Of a stretch of DNA of 64,000 nt, positions 1 to 64,000 are shown one piece after another. The stretch comes from an uncultured Candidatus Binatia bacterium. GTDB lineage: Bacteria > Desulfobacterota > Binatia > UBA9968 > JAJDTQ01. Each line of letters opens with the position of its first letter. The first letter of the stretch is position 1. The notes beneath the pieces are model-generated. The model did not search any database, was not told the DNA's origin, and saw only the letters and a list, made by a program, of their open reading frames with translations. Position numbers and translations under genes: made by a program. Location: contig OZ244070.1 in assembly GCA_965215605.1 (NCBI GenBank), forward strand, positions 3,264,001-3,328,000, in the 5' to 3' direction.

Positions 1-1756
1 CGAACCACGGGCTTCTCGAAAACCTCGTCGTCCGGAGCGAAGGCCCGGACGGCGGCTACGTGGTTGTCGCGGGCGGCCGCCGCCTCGCGGCGCTGAAGGC
101 CCTCGCCGCGGACGGCGTGCTCGACGCCGCCCACCCGGTGCCCTGCCTGGTCATCGACGGCAACGCAACGCCCGCCGAGCTGTCCCTCGCCGAGAACGTT
201 GTCCGCATCGCCATGCATCCGGCCGACCAGGTCATCGCCTTCACGAAGCTCACCAAATCCGGCGTCACGGCCGCGGCCATCGCGGCGCGGTTCGGCATCT
301 CCGAACGCCTGGTCGAACAGCGGCTCCGCCTCGGCAACACCGCGCCCGATCTGCTCGACGCCTACCGGACCGGCGAGATCGACCTGGAGACGCTCAAGGC
401 CTTCGCCGTCACCACCGATCACGCCCGCCAGATGGCGGTCTGGGAACAGGTGACGGACCAGGGCTACCGCCCGGCCGCCTGGCAGGTGAAGCGCATGCTT
501 ACCGAGGAGCGGATTCCGGCCAACTCCGCCTTGGCCCGCTTCGTGGGCATCGAGGACTACCAAGCCGAGGGCGGGCCGGTGCTGCGGGACCTCTTCGCAG
601 CCGAGGACGAGAGCGGCGTCTGGCTGGAGGACCCGGTGCTGTTGCAGAAGCTCGCCATGACGAAGCTCGGGGAGACCGTGACGGATCTCCAGACCCGCTG
701 GCGCTGGGCAACGGCCGCGGCGGAGGTGGACTGGACCGAGATCGCCCGCTACGGACGCATCTCCCCGGAGCCTGCCGCGCCGACCAGAGAGGAGACCGCC
801 GAGCTGGAGCGTCTGCGCACCCGCGAGGACGAACTCTCCGATCTGGACGAAGAGGACTGGACCAAGGAGCTCGAAGAGGAGGCCCAGGCCATCGAGACCC
901 GGACCTGCGAGATCAACGCGGCGGTCGAGGCCCGGGCAGCGTACCGCACGGAAGACTGCGCGCTCGCGGGCTGCATCGCCACCATCGACTGGAGGGGCGA
1001 ACTTCAGATCGTCGCGGGCCTGGTCCGCCCCGAGGACATGCCGAAGCCGGCCGACTCCGGCGACAACGCCGGCGGTGATGCGAGTGACGGCGATGGCGGC
1101 GGCCACGACACCGGGGACGACCGGGTCCGGAGACCCGCGATCTCCGCGCCCATCGCCTCGCCTCCCGACCCACGGGCAGAGGCGCGAAAGGAAGCCGGCG
1201 TCGGGATCGGGCTTTCGGACGATCTCCGCTCGATCCGCACGGCACTGGTCAAGACGCATCTCGGGAACGACTTCGAGGCCGCCTTCGACCTCGTGCTGTT
1301 CCAGCTCGGCCGCGCCGTGTTCACCCCCGGATACCAGGACCATGCGCTCGACATCGCGGTCAAGGAAACCCCGGACCGGCCGACGATGCGCATGAACGAC
1401 GAGGACTTCGGGTCCTGGAGCCCGGGCGAGGCCATGCTCGCCGACCGCTCCGACTTGCCGCTGGACTGGCTCTCGATTGAGGATGACGGCGAAGCCTTCG
1501 CGGCGCTCCCGGCGTTGCCACAGGCCGACAAGCAGCGGCTCTTCGCGGCCTCGGTGGCGCGCACGGTGAAGGGCCAGTTGGCATTCGAGCCACAGGCCCG
1601 TCCCGAGCTCGAAGCCACCATCGCCCGGCTCGACATCGACTTCGCGGGCCAGGTGCGGCCCACTGCGGACATGCTGTGGTCGCGCATCAACAAGGGCCGC
1701 ATCCTCGACATCGCCAGGGGGACACTGGGACCGGCATGGGCGTCTGCGCGGGCTAG
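1..1756 (+). pseudogene. ParB/RepB/Spo0J-family protein of the plasmid/ICE type; begins before the window and is 3'-truncated by IS5
   Basis: Frame open from base 3 (NHGLLENLVVR..VVAGGRRLAAL..ELSLAENVVR..MHPADQ, ParB N-domain plus HTH). ParB-like sequence stops at WASARA where the IS5 left end begins, and does not resume after the IS. Confidence 0.85.
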
Positions 1757-2931
1757 GGAAGATCTGAACAAGCGACCATTCACATGTCATAATGGGGAAA
1801 ACGGCAGGGCATGGAGGGGGAACGATGAGACAGGCGAGCTTCGCGGAGCTGGAACATGATGGGAAGAAGCGTCGGACGCGGCGGGAGGAGTTTTTGGAGA
1901 AGATGGAGGGGCTGATACCGTGGAGGCGTCTGGAGAAGCGGATAGAGCCGTATTACCCGAAGGCGGGACGTGGGCGGCGGCCGTACCCGTTGGGGGTGAT
2001 GCTACGGGTGCACTGTGTGCAGTTGTTCTACAACCTGAGCGACCCCGGGATGGAAGACCTTTTGTACGAGGTGGAGTCGGTGCAGCGCTTTGTGGGGCTG
2101 CGGCTTTCGGGACCATTGCCGGACGAGACGACGATCCTGAACTTTCGTCACCTGCTGGAAGAGCACGGACTGGGGGAGAAGGTGTTCGAGGAGATCAACG
2201 CGCACTTGGCCTCGTTGGGGCAGCGGTTGAAGACGAGGATCGTGGACGCGAGCATCATAGCGGCGCCGTCATCGACGAAGAACCTCAAGGGGGAGCGGGA
2301 CCCTGAGATGCACCAGACGAGGAAGGGGAAGCAGTGGTACTTCGGGATGAAGGCGCATATCGGAGTGGACGCGGAGTCGGGGTTGACGCACAGCCTGGAG
2401 ACAACGCCGGCAAACGTGTCGGACGTGGCGACGGCGCACGCGCTACGGCACGGGGACGAGGAGCAGGTGTGGGGGGACGCGGGCTACCAGGGGGTGGGCA
2501 AGCGTGAGGAGAACCGGGACGCGCAGGTGGACTGGCAGGTGGCGATGAAGCCGGGCCAGCGCCGGAAGCTGGAGAAGACCGGACCGGAAGAGGCGGCGGA
2601 GAAGCACAAGGCGTCGGTGCGGGCCAAGGTGGAGCATCCGTTTCTGTACGTGAAGCGCCACTTCGGCTACGCCAAGGTGCGCTACCGCGGGCTGTGGAAG
2701 AACACCCAGCGCATCGCCGTACTGCTCGGGTTCACCAATCTGCTCATCGCAGGGCGCTACGCTTGAGGTCCTGAAGCGGGGACCGCTCCGCACGCTGCGG
2801 CAAGAGAGGGCGAAATACCCGCGGTTTGGTCATAAAACGACGCCCCGGAGCCCTTATCCGCGGTCCCGGCATCCCACTAACTGATCGGACGCTCCGCTTG
2901 CCGGCCAATACCGCGGTTGTTCAGACCTTCC
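1757..2931 (+). mobile_element. IS5-family insertion sequence, about 1175 bp
   Basis: Terminal IRs GGAAGATCTGAACAA (1757-1771) and TTGTTCAGACCTTCC (2917-2931), 14/15 match. Flanks CTAG and CTAA fit the YTAR target of the IS5 subgroup. Confidence 0.93.
1825..2766 (+). CDS. IS5-family DDE transposase
   Basis: MRQASFAELEHDGKKRRTRREEFL N-terminus; IVDAS, RDPEMHQTRKGKQWYFGMKAHIGVD, WGDAGY and RAKVEHPF motifs; GGAGG RBS before ATG 1825. Confidence 0.95.
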   Translation: MRQASFAELEHDGKKRRTRREEFLEKMEGLIPWRRLEKRIEPYYPKAGRGRRPYPLGVMLRVHCVQLFYNLSDPGMEDLLYEVESVQRFVGLRLSGPLPDETTILNFRHLLEEHGLGEKVFEEINAHLASLGQRLKTRIVDASIIAAPSSTKNLKGERDPEMHQTRKGKQWYFGMKAHIGVDAESGLTHSLETTPANVSDVATAHALRHGDEEQVWGDAGYQGVGKREENRDAQVDWQVAMKPGQRRKLEKTGPEEAAEKHKASVRAKVEHPFLYVKRHFGYAKVRYRGLWKNTQRIAVLLGFTNLLIAGRYA

Positions 2932-3267
2932 CTAACTAATCGACATAACGGTGCTGTTGGCGCTCAGAACGAAAGTCTGAGCATCGGTACCGTCAATTGA
3001 CAGGCGGGTTTCCCGACCGTCCCCGGTCGAACCGCTCCCGGCACCATCTGGACACGAAACCAGCGATTGACCCCGGACCGGCGGGGCGCTACGGTGACTT
3101 TCTCCGAGGCACCAAACTGACTTGAGGACATAGGACATACGCGCGCTTGCAGGGACTGAGTATTGGTTGAAAGGGGTTACATAACGATTACGGCTCAAAT
3201 CAGAATATTCCTAACATATTGATAAACAAGTCAAAAACAAACACTCAACGCAGAAAAGACCCGCAGA

Positions 3268-3297
3268 TTATGACCCGAATTAACCAGACACCACACT
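3268..3297. mobile_element. Orphan terminal inverted repeat related to the MITE at 18110-18274
   Basis: 25/30 identity to 18243-18272 (TTATGA..AATTAACCAGACA..ACACT); lies 5 bp beyond the ureA stop. Confidence 0.6.
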
Positions 3298-3302
3298 TGC
3301 TG

Positions 3303-3605
3303 CTACCGGATCGGATCGTGGACGCTCACGAGCTTGGTCCCGTCGGGGAACGTAGCCTCCACCTGGATGACCTCGATCATTTCGGGAACGCCTTCCATCA
3401 CCTGCCCGCGGGTGAGAACTGTGGCGCCGTCGCGCATCAGGTCCGCAACGCTCTTGCCGTCTCGCGCCCCCTCCACCACGAAGTCCGTGATCAACGCCAC
3501 GGCCTCCGGGTGGTTGAGCTTGACACCGCGCTCAAGCCTGCGTCGAGCAATCGTCGCGGCCATTGCCACCAGAAGCTTGTCCTTTTCCCTGGGCGTCAGG
3601 TTCAT
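3303..3605 (-). CDS. ureA: Urease gamma subunit
   Basis: [42 protein letters not shown], 100 aa. Confidence 0.97.
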
Positions 3606-3651
3606 GCTTCACTCTCCGTCTTGATTCAGGCGGTTTCCTTGCCTTCCCACC

Positions 3652-3667
3652 CTAGTGTCCACACTAG
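3652..3667. repeat. 16-bp collapsed MITE footprint CTAGTGTCCACACTAG at the ureD stop codon
   Basis: Equals the MITE left tip CTAGTGTCC fused to its right tip ACACTAG. Confidence 0.5.
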
Positions 3668-4527
3668 CACTCCCATACGCGTGGCAGCCGCTCCGGCAGG
3701 CCCGCCACGGCATGACGAAAGGCGGTCCAGAAGCGCGCGTATTCGGTGCGCAGCACCCATGGGTCCCGTGCCAGGAACCGGGCCACGAGCACGCCGTTGA
3801 CACAGGTGACAGCGCACCGGGACTGGTTCCCGCCGAGCAGGCCGCGGGCGGTTTCGAGGTGTTGCGCACCGTCGTCCGCGACGTACAAGGCGGTCGCCAG
3901 CGATCGAGCGCCATCCATGCCGGCCGGGTGCTCAAGGAGAGCGCTTTCCGGCGCGCCGTAGCGCAGCGCTTCCATCCACACCCGCCGGCCGTCGCGCTCG
4001 ACGGTCCAGGCATCGCGCAACGCGCCGTTGCGGAAAACCTCGCCGCGGGCCAGGCGGCCGAACACGAGGATCTCGCCGGCCATGATGCGGGCGCCGTCCG
4101 TGGCGCGGACGGTGGTGGCGCGGCGCAGCCGGGCGCCGTCGAACAGGATGGTTTCCTGCGGCATCCATTCCATCCAGGTCTTCTTCCCGGCCGTGATCCG
4201 CACATCGACGTTGCAGGGTTCGCCCGCGGAGCGGTAGATTTTCTCGGCCGCCTGCGTCGTTATCACGGCCCGCGCCCCCTGCCGGACGGCGAGGTCCAAC
4301 TCGATCCGGTCCCCGCCGGTGAGTCCTCCGGAGGTGGTCAGGACCACCGCGGTCGCGAGGTCGGTGGTGCCGGGGAAGAAGACCCGGCAGGGGTTCCTCT
4401 GGTACAGGTGCCGAAGCCGGGTCGCTCCGTGGACCGGGCCGAAGACGATCTCCGCTCGGCCGTCGCCGCGCGGCAGCCGCGCGTGCGCGCCTTCAGACGG
4501 TAAGGTGCTTGCGCACGTCGCGCTCAA
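3664..4527 (-). CDS. ureD: Urease accessory protein UreD (start uncertain)
   Basis: TTSGGLTGGD, TTQAAEKIYRS, WMPQETILFDGA, PRVW motifs; lies between urtE and ureA. Confidence 0.92.
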   Translation of the reverse strand: MSATCASTLPSEGAHARLPRGDGRAEIVFGPVHGATRLRHLYQRNPCRVFFPGTTDLATAVVLTTSGGLTGGDRIELDLAVRQGARAVITTQAAEKIYRSAGEPCNVDVRITAGKKTWMEWMPQETILFDGARLRRATTVRATDGARIMAGEILVFGRLARGEVFRNGALRDAWTVERDGRRVWMEALRYGAPESALLEHPAGMDGARSLATALYVADDGAQHLETARGLLGGNQSRCAVTCVNGVLVARFLARDPWVLRTEYARFWTAFRHAVAGLPERLPRVWEC

Positions 4528-5188
4528 GGAGGTCCTCCTTGTCGCCGGCGAGAACGCTCTCGCCGCGGTCCATGACCACGAGCTTGTCCGCCAGCTCGTG
4601 GGCGAAGTCGAAATATTGCTCCACCAGCAGGATCGCCATGTGCCCTTCCCGGGCGAGACCGTGGATGACCTGCTTGATGTCCTTGATGATGGAAGGCTGG
4701 ATGCCTTCGGTGGGCTCGTCGAGTATCAGCAGCTTGGGCCGGAGCACCAGCGCCCGCGCGATGGCGAGCTGCTGCTGCTGGCCGCCGGAGAGGTCGCCGC
4801 CCCGGCGGTGCAGCATGTCCTTGAGCACCGGGAACAGTTGAAAGACCTGGTCGGGAATCGTGCGCAGGGACGTGGGCAGGGCCGGGAAACCGGTGCGCAG
4901 GTTCTCCTCCACCGTCAGCCGGGGAAAGATCTCTCGTCCCTGGGGTACGTTGCCGAAGCCCAGCCGTGCGCGCCGGTGGGCGGGAAGGCCGGTAATGTCG
5001 TCTCCTTCCCAGCGGATGCGGCCCTTCCGCACCGGCCGCAACCCCAGGATCGCGCGCAGCAGCGATGTCTTGCCGACGCCGTTCCGCCCCAGCACGCAGG
5101 TCACCTGGCCCTTGTCCACGGAGAGGGTCACGCCGCGCAGCACGCGGCTGGCGCCGTATTGGAGGTGGATGTCGTCAACCTGGAGCAT
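4493..5188 (-). CDS. urtE: Urea ABC transporter ATP-binding subunit
   Basis: GRNGVGKT, VPQGREIFPRLTVEENL, LSGGQQQQLAIARAL, LDEPTEGIQPSII. Confidence 0.95.
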   Translation of the reverse strand: MLQVDDIHLQYGASRVLRGVTLSVDKGQVTCVLGRNGVGKTSLLRAILGLRPVRKGRIRWEGDDITGLPAHRRARLGFGNVPQGREIFPRLTVEENLRTGFPALPTSLRTIPDQVFQLFPVLKDMLHRRGGDLSGGQQQQLAIARALVLRPKLLILDEPTEGIQPSIIKDIKQVIHGLAREGHMAILLVEQYFDFAHELADKLVVMDRGESVLAGDKEDLLERDVRKHLTV

Positions 5189-5218
5189 GGGAATCTTCGG
5201 TCACCGCGGGCGGCCGGG

Positions 5219-6013
5219 TCAGCGACCCAGGTACACGTCCGCCACCGTGGCGTTGCTCTCCACGGCGTCCATGGAGCCTTCCATGAGCATGCGTCCTTCG
5301 TGCAATACGGTGACGCGGCCCTCCAGCGAGCGCACGAACTGCATGTCGTGCTCCACCACCACGACGGTGCGCTCGCCGGCGATGCCGCGGATGAGCGCGG
5401 CGGTCTGCTCCCGTTCGCTGTCGGTCATGCCGGCCACGGGTTCGTCCAGGAGCAGCAGCTCCTGGTCCTGGACCAGCAGCATGCCGATCTCGAGCCACTG
5501 TTTCTGTCCGTGGCTGAGGTTCCCGGCCACGGTTTCGCGGCGTCCGGCCAGCCCGATGGTTTCCACCGCGGTTTCCATCAACTCCGACGGCGGCGTCACC
5601 GCCGGCGCGAGCAGCATGCGCAGGATGCCGCGACGGGCCTTGCGGGCGAGCTCCAGGTTTTCGGCCACGGTCAGGTTGTCGAAAACCGTGGGCTTCTGGA
5701 ACTTGCGCCCGATTCCGAGGTTGGCGATGGTGGCTTCGTCGAGCCGGGTGAGATCATGGGTGTCCTTGAAGAAGACAATCCCGTTGTCTGGTTTGGATTT
5801 CCCGGTGACGACGTCCAGGAACGTGGTTTTGCCCGCCCCGTTGGGGCCGATGACGGTGCGCAGCTCGCCTTCGTCGACGATGAGCGAGAGGCCGTCCAGC
5901 GCCTTGAATCCGTCGAAGCTGACGGTGACGTTGTCCAGGTAGAGGAGCGCGCGCGGCCGGCCGGCCCTGCCGGTGGCCGCCGCCGTCGGCCGTGCCATGG
6001 CGAGATCAGGCAT
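5219..6013 (-). CDS. urtD: Urea ABC transporter ATP-binding subunit
   Basis: VSFDGFKAL, GPNGAGKT, GIGRKFQKPTVF, LSHGQKQWLEIGM. Confidence 0.95.
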   Translation of the reverse strand: MPDLAMARPTAAATGRAGRPRALLYLDNVTVSFDGFKALDGLSLIVDEGELRTVIGPNGAGKTTFLDVVTGKSKPDNGIVFFKDTHDLTRLDEATIANLGIGRKFQKPTVFDNLTVAENLELARKARRGILRMLLAPAVTPPSELMETAVETIGLAGRRETVAGNLSHGQKQWLEIGMLLVQDQELLLLDEPVAGMTDSEREQTAALIRGIAGERTVVVVEHDMQFVRSLEGRVTVLHEGRMLMEGSMDAVESNATVADVYLGR

Positions 6014-7109
6014 GTTCGGCCTCCGCGTTGTCTCGCCACAGCAGCCCCACCAATCCTTGAGGCAGCAACAGCGTGATCAGCACGAACAGGGCGCCCAGGA
6101 AGAACAACCAGAACTCGGGCGCCACGCCGGTAAACCAGGTCTTGGCCGCGTTCACCGCCAGTGCTCCGACGATGGCTCCGGTGAGGTAGCCGCGTCCGCC
6201 CACGGCCACCCACACGGCGATCTCGATGGAGTGGGCGGGGGAGAACTCGCTCGGGTTGATGATGCCCACCTGCGGCACGTACAGGGCGCCGGCCAGCCCC
6301 GCCAGCACGCCGGATACGGAAAAGACGAAGAGCTTGGCGTAGGTGACCGAATAGCCGAGGAAGCGCACCCGCGCCTCCGCGTCACGGATGGCCGGGAGCA
6401 GCAGCCCGAGCTTGGAGCGGGTGATGAACCGGCACAGCAGGTAGCTCCCGCCCAGCGCCAGGACCGATGCCAGGTAAAGCCCGATGCGGGTCTCCGGCGC
6501 CTGAAGCGGGAAGCCGAGCACGTCCTTGAAGTCGGTAAGGCCGTTGTTGCCGCCGAATCCCATCTCGTTGCGGAAGAACGCCAGCATGAGCGCGAAGGTC
6601 AGAGCTTGGGTCATGATGGACAGGTAGACGCCGGTGATGCGGGACCGGAAAGCGAACCAGCCGAAGACGAAGGCGAGCAGGCCGGGCACCAGCAGCGCCA
6701 TGATGAGGGCGAAGGCAAAGTGGTCGAAGCCCCACCAGTACCACGGCAACTCGCTCCAGTTGAGAAAGACCATGAAGTCGGGCAGCTCGGCATGGCCGTA
6801 GACCCCGCGTTCGCCGATGGAGCGCATGAGGTACATGCCGAAGGCGTAACCTCCCAGCGCGAAGAACGCGCCGTGGCCCAGGCTGAGGACGCCCACGTAG
6901 CCCCACACCAGGTCGAGGCTCAGGGCCAGGATCGCGTAGCAGATGTACTTGCCGAGCAGAGGCACCCAGTGATCCGGGACATGAAGCAGCGAGCCCGGCT
7001 CCACGCCCAGGTTCAGCGCGGGCACGCCCACGATCAGCGCGAGGCCGGCGGTGACGAGCGCGATGCGGCGTTGGCGCTCCGAAGTCGACAGGTTCATGGC
7101 AGGGCTCAC
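6006..7109 (-). CDS. urtC: Urea ABC transporter permease
   Basis: GTG start overlaps the urtB TGA; LDLVWGYVGVLSLGHGAFFALGGY, LPDFMVFL, GGNNGLTDF, LYVPQVGIINP. Confidence 0.93.
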   Translation of the reverse strand: MSPAMNLSTSERQRRIALVTAGLALIVGVPALNLGVEPGSLLHVPDHWVPLLGKYICYAILALSLDLVWGYVGVLSLGHGAFFALGGYAFGMYLMRSIGERGVYGHAELPDFMVFLNWSELPWYWWGFDHFAFALIMALLVPGLLAFVFGWFAFRSRITGVYLSIMTQALTFALMLAFFRNEMGFGGNNGLTDFKDVLGFPLQAPETRIGLYLASVLALGGSYLLCRFITRSKLGLLLPAIRDAEARVRFLGYSVTYAKLFVFSVSGVLAGLAGALYVPQVGIINPSEFSPAHSIEIAVWVAVGGRGYLTGAIVGALAVNAAKTWFTGVAPEFWLFFLGALFVLITLLLPQGLVGLLWRDNAEAEHA

Positions 7110-8743
7110 GTTTCCGCCGCGCGTCCGCGCAGTGCGAACAGTCCCTGGGGACGGCGTTGGATGAACAGGATGATGGCGACCATCACCACCACCTTCCCCA
7201 GCACCGCACCCGCTACGGGTTCGAGAAACTTGTTGACGACGCCCAGGGTCATGGCGCCCACCAGCGTGCCCGAGAGGTTGCCGACGCCGCCGAAGACCAC
7301 GACCATGAACGAATCGACGATATAGAGCTGACCCAGGTTCGGGCTGACGTTGCCTATTTGGCTCAGGGCCACGCCCGCCATGCCCGCGAGGCCCGAGCCG
7401 AGGCCGAAAGTGAGCGAGTCCACCCGGGACGTGGGGATGCCCATGGTGGAGGCCATGGGGCGGTTCTGGGTGACCGCGCGGACGCTCAGGCCGAAGCCCG
7501 TGTAACGCAGAAGCAGCGCCATGGCGCCCAGCACCAGGAAGCAGAAGACGATCAGGTAGAGGCGGTTGTAGGTCAGCACGAACCCGCCCGCGACCTCCAG
7601 CCCGCCGCTCATCCACGAAGGGTTGGCCACTTCCTTGTTGGGCGCACCGAAGATCGAGCGCACCAGTTGCTGGAGGATCAGGCTGATGCCCCACGTGGCC
7701 AGCAGCGTTTCCAGCGGCCGGCCGTAGAGCCAGCGGATCACGCCCTTCTCGAGCACCACGCCGACGATTCCCGCCACCAGGAACGCGGCGGGAATCGCCA
7801 CGGCCAGGTACCAGTCGAACAGCGCCGCGGGGAGGAACGCGCGAAACAGCTCCTGCACCACGAACGTCGAGTAGGCGCCGAGCATGATCATCTCGCCGTG
7901 GGCCATGTTGATGACCCCCATGACCCCGAAGGTGATGGCGAGCCCGAGGGCCGCCAGCAGCAACACCGACCCCAGGCTGATGCCCTGGAACACGTTGAGG
8001 CCAAGGCCCAGGAAGAAGAGCGTGTCCTCGATGCGCTGGATGGCCGCGGCCGCGGCCTTGCGCACGGCTTCGTCCTGTTCCGGGTCGTTGGCAATGGCGC
8101 CCAGCAGCGAGCGCACGTCGGCGGCCGTGGAGTCGGACAGCGCCGCGACGGCGGCCAGCCGCTCCGCCGTGGAGCCGGCCTTGAGGCGGGCGCCCAGCAG
8201 CGCGAACTCCATGGCTTCGCGCACGGCAGCGTCGGTCTCCGCCGAAAGCGCGTTTTCAAGCAGCCCGATCATGCGCCCGGAGCCGTGGCTCAAGGCCGAC
8301 CGGGCCGCCGCCAGGCGCCGGTGGGGATCGCTGCTGAAGAGATCGAGCTGGCTCAACGCCGCCTTGATGGCGCCGCGAACACGGTTGTTGACCCTGATTT
8401 TCTTGACCGCGCGCCGCTTCGCGCCCCCGAGGAGCTCTCCGGACAGGGCGTCGGTCAGGCGGTAGCCTTTGCCGGCCTTCTCGATGATCACCAGCCTGCC
8501 GTCGGTCTTGCGGTGGTACAGCCGTCCGTCCCGCAGGGCTTCCAGCAAAGGGATGACCTTGGGGTCGCCGAGGCTCGCCAGCCTCCCCACGACGTCGGCC
8601 TTCTGCTTGAAACCGCCGGTCTTGAGCTGCGACGCCACGTCGGCTACCTGCGCCGCTCGCACGCCGGCCGAAAGCGCGAGACTCAGGCACGCAAGCACGA
8701 GAAGGACGAGGAGGGGTCGCCGCCCCTTTGGGTCAATGTCCAT
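7106..8743 (-). CDS. urtB: Urea ABC transporter permease with N-terminal periplasmic domain
   Basis: LAITFGVMGVINMAHGE, RPLETLLATWG, IVDSFMVVVFGGVG. ATG 8743 preferred over the longer ORF start. Confidence 0.93.
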   Translation of the reverse strand: MDIDPKGRRPLLVLLVLACLSLALSAGVRAAQVADVASQLKTGGFKQKADVVGRLASLGDPKVIPLLEALRDGRLYHRKTDGRLVIIEKAGKGYRLTDALSGELLGGAKRRAVKKIRVNNRVRGAIKAALSQLDLFSSDPHRRLAAARSALSHGSGRMIGLLENALSAETDAAVREAMEFALLGARLKAGSTAERLAAVAALSDSTAADVRSLLGAIANDPEQDEAVRKAAAAAIQRIEDTLFFLGLGLNVFQGISLGSVLLLAALGLAITFGVMGVINMAHGEMIMLGAYSTFVVQELFRAFLPAALFDWYLAVAIPAAFLVAGIVGVVLEKGVIRWLYGRPLETLLATWGISLILQQLVRSIFGAPNKEVANPSWMSGGLEVAGGFVLTYNRLYLIVFCFLVLGAMALLLRYTGFGLSVRAVTQNRPMASTMGIPTSRVDSLTFGLGSGLAGMAGVALSQIGNVSPNLGQLYIVDSFMVVVFGGVGNLSGTLVGAMTLGVVNKFLEPVAGAVLGKVVVMVAIILFIQRRPQGLFALRGRAAET

Positions 8744-8763
8744 GGATGGGATCCGTTGACGGT

Positions 8764-8789
8764 CCGGGCCCGCCACGTGGCGGGCCCGG
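8764..8789. repeat. Perfect 26-bp palindrome between urtA and urtB (probable mRNA stem-loop)
   Basis: CCGGGCCCGCCAC|GTGGCGGGCCCGG. Confidence 0.75.
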
Positions 8790-8816
8790 CGTCATCGAGT
8801 GAATCGACGGCAGCCG

Positions 8817-10118
8817 TCAATTGGTGAACTTCGGGTTCTCGCAGTTGCCGCAGACCCAGGGGTAGGCCCAGTCGGCGGTGAGCTTGGCGCTCTCCGGAAT
8901 GTACGGGCTCCAGGCGTCGGCCTTGATGGGGCCCTCGGTCTCCCACACGACCTCGAACTGTCCGTCGGGCTGGATCTCTCCGATCATCACGGGCTTCGAG
9001 AGGTGGTGGTTGGTGTTCATGACGATGTCGAACCCGCTTGGGGACGTGACGGCCTGGCCGTACATCGCCTGCCGGACCGCGTCCACGTTCGCCGTGCCTG
9101 CCTGCTTCACGGCCTGGCTCCACATGTTGAAGCCGATGGCGGTGGCTTCCATGGGATCGTTGGTGACCCGCTTGGTGTCCTTGATGTAGGCGTGCCACTT
9201 CTCGATGAAGGCCTCGTTCTCGGGCGAGTCCACGGACTGGAAGTAGTTCCACGCCGCGAGATGGCCCACCAAGTTGCTGGTGTCGATGCCGGCCAGCTCT
9301 TCCTCGCCCACGGAGAAGGCCACCACCGGGATGTCGTCCGCGTTGATGCCCTGGTTGGCCAGCTCCTTGTAGAACGGCACGTTGGCGTCGCCGTTGATGG
9401 TCGAGACCACCGCGGTCTTCTTGCCGGCGGAGGCGAACTTCTTGATGTCCGCCACGATGGTCTGCCAGTCCGAGTGACCGAAGGGCGTGTAGTTGATCAT
9501 GATGTCTTCGGACGCGACGCCCTTGGACGTCAGAAAGGCCTCCAGGATCTTGTTGGTGGTGCGTGGGTAGACGTAGTCGGTGCCCGCCAGGACCCAGCGC
9601 TCGACGCTGCCGCCGTCCTCGCTCATGAGGTACTCCACCGCCGGAATGGCTTGCTGGTTCGGCGCCGCGCCGGTGTAGAAGACGTTCCTGGAGCTTTCCT
9701 CGCCTTCGTACTGGACGGGGTAGAACAGCAACCCGTTCAACTCCTCGAAGACCGGAAGCACCGACTTCCGCGACACCGAGGTCCAGCAGCCGAACACCAC
9801 GTCCACCTTGTGCTTGGACAGCAGCTCGCGCGCCTTTTCCGCGAACAGCGGCCAGTTGGAGGCCGGATCCACCACCACCGCCTCCACCTTCTTGCCCAGA
9901 AGGCCGCCTTTCTTGTTGAGGTCGTCCACCATCATCAACACGGTGTCCTTCAGCGTGGTCTCGCTGATGGCCATGGTGCCGGACAGCGAATGCAGCACGC
10001 CGACCTTGATGGTGTCGGCGGCCTGGGCCGCGTGGCTCGCGAGCAGGGCCGCGGCGGCCAGCACCGGCAAGATCCGGTACAAGAATCGAAATGCGGGTTT
10101 GTTCAGAGACTTTCGCAT
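8817..10118 (-). CDS. urtA: Urea ABC transporter substrate-binding protein
   Basis: Signal peptide; IKVGVLHSLSGTMAISE, DPASNWPLFAEKA, FGCWTSVSRK, YPVQYEGEE. Confidence 0.97.
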   Translation of the reverse strand: MRKSLNKPAFRFLYRILPVLAAAALLASHAAQAADTIKVGVLHSLSGTMAISETTLKDTVLMMVDDLNKKGGLLGKKVEAVVVDPASNWPLFAEKARELLSKHKVDVVFGCWTSVSRKSVLPVFEELNGLLFYPVQYEGEESSRNVFYTGAAPNQQAIPAVEYLMSEDGGSVERWVLAGTDYVYPRTTNKILEAFLTSKGVASEDIMINYTPFGHSDWQTIVADIKKFASAGKKTAVVSTINGDANVPFYKELANQGINADDIPVVAFSVGEEELAGIDTSNLVGHLAAWNYFQSVDSPENEAFIEKWHAYIKDTKRVTNDPMEATAIGFNMWSQAVKQAGTANVDAVRQAMYGQAVTSPSGFDIVMNTNHHLSKPVMIGEIQPDGQFEVVWETEGPIKADAWSPYIPESAKLTADWAYPWVCGNCENPKFTN

Positions 10119-10157
10119 GGGGTCCTCCCTCGTGTGTGAATTTCTGCAAGGGAATAA

Positions 10158-10173
10158 AGCAACACGCGTGCCA
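10158..10173 (-). promoter_or_regulatory. Sigma54 (-24/-12) promoter of the urt-ure operon
   Basis: Minus strand TGGCACGCGTGTTGCT matches TGGCAC-N5-TTGCW with exact GG-N10-GC spacing, 40 bp upstream of the urtA ATG. Confidence 0.85.
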
Positions 10174-10355
10174 AGTGCGGAATTGCCGCGCGCCGGGCGC
10201 TCGAACGGCCGTAAACAGGGGACTTGGTTGAGAAGAGGGGAGTACCGGCTCGCGCGATCTGGAAGCGCGTTCCGCTATCCAGAATCTAGGCAACTGTGCA
10301 GAAGTTGGGCAGGCGGTCGGGGCAGGGCTCAGGACGAACGGGGCAGGGGTTTGCC

Positions 10356-11558
10356 TCAGGGCCGCGCGGGCTCCGGGAGCGGGGCGTCGGGCGAACGGAT
10401 GGCGATGTAGATCATCACGGCCGACGAGAGCAGGATCAGGCTCATGATCTGCAGGAAGCCGTCGTAGGTGCCGTAAACGTCGAAGTAGACGCCCGCCAGG
10501 AAGGGGCCTCCGGCGGAGCCGACCTGGTGGACGATGAAGCTCAGGCCCATGATCAGGCCCGCCAGCCTTGGTCCCACCATCTCGAAGAACATGACGTTCT
10601 GTATCGCAATGGTGCCGAAGGTCGGCCCCATGGCCAGCGCCACCACGATGTAGAAGGCCAACGGGTTCGAGAAGTCGAAGGACATGGCCAGGGTGCCGAA
10701 GCCGCGGAAGAGGTAGCTGAGGGCCAGCATCTGGGAGCGGCCGTAGCGGTCGGACAGCCAGCCGAAGCTGAGGGCGGAGACGGCGGCGGCGATGCCGAAG
10801 ACGGACACGGCGATGGCTCCGATGGCCGGGTCGAAGTCCTTGCTCAGTGCGATGCCCACCAGATGCACGCTCTGGAACAGCGCCACGCCGCAGGAGAACC
10901 GCGCCGCGAACAGCAGCAGCATGGTGCGGTCCCGCAGGTAGGGGAGGCAGCTTCCCCAGGTCGCGGCCTCGCGCCGGCTGCCGGAGGAAGGGGCCGGGTC
11001 GCGCGCGCCGATCCACCCGAACGGAAACGCCACCACCAGGAGCAGCACCCCGCACGCGAAGGCGGCCACCCGCCAGTTGTAGCTGCCGATGAGCAGGTAC
11101 AGCAGCGGCGCCAGGAAGAACGGGCTCAGCGGCGACGCCGTCTGGACGATGCTCACCACGAAGCCGCGGCGGTTGGCATCGTAGTGCTTTGCCACCAGCA
11201 GCGAGATGATCACCAGCCCGCAGGCGCCTTTGGCCATGCCGGTCATGATTCCGAAGGTCAGGCATAGCTGCCACAGGTTCTGCGACAGCCCCATGCCGAA
11301 GAAACCGGCGGCCATGAGGAGAATCCCGCCCAGGATCACCGGACGGGTGCCGAGGTCGTCCGCCTTCTTGCCGAACAGCACCCCGCCGATGCCCCAGCCC
11401 AGCATGGCGAAGACGTAGGGAATCGTCGCGGTGGCGCGGGACCAGCCGAAGGTGTCCTCGATGGGCGTCAGGAACAGGCTGAACGCGTTCATGCTGATGG
11501 ACGTGATGACCACGACCGCAGCGGAGAACAGCACGATGAGGCTACGCGGGAGCTGCAT
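10356..11558 (-). CDS. MFS transporter
   Basis: About 12 hydrophobic segments; motif A-like GKKADDLGTR and GWLSDRYGR. Confidence 0.9.
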   Translation of the reverse strand: MQLPRSLIVLFSAAVVVITSISMNAFSLFLTPIEDTFGWSRATATIPYVFAMLGWGIGGVLFGKKADDLGTRPVILGGILLMAAGFFGMGLSQNLWQLCLTFGIMTGMAKGACGLVIISLLVAKHYDANRRGFVVSIVQTASPLSPFFLAPLLYLLIGSYNWRVAAFACGVLLLVVAFPFGWIGARDPAPSSGSRREAATWGSCLPYLRDRTMLLLFAARFSCGVALFQSVHLVGIALSKDFDPAIGAIAVSVFGIAAAVSALSFGWLSDRYGRSQMLALSYLFRGFGTLAMSFDFSNPLAFYIVVALAMGPTFGTIAIQNVMFFEMVGPRLAGLIMGLSFIVHQVGSAGGPFLAGVYFDVYGTYDGFLQIMSLILLSSAVMIYIAIRSPDAPLPEPARP

Positions 11559-11645
11559 TTCCAACTCGGGAAGTGACGCCCGCCAACGGGCGGGGCGCCG
11601 GGCACGCGGTTGCTGGCGGCACGAACACGGGGGTCCGCCCGTTAC

Positions 11646-12668
11646 TCATGCGAGGTATCCCCGCTCCCGGTAGAAGCGCCTGGCGCCCGGATGAAGGGGG
11701 ACGTCGTAAGGCGCCTCCTCGTCGTTGGCGCAGAGCTGCGCGATGTCGAGAGGCTTGAAGTTGTCGGTGGGGATGGTCTTCCTGCGGAGTTCGAGGGCTT
11801 CGCAGAGGGCATGGGCCACGTCCTTGTGCATGTCCGCGCGCACCACCATGGGCCAGCCGCTGAAGTCGACGGTGGGCACGTCCTCGGTCATGCCCTTGAA
11901 GTGCGTCTTGGGCAACAACGCGCCGCGGTACCCCATGGCCTTGAGCCGCCGCAGCACCGGCCCGTCGATGGGCAGGTAACGAAAGCCCCGGTCCACCGCG
12001 GTTTGCCCCCAGCTCTTGATCCCCTCGTCGAACACCGCGTTCACCGTGCCGTCCTCGATGGCCGCGCGCCGGTCCGGGTGGCTCGGCCGCGTGACCGATT
12101 GGATCCGGCCGCCCCACTTGCGGATGTCGGCGACCGTCATGCCGGCGGCCCCGAGGATGGAGGCCACGGTGAACGCCACCGGCGTATCCACCAGGCTGCG
12201 CTTGCCGGTGGGGCCGGTGGAGAGGTTCAGCGGGATGCGGTCCCTGGCGATCTGCTGCAACGACGTGATACCGGTGGACTCGTGCACCGCGAAGCCCATG
12301 ACGTCCCAGGACGGGAATACGGCGATGGTCCGCAGGGGCATGCGTCCTTCGAGCGGCCCTTTCCCCCTGTAGGCGAGGGTGACCGATGCCGACGGGTTGA
12401 TCCAGGCCATGGAAATCTTGCCGTCGGCGAGCATTTTGAGCTCGCGGAAACTGTCGGCGCCGAAGGAAAGGGACACGCAGTCGACCTGGCCGCCCCGTGG
12501 CAGCAGCGACAACTGCAGGTAGTAACCGAGCCGGGCGTCGGTCTGGAGCACGCCTTCCGCCGCCCGGCGGGTCTGGTGGGAGAGGGAGGTCTCGTACAGC
12601 CCCGAGGCCACCTCGAGCATGCCCTTCACCCGTTGTATCGCCGCGTTGTAGCGCCGTCTGGTGGCCAT
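11646..12668 (-). CDS. TAXI-family (TRAP-type) binding-protein fold, no evident signal peptide
   Basis: C-terminal VPLHPGARRFYRERG signature; LVVRADM-like motif. Confidence 0.75.
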   Translation of the reverse strand: MATRRRYNAAIQRVKGMLEVASGLYETSLSHQTRRAAEGVLQTDARLGYYLQLSLLPRGGQVDCVSLSFGADSFRELKMLADGKISMAWINPSASVTLAYRGKGPLEGRMPLRTIAVFPSWDVMGFAVHESTGITSLQQIARDRIPLNLSTGPTGKRSLVDTPVAFTVASILGAAGMTVADIRKWGGRIQSVTRPSHPDRRAAIEDGTVNAVFDEGIKSWGQTAVDRGFRYLPIDGPVLRRLKAMGYRGALLPKTHFKGMTEDVPTVDFSGWPMVVRADMHKDVAHALCEALELRRKTIPTDNFKPLDIAQLCANDEEAPYDVPLHPGARRFYRERGYLA

Positions 12669-12677
12669 GGCCCGGTT

Positions 12678-13766
12678 CTAGAGGGCGTAGAGCGCCTTGG
12701 GATTGTGGTACAGGATGTTGTCCTTCCGCTCCTGGCTGATGTCGTCCATCTTCTTCAGGTCCAGGATGGCGTCCATCTCGCTGGACGGGTCCGTGTGGCC
12801 GTAGTCGGTGCCGATGACCAGGTTGCCCTCGCCCGAGTACTTGAGGACGTAGGGGATGTCGTCGTTGGTCTGGCAGGTGACGTAGATGCCGTACTCCGCG
12901 AACAGGTCCTTCGGGAACTCGCGCCCGGCCGCATGGTAGCGGTTCTCGCTCTCCAGGTAGATCCACGGCACCCATTGGGAGGAGGCTTCGATGAAGCTCC
13001 AGCGGAGGTCCGGGAAGACCTGGGGAATCTCGCTCATGATGAGTCCCAGGCACGACGTCACCGTGGGCGCCCGGAACATGGCGAAACGGCCCGCCGTGGT
13101 GGGGCGGTAGGTGTCGCAGTTGCCGGGGTTGCCGTTGGCGATGTGCACCGCGATGGCCAGGTCCAGATCACTGGCCGTCTGGTAGATGGGGTAGAAGTAC
13201 GGGTCGCACATGTCCCGGTCCCCCTCCAGGGGCCGCATGCACACCGCCACCGCGCCGTCCTCCTTGGCCTGCCTGATCTGCGCCGCGGCCTCGTCCAGCG
13301 CCAGCACCGGCACCACGCAGGACCACCGCAGCCGGCCTTCGCTCTGCCGGTAGATGTCGCCCAGCCACCGGTTCCAGCTCCGGCACAACGCCGCCTCCAC
13401 GTCCGGCTTGGTGGTGATCTGCTCGATCCAGAAGGTGTTGTGGAGCACCTGGACGTCCACCCCCAGCTTTTCCATGTGGTCGAGCCGGAGCTGGACGTCG
13501 TCCAGCTCCCGGGCCGCCTGGGGCGACTCGACGTTGCGGCCGAACTGGTCCGACAGGTCCCGCAGTTGCTGTTCGCTATAGGTGGGGAAACGGAACCCGC
13601 GGATTTTCTCGTCGATGACCCAGTACTGGAGGGTGGGCTCCTGGGGCGACGAGAACAGCGTGGGCCGGAACTTCTGCTCCGACGGTTCCAGATAGTCCCA
13701 CGTGTGTTCGGTTTCGATCACATGGGCGTCCGCATCGATGACCGGGAGCTCTTCCTGACTGGACAT
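12678..13766 (-). CDS. Amidohydrolase-2 family protein
   Basis: IDADAHVIE, IAVH, FIEASSQWVP, GTDYGHTD, NPKALY. Confidence 0.9.
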   Translation of the reverse strand: MSSQEELPVIDADAHVIETEHTWDYLEPSEQKFRPTLFSSPQEPTLQYWVIDEKIRGFRFPTYSEQQLRDLSDQFGRNVESPQAARELDDVQLRLDHMEKLGVDVQVLHNTFWIEQITTKPDVEAALCRSWNRWLGDIYRQSEGRLRWSCVVPVLALDEAAAQIRQAKEDGAVAVCMRPLEGDRDMCDPYFYPIYQTASDLDLAIAVHIANGNPGNCDTYRPTTAGRFAMFRAPTVTSCLGLIMSEIPQVFPDLRWSFIEASSQWVPWIYLESENRYHAAGREFPKDLFAEYGIYVTCQTNDDIPYVLKYSGEGNLVIGTDYGHTDPSSEMDAILDLKKMDDISQERKDNILYHNPKALYAL

Positions 13767-13921
13767 GGCGCGACTCCTTGATACGCTACGCGGCCGGGAT
13801 ATCCCGGCCGCAACGGCTATACCCGACGCTCATGGCCGGGCGGTGGGCTTCTCTCTGTTTAATTCGACCAACGGGCCTCGTTTGTCAACCGCTGGACCGG
13901 TCGGCAGGCCCCGGCGGCGGG

Positions 13922-14686
13922 TCAATGCAGGTTGGCGCCGCCGTTCACCAGGATGGACTGGCCGGTGACGAAGGCGCTCATCTCCGACAGCAGGTACAGC
14001 GCGGTCCCCACCACGTCGTCCGGCTTTTCGATGCGTTGCAGCATGCGCTTGGCCGCGGAGCGCTCGTAGTCCTGAAGGGCGTCCTCGGTGGGCTCCGGCT
14101 CGCTGGCGGTGGAGCCCGGGGCCAGCGTGTTCACGCGGATGTTGTCCGGGCCCAGCTCACGCGCGAGCACACGGGTGAAGCCCACCACCGCCGCCTTCGA
14201 CACCACGTAGTGCATCATGCCGCCGCCGCCGTTGTAGGCCATGTTGGAGGCGATGTTCACGATGCTGCCCTGCCGGCGCTCCTGCATGGCCGGCGCCACC
14301 GCGCGGCTGCACAGCCACAGCCCCTTGACGTTCACCGCCATCACCCGGTCCCACTCGTCTTCGGCGATGTCCTGAAACCCGGAGCGCGTGACCGGCACGC
14401 TCATGAAGACCGCGGCGTTGTTCACCAGCCCGTCGATCCTCCCGAACGCTTCCAGGGCGGCCTCGGCCATGGCCTGGCAGCTCGAGAAGTCGGACACGTC
14501 GGTCTGCGCCCCCAGGGCCTGGCCGCCGCTTCGGGCAACCTCCCGGGCCACGGACTCGGCGGCGTCCCCGTCGATATCCGCGGCCACGGGGATGCCCCCC
14601 TCGCGCGCGATGCCCAGACAATAGGCCCGCCCGATGCCGTTGCCTCCTCCGGTGACGATGACGACTTTCCGATCCAGCAGACCCAT
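13922..14686 (-). CDS. SDR-family oxidoreductase
   Basis: TGGGNGIG, NNAA, YVVSK (YxxxK), IRVNTLAPG. Confidence 0.93.
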   Translation of the reverse strand: MGLLDRKVVIVTGGGNGIGRAYCLGIAREGGIPVAADIDGDAAESVAREVARSGGQALGAQTDVSDFSSCQAMAEAALEAFGRIDGLVNNAAVFMSVPVTRSGFQDIAEDEWDRVMAVNVKGLWLCSRAVAPAMQERRQGSIVNIASNMAYNGGGGMMHYVVSKAAVVGFTRVLARELGPDNIRVNTLAPGSTASEPEPTEDALQDYERSAAKRMLQRIEKPDDVVGTALYLLSEMSAFVTGQSILVNGGANLH

Positions 14687-14884
14687 GATGGTTCCTTTCT
14701 TGGCGGACACGCGTGGAGAACTCTGCGGCAGGTTGCAACCATCGGGATTCCTTGTCAAGGCGCCTCCCGCCGCCCGGACCTCCCGACCACTCCCGGCCCC
14801 CCGGCCCCGGGTCAAGCCCCGCACACCGTTCGCCGCGTGCGCGGCCCTCTTCTACAACCGGCCCCCGATTGCTACGTTGACCCA

Positions 14885-15334
14885 ATGGACCACCGCGCCA
14901 ACCTCCTGGAACGGGACGACGACATTCAGGACCTGATCGCCTCGGTCCGCCGCATCGCCGTCCTCGGTATCAAGACCGAGGAGCAGGCCTTCCAGCCGGC
15001 GTTCTACGTGCCGCGGTACCTGGACCGGGCGGGCTTCGACGTGATCCCCGTGCCCGTGTACTACCCGGACGTGACGGAGATTCTCGGCAAGCCGGTGTAC
15101 CGCCGGCTGGCGGACATCCCCGGCGCGGTAGACCTGGTGAACGTGTTCCGGCGCCCCCAAGACATCGACCCGCATCTCGACGACATGCTGGCCGCGAAAC
15201 CCGCGGGGGTGTGGTTCCAGTCCGGCATCCGCCATCAGGCCGTGGCCGAGGCGCTGGCGCGGGCGGGCATCAAGGTGGTCCAGGACCGCTGACTCATGGT
15301 GGAGCACCGGTCGCCGGCGGCGACCGTCCCGTAA
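14885..15334 (+). CDS. YccU-like CoA-binding protein, probable selenoprotein (UGA=Sec at 15290-15292)
   Basis: RIAVLG, VDLVNVFRR, VWFQSGI family motifs. VVQDR-TGA-LMVEHR matches the family DRC(L/M)xVEH motif; SECIS-like hairpin follows; TAA at 15332-15334. Confidence 0.8.
15308..15326 (+). promoter_or_regulatory. Putative bacterial SECIS hairpin
   Basis: CGGTCGCC-GGC-GGCGACCG perfect stem starting 16 nt after the UGA; loop begins with G. Confidence 0.65.
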
Positions 15335-15350
15335 CCGCTTCCGGGTTGCC

Positions 15351-16229
15351 TTACCCGAGGGCGAGGATCCAACACAGTAACACGGCGAGGGCTGCCACGA
15401 CGCCGATCCTGAGCTGCGCGCGCGGGTCCTCCGGACGGTCCACGGTTGCCGCCAGCAAGCCGCCCACGGCTCCGCCCGCGGCAAACCCCCAGAAATGCGC
15501 CCACAGGTCCGTCCGCTGGCCCCCGGTGCCAAGCATGGCGAGGATCGCCAGTCCCGCGGCCAGCGGCACCCAGGCGCGCCGTCCCCGGACGCCGATGCGC
15601 CGCCGACGCGCCACCTGCGTCCCCCCCAGCACGCCGAGCGCGCCGAAGACCGCGGTGGAGGCGCCGACCGAGATGTGGTCGAAGCCGTAGAACCAGGCGT
15701 TGCAGAGGTTCCCCAGCGCGCCTGCGCCCAGCACCAGGGCCGCCCCGACCCCCGGCCCCTCGGAACGGCACACCGCGGTCAGGAAGAACAGCATGGCCAC
15801 GGCGTTGGAGCCCACGTGGGGCAGATCGGCGTGCAGGGTGAGGGCGGTGATCGTGCGCCACAGCTCGCCGTCGAGGATGAGCTCGGCGGCGGCGCCGCCG
15901 CGGGCGACCCAGCGCACCGTCCCGTGGGTCCAGGCGGCGAAGAAGTGGAACGCCAGCAGGCCCGTCGCGACCGCCGCGCCCGTGTAGAGAGGCGCCTTAC
16001 CTGTCCACACCTCCTCTTCCGGATCGGCGGTACGGGTCTCGCTCTCGTAGTCCCAGAGCTCCGTCACCGCCCGCTCCAGGTGTTGCGAGGGCACCGAGAG
16101 GACCCAGCCCCCGGAAGCGCGCGCCAGACGCGGGCGCAGGCCCTCCGCTTCCAGCACCAGGGCCCACTCCTCGGCCATGCGGAGATTCGGCGTCCTGCGT
16201 ACGATGATTTCCCGTCCTGCCTGCGTCAT
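15351..16229 (-). CDS. Rhomboid-family intramembrane serine protease
   Basis: ELWRTITALTLHADLPHVGSN, GASTAVFG (catalytic Ser), AHFWGFAAG (catalytic His). Confidence 0.9.
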   Translation of the reverse strand: MTQAGREIIVRRTPNLRMAEEWALVLEAEGLRPRLARASGGWVLSVPSQHLERAVTELWDYESETRTADPEEEVWTGKAPLYTGAAVATGLLAFHFFAAWTHGTVRWVARGGAAAELILDGELWRTITALTLHADLPHVGSNAVAMLFFLTAVCRSEGPGVGAALVLGAGALGNLCNAWFYGFDHISVGASTAVFGALGVLGGTQVARRRRIGVRGRRAWVPLAAGLAILAMLGTGGQRTDLWAHFWGFAAGGAVGGLLAATVDRPEDPRAQLRIGVVAALAVLLCWILALG

Positions 16230-16360
16230 GGGCGTCGCTTCGAATCCGTCATCGATACGAAATGAGTGTCCTGACCCCACGTGTGCAGACATCCGGATAC
16301 TGGCGCATGGGACGTAGATACAAGACACGAATAGCGGCTTCAACTGCCGCCGCCGCGGTC

Positions 16361-17224
16361 TCACCGCCAGGTGATGAGCAGGATCCCGGTGACGATCAGC
16401 ACCGCCCCGGCCGCCACCCGGGCGTTGACGGTCTCCAGGTCCCGCAGGAACAGCGCGCTGAAGAGCACGATGAAGAGCGGGTTGGTGTTGATCAGCGGCA
16501 CCACCACCGACACATCCCCCTCGCTCAGGGCGATGTAGCCCAGCAGTTGAGCAGTGGCCGACACGACGGCCGCGGCGCCGTAGAACGGGAGGCACTTCCG
16601 GTCCCCCTGGAAGGTGGCGCGCAACTGGCCCGTGGCCACCAGGCTGAGCGAGAAGACGATCAGGGAGGTGGTGATGGTGATGGCGGTGGCGACGAACGGG
16701 TTGGGCATGATCAGCAGCCCGGTCTTGCGGAAGTTCTGGGAGATGGCCGTAAGGAAGGCCGCGCCCAGCGGGTACGTCAGGTGAATCGCCTTCCACTCGC
16801 TCTCGCCCTCCCGCCGGCTCGAGGTGAACCAGACCCCGACGACGCTCAGGAACGATCCCAGATAGACCCCCGCGTCGGGCCGTTCTCCCAGGAACGTGAA
16901 CGCCAGGGCGATGGCGAAGAGCGGCGTGACGCTGCGCACCGGGCCGGCGCGGGAGGCGCCCAGGCGGACGATGCCCGTGTAGTGGAGAAAACGGACGATG
17001 GCGGGTTGGATCAGGCCGCTGATGATGAAATACCAGGTTCCCCTGGTGTACAGCAGGCTCATGGGAAAGAAGAGCCAGATGGCGCCCCACAGCGCCACCG
17101 TGCTCAGCACGAACCCCATGAGCGCGGCCAGCGCCACGCTGGCGTAGCGCGAGCCCCGGCGCACCAGGATCGCCTCGGAGCCCCATGCCACCGCGGCTGT
17201 CAGGGCAAGGGACTCGGGGCCCAT
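16361..17224 (-). CDS. EamA/DMT-family transporter
   Basis: Two EamA repeats (LGASRAGPVRSVTPLFA..LGERP; VSVVVPLINTNPLF..FLRDLE). Confidence 0.9.
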   Translation of the reverse strand: MGPESLALTAAVAWGSEAILVRRGSRYASVALAALMGFVLSTVALWGAIWLFFPMSLLYTRGTWYFIISGLIQPAIVRFLHYTGIVRLGASRAGPVRSVTPLFAIALAFTFLGERPDAGVYLGSFLSVVGVWFTSSRREGESEWKAIHLTYPLGAAFLTAISQNFRKTGLLIMPNPFVATAITITTSLIVFSLSLVATGQLRATFQGDRKCLPFYGAAAVVSATAQLLGYIALSEGDVSVVVPLINTNPLFIVLFSALFLRDLETVNARVAAGAVLIVTGILLITWR

Positions 17225-17249
17225 GACGACCTGTTGTGAGGGGTGAGGC

Positions 17250-18098
17250 TCACTCCAGCACGAGCGGCGTGTCGTCGCGGTTGGCCCATTCGCCCATGGA
17301 ACCGTCGTAGTTGCGCGCCCGCTCGTAGCCCAGCAGTGTCAGGACGAAGACTCCGTGCGCCGCACGGATGCCGCCCTGTCAATAGGTGACCACTTCCTTG
17401 TCCGGCGGAACCCCCGCCTGTTCCAGCAGGCCGCGCAGTTCCCCGGCCTCCTTCAGGGTCTTGTAGGAGTTGTCCTGCAGGAAGTTGAGCCACTCCAGGT
17501 GCACCGCGCCCGGTATGCGGCCCGCGCGCTTGTTGCCGCGGTCGTTGGCGCCCGTCCACTCGCCGTCGGACCGCACGTCCAGGTACACCACGTCCGGATT
17601 GCCGACGTTGGCCGTCCCGTAGTCCAGGGTGCACACGAGGTCCGGGTTGGCCTTGGGGTTGAAGACCGCGCCCTGGGGCTTCGGCACGTCCAGAGTCATG
17701 GGCCGTCCCTCGTCGAACCACTTCTTCCAGCCGCCGTTGAGCACGGTGACATCGTCATGGCCGTAGTAGTTCAGCACCCACCACAGGCGCGCGGCCCACA
17801 GGGAACCGTTGCTGTCGTAGGCCACCACCCGCGTGCCTTCGCCGATGCCCAGGCTCTCCATCACTTCCTTGGCCGTGTCCGGAGGCGCCACCAGGGGATA
17901 CTTCCGGTTGTCCGTGTCGTAGCCCGGCTGCTTGATGTAGTGATGCACGCGAATTCCCGCGGCGCCCTTGATGTGGGCCCGACGGTAGACGTCGAAGGGG
18001 TCGCAGTCCACGATGCGGATGTCCGGGTCATCCAGGTGCTGCTCCAGCCAGTCCGTCTCCACCAGCAGCTCCGGCCGGGCGTAGCCTTCCTCTGTCAT
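17250..18098 (-). CDS. Tandem-domain rhodanese / 3-mercaptopyruvate sulfurtransferase (SseA-like) with Sec at the catalytic site (UGA 17379-17381)
   Basis: ARLWWVL, LNGG, LDVRS..GRIPGA; VVTY-TGA-QGGIRAA replaces the catalytic Cys loop and the frame continues through the rhodanese signature NYDGSMGEWA to a TGA at 17250. Confidence 0.9.
17352..17368 (-). promoter_or_regulatory. Putative bacterial SECIS hairpin
   Basis: Minus strand TCCGTGC-GGC-GCACGGA starting 11 nt after the UGA. Confidence 0.7.
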
Positions 18099-18109
18099 GG
18101 GGGTACCTC

Positions 18110-18274
18110 CTAGTGTCCCGTCCGGTCAATTCGCACCATAATCTGCTTGTCTTTTTCGCCGTCGGCTGCGTTGCTCTTCCTCGCGTGGTGCCCGCCACTG
18201 CTCGTCATCGCGCCTTGCCGACGACGAAAAATCCCGCGCATCTTATGATGCCAATTAACCAGACAGGACACTAG
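18110..18274. mobile_element. Non-autonomous MITE with CTAG/TA-flanked ends (IS630-like)
   Basis: 32-bp terminal IRs (18110-18141 vs 18243-18274, 27/32) and an internal IR (18152-18166 vs 18217-18231, 14/15); no credible ORF. Confidence 0.8.
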
Positions 18275-18435
18275 TCCGGCGCCCGGCGCTCCCGTGGTGG
18301 GAGGGCCGCAAGCGGAGCCGGGCCGACGTGTCGAATCTCTACCAGATGAAACCACGGCGCGCGAGAGCCGCCGGGTTGAATTGCCGCCGCCTCTTGGGCG
18401 AGAATGGCACCCACCCATCAATCGGAGGAAACGAC

Positions 18436-19506
18436 ATGGCCATGTTCATCGACGCCGACGCCCACGTGATCGAGACGGAGCAGACCTGGGAGTTCATGGA
18501 GGAAGAGGACAAGCGCTTCGCGCCCGACCTCCTGGTCTCCCAGCACAGCGGCCTACGCTACTGGCGCATCGACGAGCGGGTGGTGCCCAACACCAACATC
18601 GGCCTCAACACCACCGCCGAGTCCCGGGAACTCGCAGACGTATCGGCGCGCATCGCCCACATGGACGAGCTGTCGGTGGACGTCCAGGTGATCTATCCCA
18701 CGCTGTTCCTGCGGCCCCTGACCGCCCGGGCCGACGTGGAGCGGGCGCTCTGCCGGGGCTACAACCGCTGGCTCGCGGAGATCTGGAAGCAGGGAGGCGG
18801 ACGCATCCGCTGGGTGGTGCTGGCGCCGGTGCGGTCCCTGGACCGCTGCATCGAGGAGATCCGCTTCGGCAAGGCCAACGGTGCCTGCGGGGTCTTCATG
18901 CACGGCTTCGAGGGGGATCGGCTGCTCTCGGACGACACCTTCTTCCCCATTTACCAGGAGTCCAGCGACCTCGACATGCCGGTGTGCATCCACGCCGGCG
19001 GCGGCAACCTGGACCATTACGACCTGTTCGCCCAGGACGTGTTCTCGCGCTTCAAGCTGCCGGCGGTGGGCGCGTTCAACAACCTCATCTACAAGGGCGT
19101 CCCGGACCGGTTCCCGAAGCTCCGCTGGTGCTTCGTGGAGACCACCTCCCAGTGGGTCCCCTACGCGCTGAACGACTTGCAGATCCGCACCACCGCCGAG
19201 CTGGCCTTCCGGCGGAAACACGCCGACAGCCCGTTTGCCGCGGTCCGCGGCGCGCCTCGTGAGCTGGAGGAGGGCAACCTGTTGAGGGACAACCGCATCT
19301 ACGTGGCCTGCCAGACCACCGACGACCTGCCGTACGTCATCGAGCACGCCGGCGAAGACAACATCATCGTCGGCACCGACTACGGCCACGCGGACTACTC
19401 CAACGACATGGAGGCGATTGCCAAGTTGGCGAAGGAGGGCGTGCTCGCCGAAGGGGTGGGGGACAAGATCCTGAGCGACAACCCCAGACGGCTCTATGCT
19501 CTCTAG
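18436..19506 (+). CDS. Amidohydrolase-2 family protein
   Basis: IDADAHVIETE, VCIH, VETTSQWVP, GTDYGHAD; GGAGG RBS. Confidence 0.9.
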   Translation: MAMFIDADAHVIETEQTWEFMEEEDKRFAPDLLVSQHSGLRYWRIDERVVPNTNIGLNTTAESRELADVSARIAHMDELSVDVQVIYPTLFLRPLTARADVERALCRGYNRWLAEIWKQGGGRIRWVVLAPVRSLDRCIEEIRFGKANGACGVFMHGFEGDRLLSDDTFFPIYQESSDLDMPVCIHAGGGNLDHYDLFAQDVFSRFKLPAVGAFNNLIYKGVPDRFPKLRWCFVETTSQWVPYALNDLQIRTTAELAFRRKHADSPFAAVRGAPRELEEGNLLRDNRIYVACQTTDDLPYVIEHAGEDNIIVGTDYGHADYSNDMEAIAKLAKEGVLAEGVGDKILSDNPRRLYAL

Positions 19507-19558
19507 GAGGCTGCGCTGCGGTGGACTCCCGTACGCAACCGCATAGTACGAGGCCCCA

Positions 19559-20569
19559 ATGGCGAAACGTTCCTTCGGCGTCGAGATCCACCCCTACTAC
19601 GACGTCCCCGCCCTGATGCAGGAGGTCGCGCTGGCGGAAGAGCTGGGCTACGACCAGGTCTGGTTCGGCGATTCCCAACTCATCTGGCGGGAGATGTACG
19701 TGCTCCTGGGCGCCGCCGCCCAAGCCACCTCCAGCATCCTTCTTGGAACCGGCGTCACGAACCCGGTCACGCGGGTGTCCGCGGTCACGGCCAGCGCGGC
19801 GGCGACGCTGCAGGAGCTTTCCGGCGGCCGGCTGACACTGGGCATCGGCAACGGTTTCACCTCGGTCAACACCATGGGCAGGAAGCCCGCCACCCTGGCC
19901 CGGCTGGAGCGCACCGTCGACGAGATCCGCGCGCTGTGCCGCGGCGACCGCGTGCCGGCGGGTTCCGAGGAAATGAGGCTGATGTTCGGCGCGCCGGAGA
20001 AATGCCCGCCCATCGCGGTGGCGGCCAGCGGACCCAGGATGCTGCGGCTGGCGGGCCGCATCGGCGACGGAGTGATCATGGCCCGGGTTGCCATGGAAGG
20101 GGACATGCTGGCGCGGATGCTGGAATGCATTCACGACGGCCGGCGTGAAGGCGGCCGCGGCGAGATGCCGTTCCAGACCTTTCTCTCGGTATCCGCCGCC
20201 GTGGCGGAGGACGGCTCCAAGGCCGTGGCCGCGGTGCGTCCGCACGTGGCCCAGAGCATTCTCAAACCGTTCTGGGGGTTGAGCGCCGGGGCCGCCGCGG
20301 CGGCAGAGACGATGACCGGCCGCTACGACAACTACCAGCACCTCAACCCCAACGCCGCCCACGCCGACTCCGTCCCCGACGAAGTCGTGCCCGAGTTCGC
20401 GCTGGCCGGTACCCCGGCCCGGTGCATCGACACGGCCCGGCGCATGTTCGACAGCGGCATCGACCAGATCACCATCCGTCCCTACGCAGTGGACGGCCTG
20501 CCCCGGGCCAGCATGATCCGCACCTTCGCCGAGCAGGTCATGCAGCCGATGCTGCGCGATGACCGATGA
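19559..20569 (+). CDS. LLM-class flavin/F420-dependent oxidoreductase
   Basis: AEELGYDQVWFGD, LGTGVTNPVTR, SGGRLTLGIG, AASGPRMLRLAGRIGDG. Confidence 0.9.
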   Translation: MAKRSFGVEIHPYYDVPALMQEVALAEELGYDQVWFGDSQLIWREMYVLLGAAAQATSSILLGTGVTNPVTRVSAVTASAAATLQELSGGRLTLGIGNGFTSVNTMGRKPATLARLERTVDEIRALCRGDRVPAGSEEMRLMFGAPEKCPPIAVAASGPRMLRLAGRIGDGVIMARVAMEGDMLARMLECIHDGRREGGRGEMPFQTFLSVSAAVAEDGSKAVAAVRPHVAQSILKPFWGLSAGAAAAAETMTGRYDNYQHLNPNAAHADSVPDEVVPEFALAGTPARCIDTARRMFDSGIDQITIRPYAVDGLPRASMIRTFAEQVMQPMLRDDR

Positions 20570-20609
20570 ACCTCGTTTTTCTCGGTGCCGCGCATCCGCG
20601 ACTCGATGA

Positions 20610-21353
20610 CTATGACTCGGACGTCGACCAGATAACCGACCAGTGAGCGGGTATGTGGTCGTTGCCAACGTCCACACCATACCAATCCAGAATCAGGTTG
20701 TGCCACTCCGGTTTTGCCAGCGCCAAGCCATACACGGTTGTGTTCGGATTGCGTTCCAAGATCGCAGTGGCGGCCAGGGACAGAGTCTTTCCGGTTGCGA
20801 TGAAGTCATCTACGATGAAGATCGTCTCGGCGTCCGTAAAGGCGGAGCGGTAGTCTGCATCCTCCACCAGCAAACTACGAAACTCAGGATACAATCCCCC
20901 TCTCCCTGTTGGCAGGTGGGCTTCTTTCTGTAACAGCGCCGGTTGAGACCGACAGGCCCCAGCGCAGCGACGCGCACGCACCGCCAGCACGCCATCCGGA
21001 TCCGCGATAGTCTCGGCAGAGCGAAGAGCTGGAGCAAAAACCGTCCGGCTGGGCTCCAGTCCAAGACCACGAACAAGGATACGCGCAGCGTGAGCCATGA
21101 GCCTTGCCGCGCCTTCAGTCGCCGCTTCGTCGGGATCGAATTTGGACTTTGTGAACCGGGCGCTCCAAGTATCCTCAGGTCGGTCTTCGAACCGGTATCC
21201 CACCGTGAAAGCGGCCGCCACGCCGTCGTTGAACGTCAGCGTGTCGTACCGGAGCAGGTTGTGGAAGAGACGAGGGAGGACGGACATGCCAACTCCGTCA
21301 CCGGGGTTCTTTGGGCCTGGTAACAGAAAGGGTGTGAAAGGGGCGAATTTCAC
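20610..21353 (-). CDS. Type I phosphoribosyltransferase-fold protein (ComF-like); start uncertain
   Basis: PRPP-binding motif IFIVDDFIATGKTL; VYGLALAK. Confidence 0.65.
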   Translation of the reverse strand: MKFAPFTPFLLPGPKNPGDGVGMSVLPRLFHNLLRYDTLTFNDGVAAAFTVGYRFEDRPEDTWSARFTKSKFDPDEAATEGAARLMAHAARILVRGLGLEPSRTVFAPALRSAETIADPDGVLAVRARRCAGACRSQPALLQKEAHLPTGRGGLYPEFRSLLVEDADYRSAFTDAETIFIVDDFIATGKTLSLAATAILERNPNTTVYGLALAKPEWHNLILDWYGVDVGNDHIPAHWSVIWSTSES

Positions 21354-21484
21354 TGATCAAATGGTGAATCCGTACGGGTGCGCTCGGAGAGCGGCGAAGC
21401 GCTTGACCCGCATACCCCATGAAGGGGCATAATGGTTGCGCAGAATGGCGTCATGAAAGAATGAAGGGTTGGCAGGAGGGGACC

Positions 21485-22225
21485 ATGTCGAAGATCATCA
21501 CTCGCGCACTGACACAGGAGCAGGACGGGGTGCCCGGCTTCATCGCGTCGCCGGAACGGTCGGCGCCGGGCCCGGCGCTCCTTATCGTCCATCACCACTA
21601 CGGTGTCACGGGCCACATAAAGCACATGGCCTGCGAGTTCGCCGAGGCCGGGTACACGGCCATGGTGCCCGCCCTCTACGACATGCTGGGCTTCTCCGAC
21701 TTCCACGACGTCCAGAAGAAGACCCCGGACGGTCGCTTCGTGGAGGTCATCGGCCAGGGCTGGCAATATCTCTGCGGGCGCGACGACGTGGACGAGAAGC
21801 GGGTGGCGGTCATGGGCCTGTGCATGGGCGGCCGCATCGGCATCCATTTCGTGGCAGCGACGCCACGGGTTGCGGGGTTCCTGGGCTACTATCCCTCGGT
21901 GCGGGACGAAGGGCCGAGCGAGCTCAGGCCGCGGCATCCCAACGAGGCCGCCCGGGAAATCCATTGTCCGTCGCTGATCCTGTTCGGAGGCCATGACCGG
22001 GTCGCGCCGGTGCAGGTGCAGGAGAGACTTCGGGCGGCGTTCCTGGAAGGCACCCCCGACGTCGAGTGGCATTTCTTCCCGCCCGCCGGCCACGGCTTCG
22101 CTCTGGCCGACGGCGACTCTTACGACCCCGCGCTGGCCAGGCTCGCCTGGCCGCTGTCCATCAACTTCCTGGACCGCGCGCTGGGGAAGGAACCCGTCGC
22201 CACGACGATGCGTTCTGTCGCCTGA
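21485..22225 (+). CDS. Dienelactone hydrolase family protein
   Basis: GLCMGG nucleophile, FGGHD, AGHGF; GGAGG RBS. Confidence 0.9.
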   Translation: MSKIITRALTQEQDGVPGFIASPERSAPGPALLIVHHHYGVTGHIKHMACEFAEAGYTAMVPALYDMLGFSDFHDVQKKTPDGRFVEVIGQGWQYLCGRDDVDEKRVAVMGLCMGGRIGIHFVAATPRVAGFLGYYPSVRDEGPSELRPRHPNEAAREIHCPSLILFGGHDRVAPVQVQERLRAAFLEGTPDVEWHFFPPAGHGFALADGDSYDPALARLAWPLSINFLDRALGKEPVATTMRSVA

Positions 22226-22316
22226 GTCGGGGAGCGACCAAGCGCCACGGTCGCCGCCGGAAGCCCTGCCGTTGCCGAGGCGCTCGCCGGAAACCCGCGC
22301 GGGGCAGTGTCGGGTG

Positions 22317-23219
22317 TCACTCTGCCAGCGTCCGGGCCACACGGAATCCGAACGTGAGGGCGTCCCTATGGGTACTGATACCGAAGCGGTTGGCGATACG
22401 CAGTGTCCAGGCCGTGCTTCCCCACGAGCCGCCTCGCAGCACACGCCAATCACAGTTCCCCGTAGCCGCAGCGCTACCGTCTGACGGCGCGCCGCGATAG
22501 TCCGGGCGCCAGCAGTCCTCCACCCATTCCCAGGCGTTCCCGTGAACGTCATGAAGCCCCCACGGGTTGGGCTCCTTGCTGGCGACAGGCTGCGCCCGGT
22601 TGCCGCTGTTTGCCGCATACCAGGCCACCTTGTCCAGACACGAAGGATTGTCGCCGCAGAACCAGCGCGTGGTAGTCCCTGCGCGGGCCGCGTATTCCCA
22701 TTCCGCCTCGCTCAGGAGCCGGTAGTGTTGCCCGGTCAGACGGCTGAGCCACCGGACATACGACTTGGCCTGTTTCCAGTCCACGTTCATGAGGGGGGCG
22801 CGGTGCAGGGCCAGGTCTTCCTTTCTCAGCCGATAGTTGCGGACCGATTCCCTGTGAGGAAGCGAGCTACAGCCGCCGGCCTCGACGCATGCCTTCCACT
22901 GCGTGAAGGTCACTTCCAACCGGCCCACCGCAAAGGGTCGCGCAATGCGCACCCGGCGTCGAGGGCCGAGCCGCTTGGTCTTTCCGTCGGCTTCTCCCAT
23001 GATGAACGCGCCCGCTGGCACGATCACCATTTGGGGACACGGAGGACAGTCGACGAAGACCGAGCCGGGCGCCATCACGCCCGGCTGAACCGCGGCGGCG
23101 GCTGCGGCAACGCCCCGGAACGGCAGCGAGGCGTCGCTGGCCACAGCGACGTTGCCTACGCCCAGGCACAAGAGGGCGGCGAAGAGAACAGTCTTGGAAC
23201 GACAAAAAAGGTTAGGCAT
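22317..23219 (-). CDS. Secreted FGE-sulfatase (SUMF1-like) domain protein
   Basis: Signal peptide; CPQMVIVPAG, RLLSEAEWEYAARAG, NPWGLHDVHGNAWEW, RVLRGGSW, GFRVAR. Confidence 0.9.
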   Translation of the reverse strand: MPNLFCRSKTVLFAALLCLGVGNVAVASDASLPFRGVAAAAAAVQPGVMAPGSVFVDCPPCPQMVIVPAGAFIMGEADGKTKRLGPRRRVRIARPFAVGRLEVTFTQWKACVEAGGCSSLPHRESVRNYRLRKEDLALHRAPLMNVDWKQAKSYVRWLSRLTGQHYRLLSEAEWEYAARAGTTTRWFCGDNPSCLDKVAWYAANSGNRAQPVASKEPNPWGLHDVHGNAWEWVEDCWRPDYRGAPSDGSAAATGNCDWRVLRGGSWGSTAWTLRIANRFGISTHRDALTFGFRVARTLAE

Positions 23220-23343
23220 TGGCCCCTCCTGGTCCGGAACGATGGCAAGGAAATCGGTCGTGCCGCGAACCCGAAAACGGCTTGCCGCCAACGGCTGTCA
23301 AGCGTCTATACCGGCGGTCTGCTGTTCGACATGTGCGAACGTT

Positions 23344-23910
23344 CTAGCCAGATATGTAAAGCATCCTGAAGTCTCCATTCGCCCAGTAGAAGATCACCCC
23401 AGCCTTGTGGATGAGCATGATGGCGTCGTGTTCCAACTCGACTTCTGCCAGATCGTCCTCATTGCAACCCGACGCATATCCCTTGGCGCAGGCGGAAAGG
23501 TAGATGTCGGGCGGAATCGCATACAGGAACCTTTCAGTCACATAAGGGACTTTATACAGCTTGAACGCCTCCTTGCCGTCGTTCAGGCAAGCTACCAGAT
23601 GGTATTCTCCGGCGCGTTTGCTGAAGAAGGCTTCGTCCCTGCGGCCGTCGCCGTCGAAATCGCCGGCCGCGTATATGGACTCGTTCGAGAACAACCAATG
23701 TGCCTTGCGATCGTGCGGGGTGTCGCGCACCCGGCCGGCGGCGTACTCGGCACAACTCTCCGCCAACAGGGTGGACGGCGCCAGAACCCCCAGCACAAGG
23801 AAGAACAGGAGAATCACTCCAGTCCATGCGTTGGTCACGACTGGGAACGTGCGTACTTTCGGTGACATCATATTCGATATGAAAGTGATCGTGGGCTTCC
23901 TTGGTTCCAT
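23344..23910 (-). CDS. Hypothetical exported protein with FG-GAP-like Ca-binding motif
   Basis: Hydrophobic leader; GDFDGDGRRD motif; several Cys. Confidence 0.6.
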   Translation of the reverse strand: MEPRKPTITFISNMMSPKVRTFPVVTNAWTGVILLFFLVLGVLAPSTLLAESCAEYAAGRVRDTPHDRKAHWLFSNESIYAAGDFDGDGRRDEAFFSKRAGEYHLVACLNDGKEAFKLYKVPYVTERFLYAIPPDIYLSACAKGYASGCNEDDLAEVELEHDAIMLIHKAGVIFYWANGDFRMLYISG

Positions 23911-24013
23911 GGTAGTCCTCGAAATCCGGACGGCGGGCGGGCCGATGAGCCCCCACACGGCCAGGTTTCAATCCCGCTGGCGTTCGGTGGGAACCTCGGC
24001 TCGAAGGAGCCGC

Positions 24014-25459
24014 TCAGCCGTCCACCGGCGGCTTGCGCCGGTACCACCCGGCCGCCTGCTCGTAGGCGTGGGCCGAGCGCAGCACCCGTTCCTCCCGGAA
24101 ACGCGGTCCCACGAGTTGGAGCCCGATGGGCAAGCCGCCGGCGGAGAAGCCGCAGTTGACGCTCAGGGCCGGCAATCCGGTGAGGTTGAAGGGCGTGGTG
24201 AAGAGCGAGCGGAAGTTCACGCCCGGGCTTTCCAGCCGGATCTCCTCTCCGTCCACTTCCATGACCGCCCGCTCCGATTCCCCGATGGTGGGCGCGGGCA
24301 CCGCCGCCGTGGGCGCGGCGATGATGTCCACCTGCGCGAATACCTCGTCGAACTCCCGGCACAGCCGGCGCCGGATGCGCTGGGCCGTCACGTAGGCGTC
24401 GGCCGGGATCAGCATGGCGCCGATGTTCTGGCGCAGCAGGCGCGGGCTGTAGTCCCGCGGCCTGGCCGTCAGGTAGGGCAGGTTTTCCACCACGTTCTCC
24501 GGCCGCGTGATGCACGGCCAGACAAGCCTCGTCGTGTCCAGGTGCGGCACCTCAACCTCCACCAGCGTGGCGCCGAGGGACTCAAGCCGGCCCTGCGCCT
24601 CCACGAATGCCTCCCGCACCGCCTTTGTCATGTAGCGGTCGAAGTAGTCCTTGACGATCCCCACCCGCAGACCTTCGACGCCCCCATCCAGGCCGTCCTC
24701 GTAATCCGGCACCGGCTCGGCGGCACTGTTGGGGTCCTTCGGGTCCTGGCCTGCAATTGCCTGCAGGATCAGCGCGCAGTCCCGCACCGTCTTGCTGAAC
24801 ACCCCTACGTGGTTGGTGCTGAAGCCGCCGTCGCCGGGCACATGCCCGAAGCGGCTGACGCGCCCGTAGGTGGGCTTGAGCCCCACGATGCCGCACAGGG
24901 AGGCGGGGTTTCGCACCGAGCCGCCGTTGTCCGTGCCCAGGGAGCCCAGTCCCAGGCTCGTGGTCACTCCCGCTGCGGATCCGCCGCTGGAACCACCGGC
25001 GATCCTCTCCGTGTCCCAGGGATTTCGGGTGGTGCCGTAGAACGGGTTGATGGTGGTGCCGCCGTTGGCCCACTCGTGCATGTTGGTCTTTCCCAGGATC
25101 ACCGCGCCGGCTTCCCTCAGCCGCGCAACCACCGTGGCGTCGTAGTCCGGGACGCAGTCCTCCAGCACCTTGGACCCCGCCGTCGTGCGGATTCCCTTGG
25201 TGGCGATGTTGTCCTTGATGGACAGCGGAATACCGTGCAGCGGTCCGCGATAACCTCCGTCGCGTATCTCCGCCTCCGCCGCCCGAGCGTCCGCCAGCGC
25301 CTCCTCCCGCGCCACCGTCACGTACGCCACCAGCCCCGGGTTCAGGCGGTCGATACGTGCCAGCATGAGCTCGGTCAACTCCACCGGGGATAGTTCCTTG
25401 CCCTTGATCCGTGCCGCCGCATCCGCCAACGTGAGCCCGCTCAGGTCGTGGTCCGTCAT
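24014..25459 (-). CDS. Amidase signature family protein
   Basis: GPLHGIPLSIKD, GKTNMHE, GGSSGGS, GTDNGGSVRNPA, GLKPTYGRVSR. Confidence 0.93.
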   Translation of the reverse strand: MTDHDLSGLTLADAAARIKGKELSPVELTELMLARIDRLNPGLVAYVTVAREEALADARAAEAEIRDGGYRGPLHGIPLSIKDNIATKGIRTTAGSKVLEDCVPDYDATVVARLREAGAVILGKTNMHEWANGGTTINPFYGTTRNPWDTERIAGGSSGGSAAGVTTSLGLGSLGTDNGGSVRNPASLCGIVGLKPTYGRVSRFGHVPGDGGFSTNHVGVFSKTVRDCALILQAIAGQDPKDPNSAAEPVPDYEDGLDGGVEGLRVGIVKDYFDRYMTKAVREAFVEAQGRLESLGATLVEVEVPHLDTTRLVWPCITRPENVVENLPYLTARPRDYSPRLLRQNIGAMLIPADAYVTAQRIRRRLCREFDEVFAQVDIIAAPTAAVPAPTIGESERAVMEVDGEEIRLESPGVNFRSLFTTPFNLTGLPALSVNCGFSAGGLPIGLQLVGPRFREERVLRSAHAYEQAAGWYRRKPPVDG

Positions 25460-25697
25460 CAAGCTTCCTCCTCGGAGAGATTGCAGTCGCCGAAGTCCGG
25501 CTCGGAGTACGGGCAGCCTATGCGCACAGAGGTTGGGGATCAAGGGCGGCGCGCGTGTTTGTGACGCGAGGTTCGAGGGTGTAGTGATGATCGTCTCGTG
25601 ACCGCGGCTCCTTGATGCTGGGCCCCTTTCAGCCGATTACGAACGACACCGGTGGAGTATTCCGGAGTACCGGACCGAACAGAGAGGAAACACTCCT

Positions 25698-26618
25698 ATG
25701 CGCATCGCCGCCGTAGACCTTGTCAGCAACACCTGTTTCCCGGCCCTTGCTGCCCAGGAGCTGGGCTTCTACCGGGAAGAGGGCGCGGACGTGGAGATCG
25801 AGCTGGTGTCCCAGATCGGCGCGACGCGGGCGCTCCGCGAGGGCAACGCGGATGCCATGATCGCGGGGTCGGTGCACGACCTGTTGCGGGAGTTTCCGGG
25901 CTGGATCGGCGCCAAGTTGCTGGTGGCGTTGTCCCAGGGAACGCCGTGGCTCTTGACGGTGCGGGCGGACCTTTCGGTGCAGAGGGGAGACGTCGGCGCG
26001 CTCAAGGGCTTGCGCCTGACCGCGGCGGAGGGGCCGGACTTGGTATTCAAGACGCTCCTGGCTGCCGGGGGGCTGGATCCGGAGCGCGACGTGAACATCG
26101 TGCACCTGCCGGGCTCCGAGGCCCGGGACGTATCGTTCGGCGTCTACGCGGCGCGGGGACTGGAGTCGGGCCAGATCGACGGCTTCTGGTCCAACGCCAT
26201 GGGCAGTGCCACCGCGGTGTCGCTGGGGGTCGGCAAGGTCCACGTGGACGTGCGGCGGGGCGACGATCCCGCGGAAGTCCGCTACTGCACCTTCGCGGGC
26301 CTCGGCACCACGGATGACTTTATCGAGCGGGAGCCCGAGCAGGCGGCGGCCGCCATCCGGGCCATCGTGAAGGCGCAGAAGGCGCTGCGCGCGGATCCGT
26401 CCAGGGCCGCGAAGGTAGGGGCGGGGCTGTTTCCGAAGGATGCGGCCGAGTTGATTACCGGCATCGTGGAGCGGGACGTGCCGTTCTATGAACCGGCCAT
26501 CTCCGAGGTGGCGGTGGCGAAGCTGAACGCGTTCGCCCAGTCGGTGGGCCACCTGCCGGGGCCGGTGGCGTACGAGCAGGTGGCAGCGGTGCAGTTCCGC
26601 GAGTTGTGGGAGCGTTGA
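25698..26618 (+). CDS. NMT1/THI5/SsuA-like binding-protein fold, no signal peptide
   Basis: AQELGFYREEGADVEI, GLDPERDVNIV, GQIDGF, FIEREPE; GAGAGG RBS. Confidence 0.8.
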   Translation: MRIAAVDLVSNTCFPALAAQELGFYREEGADVEIELVSQIGATRALREGNADAMIAGSVHDLLREFPGWIGAKLLVALSQGTPWLLTVRADLSVQRGDVGALKGLRLTAAEGPDLVFKTLLAAGGLDPERDVNIVHLPGSEARDVSFGVYAARGLESGQIDGFWSNAMGSATAVSLGVGKVHVDVRRGDDPAEVRYCTFAGLGTTDDFIEREPEQAAAAIRAIVKAQKALRADPSRAAKVGAGLFPKDAAELITGIVERDVPFYEPAISEVAVAKLNAFAQSVGHLPGPVAYEQVAAVQFRELWER

Positions 26619-26631
26619 GCCGCTTCCGCCC

Positions 26632-27873
26632 TCAGAACCCCGCTGCCGGCTCCAGCGCCCCTTCTGGCGGCGTCCGCGTTTCATAGGCCCACTCGGGCAT
26701 CCGGCTCTCCATGCCGCTGGCTTGCAGCTCGGCTTCGTAGGTCTTTCGGATCTGCGGGTCCTCGTCCATGTAGGCGATGGCGTTGCCGCCGTCCCGGGTG
26801 TCCACCGCTCCCACGTCCTTGGCCTGGGCGCCGGGGGCGCCGCCGCGGCGGAAGCCGGGGCCGTAGGGGCCGTCGAAGATGAGCAGGCGCAGGCCTTCCG
26901 GGTCGGTGCCGAAATGCTGGTGGAACCAGTCGCCGCGCATGGGCGCGGCGCTGATCATGCCCACCGGCTCGTAGGTCTGCTGCTTGACGTCGTCCCCGCG
27001 TCCTTGCTCCCACGGCCGCGTGCCCAACGTGTCCGGCCAGGTGTAGCTGAATCCCTTGCCCTTGATGCAGACCAGGATGGCTCCGGAGCTGTGCTTGTGG
27101 GCCTTGGAGTACTGTCCGGTCTCGTACTCGGCGATCTTCATGTAGAAGTTGGCCCCGGCCATGTGCGGCTCCACCCGGCGGTAGCTGAAGGAGCGCCGGT
27201 TGTCCCGCGGCAGCTCGCAGGTGACGATGTCCGGGATGACGTTGGTGAGACGCATGGCCAGGCCGCGCACCGGGTCCGCGTGGATCTCTTCCACCGGCTT
27301 GAAGTAGTCGTCCTCGCCGGAGAACCGCTTGCTGAACTCGTAGGGGCAGTTCATCACGAACTCGGCGTCCCGGACCAGGTTCAGGATGTTGGGGGCGGTG
27401 GTGGCGGCCAGCAGCATGGCCGGAGAGGAGGCGGCGTTGACCACCCGGTGCCAGGCGTTCAGCGGAATGCCGAACAGCGAGCCCGGGCCCCACTCGAAGG
27501 TCTGCTTCCTGCTCTCGCTCTCGTGCCACACCTCGGTGGTGCCGCGTCCCTCCACCACGTAGTAGGTCTCTTCGTACAGGTGGCGCTCGGCGTTGAGCGC
27601 GCCCGCCCCGGGGACTTCCACCACGTACATGCCCCAGAGGTGCTCGGTGCCCAGAAGCTGGATGCCGGTGCCGCGTCCGCCCAGGCGCTTCCAGGGCGCC
27701 ATGGGCAGGTCCTGGACCTTGTGCACGCCGATGTCCCGGTGAATGGGGACTCCCTGGTCTTCCATGAAGCGGTCGTAGGGCGACTTGGGGTTCATCCACT
27801 TGCCGAAACCGGCCTTGCCGGTGGGCGAAGGTTCATCGAAATCGTACAGTTCCGCGCCGGGTTCCACTCCCAT
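26632..27873 (-). CDS. Bicupin-domain protein (possible dioxygenase-like)
   Basis: ERHLYEETYYVVEGRG..PLNAWH and KAHKH..GKG..WFHQHF cupin motifs. Confidence 0.8.
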   Translation of the reverse strand: MGVEPGAELYDFDEPSPTGKAGFGKWMNPKSPYDRFMEDQGVPIHRDIGVHKVQDLPMAPWKRLGGRGTGIQLLGTEHLWGMYVVEVPGAGALNAERHLYEETYYVVEGRGTTEVWHESESRKQTFEWGPGSLFGIPLNAWHRVVNAASSPAMLLAATTAPNILNLVRDAEFVMNCPYEFSKRFSGEDDYFKPVEEIHADPVRGLAMRLTNVIPDIVTCELPRDNRRSFSYRRVEPHMAGANFYMKIAEYETGQYSKAHKHSSGAILVCIKGKGFSYTWPDTLGTRPWEQGRGDDVKQQTYEPVGMISAAPMRGDWFHQHFGTDPEGLRLLIFDGPYGPGFRRGGAPGAQAKDVGAVDTRDGGNAIAYMDEDPQIRKTYEAELQASGMESRMPEWAYETRTPPEGALEPAAGF

Positions 27874-27901
27874 GATGTCCTCCTTGGTCGGTGTCGGGAG
27901 G

Positions 27902-27930
27902 ATGTTAACCGCGCCCTCCGGCGCGGTCAA
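27902..27930 (-). promoter_or_regulatory. Sigma70-type promoter overlapped by a dyad repeat
   Basis: TTGACC-17 bp-TAACAT; TTGACCGCGCC-GGAG-GGCGCGGTTAA inverted repeat. Confidence 0.6.
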
Positions 27931-28115
27931 GCGCGCCAGTTTGCCTGACGTTCGGCGTACCCTCCGGCGCGTGGATTCAAGCGGTTCCGCCATTTGATAG
28001 GGTAGGGGCTTTGATCTATAGTGGCAGTGCTCCGGCGGACACTGCCGGAACGCTTTCCACGAGTCATGCAAGCTGACGTGGCGGCCCGCCGCCCGTCCGA
28101 GGAAGGAGCAGAGCC

Positions 28116-29249
28116 ATGAAGGACGGATTTCGTGTCATCGATTCGGATCGGCACATCATGGAGCCGTCGGACATGTATGATCGGTACATGCCGAAGAAGT
28201 TCCACGGGCGGGTGAAGATCACCGGACCGAACCAGTCCAACCGCTACGTGGACGGCAAGCCTGTCTCCGACTCCAACAGGCGGCCCGACCGGGAGGTCAC
28301 CGACCATGGCTTCATCTTCGCCAGCAACGAGTCCTGGCGCGAGACTTTCGCCGAGGCCATTTCCACGGGTTTCGACCCCGCGTCCAACCTCCGCGACATG
28401 GACAAGGAGGGCATCGATCTGAGCGTGCTGTTTCCCACCATGGGCCTCTACGTCATGTGGAGCTCGGACATCGACCCCGAACTGAGCCAGGCCATCTGCC
28501 GGGCCTACAACACCTGGCTCGCGGAGTACTGCAGCCACGACGAGTCGCGGCTCCGCGGCGTCATGCTGCTGCCGCTGCAGGACCCGGCCCGGGCGGTGGA
28601 GGAATTACGGCACGCCCGTGAGAAACTCGGCCTCGTGGGGATCTTCTGGCGCCCCAACAAGCTCTGCGGCCGCACCCTGGCGAGCCCGGACTACTATCCC
28701 ATCTACGAGGCGGCCCAGGACCTGGGCGTGACCGTGTGCGTCCACGAAGGCGCGCGCACGGTCCTGGAGCAGGCGGGCGGCGACCGCTACAGCGAGTTCG
28801 GCCGCCACGTGGCCTGTCATCCCATGGAGCAGATGCTGGCCTGCCTGAGCTTCTGTGGCGACGGCGTGCTGGAGAAGTTCCCCACGCTGAAGGTCGCCTA
28901 CCTGGAATCCGGCTGCGGCTGGGTGCCGTTCTGGCTGGAGCGCATGGATGAGCACTGGGAGCACGAGTCCCACGGCTCGGCCAAGACCACCGCGGAGAAG
29001 CCCAGCTTCTACTTCCAACGGCAGTGCTGGGTGAGCTGCGAGGCCGGCGAGGAGCTGGTGCCGAGCTTCGTGGAGCACCTGGGCAACGACCGCCTGACCA
29101 TGGCCACGGACTATCCCCACAGCGACTGCGTCGACAAGTGGCCCGACCTGACCGTGGGCGCGCTCAGCGCCAACGACAAGCTCTCGGAGGAAACCCGCCG
29201 CAAGATCCTGTGGGACAACCCGGCGCAGATGTACGGACTGGGGCAGTAA
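28116..29249 (+). CDS. Amidohydrolase-2 family protein
   Basis: IDSDRHIME, VCVHEG, LESGCGWVPFWLERMD, ATDYPHSD. Confidence 0.9.
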   Translation: MKDGFRVIDSDRHIMEPSDMYDRYMPKKFHGRVKITGPNQSNRYVDGKPVSDSNRRPDREVTDHGFIFASNESWRETFAEAISTGFDPASNLRDMDKEGIDLSVLFPTMGLYVMWSSDIDPELSQAICRAYNTWLAEYCSHDESRLRGVMLLPLQDPARAVEELRHAREKLGLVGIFWRPNKLCGRTLASPDYYPIYEAAQDLGVTVCVHEGARTVLEQAGGDRYSEFGRHVACHPMEQMLACLSFCGDGVLEKFPTLKVAYLESGCGWVPFWLERMDEHWEHESHGSAKTTAEKPSFYFQRQCWVSCEAGEELVPSFVEHLGNDRLTMATDYPHSDCVDKWPDLTVGALSANDKLSEETRRKILWDNPAQMYGLGQ

Positions 29250-29251
29250 CG

Positions 29252-30277
29252 GTGGCGAAGTTCCGCGTCGTATACTGCGGCAGCAACGACGTCCCCGTCG
29301 ATCTCATCGAGCCCATCCTGCGCGAGGCCGGCGCGGAGATGGTGGTGGCCAGGCCCACCAACGACGAGGAGTTGGCGGAGGCGGGGCGGGGCGCCGACGG
29401 GATGATCTTCCATGGCGCCCTGCCGCTCACCCGCGAGATCATCGAGAAGCTCGACCGCTGCAAGGTCATCTGCCGCACCGGCGTGGGCGTGGACCGGCTG
29501 GACCTGGACGCGGCCAGGGAGCACGGCATCACCGTGTGCAATGCCGCCGGCTGCAACTCCATCGAGGTGTCGGAGCAGATGATCGGCCTCATGATCGCCA
29601 TATCCCGCAAGCTCGTACGCATGAACCAGTACGTGCGCGAGGGCCGCTGGCGCCGCCACACCGCCGAGCTGCACGCCTACCGCGGCCCCGTCTCCCGCAT
29701 CGCCGGTCAGACCCTGGGCCTCGTGGGTCTCGGAAACGTGGGGCGTCAGGTGGCGCCCCGGGCCTTGGGCATGAAGATGAACGTCCAGGCGGTGGACCCC
29801 TACGTGGCTCCGGAACTCGCCGGGGCCATGGGCGTCAAGTTGGTTTCCTTCGATGAGTTGGTGCGCAGCTCGGACGTCATCAGCCTGCACGCGCCGCTGG
29901 TGCCGGCCACCCGCAAGATGTTCGGCAAGGCCCAGTTCGCGGCCATGAAGAACACGGCCTATTTCCTCAACTGCGCCCGCGGCGGTCTGGTGGACACCGA
30001 CGCCCTCCACGAGGCCCTCACCACCAACCAGATCGCCGGCGCCGCCCTCGACGTCACCGACCCCGAGCCCATGCCCGCCGACCACCCGATCCTGACCCTC
30101 CCCAACGTCATCGTCACCTGCCACACCGCCGCCAACTCCAACGAATCCTACGTCGACTGCCAGACCCACGCCGCCCGCGAAGTGGTCCGCGTCCTCCAGG
30201 GCGAGCCCCCCACCACCGAGATCAACGACCCGTGGCTGGTGGGCGAGGTGCAGGATCGGGGGTTCGGCGGGGTGTGA
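29252..30277 (+). CDS. D-2-hydroxyacid dehydrogenase (CtBP/SerA-like)
   Basis: RTGVGVD, GLVGLGNVG, NCARGGLVD, LDVTDPEP, VTCHTA. Confidence 0.9.
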   Translation: MAKFRVVYCGSNDVPVDLIEPILREAGAEMVVARPTNDEELAEAGRGADGMIFHGALPLTREIIEKLDRCKVICRTGVGVDRLDLDAAREHGITVCNAAGCNSIEVSEQMIGLMIAISRKLVRMNQYVREGRWRRHTAELHAYRGPVSRIAGQTLGLVGLGNVGRQVAPRALGMKMNVQAVDPYVAPELAGAMGVKLVSFDELVRSSDVISLHAPLVPATRKMFGKAQFAAMKNTAYFLNCARGGLVDTDALHEALTTNQIAGAALDVTDPEPMPADHPILTLPNVIVTCHTAANSNESYVDCQTHAAREVVRVLQGEPPTTEINDPWLVGEVQDRGFGGV

Positions 30278-30334
30278 CGCGCCTGGATGCTCCCCGCATC
30301 GCCAGGCTGCAGCTTCACCGATAGGTGACGCAGC

Positions 30335-31258
30335 ATGATCGTGTACAGACGTGCTTTCTGGTACTGGCGGCGTTTGAAGCGTCGGATGAGGCGGGCGGCT
30401 GTGCTCCTGATCCGTGTCGGGTTGGTCGCGGCGGTCTTGCCGTTTGCGTTTTCGCTGCTGACGTCGATATGGCCCGAAGCGGCTGATGAAGCACGTCGGT
30501 TCTTCGCCGTAGTCGAGAACACCGTTCGGCCGGTCAGGGAACGCGTGGCGGATGAGTTGGGAATGAACCGGAGACGGCCCGCTATCCGGTTCGCCGACGG
30601 TGAGGAACCCGTCACGACGCCGGTGCCCAGCGAGGACGGGCCTGTTCAGACACGTCCAGACCGTTATGTCGAAACCCGAGGGCGACCGGAGCGGTCCGGC
30701 CCGAGGGGGGACGGCGCGGGGACCGCGATGTCCAAGACGCCGGAATCCGTTACGGTATTCCGTGGCGACAAGGTTGAAGTGATCCCGAGGCCGGTGAGGG
30801 ACGGGTCGCGTGTACGAGTCTTACGCGGCAGCCATGGAGGCAGCCATGGAATTTCAGGACGGGCGCGGGCCGTGGACGGGGACACTCTTGAAATGAACGG
30901 CATGCGCATCCGTCTGCACGGTATCGACGCTCCCGAGCACGATCAGTCCTGCCGCGTGGCAGGCCGTCGCTGGCCATGTGGTCGCCATGCGACGCAGATG
31001 CTGGCCAGCCAAGTCAACCACACCCCTGTTGTGTGCGAAGTGCGTGATCGGGACAGTTATGGCCGGGTCGTGGCGACGTGCAGCATCGCGGGCCGGGACC
31101 TCAACGCCTGGATGGTTGCGGGAGGATGGGCGTTCGCGTACCGCCGGTACTCCCGTGCGTACGTTGACGAGGAGGCACGGGCGCGGGCCGCGCGGCGCGG
31201 GGTGTGGCTGGGCGAAGTCGTTCGGCCGTGGCGGTGGCGCGCGAGGCAGCGCAGGTGA
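30335..31258 (+). CDS. Membrane-anchored thermonuclease (SNase) family protein; start uncertain
   Basis: VDGDTL, IRLHGIDAPE, DSYGRVVA, LNAWMVAGGWA. Confidence 0.8.
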   Translation: MIVYRRAFWYWRRLKRRMRRAAVLLIRVGLVAAVLPFAFSLLTSIWPEAADEARRFFAVVENTVRPVRERVADELGMNRRRPAIRFADGEEPVTTPVPSEDGPVQTRPDRYVETRGRPERSGPRGDGAGTAMSKTPESVTVFRGDKVEVIPRPVRDGSRVRVLRGSHGGSHGISGRARAVDGDTLEMNGMRIRLHGIDAPEHDQSCRVAGRRWPCGRHATQMLASQVNHTPVVCEVRDRDSYGRVVATCSIAGRDLNAWMVAGGWAFAYRRYSRAYVDEEARARAARRGVWLGEVVRPWRWRARQRR

Positions 31259-31288
31259 GGGCTGGGGGGTGGTGGGGGCTACCGGTGC

Positions 31289-31710
31289 TCAAGACGGTGA
31301 CTCTCCAACCCGACGCGGACGCCCGCCCTTGCGGCCGTTTTCTTTCGCGGCTCTCGTTTTCACCGATGACCGGCTTCTGCCGCCGGCCCCGCACCCATGA
31401 GTGAAGCCATCCAGCTTCTGGAGCCGAAGACGCCCCGTAGCAGCGCCGGAACAAGCAGGTCGGCATCGAGCCGCGGCCAGTGGAGCCCCAGCCCGGTCGG
31501 GCTAATCTCGATCTCTGCCAGATCATCAGGCGATGCACCGGCCAGTCCCTCTGCCAGCAAAGCGGGAAAAGTCACTTCCACACCGGTGCTAAGTTTCACG
31601 ACCACGCGTCCCCTGCGGCGGTTGTAGCGCGCGGCCTCGACATGGCCAGCCTCACGCTCAGCCAGCGCCCGGGCCGTTGCTTCCTCAAGTTCTGTTTCAG
31701 TAACGACCAT
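31289..31710 (-). pseudogene. DUF2442-domain protein with frameshifted C-terminus
   Basis: GLGLHWPRLDADLLVPALL..FGSRSWM. The family-type tail AGGRSRSS..AAKENGRKGGRPR lies in another frame after a G4 run (31387-31390). Confidence 0.7.
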
Positions 31711-31877
31711 CGATCTTCCTCTCGCACAGTGTTAGTTAGCAGAACTCAAGCGCTTGGGGAAAGTCTGGTACGTGTCGCTACCTTGCGGCCAACGACGACT
31801 GTTGGTTGGTCGGTGTTCCTTTCTGTTGATGGAGGCTGGTGGTCGCAGTAACGGCGTCAATCCAGAACTGTCGGCAC
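31700..31877 (-). pseudogene. Degraded DUF4160-like partner gene relic
   Basis: GGAGGA then GTG-PTVL, then a stop, then DHQPP; a RKIDG-like 3' end overlaps the DUF2442 ATG. Confidence 0.4.
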
Positions 31878-31946
31878 TCCTCCGTGAAATTCTCGTGCTC
31901 CATTCCCTATACCTTTCCCGAAGTTTGTGGTGCAGGATTTTAACGG

Positions 31947-34256
31947 CTATCCGACCCGCGCCTCCCTGATCGCCCGCCACAGCTTCGGCGCCGTGTAGGG
32001 CATGTCGATGTGGTCGATGCCGAGGGATGACAGCGCATCCATGACCGCGTTGGCGATGGCCGGAGGGGCACCGTTGGTGCCGGCTTCGCCGACGCCCTTG
32101 ACGCCCAGGGGATTGAAGGGGTTGGGGGTCTCGGTTTCGCCCAGCACCACGGGCGGCATGGTGCTGGCGCGGGGCACGGCGTAGTCCATGAGGGTTCCGG
32201 TGCGGGGCTGGCCTTCCTCGTCGAAGACCATGTGCTCGCACAAGGCCTCGCCCAGGCCCTGGGCCAGGCCGCCGTGGACCTGGGCTTCGACGACCATGGG
32301 ATTCAGGATGACGCCGATGTCGTCCACCAAGACGAGCTTCTCGATGGTCAGCTCGCCGGTGTCCGAATCGATGCGCACCAGCGCCACGTGGGCGCCGAAG
32401 CCCCAGGCTTCGCGGTTGGGATCGAAGAAGGCGGTCTCGTTCAGGCCGGGGTCCATCCCGGCGGGAGTTCCCTTGGCGTAGGCCGCCCCGGCCACTTGGC
32501 GCCAGGTCACGCTCCGTTCCGGCACGCCGGCCACGGCGAAGCCGCCCTCGGTCTGGACGACATCGTCCGGCGACGCTTCCATGAGGTTGCCGGCGATGGC
32601 CTTGGCCTTGGTGACCACGCGGTCGGCGGCCGTGGCCAGGGCGCCGCCGCCCATGACCGCGCTCCGGCTGCCGAAGGTGCCGGTGCCCTGCTGGATGGCG
32701 GTGGTGTCGCCGTGGCGCACCACTACGCTTTCCATGGGCACTTTCAATTTCTCGGCGGCCACCTGGGCCCACACCGTTTCGTGCCCCTGTCCGTGGGAGC
32801 TGGAGCCCGTCAAGACCGTGATCTCGCCGGTGCGCTCCACCCGCACGGCGCCGCTCTCGAAGCCGGCGCCGCCGCTGGGCTCGGTAAAGGTGGAGATGCC
32901 CACCCCCACCAGTTCGCCTCGCGCCCGCGCCTCGTCGCGGTCGCGAATCATCTGGTTGTAGTCGGACAGCCGCAGCGCTTCGGAGAGGGACTTCTCGTAG
33001 TCGCCGGAGTCGTACTCCACGCCCACGCCGGTGCGGTAGGGGAACTGGTCGGGCTGGATGTAGTTCTTGCGGCGAAGCTCCAGTGGGTCCATGCCGAGGT
33101 CCCGGGCGGCCTTGTCCGCCAGCCGCTCGATGTTGAGCACGGACTCCGGCCGGCCGGCGCCGCGGTAGGGGCCGGTGGGCACGGTGTTGGTGAAGGCCGA
33201 GACGATCTCCACCCGCACGTCCTGGATCCGGTAGCAGCCCGGGGCCATGACCAACATGCGCTGGGGCGGTCCGGCGGTGGCGGAGTGCAGGTAGGCGCCG
33301 AGGTTCGCCACCACCCGCACCTTGAGGCCGAGCATCCTGCCGTCCTTGCTGAGCGCCAACTCCGAGGTCATGGCCTGGTCGCGTCCCTGGCAGGTGGTGA
33401 GGAAGTCCTCGCTGCGGGTGGCCATCCACTTCACCGGCCGGCCCAGCTTCCGGGCCAGGTGGCACACCAGGATGTCCTCGCGGTAGACGCAGCCCTTGCT
33501 GCCGAAGCCTCCGCCCACGTCCGGAGCGATGACCCGGATGCGGTTCTCGGGGAATCCCAGCGAGTTGGCGATCTCCATCCGCGACCGGTGCGGCCCCTGG
33601 GTGGAGAGCCATACCGTCAGCTCGTTCCGGATCGGGTCGGCGTGGGCCAGCACCCCCCGTGCCTCCATGGACATGGCCACCAGCCTGGGGCTCTTCATGT
33701 GCAGCCGGGCGACGTGGTCCGCCTCGGCGAACACCTTGTCGACGTCGCCGTTCTCCCGCTTCATGGTGTAGCAGTGGTTGGTGCCCAGCTCCTCGTGGGC
33801 CAGCGGCGAACCGTCCTCCAGCGCGGCCTCGGCGTCGGTGACCACGGGCAGGGGGTCGTAGGTCACGCCGATGGCGGCGGCGGCGTCTTCGGCCAGGGCG
33901 CGGCTCTCGGCCACCACGGCCGCTATCGGTGCGCCCACCGCGTGGACGGCCCCGCGCGCCAGCACCGGATGCTCCGGCATATTCATGTCCGGCGTCAGCA
34001 TGGGCGCGCGCAGCGCCAGGTCGCCGGTGTCGTCGCCGGTGAGCACACACACCACTCCGGGCATGGCCGCGGCCTCGGCGGTGTCGATGGACAGGATCCG
34101 GGCGTGAGGGTGCGTGCTCCGGTGAACCGCCACGTGCAGGATGCCGGACAGCTTGACGTCGTCCACGTAGCATCCCTGGCCGGTGAGCAGGGGGGGGTCC
34201 TCCACCCGGCGGATGGATGCGCCGATCAGGTTCGTGCTCTCTTGTTCTGTGCTCAT
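31947..34256 (-). CDS. Molybdopterin-binding large subunit, CoxL form II-like molybdenum hydroxylase
   Basis: DVGGGFGSK, PYRGAGRPE, GQGHET, GTFGSRS, KGVGEAG. Confidence 0.9.
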   Translation of the reverse strand: MSTEQESTNLIGASIRRVEDPPLLTGQGCYVDDVKLSGILHVAVHRSTHPHARILSIDTAEAAAMPGVVCVLTGDDTGDLALRAPMLTPDMNMPEHPVLARGAVHAVGAPIAAVVAESRALAEDAAAAIGVTYDPLPVVTDAEAALEDGSPLAHEELGTNHCYTMKRENGDVDKVFAEADHVARLHMKSPRLVAMSMEARGVLAHADPIRNELTVWLSTQGPHRSRMEIANSLGFPENRIRVIAPDVGGGFGSKGCVYREDILVCHLARKLGRPVKWMATRSEDFLTTCQGRDQAMTSELALSKDGRMLGLKVRVVANLGAYLHSATAGPPQRMLVMAPGCYRIQDVRVEIVSAFTNTVPTGPYRGAGRPESVLNIERLADKAARDLGMDPLELRRKNYIQPDQFPYRTGVGVEYDSGDYEKSLSEALRLSDYNQMIRDRDEARARGELVGVGISTFTEPSGGAGFESGAVRVERTGEITVLTGSSSHGQGHETVWAQVAAEKLKVPMESVVVRHGDTTAIQQGTGTFGSRSAVMGGGALATAADRVVTKAKAIAGNLMEASPDDVVQTEGGFAVAGVPERSVTWRQVAGAAYAKGTPAGMDPGLNETAFFDPNREAWGFGAHVALVRIDSDTGELTIEKLVLVDDIGVILNPMVVEAQVHGGLAQGLGEALCEHMVFDEEGQPRTGTLMDYAVPRASTMPPVVLGETETPNPFNPLGVKGVGEAGTNGAPPAIANAVMDALSSLGIDHIDMPYTAPKLWRAIREARVG

Positions 34257-34316
34257 GGATCGTCCTCGACGAGTTGGACGCGCGTTGCGTCGAGCCCGAA
34301 GTCGTACGCGGAGGAA

Positions 34317-35180
34317 CTATGCCCGCGCCGCCGCGGTCTCGATGGCGCGCCGGGCGTAGACCACCGCCATGTGGCGCTTGTAGTCTTCGTCCGCGTAGGA
34401 ATCCGCGTGCGGATCGATGCCTTCCGCGGCCCGCGCGGCCGCCTCAGCCATCACCTCCGGCGTCAGCTCCTGCCCCGCAAGGGCCGCTTCCACGGCCGTC
34501 GCCCGGTGGGGCGTTCCGGCGACGCCGCCCAGCACCACCCGCGCGCCCGTGCAGGCGCCGGCGTCGTCCATCGACAGCGCCGCCGCCGCGCTCACCACCA
34601 CGTAGCCGGAGGCCGGGTGCGGCAGCTTGGCGTAGCTCGTCCGGGCAGGGGAGGACGGCAAGGGGATCCGTATGGCGGTCAGGATCTCGTGGGGCTCCAG
34701 GGCGGTGGTGAAGAAGTCCACGAAGAAGTCGTCCGCCGCCACGATTCGTTCGCTCTCGGATGAAGCGAGGACGAAAGAGGCGTCGAGGGCGGTCAGCGTC
34801 ACCGGCAGGTCTGCCGCCGGATCGGCATGGGCGACGCTGCCGCCCATGGTGCCGCGATTCCTGACCTGAAGGTCGCCGATGACCGAGGCGGTATCGGCCA
34901 GCCCGGGCAGCGACCGGCGCACTCTGTCCGATGTGCTCACCTCGGTATGGGTGGTGAGGGCGCCGATGACCAGCGTGCCGCCGTCCTCCCGGATGCCGCT
35001 CAGGCCGGCAATGTTCCGAAGGTCCACCAGGACCTCGGGCTGGGTCAGCCGGAGCTTCATGGCCGGGAGGAGACTGTGTCCCCCGGCCAACACCTTGGCG
35101 TCCTCGCCATGTTCCCGCAAGAGCCCGAACGCATCCTCGAGGGACCGGGGCGCGTGGTATCCGAAGCTAGCTGGATGCAT
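34317..35180 (-). CDS. FAD-binding medium subunit (CoxM-like)
   Basis: [32 protein letters not shown]. Confidence 0.92.
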
Positions 35181-35661
35181 GCTGCCCCCTCATCTGATCG
35201 GCGGCCCAACGGATGGCCTTCACGATGTTGATGTATCCGGTGCAGCGGCACAGGTTTCCTTCCAGGGCGTGCTTGATGGCGTCGTCGTCGGGCTCGGGGT
35301 TGGTCTCCAGCAGGTGGGCGGCGGTCATCACCATGCCGGGCGTGCAGTAGCCGCACTGAAGCCCGTGCTGCTCCTGAAAGGCCTCCTGCACGGGGTGCAA
35401 TGCCGGTCCGTCCGCCATCCCCTCGATGGTGGTGATCTCGGCGCCGTCGGCCTGGGCCGCCAGCATCGTGCAGGACTTCACCGCCAGTCCGTTCACGTGC
35501 ACCGTGCACGCGCCGCACTGGCTGGTGTCGCAGCCCACGTGGGTGCCGGTGAGTCCCAGGTTCTCGCGCAGGAAGTGGACCAGTAGAAGCCGTGGCTCCA
35601 CCTCGGCCGCCCGCTCTTTGCCGTTGACAGTGACGTTGATGGGTAGTGCGGGGTGTTCCAT
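35167..35661 (-). CDS. (2Fe-2S) small subunit (CoxS-like)
   Basis: [29 protein letters not shown]. Confidence 0.95.
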
Positions 35662-35714
35662 GGTTTCTCGCTTTGCCCCCTCCTGCCTTCGTCAAGGGTA
35701 CTGGTGACGCAGTG

Positions 35715-37016
<1,302 letters not shown>

Positions 37017-37103
37017 AAAGGATTTTCTTTGCGTGGGAGGTCGGTCCCGGGGGGGAACCGTTCACGGGTGCCGGTACACGGCTTCAGTCTGGTTTTGGGG
37101 ACC

Positions 37104-37140
37104 TGGCGGTCACCGTCCCTTTGCGGGAAGGAGACCGCCA
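37104..37140 (-). other. Stem-loop with GCAA loop between the RRM and helicase genes
   Basis: Minus strand TGGCGGTCTCCTTCCC-GCAA-AGGGACGGTGACCGCCA. Confidence 0.5.
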
Positions 37141-37170
37141 CGCCGGATTGTTAGCGCTGAATGGACTGTG

Positions 37171-37515
37171 TTACCAGCGGTTCGGCCTGCCCCCACCACC
37201 CGGCCGCCTGTTGCCGCCGCCACCACCGCCGCCGCCACCACCGCCACCGCCGAAGCCGGACCGTCTCTCTTGCGGGCGGGCCTCGTTAACCGTCAGCGTG
37301 CGGCCCTGAAGCTCCTTGCCGTTGAGGGCGTCGATGGCTTTCTGTCCGTCATCGCTCGAGCTCATCTCCACGAAACCGAAGCCGCGGGACTGGGCGGTAA
37401 ACTTGTCCGCGATGACTCTTGCGGACTCCACGGTCCCGTGCTCGGCGAATATCTCCTCGAGTTGGCTGTCGGTGACGGAATAGGGCAGACCGCCCACGTA
37501 CAATTTCTGGGTCAT
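37171..37515 (-). CDS. RRM RNA-binding protein with Gly-rich tail
   Basis: KLYVGGL (RNP2), RGFGFVEM (RNP1), VNEARP. Confidence 0.95.
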   Translation of the reverse strand: MTQKLYVGGLPYSVTDSQLEEIFAEHGTVESARVIADKFTAQSRGFGFVEMSSSDDGQKAIDALNGKELQGRTLTVNEARPQERRSGFGGGGGGGGGGGGGNRRPGGGGRPNRW

Positions 37516-37683
37516 GTTCTTCCTCCAATGGCTGAAACAAAAGAAAACCAGTCCGTTCGACCCTGGGAATCGGATCGCCGCGTTGGGCAAGAACATGCGT
37601 CTTTCACGGCACGCGATGAGTTTTTGCTTGGGACGAGGGTTTCGTCGGGCAGATTAGGCTGGACCACAGTTCGAATAGATGGG

Positions 37684-37712
37684 AGCTTAGCTGTATCCGG
37701 CGTCCGTGTCAA
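37684..37712 (-). promoter_or_regulatory. Sigma70 promoter of the RRM gene
   Basis: TTGACA-17 bp-TAAGCT; implies a 5' UTR of about 160 nt. Confidence 0.75.
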
Positions 37713-37818
37713 CGGGACGGGCGCCTCGGTCGCAACGGCTCGTCGCGTCGCTACCGGTGATGACGCCGATAGTGAACCGGGGGCGAGCTCGGTAGACGGC
37801 TAAACGGCCGGCGCGGGA

Positions 37819-38010
37819 CTAGAGATCCTCGATAGGGGGTTGCGGACCAGGAACGATGTCGGCGATGTCGGGATCGACGTCGTCTTCGCGGTCGGGCCGG
37901 TCTTGCCGGGCTTCCCGGCGTTCGGCGCGCCGCCTGGCCTTCTCCTCCTTCTTCTCCTGTTTTGCGCGTTCCCGCTGCCGTTTGGCAAACGTGGTTCGTG
38001 GTTGGGCCAT
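37819..38010 (-). CDS. Small basic/acidic hypothetical protein (63 aa)
   Basis: TFAKRQRERAKQEK..RRAERR basic helix followed by DPDIADIVPGPQP; co-oriented with the RRM and helicase genes. Confidence 0.7.
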   Translation of the reverse strand: MAQPRTTFAKRQRERAKQEKKEEKARRRAERREARQDRPDREDDVDPDIADIVPGPQPPIEDL

Positions 38011-38089
38011 TGCGCGATTCTACCGCTTCTTGACGCGAACGCCAAACGCTTGACGCCGCCGCCCGGCAGTCCTCCTTCGCGCGCCGCGC

Positions 38090-38114
38090 GGACGGGCTGG
38101 AGAGCCCTCCCTAC
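38090..38114 (-). repeat. GTAG-type REP-like palindrome
   Basis: Minus strand GTAG-GGAGGGCT-CTCC-AGCCCGTCC. Confidence 0.45.
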
Positions 38115-38211
38115 GACATCGCCAGCCCGTCGATGAACCCCGCGCCGGGGATCTTGCCGAGGTCCTCGGGCGAGATACGGATCTTGGATGAACGGCTGCC
38201 GGAACCATCCA

Positions 38212-40491
38212 TCAGTCGCCGGACTCCATCAGCCGGTACACCCGCTCGGGATTCATGGGCAGGTCATGGACCACGATGCCTGCGGCTTGCCTCAACGCGG
38301 CGGCGATGGCCGGCGCCACCGGCGCCAGGCCGCCCTCGGCCATGCCCTTGCTGCCGAAGGGGCCGGGGCCGTCCTGGTTCTCGATCAGCACGGACTCGAG
38401 CACCGCCGGCAGGTTTTTGAACCGTGGCAGGGCGTAGTCGATGGCGCTGGGGTTGAGCAGCAGCGCGCCGTCGAACACCTGCTCCTCGGTGAGGGTGTTG
38501 CCCATGCCGAACATGATCGAGCCCTGCTCCTGGCCCTCGCACCGGAGCGGGTGCATGGCCTGCCCGATATCGGCCGAGGAGACGTAGGTCAGGCAGCGCG
38601 CCCTGCCGGTTTCCGAATCCACCGCCATCACCGCGATGCCGGCGTTGATCTCCCAGGTGCGGATGTCGATGCGGTCGCGAGTGAGGGCCTTGTCCATGCC
38701 CCGGCCCACCAGCGTGCCGGTGGTGCGTTCCGCCAGTTCCTCCAGGTTCATCACCGGCTCGCCGTTGGCCGAGAATACCCCGTCGTCCAGAAAAAGGTCC
38801 TGAACGACCCGGTCGGTCAGCGCCGCGGCCTGTTGCAGCATAAGCTCCCGCAGTTCCTCCGACGCCCGCTTCACCGCGTTGCCCATGAGCACGGTGATGC
38901 GGCTGCCGTAGACGCCGGAGGCGCCGGGCGTGGTGCTGGTGTCGTAGGGGGCGATGGCGATCCGGTCGATGCCCACCCCGAGCGCCTCGGCCGCGGTCTG
39001 GGCCAGCACCGTCTTGGCCCCGCCGCCGATCTCCGGGGCGTTGGCGTGCACCGTGAAGGTGGCGTCGTCCTCGAACACGATCCGGGCGTTGTACTGGGTG
39101 GTGGAGAGATCCTTGATGGCGCAGGCCACCCCGGTGCCGATCTTCTCGCCGGGACGCGCCAGCGATTCGGGGGCACGGGTTTGGCGGGTCTTCTCGAAGA
39201 GATCCAGGCAGGCCGTCAGCGCCGCGTGGGGATTGCCGTCCAGCGGCGGCCCGCCGAGCACGTATTTCTCTCCGGCCCGCAGCAGGTTCTTGAGGCGGAA
39301 CTCGATGGGGTCGTAGCCGAGCTCGGCGCAGATGTGGTCGGTGTGGGCCTCGCAGGCCCAACCGAGCTGCACGCTGCCGATGCCGCGGAAAGCGCCGGCG
39401 GGCACCTTGTTGGTGTAGACCGAGTAGCAGTCGGCCCGGGCGTGGGCCACCCGGTAGGGTCCCACGGAGCGAAAGGCCGCCTTGCGCGTCACCTGGATGC
39501 CGAAGTCGGCGTAGGCGCCCGTGTCCAGGTAGATTTTCGCTTCCCGGCACAGCAGCGTGCCGTCCTCGCGCAGCCCGGTGCGGATGTCGATCTCGGCGGG
39601 ATGGCGCCGGGCGGTGAATGCGGTCTCCTCCATGGACATGCGGAGCTGCACCGGCTCCCCGCAGGCGGCCGACGCCAGGATCGCCAGGTGCTCGACGCCG
39701 ATATGGCCCTTGGCGCCAAATCCGCCGCCGACGTAAGGGACCTTCACCGTCACCTGATCCTGCTCGAGCCCGAACATGCGCGCCAGCTCGTCCCGCACCG
39801 GGAAGGGAGCCTGGGATGAGGTGTGGACGGTGACGGACTCGTCGTCCACCGTGGCCACGGCGCAGTGGGGTTCCATGGGATAGTGGAACAGCGACGGGAA
39901 GGAGAAATGGTCCTCGATGACGTGGGTCGCCTCGCGGAAGGCCTGCTCCGGGTCGCCGTGGACGAAGTGGGTGCCGCCGCAGTTGTTGCGGCCGTAGTCG
40001 TGGTCGAAGTCGCTTTCGCCCTCGCGGTCGTAGGCGGAGCCGGCGTCGTGCACCAGCGTGCCGCCCTCCATCGCCGACATCATCTCCGACACCTGGGGCA
40101 GCGGCGTGTACCGCACCTCCACCCGCGCCGCCGCCTCCACCGCCGCGGTCTCGCTGCCGGCCACCACGATGGCCACGGGCTCGCCCTGGAACCGCACCTT
40201 GTCGTGGGCCAGCACCGGCCGGTCCTTCACCGCCTGGCCGTACGGCTTGAGGGTGCGGAGGCACCCCAGCCGAGTGAAGTCGAGGCTGTCGTGCGTCAGG
40301 ATGACGCGAACGCCGGGGACCGCGCGCGCGTCTTCGAGGTCGAACCCGTCGATCCGCGCGTGCGCGTGGGGACTGCAGATGACCCTGGCGAATTTCATCC
40401 CCGGGATGGTGAGATCCGCCGTGTACACGGCGGCGCCGGTCACCTTTTCGTCCGCGTCGAGACTGCGTACCGATTGGCCCACGTATTTCAT
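38212..40491 (-). CDS. Xanthine dehydrogenase-family molybdopterin-binding subunit (stand-alone)
   Basis: EKVTGAAVY, MEPH, VGGGFGAK, AFRGIG, GSKGMAE. Confidence 0.9.
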   Translation of the reverse strand: MKYVGQSVRSLDADEKVTGAAVYTADLTIPGMKFARVICSPHAHARIDGFDLEDARAVPGVRVILTHDSLDFTRLGCLRTLKPYGQAVKDRPVLAHDKVRFQGEPVAIVVAGSETAAVEAAARVEVRYTPLPQVSEMMSAMEGGTLVHDAGSAYDREGESDFDHDYGRNNCGGTHFVHGDPEQAFREATHVIEDHFSFPSLFHYPMEPHCAVATVDDESVTVHTSSQAPFPVRDELARMFGLEQDQVTVKVPYVGGGFGAKGHIGVEHLAILASAACGEPVQLRMSMEETAFTARRHPAEIDIRTGLREDGTLLCREAKIYLDTGAYADFGIQVTRKAAFRSVGPYRVAHARADCYSVYTNKVPAGAFRGIGSVQLGWACEAHTDHICAELGYDPIEFRLKNLLRAGEKYVLGGPPLDGNPHAALTACLDLFEKTRQTRAPESLARPGEKIGTGVACAIKDLSTTQYNARIVFEDDATFTVHANAPEIGGGAKTVLAQTAAEALGVGIDRIAIAPYDTSTTPGASGVYGSRITVLMGNAVKRASEELRELMLQQAAALTDRVVQDLFLDDGVFSANGEPVMNLEELAERTTGTLVGRGMDKALTRDRIDIRTWEINAGIAVMAVDSETGRARCLTYVSSADIGQAMHPLRCEGQEQGSIMFGMGNTLTEEQVFDGALLLNPSAIDYALPRFKNLPAVLESVLIENQDGPGPFGSKGMAEGGLAPVAPAIAAALRQAAGIVVHDLPMNPERVYRLMESGD

Positions 40492-40846
40492 CGAGAGTGC
40501 TCCAGGATTGAGATGTGTCCTGCTTCTATAACCGACGCGCGATCATTTCGGAACCGCCCCGTGCGGCCGGGTGGAGAACCGGACCGCACGGTCCGAAAGC
40601 CGTTTTCGGGGCGTGGCGAAACGGTCCATACATTGATAGACTGTGGGAGATCGGCGGAACAAGCCGCCCACCCGCCTCAGTGCCGCGTTCGGAGAGATAC
40701 GCCTGGCCGCCCAAGCCGGCGGACCGCGTGACGTCTCCTTGACAAAAACGTGATAGCTGCTGAAACTCGGACCATTTTGTGGTATTCCGGCTTGTTCCGA
40801 ATATCGGGGAGACGGGCGCGGGCCGTCTCGCAGAGGGCTGTTCGCT

Positions 40847-45402
<4,556 letters not shown>

Positions 45403-45406
<4 letters not shown>

Positions 45407-45498
45407 GGGCGGGTGTCAAACCCGCCCGTGTGCGGGCGGTACCCCGTTCGCAACAGCACCTCGATGCAAAGGGTAGGGGACGTTCAGTGGGACGTCCT
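45403..45498 (+). repeat. Two GTAG-type REP-like palindromes between gltB and gltD
   Basis: GTAG-GGGCGGGT-GTCAA-ACCCGCCC (45403-45427) and GTAG-GGGACGTTCAGTGGGACGTCC (45473-45497). Confidence 0.55.
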
Positions 45499-45507
45499 CG
45501 GGTTGTT

Positions 45508-47004
<1,497 letters not shown>

Positions 47005-47130
47005 CGTCGGACCGAACCCAGGTCCGTCCGTTTTCTTCACGCAGACCCTCGCCTTCGGGGGAAACGATGCCTGAATGGGACGTTTGTTCTAACGGCTTTG
47101 TTTTATTGTGGAATTTTGAATACAAAAATG

Positions 47131-47159
47131 TTGACAAATTGAAGTTTGCATTGTAAATG
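47131..47159 (+). promoter_or_regulatory. Probable sigma70 promoter of the giant surface-protein gene
   Basis: Exact TTGACA in an AT-rich segment; imperfect -10 (TAAATG) 17 bp downstream. Confidence 0.5.
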
Positions 47160-47210
47160 CGACGGTTTCCCCTGAGGTCGGGATGTTGATAACGGGGCAA
47201 AAGGATTTGT

Positions 47211-47223
47211 GGGGGGGGGGGGG
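47211..47223 (+). repeat. G13 homopolymer tract (candidate phase-variation switch)
   Basis: 13 consecutive G at the 5' end of the giant ORF. Confidence 0.9.
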
Positions 47224-47274
47224 AGCAGTAGAGTTTTTTCCGGCACGGTCTTTTCGGTGGTTGGTGTCAATTTC

Positions 47275-50200
47275 ATGGGGCCGCTCGTGGCCCGGTGGTT
47301 GGGTGGCGCCGCAGCCAAGCTGGGTGAAGGGCCGCTGTTTATCGGAAACCTCACGTCAGCCGCGACTTCCGCCGTCGTCTTCCTGTTCGCTCTCTGGCTT
47401 CCTGCGGTTCTCCCATCTGCCGCCACCGCCCAGAACCCGACCCCGGCCTATTCCCTCAACATCAACGTGACCTCGATTTCCGCCGATGGCGGGGGGATCA
47501 CGTTGCAGCCGCAATACTCGGCCTTCATCGGCTCCGAGCGTTCCACACTCGTCGGCGCCGATAGCATCTACCGGGGGTACTTCGGCCAGGGTGGGCTGCC
47601 CACGCAGAAGTTCTTCGACGCCATTGTCCTTGTCGGCGCGCCGGCGGGGATGCGGGTGACGGCCGCCACCATCGACAACCCCTTTCAGAACGTGCACGGG
47701 GTCGGCCCGGGCAACGGCCATCGCACGGTGCACATCACCGTTTCCGGGGCGGATGCGCCCCTGACCGGCAACGTTGCCGCCGCACTGACCGTCAAGCGGG
47801 AGCTGCTGACCTATCTCGACCCCGACGACGGCCAGATGTACAGCGAGCACCTCAGCAGCGTGCAGAGCGAATGGATCGACATCTCCGCGCCGCTGACCAT
47901 CACCCCCGGCAACGTAACGCACCCGCTCGATTTCGACGGCATCCCGGTGCGGCTCAGCGAAGACGGCGCCGCCGGCGTGTACCGCACGGCGCTGAACAAC
48001 GATCCGGGCAACGGCAACACGGTGACGGTCAGCGTGACGTCAAGCGATCCCGGCGCCGCCACCGTTTCACCGGCCACCCTCACCTTCACCGGCGGCAACA
48101 TGGGCTCCTGGCAGACGCCGCGGCGCGTCACCGTCACGCCGGTGGCGGACGCCGACGGCAGCGACGAGTCCCTGTTCGTCTATCACGCCATCAGCGGGCT
48201 CGGCAGCACGACCCAGGGCGGCGCCGTGGGCGTGACCGTCACCGACGATGACGGCGCCGGCGTGGTGGTGAGCCAGCAGTACCATACGTTCTACCGCAAC
48301 CAGAGCCGGAACACACGCAGCGAATACACCCTGCGCCTCGGCACTCCGCCGAGCGCGCCGGTCACGGTCGCGCTCTCGAGCAGCAACAGCAGCCGGGTGA
48401 GCATCGCCACAGGTTCCAGCGTAACGATCAATCCGAACGACTGGAACCAGCCGCAGACCGTCTCGCTTGCCCTCGGCAGCACCTTCGGTTTTGCCAACAA
48501 CCCGGTGACCATCACCCATGCGGTCACCTCCGCGGACTCCGACTACAACGGCGTTGACGTACCCTCGGTGCTGGTGCAATACCGCAACGTCGGCGCCAAC
48601 GCCGATCCCATCGAATTCAGCAACCCGCGTTTTTCCATCGCAGAATCGGGCAGCGGACAGTACACGCTGAAACTGCGCCGCGATCCGGGCAGCGGACGCA
48701 CAGTCACCGTCAACACCTCGGTCGCCACCGCCGGCAACTTCGCCCAGGAAGTTCCCGGAGCCATGGTCTCGCCACAAAGCTTCACCTTCACTGGCGGCAG
48801 CAGCGGCACCTGGTCCACGGCGCAGACCGTCACCGTGACGCCGATACCGGACGGCAACAGCGACAACGAGACCGTCACCGTCAGCCACTCCATCACCGGC
48901 TGGCCCGGCAATACCCGGGGCGGCGACGTCACCGTCATCGTCACCGACAACCTGGCGGGTGGCGGCCTCGTTTTCGACCCGCCCCTGGTCAAGGTGGAAC
49001 GAGGCGTTCCCGCCCGCTACGGCGTGCGGCTGAAGACCAAGCCGGTGGCAAGGCGCTGGGTTGTTGACCCCCTCGGGAGCTACTACGAGGAGCGCTACAC
49101 CGAAGTCGACGTCAGGATCTCCTCCCAGAATCTCAACGTCGTCAGGCCGCATCCAGTCGGGCAGTTTCCCGGCCTCGAGTTCAATACCAATAACTGGAAC
49201 GTGCCGCAGTGGGTGAGCATCGAGCACGGCGGCACCGACGACACAACCACCCTGTTCCACACCACCAGCGTGAACTACGACGAGCCGATCAACGGAGAAT
49301 ACGTGACGCTGGTGGACGAGTCGTATCGCAATCTCTCCATCGGGCTGACCGCCCAGGCGCAGCCGACGACGACGGTGAGCACCCAACCCCGGGCCACGCT
49401 GTCGGTCTCCCCGACGACCGTTGCCGAAGGCGGCAGTCTCCGGGTGCGGGTCAGCCTTGAGGGCGGTACCGCGCCAACCAGCGCGAAGATCATCCCGCTG
49501 ATCTACACCAACGGCAGCGCGGCGGACGCCGACTACACGGCGGTGGGCACGGCGCGCATTCTCGCCAATCAGCGCAGCGCCACCGTCACCGTGGCGGTCG
49601 CCGACGACAGCCTCTTCGAGGACGACGAGACCTTCACCATCGCCCTCGGCGAGATGCCTTTCGGCATCCGCCCGCCGGGGTCCGCGCAGACGTCCTCCGT
49701 GGACATCACCATTTCGGCCAACGACAAGCCGGAAATCGGCATCGCCGCCGACGCCGCCGAAATCAACGAAGGCAACACCGCCGGCTTCACCATCACCGCC
49801 ACCAACCCGTCCCAGTCGGACATCGACGTCGGGCTGACGGTGAGCCGCACCGGCACCTACGTGGCGGTCGGCGACACCGGGGGCAAGAGCATCACTCTGC
49901 CCGCCGGCCAGACCACGCTCGATTACGACATCACCACCGACGAACTTGCCAGCGACGATCCCGGCGGCTCAGTGCGCATTGCCCTTGGGGCGTCATCGAA
50001 CTACAGCGTCGATTCGGCCGCCGCATCGGGGCAGGTGGCCATCCGCGACACCGACGCCACCACCGTGGCCCTTGCCTCGGGGGCGGGGAACATCGCCGAA
50101 GCCACGGGCGAAACGCCCATCACCGTGACCCTCGGGCGCGGACTCGTGGCCGGCGAAGCCCTGAGCCTGCCGCTCACCGTCGGCGGCACCGCGGTGCGAG

Positions 50201-53200
50201 ATACCGACTACACCATCGCCGAACCCGCCACCCTGCCCGCCGGCGTGACCTACGACGCCGGCAACGCCACCCCCACGATCACCTTCACCGGTCCGAACAG
50301 CGGCGAGAGCGCCAGCAGCGCCACCCTGACGCTGACCGCGGTGCAGGATGCCTTCGACGAGGGCGCGGGCGAAACCGTCAGCTTCACCCTGCCGGCGCTC
50401 GATGCCAACTCGGGCACCGGCCTCGACGGCGGCGTGTCGGGCTCGGGCAGCGCCACCGTCACCATCGACGACGACGACGCCGAACCGGAAGTCAGCATTC
50501 AGGGGCCGTCGTCCGCACTCACCGAGGGGGATTCGGCGACCTTCACCATCAGCGTCGACGGTAGCGCCGCGCAGGACCTGACCATCGGCGTCTCGGTGAG
50601 CCAGACCGGCGCCTTCGTCAACGCGAGTGCCATCGGCAACAAGACCCTCAGCGTCGCCTCGGGGACGAGTTCCGCAACCCACACCGTCGCCACAGTTGCG
50701 GACTCGAACGACGAGCCCAGTGGCTCGCTGACCGTCACGCTCACCGACGGCACCGGCTATCAAATCGCCAGTGGCGCCGGTTCCGCCAGTGTGGCGTTGA
50801 CTGACGACGACGCCACCGGCGTGACGCTGGCCGGCTCCGGCAGCGCGATCTCCGAAGCCGGCGGCTCGAAAACCGTCTCCGTGGGCATCGATCGCGGGCT
50901 GGTGAACGGCGAGACGCTGCGCCTGCCGCTCACCCTGGGCGGCACCGCCACCCTCGGTACCGACTACAGCCTGAGTGCGCCGAGCCCGATACCGACCGGC
51001 GTCACCTACGCGAACCTCGGCAGCACCGACCCGGTCAACAGTCCGCCGACCATCGTCTTCACCGGTCCGACGAGCGGCGCCACCGCGGCCTCGACAACGC
51101 TCATCCTGCGCGCCACCCCGGACAATCGCGATGAGGGCACCTTGGAATCGGTGACCATTGCACTGCCCAACCTGAACGCCAACTCCGGCACCGGCCTCGA
51201 CGCCGGCGCTTCGGGCAGCGGCTCGGTCAGCTTCAACATCAACGACGATGACGACCAACCGATAATCAGACTTGCCCGCCAGAGCGGCAGCGGCGCCATC
51301 ACGGAAGGCGAGCAGGTTGCGTTCTCGATCACGGCGAACCGCCCGTCGGACAGCGACCTGACGATTGCGCTCAACGTCACCGACAGCGGGGATTTCCTCG
51401 CGGCGGCCGATGAAGGTTCGAAGGAGCTCGTGCTCGAAGCCGGTGAAACCAGCCTCACCTACACCCTGGCGACGGCCACCGATGTCACCGACGAGCGCTC
51501 CGGCTCGGTTGGCCTGGCCTTGGCCGCAGGCACCGGCTACACCCGGCACGGTTCGCAGAGTGCTGTCACCGTCACGGTGAACGACGACGATGCGACCCTG
51601 GTGACCCTGACCGTCCCGGCCGGCAACATCTCGGAGACGGGCGGAACCAAGACCCTCACCCTGACCCTGCCCCGCGCCCTGGAGGGCAACGAGTCCCTGC
51701 CGGTGCCCCTCGGCTTCGCCGGCAATGCGGCCTTCGGCACCGACTACACGCTGGCGGAACCCAACTCCAGACCAGCAGGCGTCAGCTATTCGAATCTCGC
51801 GAGCAGCAACCCGGCCAGCAGCCCGCCGACGGTCACCTTCAGCGGCCAGTCGGGCGGCGGCGCCACGTCGGCCACCGTCATCCTGCGGGCGACCAGCGAT
51901 GCCCTGGTGGAGACCAACGAGTCGCTGTCCGTGGGCCTCGGCACCCTCGACGCCAGCACCGGCAGCAACCTGCACGGCGGCGCCCGGGGCACGGGCAGCG
52001 GCAGCTTTGCCATCACCGACGGCACCGGCGCGCCCGAGATCCGGGTCACCGCGGGCGCCGTCGCCGTGGAAGGCATGGCGGCGAAGTTCACCGTGCGCAG
52101 CTCCGCCACCTCCACCCGCAGCCTGCGCGTGAACCTGTCGGCGGCCCAGAGCGGCAACTTTGTCGCCGGCGCCGAACTCGGCGCGGGCAAATCCGTCGTC
52201 ATTCCCGCAGGCGAGACCTCGGCGATGTATTCGGTGCCCACCTTGAGCGACGGCGTTGACGAAGCCAACGGCGCGGTCACGCTCACCGTGGCCAGCGGCA
52301 CGGGCTATTCGGTTTCTTCGAGCGCGGGCAGCGCCTCCGTCACCGTCACCGACGACGATTCCACCACCGTCACCCTCGCCTCCTCGGACACCACCGCCAC
52401 CGAGGGCAGCACCACCGAGACTGGCGCTTTCACCGTGACCCTCGGCCGGGCCCTCGTCAGCGGCGAGTCATTGCAGGTGCCCCTGACAGCCCGCGGCGAG
52501 ACCGAATACACGCTGGCACTGGCGGAGGCCACGGGAATCGCTCTCAGCAACAATCGCGACCTGACCTTCACCGGCGGCGCAGGCGCGGAGCGCACCGCCA
52601 CCGTGACCTACCGCGCTGACGTCGATTCCGACGACCGTAACGAGGAGGTGAGATTCTCCATTCCCGGCTCAACCAGCGGTTCGCCGCGCATGACCGCAAC
52701 CGGCCTTGGCGGCGGCGTGGTGGGTTCCGGCAGTGCGCTCGTCGTCGTCACCGACACGGGGGAGAGCGGCCGGGGCAGGGTGAACGTTCAACCGGCCAGC
52801 CTGACCATCGCCGAGGGCGGCAGCAGGACCTACCGCATGGTGCTGACCACCGACCCGGGTTCCGGCGCGGAGGTGGTCATCACCCCGGCGTCGAACAACA
52901 CCGATGTGACCTTCTCGCCGGCCAGCCTCAGCTTCACCGGCGGCGCCGCCGGCAACTGGAGCACCTGGCAGCGCGTCACCGTGGCGGCCGCCGAGGATGC
53001 CGACACCGCCGTCGACAGCGTGACCCTCAGCCACACGATCAGCGGCTACGCCGGGGTGACCTCGGTGCCGAACGTCTCCGTGAGCGTGACCGAGGCCGGT
53101 GCCGGTTTCCTGGTCTCACCGGCGCGGGTCGATGTCGTGGCGGGCCAGTCGGTGGACTATACGATCCGGCTTACCAGCCAGCCGGCCGGCAACGTGGTGC

Positions 53201-56200
53201 TGGACCTGACGAGCAGTGATACCACCATCGCCACCGTGCCGAGTTCGGTCAGCATCCCGCCGGCGAGCTGGCAAAGTGGCGTGGCGGTCACCGTCACCGG
53301 TGTGGCCGCGGGCGCGGCGAGCATCAGCCACGCCCATGCCACCACCACCGACAGCGGCTACGCCACCGCGACGCTGCCCGGTGACCTGGCCGTCAACGTC
53401 TTTGCCGCGGCGCCACCGGTGATCACGGTGGAAAGCAACGCCAACGCCAATGGCGTCACCGAAGGCGCAGATGCCAGCTTCACGATCAATGCGAGCCCGG
53501 CCCCCGCGAGCGACCTTGTGGTGTCGTTCACGGTAGAGCAGAACGGCGATTTCGCCACACGCGAACTTCCGACCTCCGTCACGATCTCCACGACGGACAC
53601 TGGTAGCGCCCTCGTCCTCATTCCGACCGCGCAGGACACCACCGACGAGCCGGACGGCAGCTTCGTCCTGACGCTGCAACCGGGCGCCGACTACAGCCTT
53701 GGCGGCGCCAGCAGCGTCACGGTTCCTGTCACAGACAACGACCTCACCACGGTCGAGTTGAGTACCGGAAGCACACGTATCGCGGAAACCGGAGGCGGCC
53801 AGACGTTCATCGTGCAACTGGATCGCTCACTGGTGGCGGGAGAATCGGTGTCGGCGCCGCTCAGCCTGGGTGGAACGGCGAGCCTCGGGACGGACTATCG
53901 GCTGCACCCGCTCGCGGGTTCATCCGGCATCCGGTACGAAGGGCTCGCCACCGCGTCGCCCACTGTGGTGTTCACCGGCGGGCCGAACAGCTCCGTCCTC
54001 GCGACGGTCACTGTCCGTGCCGTGTCGGACCTGGTGGATGACGACGACGAAACGGTGATCGTCACCCTCGGCACGCCCACCAGCACCGGGCTCGGGGGCG
54101 GGGCATCGAGCGCTGGCGCCACGCCGGCAACCTTCCGGATCATCGATGACGACGGGGACACCCAACCCACCGTCAGCATCGCTGCCGGTTCCGGCGTCAC
54201 CGAAGGCACGCCCGCGAGCTTTACCGTCAGCGTCAGCCCCGCGCTCGCTGCCGACGCCAGCAACCTCACCGTCAACCTGAACGTGGGGCAGATGGGCGAC
54301 TACGTCGCCTCCGGCGATCGCGGCATGAAACAGGTCACCATCAACGCCGGCAGCGGCTCGGCGACCTATCGCGTGCCCACCGACGCGGACAGCCAGGACG
54401 AAGCCGCCGGCTCGGTGACGGTCAACGTCGATCCAGGCAGCGGCTACCAGGTCTCGGGTTCAAGCGCCAGCGCGTCGGTCGCGGTGGCCGACAACGACCA
54501 CACAGCCGTTACGCTGTCCGCCACCGCGGGCAACATCTCCGAAGCCTCCGGGGCCAAGGAAATCAAGTTGACGCTCGGGCGCGTGCTCGTCAGTGGCGAG
54601 ACTCTGACCCAGCGGCTCAGCTTCGGCGGCACCGCTACGTTTGGCGCCGATTACACGCTCGCCGCGCCCTCCCCGCTGCCCAGCGGCGTCAGTTTCAGCA
54701 ATCTGGGCAGCAGCAATCTGAGCGCGAGTCCGCCGACCGTCGTATTCACCGGCGGCACGGGGGCGTCCAGGGTGGCGACCCTGACGCTCACCGCCACCCA
54801 GGACACCACCGTGGAAGCCTCTGGCGAGACCATTACGGTCGGTCGCGGCACGGCCGCCCAGACCGGGCTCGGCGGCGTTGTTGGCAGCGGCTCGGTGGCG
54901 AGTTTCCGGATCGTCGACGACGACAGCGCCGCCGCGGTGCCGGAATTGAGCATCACCGCCGGCGATGGCGTCACCGAGGGCGCCAGCGCCGCCTTCACCA
55001 TCAATTCGACCCAGGCCGCGCCATCGAGCGGCCTGCGGGTGACCTACACCCTGTCTCAGCAGGGCGAGTTCGTCGCCTCCACCGCCGTCGGTTCGGGCAA
55101 GACCGTTACCATCCCCGCCGGTCAGAGTTCGGTGATCCACCGTATCGCCACCACGGCCGATAGCATCGACGAGGCCAAGGGTTCGCTAACGGTTTCACTC
55201 GCGTCCGGCACGGGCTACACGGTATCCGCGAGCGCCGGCGTCGCCTCCCTGGAGGTCGAAGACAACGATCCCACGGGTGTCACCCTGTCGGCATCAAGCA
55301 GCGCCATACCCGAGACCGGTGGCGTCAAGCGCGTCACCCTGACCCTCGACCGTGCGCTGGTCAGCGGCGAGGTGCTGGCGGTGCCGATCAACGTTAGCGG
55401 CGGGGTCGCCGCGGGCGACTACAGCCTGGGCCAACCGGCATCGCCACCGGCCGGCGTCACCTACGCGCTCTCTGGCAACGCGCCGCGCATCACCTTTAAC
55501 GGCAGCAACGGTGCGCCGCGCAGGGCGACCTTTACCCTGTCCGCCACATCCGACCTTGTCGACGAGGGCGAGGCGGAGTCGGTCACCCTCGGCCTCGGCA
55601 GTCCCACCCCCAGCGGCACGGGGCTCGCCGGTGGCGCCAGCGGCTCCGGCAGCGCGACCTTCGACATCACCGACGACGACGGCACCCCGGTCATTCGCAT
55701 CGAGGGCGGCAACCGGGTCGCCGAAGGCAGCAATGCGGTGTTCATGCTCAAGGCCAGTCCGGCGCCGCAACAGGCTCTTACCATCAACCTGAACGTGGCC
55801 GACGACAGTGTCGCGGACTTCGTCGCCTCCGGTAACCAGGGCAGCCAGCCGGTGCAAATCCCGGCGCACACGACGACGAAGACCTACGAAGTGGCGACGG
55901 TGAACGACAGCAACGACGAGCCCCGCGGCGAGGTGACCGTCACCGTAGCGAACGGCACCGGCTACACCCCCGCGCAGACCGCCGCCAGCGATACGGTGCA
56001 GGTGAGCGACAACGACCGCACCACGGTGACGCTGTCGCTGCCCGACAGCACCGCCACCGAGAGCAGCGCCAGCGATACGGCGACCGTCCGACTCGCGCTG
56101 CCACGCGCCCTGGTCTCCGGCGAATCGGTCAGCGCTGCGCTCAGCTTCCGCGGCGGACGCATCGGCCGCGAGTTCAGCCTCAGCCCCCCGAGCCCGCTCC

Positions 56201-59200
56201 CGAGCGGCGTTGCCTATGACCTGGCCGCCAGCCCGCCCACTGTCACCTTCAACGGCGGCGCCGGGGCGTCGAGCGCGGCCACCGTCTTGGTGTCGGCACT
56301 GGCAGACACGGACGAAACCGACGGCAGCGTGAACGTGCGGCTTGGCACCATCGCGCCCACGGGCCTCGACGGCGGTGCCGGCGGCACGGGCAGCGGCTCT
56401 ATCCAGCTCACTGATGCAGGCGCCCAACCGGCAGTGGACGTGGACATGGACAGCCTGTCGGTGAATGAGGGCGCCACCGTCAGCTACCGCGTGAAGCTGC
56501 ATACCAACCCGGGCGGCACGGTCACGGTGACGCCGCAGTCCGGCGATTCCACCCGCCTTACCGTACCGGGCGCGCTGAGTTTCAACAGCGGCAACTGGAG
56601 CAACTGGCGGACCGTGACCCTGACCAGTCTGGCCGACGCTGACCTCACCGACGACGACGTCACCGTCACCCACACCGTGAGCGGCTACGGTTCCGTCACC
56701 ACGGCGCCGAGTGTCACGGTGTCCATCATCGACGGCGGCGCCGGCGTGACCGTGAACCCGACCGCGCTCAGCGTCAACGAAGGCGCCAACGGCAGCTACA
56801 GCGTCCGGCTGAACAGCCGCCCCTCGGCATCGGTCACCATCACGCCAACCTCGGGCGATACGGTGACGGCCACGGTGGGCAACGCCGTGACCTTCGCCCC
56901 GGCCGAATGGAGCTCGGCCAAGAGCATTCAGGTCTCCGGCGTCAACGGCGGCCAGGCGCGCATCAGCCACAGCGTCTCCAGCACCGATACCGCCTACGCC
57001 GCCGTCACCCCTTCGCCAGTGGACGTGACCGTGACGGGCACCGCGCGGGTGCGGGTGTCGGCGCTGACGGTCATCGCCGTCGAGCATGGCGCGGCGGGCA
57101 CCTACGATGTGTGGTTGAACACCGACCCGGGCGCAGCGGTCACGGTCACCCCGCAAACGACGAGCAGCGCCATCGCGCTGTCCGCCGCGCTGAGTTTCAA
57201 CAGCAGCAATTTCCGCGTTCCCCAGCGCGTCACAGTCACCGCGAACACGGACACCAACACCAACTCCGAAAGCGCCACCATCACCCACGCGGTGAGTGGC
57301 TATTCCGGCGTCAATCAGGGCCCCGTGGTGGCCGTCACCGTCCAGGACGCCGGCAGCCGCATTCTGGTCTCGCCCACCAGCCTGACCGTCAAGGAAGGCA
57401 CCAGCACCAGCTACACACTCACCTCCACGACCGAACCCACCTCGAATGTGACCGTCACGCCGACGGGCCTCGGCGGTCGCGTAACCGTGAGCCCCAGCCC
57501 CGTGACCTTCGGGCCCGGGCGCGGCCTCACGCAACAGGTGACCGTGCAGGGCGTGGCGGCCGGCAGCGTGACGCTGAACCACCGGATCGCCGCATCGAAT
57601 CCGAACTCGAGCTTCTGGCGCGTGACCGTCCCGCCGGTGTCGGTGCGGGTGACCCCGGCCGATGCCGTCATCGTCTCGCCGATCAATCTTGCGGCGAGTG
57701 AAGGCGGCACGGCCACCTATTACGTGGAACTCGCCAGCGATCCGGGCGGCGCGGTCACGGTGACGCCGGCCTCGAGCGACACCGGCGCCGCGACGGTGTC
57801 CGGCGCGCTCAGCTTCAACTCCAGCAACTGGAGCGCACCGCAATCGGTGACGGTGAGCGCGGTGCAGGACGGCGACGGGGACCACGAAAACGTCACTATC
57901 TCCCACCAGGTCAGTGGCTACACCGGCGTCTCCAGCGCGCCCAGCGTCACCCTGTTCGTCGGCGATGACGAGTTTCGCCCAACGGCGAGCGTGCAGGCGG
58001 GCACCGGCGGGAACCGGACTGAAGGCCAGGCCGTGACCTTCGATTTCAGCGCGCCCGACATCACCTCCGACGTGACGCTCCACTACAGCCTCAGCGCCAC
58101 CGGCGGCTATGTGGCCAGCGGCGACCTCGGCGCGAAGACCCTGACCGTCCCCGCCGGCGGGGCCACGCCCGGCGCCGCAAGGATCAGCGTGGCCACCCTT
58201 GCGGACAGCATTGACGAGCCTGCCGGTACGGTCACCGTCACCCTGACCAACCATACCGACTACACGGTGAGCGCCACGGCGGGCAGCGCAACCCGCACCG
58301 TGGACGACAATGACCGCGGCAGCGCGACCCTCGCCGCCCCCGCCGGCAACATCGCCGAGGACGGCGGTAGCAAGACGCTCACCCTGACGCTGAACCGGGC
58401 GTTGGCGGCGGGGGAGAGCGTGGCGCTCAAGCTGGCCTTCAGCGGCAAGGCGAGCCTCGGCACCGACTTCACCTTGGCCGCGCCGAGCCCCTTGCCGTCC
58501 GGCGTGAGCTATGCGCTGGAAGGCGCCACCCCCACGGTGACCTTCACCGGCTCGAGCGCGGCGTCGGCCACCGTGATTCTCAATGCCGAGGACGACAGCC
58601 GGCACGAAGGTACCGGCGAATCGGTTTCCGTCTCTCTTTCCGAAATCCAGAGCGCGGACATCTCCGGGCTCGGCGGCGGCATGAGCGTCAGCGGTTCCCG
58701 GGCGTTCACCATTCTCGACGACGACAAGCTGGGTCTGCCCCAAGCCTCCATCACGCCGAGCTCGAACAATACCGTCGCCGAGGGCGGCTTCGCGGACTTC
58801 ACTATCACGTTGAACAGGGCGCCGGCAAAGAGAATCTTTGTGCAGGTGACCTTGAGCGACGCGCCGGACTCGGACTTCCTGTCTGCCACCCTCGAAGTCC
58901 CCTATGACCTCACGTTCCCCGCGGGCAGGACCACGGCAACGCTGCCTATTCTCACCAACGGCGACAGCGTCGATGAGCCGAGCGGGGCGATTCGGGCCCG
59001 GGTGACCGGCGGTGGCGAAAGCGCCGGCTACGACCCGGGTACGCCGAACGTCGCCGAAGTCACCATCATCGACAACGACCGCAGCTCGGTGACCCTCGAG
59101 ACCCCCGATGCAAGCGCCATGGAAGGCGACAGCAGCGACACCGCGAGCCTCTCCCTGACGCTCAATCGCGGACTGGCATCTGGCGAGATCCTCAAGGTTC

Positions 59201-62200
59201 CGCTGCGCTTCGCAGGCGGCGTCCCCGGCACCGACTTCACGCTGGCCTGCCCGAGCCCGTTGCCCACCGGCGTGGCCTGTGCCGATCTCGGCAACGCCAA
59301 CGCCGCGGTGACCTTCACCGGTCCCGCCGCCGGGGTGACCGCCACCAGCGTCACCCTGACCCTGACGGTGAGCGACGATCAGGACGCCAACCACGAACGG
59401 GTGACGGTGAGCATCCCTGCCTCCACCAACGGTAATCCGGGCCTGACCGCCACCGGCCTCGGCGGCGGCGTGCGCGGCGCCCGCACCGGCAACGGCCAGA
59501 TCGCGCTGATCGACGACGACACCCCGCCGCCGCCCAACGTGAGCCTGTCGGTGAACAACAGCGGCGCGGTGACCGAGGGCGGCACGCTGACGGTGACGGC
59601 GGAAGTCTCGGAAGCGCCGTCCGGCCAGTCGATCAGAATCCCCGTGCAGCGCCTCGCAGCCTCCTCCACCGCCGAAGCCGGCGACTACAGGCTGGCAGGC
59701 AACATCACCATCGCCAGCGGCGCCACCACCGGCAGCGCCACCCTGACGGCGCGCAACGACGGCGACGACGAACTCACCGAGACCTTGCGCATCGAACTCG
59801 GCTCGCCCCCCGAGGGCTATATCAACAGCGCCGACAGCGGCATCGACATCAGCATCACCGACGACACCGCCACCGATGTGGTGCTGACGACGCCGGACAC
59901 CAGCGCGGCGGAAGCCGACGCCAACGACACCGCCGAGATTCGCATCACGCTCGGGCGCGGGCTCGAAGGTAGCGAAAGCCTGATCGTGCCGCTGCAATTC
60001 TCGGGCGGCACATTAGCCACCGACTTCAACCTCGCCCTGTCGGGCACCCCCGCCGGCGTGACCTTCGACAGCGCCACCGGCGAACTGACCTTTGCCGGAC
60101 CGACCACGAGCGCCACCGTGGCCAGCGTGCTGCTGACCGCGGCGGTGGACGACAACGCCGGCGACGACATCGTCACGGTGTCCATCCCGACCAGTTCGTT
60201 CGCCGGGACGCCGCGCCTGACCGCCACCAACCTCGACGGCGGCGCCGCGGGCCGACGCACCGGCAACGGCCGCATCACGCTCAAGGACGCCGGCCTCAAC
60301 GTGCGCACCGTCGGCTGGGCGGCCACGACCCTGACCACCAACGAGACCGCCGCCGCCGGAACGGTGAACGTCGCGCTGTCTTCCGCGGATACCTCGGCCC
60401 TGACCTTCCGCGTCTGCCTCAGCGACGGCACGGCTACGCTCGGCAGCGATTACCAGGGCGTCATCACCGCCGCCGACCGCTGCACCGGCTCGGGCGGCAA
60501 CGCCGACTTCACCATTGCCGCCAGCGACACCACCGAGCCGGTGTCGTTCAAGTCCGTCGTCGATACCGTGGACGAGCCCGACGAGACCTACAGCGCCACC
60601 ATCACCCTGCCGACACCGGTGGCGGGGCTCGGCATCAGCCCGGCCACCATCGACGTCACCATCCGCGACGACGATCCCACGGTCGTCAGCCTCGCCCGCA
60701 CCGGCAGCGGCGCCATCAACGAAGGCGGCAAGGTCGAGTTCACCGTGAGCCTGGGCCGTGCGCTCGTGACCGGCGAAACCATCGACGTGCCCCTGCCCAT
60801 CGGCGGCACCGGCGTCAACACCGGCGACTGGAGCCTGGCGAAGAAGGCCGGCGCCAACACCGGCATCAGCCTGCTCGACACCAATACCGCCACCCCGACG
60901 GTGCGCTTTTCCGGCGCCGGCGCCCAAACCGCGACCCTGGAACTCGCCTCCATCTCCGACGGCACCGGCGAGGGCAGCGGCGAGACCTACGCCATCGCCC
61001 TCGGCAGCAACACGCAGTTCGACAACGACGCCGACACCAACGTCGGCGGCGGCGCCGACCCCCACGGCACGAACAACCGCTTCACGGTGCTGGTGAACGA
61101 CCCGCGCAGCATCGGCTGGTCCGCCACCGCGCTCAGCATCAACGAGACCGATGCCGGGCAGACCACCGGCAGCGTCAACGCCAGCCTCTCCACCGGCAAC
61201 GGCCCCGTCACCTTCCGCGTCTGCCTCGCCGACGGCAGCGCCAGCCGCGGCGCTTCCGCCGACTACCGCGGCTTCGGCACGAGCAGCAACGCCGCCTGTA
61301 CCGGCAGCGGCGGCTCGAACGCGGATCTCGAGATCGCGTCCGGTCAGTCGAGCAAGGCGGTGACCTTCACCGTCAACGGCGACACCACCGACGAGCCCGA
61401 TGAGACCTTCACCGCCACCCTGTCGCTGCCGAGCGCCGTCACCGGCCTCAGCCTCGATACCTCGAAGACCACGGTGACCGCCACCATCGTCGACAACGAC
61501 CCCACCGTGGTCAGCCTCGCCCGGGTCGGCAGCGGCGCCATCTACGAGGCGGGCAAGGCCGAATTCACCGTCACCCTTGGGCGGGCGCTGGTCGCCGGCG
61601 AAATCATCGACGTGCCGCTCAGCACCAGCGGCACCAACATCACCACCGGAGACTGGAGCCTCGCCAAGAAAGCCGGCGCGACCAACACCGGCGTGTCGCT
61701 CAGCAACGTGACGGGGCAAAATCCGAATGTGCGCTTCACGGACGCCGGCGCCCGGGTGGCGACCCTCGAACTCACCGCCACCGTGGACGGCACCACCGAG
61801 AGCGGCGGCGAGACCCTGACTCTCGCCCTCGGCCCCGACGGCAGCGGCGCCAATGGCTTCGACCGTTCGACCCTCGCCACCAACGTCGGCGGCGGCGCCG
61901 ACCCGCACGGCAGCAACAACAGCTTCAACCTCACCATCAACGATGGCCGCACCATCGGCTGGCAGACCACCGCCGTCACGGTGAACGAGAGTTCGAACGC
62001 CGTGAACCTGACCGCCGAGCTGTCCGAAGGCACCGGCCCGGTTAGCTTCCGCGTCTGCCTCGCGGGCGAGAGCGCCACCTTCGGCGACGATTTCACCGGC
62101 GTCGTCCGCAATACCGCCCGCTGCACCGGCAGCGGCAGCAACAACGCCGACCCGAGCATCGGCTCCGGCGCGTCGAGCAAGCAGCTGAGCCCCGGCATCG

Positions 62201-64000
62201 ACCAGAGCGTGCTCGACGAGCCCCGGGAAACCTTCACCGCTACGTTGTCGCTGCCGAGTGCGATCGCGGGCCTCAGCGTAGATTCGGCGAAGTCAACCGC
62301 CACCGTCACCATCGTCGACAAGGACCCGACCCTGGTGACGCTGTCGGCGCCGACGGGCAGCATCTCTGAAAACGGCGGCACCAAGACCGTCACCGTCGCA
62401 CTCGGCCGGGCCCTCGTCAGCCCCGAAGTGCTGACGGTGCCGCTCAACTTCGGCGGCGTCGCCAACCGCAACAGCGAATACACGGTCGCCTGCGCCAGCG
62501 CCCAGGGCGTGCAGTGCAACAACCTCAACAGCGGCAATGCGAGCGTCACCTTCACCGGCGGCGCCAACGCCTCGGCCACCGCGACCCTGACCATCACCGG
62601 CATCGAAGACAACGTCGAGGAAGGCAGCGAATCGGTGACCGTGAGCCTCGGTACCCTCGACGCCAATTCCGGCACCAATCTCGACGGCGGCGCCTCCGGC
62701 AGCGGGTTGAGCAGCGGCTCGGTGGACTTCAACCTGAGCGAAATACCCACGATCGCCTTCGAGCGGGACAACTACGAAGTGACCGAGGGCAGCACCTTGG
62801 ATGTCGTGCTTGTGCTCTCCCAGGAGCTCGAAGGCTGGGTCATTGGCGTCTTCGATTACGAATACGAGTCCGCCGGCAGAAGGGACACCCAGTTTGACAG
62901 TGAGATATTCAGTTGGTTCGAACCCGGCGAAACGCGGCTGTCGGTATCGGTTCCCACCTCGCAGGACGACCACTACGAACGGGACGAGACCTTCCGTCTG
63001 GAGGTTCGGTACGCCCGGGAATACACGACGCGGGGAGGAAGCAACGTTCGAACCAATATCCACGGGACGAAACTCCACGGTCCTCCGCCGGCCACGACCA
63101 CGATCACCATTCGTGACGACGAGGAAGCGCAGGCCGGCGTCACCGTCCGCCCCGTCAGCCTGCCCGTCACCGAAGGCGGCCAGCCCCAGGACTATCGCCT
63201 GGTGCTCAACCGTGCGCCGGCGGCGAACGTGACGGTGATCGCGACCACCCGGGACGAGCGTGAGGCCCAGGTACACAGCGGCCAGGATGCCCCGGCGCGC
63301 CAGACCACGCTCACCTTTACGCCCGGGAACTGGAACGAGCCACAGCCCGTCACCGTGACCGCGGTGCAGGATTCCGACACCCGCGACGATGTCGTGCGCA
63401 TCGACCACGAGGTGCGGGGAACAGGCGAGTATGCGAACGTGACAGCGGAACCGATGGTGGTCGTGATCACCGACGACGACACCGAGGTGCAGCCGCTGAT
63501 TTCGATCTACCCCGACTCCGGAAGGGCGATCACCGAAGGCAGCACGGCCCGCTTCCGGGTGATCGCCACCCCGGCGCCGAGCGGCAGCATCGACGTAAAC
63601 GTGACCGTCGCCGAAAGCGGCGACTTCGCCGACAGCGGGCAGACCGGCGCCAGAACGGTCACCATTGGCAACGGCGGCAGGACCAGCTTCCTCCACGTCA
63701 CCACCGACAACGACAGCGACGACGAGGCCAACGGCGCCATCACGGCCACCGTCGACCCCGGCAACGGCTACGACCCCGACGCGGTGTTCGACTCCGCCTC
63801 GATTACGGTATTGGACAACGATGACGCGACGCGGCCGGAGGCGAGCTTCGCCGCATCGTCATCGAGCGCCGGCGAAGGCGCGGGCACACGCAACATCCAA
63901 GTCGATTTCGACCCGGTGCTGACGACCGGCATCACGCTGCGCTACGACGTCAGCGGCAACGCCACGGGCGGCGGCAACGACTACAGCATTTCCGGCGCCG
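47275..64000 (+). CDS. Giant repetitive surface protein/adhesin with Calx-beta and Ig-like repeats; over 5,500 aa, runs off the window; start uncertain
   Basis: Frame 1 appears open from 47176 to 64000 (no frame-1 ORF is closed in the track). Signal-peptide-like VVFLFALWLPAVLPSAATA|Q; dozens of EG..DDxxDE..VTxTDDD and LTFxxxNWxxxQTVTV repeats. Confidence 0.9.
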   Translation, partial: MGPLVARWLGGAAAKLGEGPLFIGNLTSAATSAVVFLFALWLPAVLPSAATAQNPTPAYSLNINVTSISADGGGITLQPQYSAFIGSERSTLVGADSIYRGYFGQGGLPTQKFFDAIVLVGAPAGMRVTAATIDNPFQNVHGVGPGNGHRTVHITVSGADAPLTGNVAAALTVKRELLTYLDPDDGQMYSEHLSSVQSEWIDISAPLTITPGNVTHPLDFDGIPVRLSEDGAAGVYRTALNNDPGNGNTVTVSVTSSDPGAATVSPATLTFTGGNMGSWQTPRRVTVTPVADADGSDESLFVYHAISGLGSTTQGGAVGVTVTDDDGAGVVVSQQYHTFYRNQSRNTRSEYTLRLGTPPSAPVTVALSSSNSSRVSIATGSSVTINPNDWNQPQTVSLALGSTFGFANNPVTITHAVTSADSDYNGVDVPSVLVQYRNVGANADPIEFSNPRFSIAESGSGQYTLKLRRDPGSGRTVTVNTSVATAGNFAQEVPGAMVSPQSFTFTGGSSGTWSTAQTVTVTPIPDGNSDNETVTVSHSITGWPGNTRGGDVTVIVTDNLAGGGLVFDPPLVKVERGVPARYGVRLKTKPVARRWVVDPLGSYYEERYTEVDVRISSQNLNVVRPHPVGQFPGLEFNTNNWNVPQWVSIEHGGTDDTTTLFHTTSVNYDEPINGEYVTLVDESYRNLSIGLTAQAQPTTTVSTQPRATLSVSPTTVAEGGSLRVRVSLEGGTAPTSAKIIPLIYTNGSAADADYTAVGTARILANQRSATVTVAVADDSLFEDDETFTIALGEMPFGIRPPGSAQTSSVDITISANDKPEIGIAADAAEINEGNTAGFTITATNPSQSDIDVGLTVSRTGTYVAVGDTGGKSITLPAGQTTLDYDITTDELASDDPGGSVRIALGASSNYSVDSAAASGQVAIRDTDATTVALASGAGNIAEATGETPITVTLGRGLVAGEALSLPLTVGGTAVRDTDYTIAEPATLPAGVTYDAGNATPTITFTGPNSGESASSATLTLTAVQDAFDEGAGETVSFTLPALDANSGTGLDGGVSGSGSATVTIDDDDAEPEVSIQGPSSALTEGDSATFTISVDGSAAQDLTIGVSVSQTGAFVNASAIGNKTLSVASGTSSATHTVATVADSNDEPSGSLTVTLTDGTGYQIASGAGSASVALTDDDATGVTLAGSGSAISEAGGSKTVSVGIDRGLVNGETLRLPLTLGGTATLGTDYSLSAPSPIPTGVTYANLGSTDPVNSPPTIVFTGPTSGATAASTTLILRATPDNRDEGTLESVTIALPNLNANSGTGLDAGASGSGSVSFNINDDDDQPIIRLARQSGSGAITEGEQVAFSITANRPSDSDLTIALNVTDSGDFLAAADEGSKELVLEAGETSLTYTLATATDVTDERSGSVGLALAAGTGYTRHGSQSAVTVTVNDDDATLVTLTVPAGNISETGGTKTLTLTLPRALEGNESLPVPLGFAGNAAFGTDYTLAEPNSRPAGVSYSNLASSNPASSPPTVTFSGQSGGGATSATVILRATSDALVETNESLSVGLGTLDASTGSNLHGGARGTGSGSFAITDGTGAPEIRVTAGAVAVEGMAAKFTVRSSATSTRSLRVNLSAAQSGNFVAGAELGAGKSVVIPAGETSAMYSVPTLSDGVDEANGAVTLTVASGTGYSVSSSAGSASVTVTDDDSTTVTLASSDTTATEGSTTETGAFTVTLGRALVSGESLQVPLTARGETEYTLALAEATGIALSNNRDLTFTGGAGAERTATVTYRADVDSDDRNEEVRFSIPGSTSGSPRMTATGLGGGVVGSGSALVVVTDTGESGRGRVNVQPASLTIAEGGSRTYRMVLTTDPGSGAEVVITPASNNTDVTFSPASLSFTGGAAGNWSTWQRVTVAAAEDADTAVDSVTLSHTISGYAGVTSVPNVSVSVTEAGAGFLVSPARVDVVAGQSVDYTIRLTSQPAGNVVLDLTSSDTTIATVPSSVSIPPASWQSGVAVTVTGVAAGAASISHAHATTTDSGYATATLPGDLAVNVFAAAPPVITVESNANANGVTEGADASFTINASPAPASDLVVSFTVEQNGDFATRELPTSVTISTTDTGSALVLIPTAQDTTDEPDGSFVLTLQPGADYSLGGASSVTVPVTDNDLTTVELSTGSTRIAETGGGQTFIVQLDRSLVAGESVSAPLSLGGTASLGTDYRLHPLAGSSGIRYEGLATASPTVVFTGGPNSSVLATVTVRAVSDLVDDDDETVIVTLGTPTSTGLGGGASSAGATPATFRIIDDDGDTQPTVSIAAGSGVTEGTPASFTVSVSPALAADASNLTVNLNVGQMGDYVASGDRGMKQVTINAGSGSATYRVPTDADSQDEAAGSVTVNVDPGSGYQVSGSSASASVAVADNDHTAVTLSATAGNISEASGAKEIKLTLGRVLVSGETLTQRLSFGGTATFGADYTLAAPSPLPSGVSFSNLGSSNLSASPPTVVFTGGTGASRVATLTLTATQDTTVEASGETITVGRGTAAQTGLGGVVGSGSVASFRIVDDDSAAAVPELSITAGDGVTEGASAAFTINSTQAAPSSGLRVTYTLSQQGEFVASTAVGSGKTVTIPAGQSSVIHRIATTADSIDEAKGSLTVSLASGTGYTVSASAGVASLEVEDNDPTGVTLSASSSAIPETGGVKRVTLTLDRALVSGEVLAVPINVSGGVAAGDYSLGQPASPPAGVTYALSGNAPRITFNGSNGAPRRATFTLSATSDLVDEGEAESVTLGLGSPTPSGTGLAGGASGSGSATFDITDDDGTPVIRIEGGNRVAEGSNAVFMLKASPAPQQALTINLNVADDSVADFVASGNQGSQPVQIPAHTTTKTYEVATVNDSNDEPRGEVTVTVANGTGYTPAQTAASDTVQVSDNDRTTVTLSLPDSTATESSASDTATVRLALPRALVSGESVSAALSFRGGRIGREFSLSPPSPLPSGVAYDLAASPPTVTFNGGAGASSAATVLVSALADTDETDGSVNVRLGTIAPTGLDGGAGGTGSGSIQLTDAGAQPAVDVDMDSLSVNEGATVSYRVKLHTNPGGTVTVTPQSGDSTRLTVPGALSFNSGNWSNWRTVTLTSLADADLTDDDVTVTHTVSGYGSVTTAPSVTVSIIDGGAGVTVNPTALSVNEGANGSYSVRLNSRPSASVTITPTSGDTVTATVGNAVTFAPAEWSSAKSIQVSGVNGGQARISHSVSSTDTAYAAVTPSPVDVTVTGTARVRVSALTVIAVEHGAAGTYDVWLNTDPGAAVTVTPQTTSSAIALSAALSFNSSNFRVPQRVTVTANTDTNTNSESATITHAVSGYSGVNQGPVVAVTVQDAGSRILVSPTSLTVKEGTSTSYTLTSTTEPTSNVTVTPTGLGGRVTVSPSPVTFGPGRGLTQQVTVQGVAAGSVTLNHRIAASNPNSSFWRVTVPPVSVRVTPADAVIVSPINLAASEGGTATYYVELASDPGGAVTVTPASSDTGAATVSGALSFNSSNWSAPQSVTVSAVQDGDGDHENVTISHQVSGYTGVSSAPSVTLFVGDDEFRPTASVQAGTGGNRTEGQAVTFDFSAPDITSDVTLHYSLSATGGYVASGDLGAKTLTVPAGGATPGAARISVATLADSIDEPAGTVTVTLTNHTDYTVSATAGSATRTVDDNDRGSATLAAPAGNIAEDGGSKTLTLTLNRALAAGESVALKLAFSGKASLGTDFTLAAPSPLPSGVSYALEGATPTVTFTGSSAASATVILNAEDDSRHEGTGESVSVSLSEIQSADISGLGGGMSVSGSRAFTILDDDKLGLPQASITPSSNNTVAEGGFADFTITLNRAPAKRIFVQVTLSDAPDSDFLSATLEVPYDLTFPAGRTTATLPILTNGDSVDEPSGAIRARVTGGGESAGYDPGTPNVAEVTIIDNDRSSVTLETPDASAMEGDSSDTASLSLTLNRGLASGEILKVPLRFAGGVPGTDFTLACPSPLPTGVACADLGNANAAVTFTGPAAGVTATSVTLTLTVSDDQDANHERVTVSIPASTNGNPGLTATGLGGGVRGARTGNGQIALIDDDTPPPPNVSLSVNNSGAVTEGGTLTVTAEVSEAPSGQSIRIPVQRLAASSTAEAGDYRLAGNITIASGATTGSATLTARNDGDDELTETLRIELGSPPEGYINSADSGIDISITDDTATDVVLTTPDTSAAEADANDTAEIRITLGRGLEGSESLIVPLQFSGGTLATDFNLALSGTPAGVTFDSATGELTFAGPTTSATVASVLLTAAVDDNAGDDIVTVSIPTSSFAGTPRLTATNLDGGAAGRRTGNGRITLKDAGLNVRTVGWAATTLTTNETAAAGTVNVALSSADTSALTFRVCLSDGTATLGSDYQGVITAADRCTGSGGNADFTIAASDTTEPVSFKSVVDTVDEPDETYSATITLPTPVAGLGISPATIDVTIRDDDPTVVSLARTGSGAINEGGKVEFTVSLGRALVTGETIDVPLPIGGTGVNTGDWSLAKKAGANTGISLLDTNTATPTVRFSGAGAQTATLELASISDGTGEGSGETYAIALGSNTQFDNDADTNVGGGADPHGTNNRFTVLVNDPRSIGWSATALSINETDAGQTTGSVNASLSTGNGPVTFRVCLADGSASRGASADYRGFGTSSNAACTGSGGSNADLEIASGQSSKAVTFTVNGDTTDEPDETFTATLSLPSAVTGLSLDTSKTTVTATIVDNDPTVVSLARVGSGAIYEAGKAEFTVTLGRALVAGEIIDVPLSTSGTNITTGDWSLAKKAGATNTGVSLSNVTGQNPNVRFTDAGARVATLELTATVDGTTESGGETLTLALGPDGSGANGFDRSTLATNVGGGADPHGSNNSFNLTINDGRTIGWQTTAVTVNESSNAVNLTAELSEGTGPVSFRVCLAGESATFGDDFTGVVRNTARCTGSGSNNADPSIGSGASSKQLSPGIDQSVLDEPRETFTATLSLPSAIAGLSVDSAKSTATVTIVDKDPTLVTLSAPTGSISENGGTKTVTVALGRALVSPEVLTVPLNFGGVANRNSEYTVACASAQGVQCNNLNSGNASVTFTGGANASATATLTITGIEDNVEEGSESVTVSLGTLDANSGTNLDGGASGSGLSSGSVDFNLSEIPTIAFERDNYEVTEGSTLDVVLVLSQELEGWVIGVFDYEYESAGRRDTQFDSEIFSWFEPGETRLSVSVPTSQDDHYERDETFRLEVRYAREYTTRGGSNVRTNIHGTKLHGPPPATTTITIRDDEEAQAGVTVRPVSLPVTEGGQPQDYRLVLNRAPAANVTVIATTRDEREAQVHSGQDAPARQTTLTFTPGNWNEPQPVTVTAVQDSDTRDDVVRIDHEVRGTGEYANVTAEPMVVVITDDDTEVQPLISIYPDSGRAITEGSTARFRVIATPAPSGSIDVNVTVAESGDFADSGQTGARTVTIGNGGRTSFLHVTTDNDSDDEANGAITATVDPGNGYDPDAVFDSASITVLDNDDATRPEASFAASSSSAGEGAGTRNIQVDFDPVLTTGITLRYDVSGNATGGGNDYSISGA

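What the first reader, a model, noticed from the sequence alone, without database searches (positions are those of the whole stretch)
14885..15334. Candidate selenoprotein in the YccU-like CoA-binding family
Seen: the ORF apparently stops at VVQDR-TGA, but the next codons read LMVEHR. A perfect 8-bp hairpin with a GGC loop starts 16 nt downstream and a TAA follows 13 codons later. Established: YccU-type CoA-binding proteins end in a conserved DRC(x)xVEH-like motif, and bacterial SECIS elements are hairpins just 3' of the UGA. Inference: Sec replaces this Cys, suggesting the residue is chemically active, perhaps toward the CoA thiol, in a family of unclear function. I do not recall this as a classical selenoprotein family, so novelty needs a literature check.
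Basis: partly seen in the sequence, partly recalled or inferred. Interest (0 to 1): 0.9.

Follow-up and report, generated by a model that had tools for sequence, protein, structure and literature searches.

The report
New selenoprotein form of CoA-binding protein
This small gene for a CoA-binding protein of unknown function almost certainly uses its in-frame TGA to insert selenocysteine in place of the family's invariant cysteine, which marks that residue as the chemically active one.

Summary
ORF 14885-15334 (+) has an in-frame TGA at 15290-15292, then 13 more sense codons and a TAA. An 8-bp hairpin with a GGC loop lies at 15308-15326.

The read-through product is a full-length PF13380 CoA_binding_2 protein. 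The TGA falls on the invariant Cys of the DRCLMVEH motif. The genome holds tRNA-Sec, selA, selB and a TGA-containing selD.

The TGA form recurs widely:
- 5 of 19 gene-bearing species of the same genus carry it.
- 21 of 63 gene-bearing genomes in a class sample carry it.
- At least 120 metagenome stretches carry it.

64 of 67 distinct TGA forms have a hairpin that fits the published bacterial SECIS model. Only 5 of 24 Cys forms do. A tree needs at least 4 Sec/Cys switches, and the window's clade is a separate, recent switch.

The family is absent from a 2026 inventory of 119 prokaryotic selenoprotein families, and gene callers truncate it at 135 aa. I rate it a genuine, undescribed selenoprotein family that uses the ordinary bacterial Sec mechanism.

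The likely chemistry is inferred, not shown: a Se-S bond with the thiol of bound CoA. By motif, the matching Cys of B. subtilis YneT is found CoA-linked in spores. No selenium incorporation or expression data exist.

The parts
14885..15334 (+). Whole selenoprotein gene: 149 codons with Sec at codon 136, plus TAA. CoA_binding_2 family.
   Evidence: Translation with TGA=U. PF13380 E=3.3e-33 over residues 22-141, profile 1-115 of 116, spanning the TGA. TT1466 (1iuk) E=5e-28. AlphaFold model pLDDT 95, TM 0.83 to 1iuk. The N-terminus matches homologs.
15290..15292 (+). Sec-UGA codon (U136), at the column of the family's invariant Cys.
   Evidence: 104 of 120 best homologs read VVQDRCLMVEH there, and 15 stop exactly before it. 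Cys is invariant in 21 of 21 aligned sequences. TGA is kept in 4 congeneric genomes and in contigs of other studies.
15293..15331 (+). Thirteen codons translated after the UGA (LMVEHRSPAATVP). The first six are the conserved end of the family motif.
   Evidence: The sequence is identical to the motif in Cys homologs. In the model, residues 137-147 form the C-terminal helix; 10-residue blocks up to residue 140 have pLDDT 97-98. All 21 TGA-form matches found by protein search align through to residue 143 or beyond.
15308..15326 (+). Bacterial SECIS-type hairpin: 8-bp stem and GGC triloop, with the loop 23 nt after the UGA.
   Evidence: -14.0 kcal/mol. It meets all four constraints of the published bSECIS model. 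The 7-bp core is identical in all 5 TGA forms of the genus and absent from the 14 Cys forms. The genome's own selD has a like element, 8 bp plus a GUC triloop. No T-run follows it and there is no terminator-like site.
15332..15334 (+). True stop codon, TAA.
   Evidence: The convergent rhomboid gene ends at 15351-15353 on the minus strand, so the extension overlaps no other gene.

Best explanation
The gene encodes a 149-residue selenoprotein of the CoA_binding_2 family (PF13380; relatives include TT1466, YccU and YneT).

At UGA 15290-15292, SelB with Sec-tRNA(Sec) is recruited by the small hairpin at 15308-15326. Selenocysteine is inserted where all homologs carry an invariant cysteine, and translation continues for 13 codons to the TAA. 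This part rests on comparative evidence.

Sec136 sits at the N-terminal end of the last helix and is the only Cys or Sec in the protein. I infer, at roughly even odds, that it faces the thiol of the bound CoA and cycles through a Se-S(CoA) bond. Under that reading the protein is a CoA-linked thiol redox enzyme or carrier rather than a passive CoA binder.

The window's lineage converted Cys to Sec recently and independently of other Sec clades in the same order. It built its SECIS from the variable C-terminal tail.
For: 1. The TGA aligns with the invariant Cys, and the downstream codons give the family motif.

2. The full Sec apparatus is present in the genome. tRNA-Sec scores 73 bits with a TCA anticodon. 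selA scores 580 bits, selB 380 bits, and selD 374 bits with its own TGA. selB is found in 28 of 28 genomes of the genus and in 5 of 5 checked TGA-form genomes of a sister family.

3. The TGA form recurs.
   - 5 of 19 gene-bearing genomes of the genus carry it.
   - 21 of 63 gene-bearing genomes among 401 sampled in the class carry it, all aligned through to residue 143 or beyond.
   - 105 of the 120 best database hits of one Sec clade are gene calls that end exactly at ...VVQDR.

4. The hairpin tracks the TGA. 64 of 67 distinct TGA forms pass the published bSECIS constraints, with a median energy of -11.1 kcal/mol. Only 5 of 24 distinct Cys forms pass, with a median of -2.35 (model). Different clades use different stems, loops and registers: GUU, GCUC and GGC loops, plus G-C/C-G and G-C/A-U swaps.

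5. The tree needs 8 Sec/Cys changes, at least 4 of them forced by well-supported branches. The window's clade is nested among Cys forms with 98% support.

6. Independent assemblies keep the TGA.

7. For the chemistry, 59 of 74 read-through proteins have no Cys at all. Cys126 of B. subtilis YneT, in peptide TVIMDLC126IK with the same D-x-C motif, is CoA-linked in spores (passages of PMC8127865).
Against: - There is no direct evidence of selenium in the protein, of translation past the UGA, or of expression. No RNA holder was listed.
- The bSECIS model is loose: 5 of 24 Cys forms pass it, and the local fold is no better than shuffles (z = 0.17).
- True covariation is thin. Within each clade the stems are nearly identical, and I saw only two compensatory positions between clades.
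- The stem arms are also coding, so peptide constraint contributes to their conservation.
- The rows in the Sec/Cys comparison are related, so the Fisher p of 3e-12 overstates the case.
- The metagenome loci were found with a pattern that fixed VQDR-TGA-LMV(D/E). For those loci, conservation of these four codons is by construction.
- The GGC loop lacks the U that often follows the G.
- The link to the CoA thiol rests on a motif-level match to YneT and on recalled structural knowledge. Neither was tested here.
- Gene neighbours give no functional hint.
Confidence: 0.85

Rival explanations
1. The TGA is a real stop. These lineages make a 135-residue protein without the C-terminal helix and without the Cys. 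The downstream similarity is a relic.
For: Gene callers annotate it this way: 15 of 120 and 105 of 120 database hits end at VVQDR. The missing part is short. There are no expression or proteomic data.
Against: - The downstream motif and a stop at a similar distance persist in clades only 60-65% identical to the window's protein. A relic would decay.
- The hairpin is specifically associated with TGA forms: 64 of 67 against 5 of 24.
- At least 4 separate switches all fall at exactly this codon.
- The lost segment is a confidently modelled helix that carries the family's most conserved motif.
Confidence: 0.07
2. The UGA is read through, but not as selenocysteine. It could be decoded by near-cognate Trp or Cys tRNA, giving a mix of truncated and full-length protein. 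The hairpin would only slow the ribosome.
For: UGA followed by C occurs in all 67 distinct TGA forms. That this is a leaky context in E. coli is recalled knowledge, not tested here.
Against: - The dedicated Sec machinery is present in every genome checked that carries the TGA form.
- The hairpin matches the SelB-type model and resembles the genome's own selD element.
- The replaced residue is a Cys, the classic Sec/Cys pair.
Confidence: 0.05
3. The TGA is a sequencing or assembly error, or marks a fresh pseudogene in this one genome.
For: Nothing specific. This is the default suspicion for a single in-frame stop.
Against: The same TGA occurs in 4 other species genomes, in 16 genomes of a sister family, in at least 120 metagenome stretches, and in contigs from other studies.
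Confidence: 0.01

Closest known systems
TT1466 (PDB 1iuk/1iul), PH1109 (2d59), E. coli YccU, B. subtilis YneT: stand-alone CoA_binding_2 (PF13380) proteins
   Same: They share the domain and length (PF13380 E=3.3e-33; 1iuk E=5e-28). They share the fold (TM 0.83, rmsd 1.5 Å). They share the C-terminal D-R-C-L-M-V-E-H motif.
   Different: The known members all carry Cys. Here the codon is UGA with a SECIS hairpin. The function of the known members is unassigned.
Bacterial selenoproteins with Cys homologs and a SECIS just 3' of the UGA (the 119 families/subfamilies in Table 1 of PMC13188914)
   Same: The mechanism is the same: a UGA at a Cys position and a small hairpin with G at the start of the loop, 16-37 nt downstream. 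The organism has selA, selB, selC and selD. As in the listed 'star' families, whose Sec lies next to the stop, the SECIS lies at or beyond the end of the ORF.
   Different: PF13380 is not in that table. Most listed families have thioredoxin-like folds with UxxC or CxxU motifs. This one is a Rossmann-type CoA-binding fold with a lone Sec and no partner Cys.
Selenoprotein form of CoA-disulfide reductase (listed as FAD-dependent oxidoreductase, TIGR03385, in PMC13188914 Table 1)
   Same: It is a precedent for Sec in an enzyme whose single redox Cys works as a mixed disulfide with CoA. That chemistry of CoA-disulfide reductase is recalled, not tested here.
   Different: The fold is unrelated (FAD/NAD(P) oxidoreductase). 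No flavin domain is present here.
Succinyl-CoA synthetase alpha subunit and ADP-forming acyl-CoA synthetases (N-terminal CoA-binding domain)
   Same: They are structural neighbours of the model (TMq 0.55-0.64). The PDB holds a Cys123-alpha mutant of E. coli SCS (2nu9; title only). I recall that this Cys lies beside the CoA thiol.
   Different: Sequence similarity was not detectable here (hhalign probability 0.2). Residue equivalence to Sec136 was not established. Those are multi-domain ligases.

Membership tests
Bacterial selenoprotein gene (Sec-UGA decoded through a bSECIS) | In-frame UGA at a position where homologs carry Cys | tested here: met
   104 of 120 best homologs have Cys there. Cys is invariant in 21 of 21 aligned sequences and in PDB relatives.
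Bacterial selenoprotein gene (Sec-UGA decoded through a bSECIS) | Conserved coding sequence continues after the UGA | tested here: met
   LMVEHR is identical to the Cys forms. All 21 TGA forms found by protein search align through to residue 143 or beyond.
Bacterial selenoprotein gene (Sec-UGA decoded through a bSECIS) | Hairpin that fits the bSECIS model: loop 3-9 nt, stem 4-16 bp, G in the first two loop positions, 16-37 nt from the UGA, energy of -7.5 kcal/mol or lower | tested here: met
   In the window: loop GGC, 8 bp, spacing 23 nt, -14.0 kcal/mol (criteria). 64 of 67 TGA forms pass, against 5 of 24 Cys forms.
Bacterial selenoprotein gene (Sec-UGA decoded through a bSECIS) | selA, selB, selC (tRNA-Sec) and selD in the same genome | tested here: met
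   All are over the curated cut-offs.
Bacterial selenoprotein gene (Sec-UGA decoded through a bSECIS) | Selenium shown in the protein | not testable with these tools
   This needs 75Se labelling or mass spectrometry.
CoA_binding_2 / YccU-YneT-TT1466 family (PF13380) | Pfam model matched over its gathering score along the whole domain | tested here: met
   115 bits against a cut-off of 22.8, profile positions 1-115 of 116.
CoA_binding_2 / YccU-YneT-TT1466 family (PF13380) | Rossmann-type fold like the solved members | tested here: met
   Model pLDDT 95. 1iuk matches with TMq 0.83, TMt 0.91 and rmsd 1.5 Å.
CoA_binding_2 / YccU-YneT-TT1466 family (PF13380) | Binds CoA | not testable with these tools
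   Inferred from family membership only.
Already catalogued prokaryotic selenoprotein families | Listed in the 2026 inventory (119 families/subfamilies) or covered by an NCBIfam model | tested here: not met
   Table 1 was read in full and has no PF13380 or CoA-binding protein entry. NCBIfam gave 0 hits. Text searches found nothing relevant.

The most novel reading that the evidence does not exclude
The stand-alone CoA-binding proteins (YccU, YneT, TT1466) are not passive binders. They would be redox enzymes or carriers whose one catalytic Cys or Sec forms a covalent S-S or Se-S bond with the thiol of their own bound CoA. Candidate roles are a CoA thiol/persulfide relay or a protein de-CoAlation step. 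Repeated Cys-to-Sec switches in soil and sponge-associated Binatia would then be selection for faster chemistry at that bond. This would be the first selenoprotein whose redox partner is a bound CoA on a Rossmann scaffold.
Probability: 0.4. Interest if true: 0.75.

Novelty: new member of a known kind. Interest (0 to 1): 0.62.

Why it matters
A Sec/Cys pair is one of the most reliable sequence-only pointers to a catalytic redox residue. Here it points at the invariant C-terminal Cys of a very widespread small protein family with no assigned function, present in E. coli, B. subtilis, Thermus and archaea. That turns 'putative CoA-binding protein' into a testable hypothesis about covalent chemistry with the CoA thiol.

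It would add a family to the prokaryotic selenoproteome that is abundant in soil metagenomes.

It also shows a systematic annotation error. Hundreds of database entries are truncated at 135 residues and lack their most conserved motif.

The recent, independent Cys-to-Sec switch inside one genus shows how a SECIS can arise from a variable C-terminal tail.

Tried and rejected
**Leads that gave nothing**
- Rfam scan of 14800-15450 at E up to 10: only 4 chance-level hits with E above 5.
- Terminator and promoter scan of 14600-15600: 0 sites. The hairpin is therefore not an intrinsic terminator.
- Profile comparison of the family alignment with the genome's own SucD, meant to equate Sec136 with the SCS Cys: no signal, probability 0.2.
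- Conserved gene neighbourhood across 80 metagenome loci: no consistent functional partner. Neighbours were an alpha/beta hydrolase, a metallo-beta-lactamase-fold protein, a MoCo-binding dehydrogenase and a methyltransferase. Several clusters were probably spurious ORFs of G+C-rich DNA.
- Formate dehydrogenase as a second selenoprotein of the genome: no match over the cut-off and none with a stop.
- PF13380 search over 401 genomes of the phylum: 390 had matches, but only the 150 best rows were shown (0 with TGA, 1 with TAG) and 1652 rows were not listed. It says nothing about Sec forms outside the class.
- Sequencing runs: no RNA holder was listed. All laid runs were contigs, so they give nothing on expression.

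**Literature**
- Listings. One search was swamped by 'Ynet', and one search was badly framed (min_terms 2 matched selenocysteine plus selenoprotein). Neither counts as a search on the question.
- Nothing on TT1466 or PH1109 was found in the library.
- Supplements are closed. The candidate tables of large screens could list this family without my seeing it. Examples are deep-Sep (PMC12013277) and the screens cited in PMC13188914.

**Caveat on my own analysis**
The metagenome pattern fixed VQDR-TGA-LMV(D/E). The codon table shows only third-position variation, but that is constrained by construction for codons 1-4 in those loci. I do not count it as evidence.

Full report
**What is there.** The + strand ORF starts at ATG 14885 and reads 135 codons to ...IKVVQDR. 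It then meets TGA at 15290-15292, continues in frame with LMVEHRSPAATVP, and ends at TAA 15332-15334. A perfect 8-bp hairpin with a GGC loop (CGGUCGCC-GGC-GGCGACCG) lies at 15308-15326. The gene is the only + strand gene in its neighbourhood. An SDR and an amidohydrolase gene lie upstream on the minus strand. A rhomboid gene converges on it and ends at 15351-15353, followed by an EamA transporter gene. The gene therefore looks monocistronic, and the 13-codon extension overlaps nothing.

**What the protein is.** With the TGA read through, the product (P0001, 149 aa) matches Pfam CoA_binding_2 (PF13380) at E=3.3e-33 over profile positions 1-115 of 116, so the match spans the TGA. No NCBIfam model matches it. 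The best solved relative is TT1466 of Thermus thermophilus (1iuk/1iul, E=5e-28), followed by 2duw, PH1109 (2d59) and others. Their alignments put a Cys opposite the TGA in a D/N-R-C-L/M/P-M/A motif. An AlphaFold model built on 21 sequences has pLDDT 95. It superposes on 1iuk with TMq 0.83 and rmsd 1.5 Å. More distant neighbours are the CoA-binding domains of ADP-forming acyl-CoA synthetases and of succinyl-CoA synthetase alpha. In the model, residue 136 sits just before the last helix (137-147), directly after strand 130-132. A stop at 135 would delete a well-ordered helix and the most conserved motif of the family.

**The Cys/TGA column.** I classified the 120 best database hits of P0001. Of these, 104 read VVQDRCLMVEH, 15 are 135-residue gene calls ending exactly at VVQDR, and 1 is odd. 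In an alignment of 21 sequences down to 42% identity, the Cys is invariant.

**Sec machinery.** The genome (4.06 Mb in 8 contigs) has a tRNA-Sec (73 bits; ARAGORN gives anticodon TCA). It has selA (580 bits), selB (380 bits) and selD (374 bits), which lie next to each other. selD itself carries one in-frame TGA. The selD UGA is followed by an 8-bp stem with a GUC triloop. That is the same minimal architecture as the hairpin studied here.

**Recurrence.**
- In the same genus (28 species genomes), 19 have the gene. Five carry TGA at this codon, are 87-99% identical to P0001 and align over all 149 residues. Fourteen carry TGC or TGT.
- selB is present in 28 of 28 genomes of the genus. The Sec trait is therefore general there, and the Cys/Sec state of this gene varies within it.
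- In a sample of 401 genomes of the class, 63 have the gene and 21 of those carry one TGA at this place. The 21 are 5 in the window's genus and 16 in a sister family, of which 13 fall among the 15 gene-bearing genomes of one genus. Every one of the 21 alignments runs on to residue 143 or beyond.
- Two of the 63 genomes (G779, G731; both Cys forms) are flagged unpublished. Only that tally rests on them.
- Five of the sister-family genomes were fetched. All five show TGA, then LMVDHRRF.G, and a CCGGCG-GUU-CGCCGG hairpin. All five have selB.
- A pattern scan of representative genomes for QDR-TGA-LMVEH found 3 records, all titled 'MAG: Candidatus Binatia bacterium'.
In all 80 the next two codons are His-Arg, which the pattern did not fix, and a stop follows 8 to 14 codons after the TGA.
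- A protein search with one of these forms returned 105 of 120 best hits as 135-residue calls ending at VVQDR. Two were named by NCBI 'MAG: CoA-binding protein [Candidatus Binatia bacterium]'. Public annotation thus truncates the family.
- Contigs of public runs from two studies other than the likely source keep the TGA and the hairpin while differing elsewhere.

**Is the hairpin a SECIS?** The published consensus model has four constraints: loop 3-9 nt; stem 4-16 bp; a G in the first two loop positions; 16-37 nt between UGA and loop; energy of -7.5 kcal/mol or lower. I took these from the Fig. 2 legend of PMC13188914, seen as a passage.
- The window's element passes all of them: GGC loop, 8 bp, 23 nt, -14.0 kcal/mol.
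- Stability alone means little in this DNA (z = 0.17 against shuffles), so I compared TGA forms with Cys forms of the same gene.
- Of 67 distinct TGA-form downstream sequences, 64 pass, with a median best energy of -11.1. Of 24 distinct Cys forms, 5 pass, with a median of -2.35.
- By a simpler count, 63 of 67 TGA forms have a perfect stem of at least 6 bp, against 5 of 24 Cys forms. In 65 of 67 TGA forms the loop starts at positions 23-27. In 64 of 67 the loop begins with G.
- The rows are related, so the Fisher p of 3e-12 is an overstatement.
- The clades use different solutions: CCGGCG-GUU-CGCCGG; ACCGGCG-GCUC-CGCCGGU and its G/C-swapped version ACCGCCG-GCUC-CGGCGGU; CACCGGCA-GCUC-UGCCGGUG; and, three bases further on, the window's CGGUCGCC-GGC-GGCGACCG.
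- The encoded tails differ as well (RRFAG, RRLRR, RQLCR, RSPAATVP), while Cys forms have variable tails without the stem. This is what selection on RNA structure rather than on peptide would give.
- Real covariation is limited to two positions.
- No T-run follows the stem and no terminator-like site was found. Rfam has no match.

**History.** Trees were built only from the 135 residues before the U/C column. One used 199 rows with FastTree and one used 92 rows with IQ-TREE. Both need 8 Sec/Cys changes, at least 4 of them forced by well-supported branches.
- The window's clade is nested among Cys forms of its own genus (98% support).
- A second Sec clade of 9 rows (99%) lies among other Cys forms.
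- A third clade of 36 rows (99%) holds 28 Sec and 8 Cys rows. This suggests reversions to Cys.
- The Cys relatives of the window's gene read ...CACCGGTCGCTG-stop or ...CGCTCGCTGGCGAC... at the place of the stem. The SECIS appears to have grown out of a short partial palindrome in the variable tail.

**What it does.** This part is inference.
- The protein has no other Cys, and 59 of 74 read-through proteins have none. Any redox partner must therefore be external.
- The obvious candidate is the thiol of the bound CoA.
- Passages of PMC8127865 report that B. subtilis YneT, a 135-residue putative CoA-binding protein, is CoA-linked in spores at Cys126 in the peptide TVIMDLC126IK. This is the same hydrophobic strand, D-x-C arrangement and distance from the C-terminus as here. 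I matched it by motif only, without the full sequence.
- From memory, not tested: CoA-disulfide reductase works through a single Cys-S-S-CoA centre, and a Sec form of it is in the inventory. Also from memory, Cys123 of the E. coli succinyl-CoA synthetase alpha subunit lies by the CoA thiol. A mutant structure of that residue appeared among the fold neighbours by title.
- I could not establish residue equivalence.
- I put about even odds on a Se-S(CoA) intermediate.

**Novelty.** I read Table 1 of the 2026 review PMC13188914 in full (section 7, parts 1-2). It lists 119 prokaryotic selenoprotein families and subfamilies with domain identifiers. PF13380 and any 'CoA-binding protein' are absent. 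The only CoA entries are CoA-disulfide reductase, HgcA and an enoyl-CoA hydratase-like DsbA form. The main texts of the deep-Sep paper and of the 2022 review contain no such term (find only). Text searches gave nothing relevant by title: selenoprotein + CoA-binding (32 papers, 20 listed), COG1832 (2 papers), and CoA-binding protein + selenocysteine (5 papers).

**Verdict.** This is a real and, as far as I could check, undescribed selenoprotein family. It uses the ordinary bacterial mechanism, so it is a new member of a known kind. Its main value is that it marks the catalytic residue of an uncharacterised, very widespread protein family.

Noticed in passing
outside the window: G000 contig C1:1984272-1988572 (-), loci L009, L010, L018: selD, selB and selA lie next to each other. 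selD is itself a selenoprotein (one in-frame TGA in ...VKAAG-U-AAKLG...) with an 8-bp stem and a GUC triloop whose loop starts 34 nt after the UGA codon.
   Followed up: partly
L177 (G514) and L163 (G065), Cys forms of another family of the class: These Cys forms keep a 6-7 bp stem at the SECIS position (for example CCGGCGC-CUCG-GCGCCGG) but have no G at the start of the loop. They may be relics of a Sec-to-Cys reversion. Cys rows nested inside the large Sec clade (P0127, P0131, P0134, P0151, P0181, with the RRFAG tail) point the same way.
   Followed up: partly
L032 (G025), just downstream of its Cys-form gene: A 17-nt unit (CAGGAACCGGCTATCCG) is repeated three times in tandem directly after the stop codon. 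Close relatives (L026, L033) have one copy.
   Followed up: no
L069 and L109 (metagenome contigs); L053: In L069 and L109 the VQDR-TGA-LMVDHRRLRR end is preceded by only 16 in-frame codons that do not match the family. In L053 the upstream part is out of frame. These are either gene remnants or assembly frameshifts.
   Followed up: no
window 14800-15450 laid on public runs: Near relatives of this stretch occur in runs labelled sponge metagenome and in coded host organisms. The other Sec clades came from JGI metagenome contigs of a different kind. Habitat was not pursued.
   Followed up: no
alignment A1: All 67 distinct TGA forms have C directly after the UGA (Leu as CTN, never TTR), while 5 of 24 Cys forms use TTG. 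For the metagenome loci the search pattern allowed both, so this may reflect a preferred UGA-C context.
   Followed up: partly
G000 whole genome: There is no formate dehydrogenase alpha match over the curated cut-off and none with an internal stop. Yet the Sec machinery is kept in all 28 species of the genus. The rest of the selenoproteome of this lineage is unknown.
   Followed up: no
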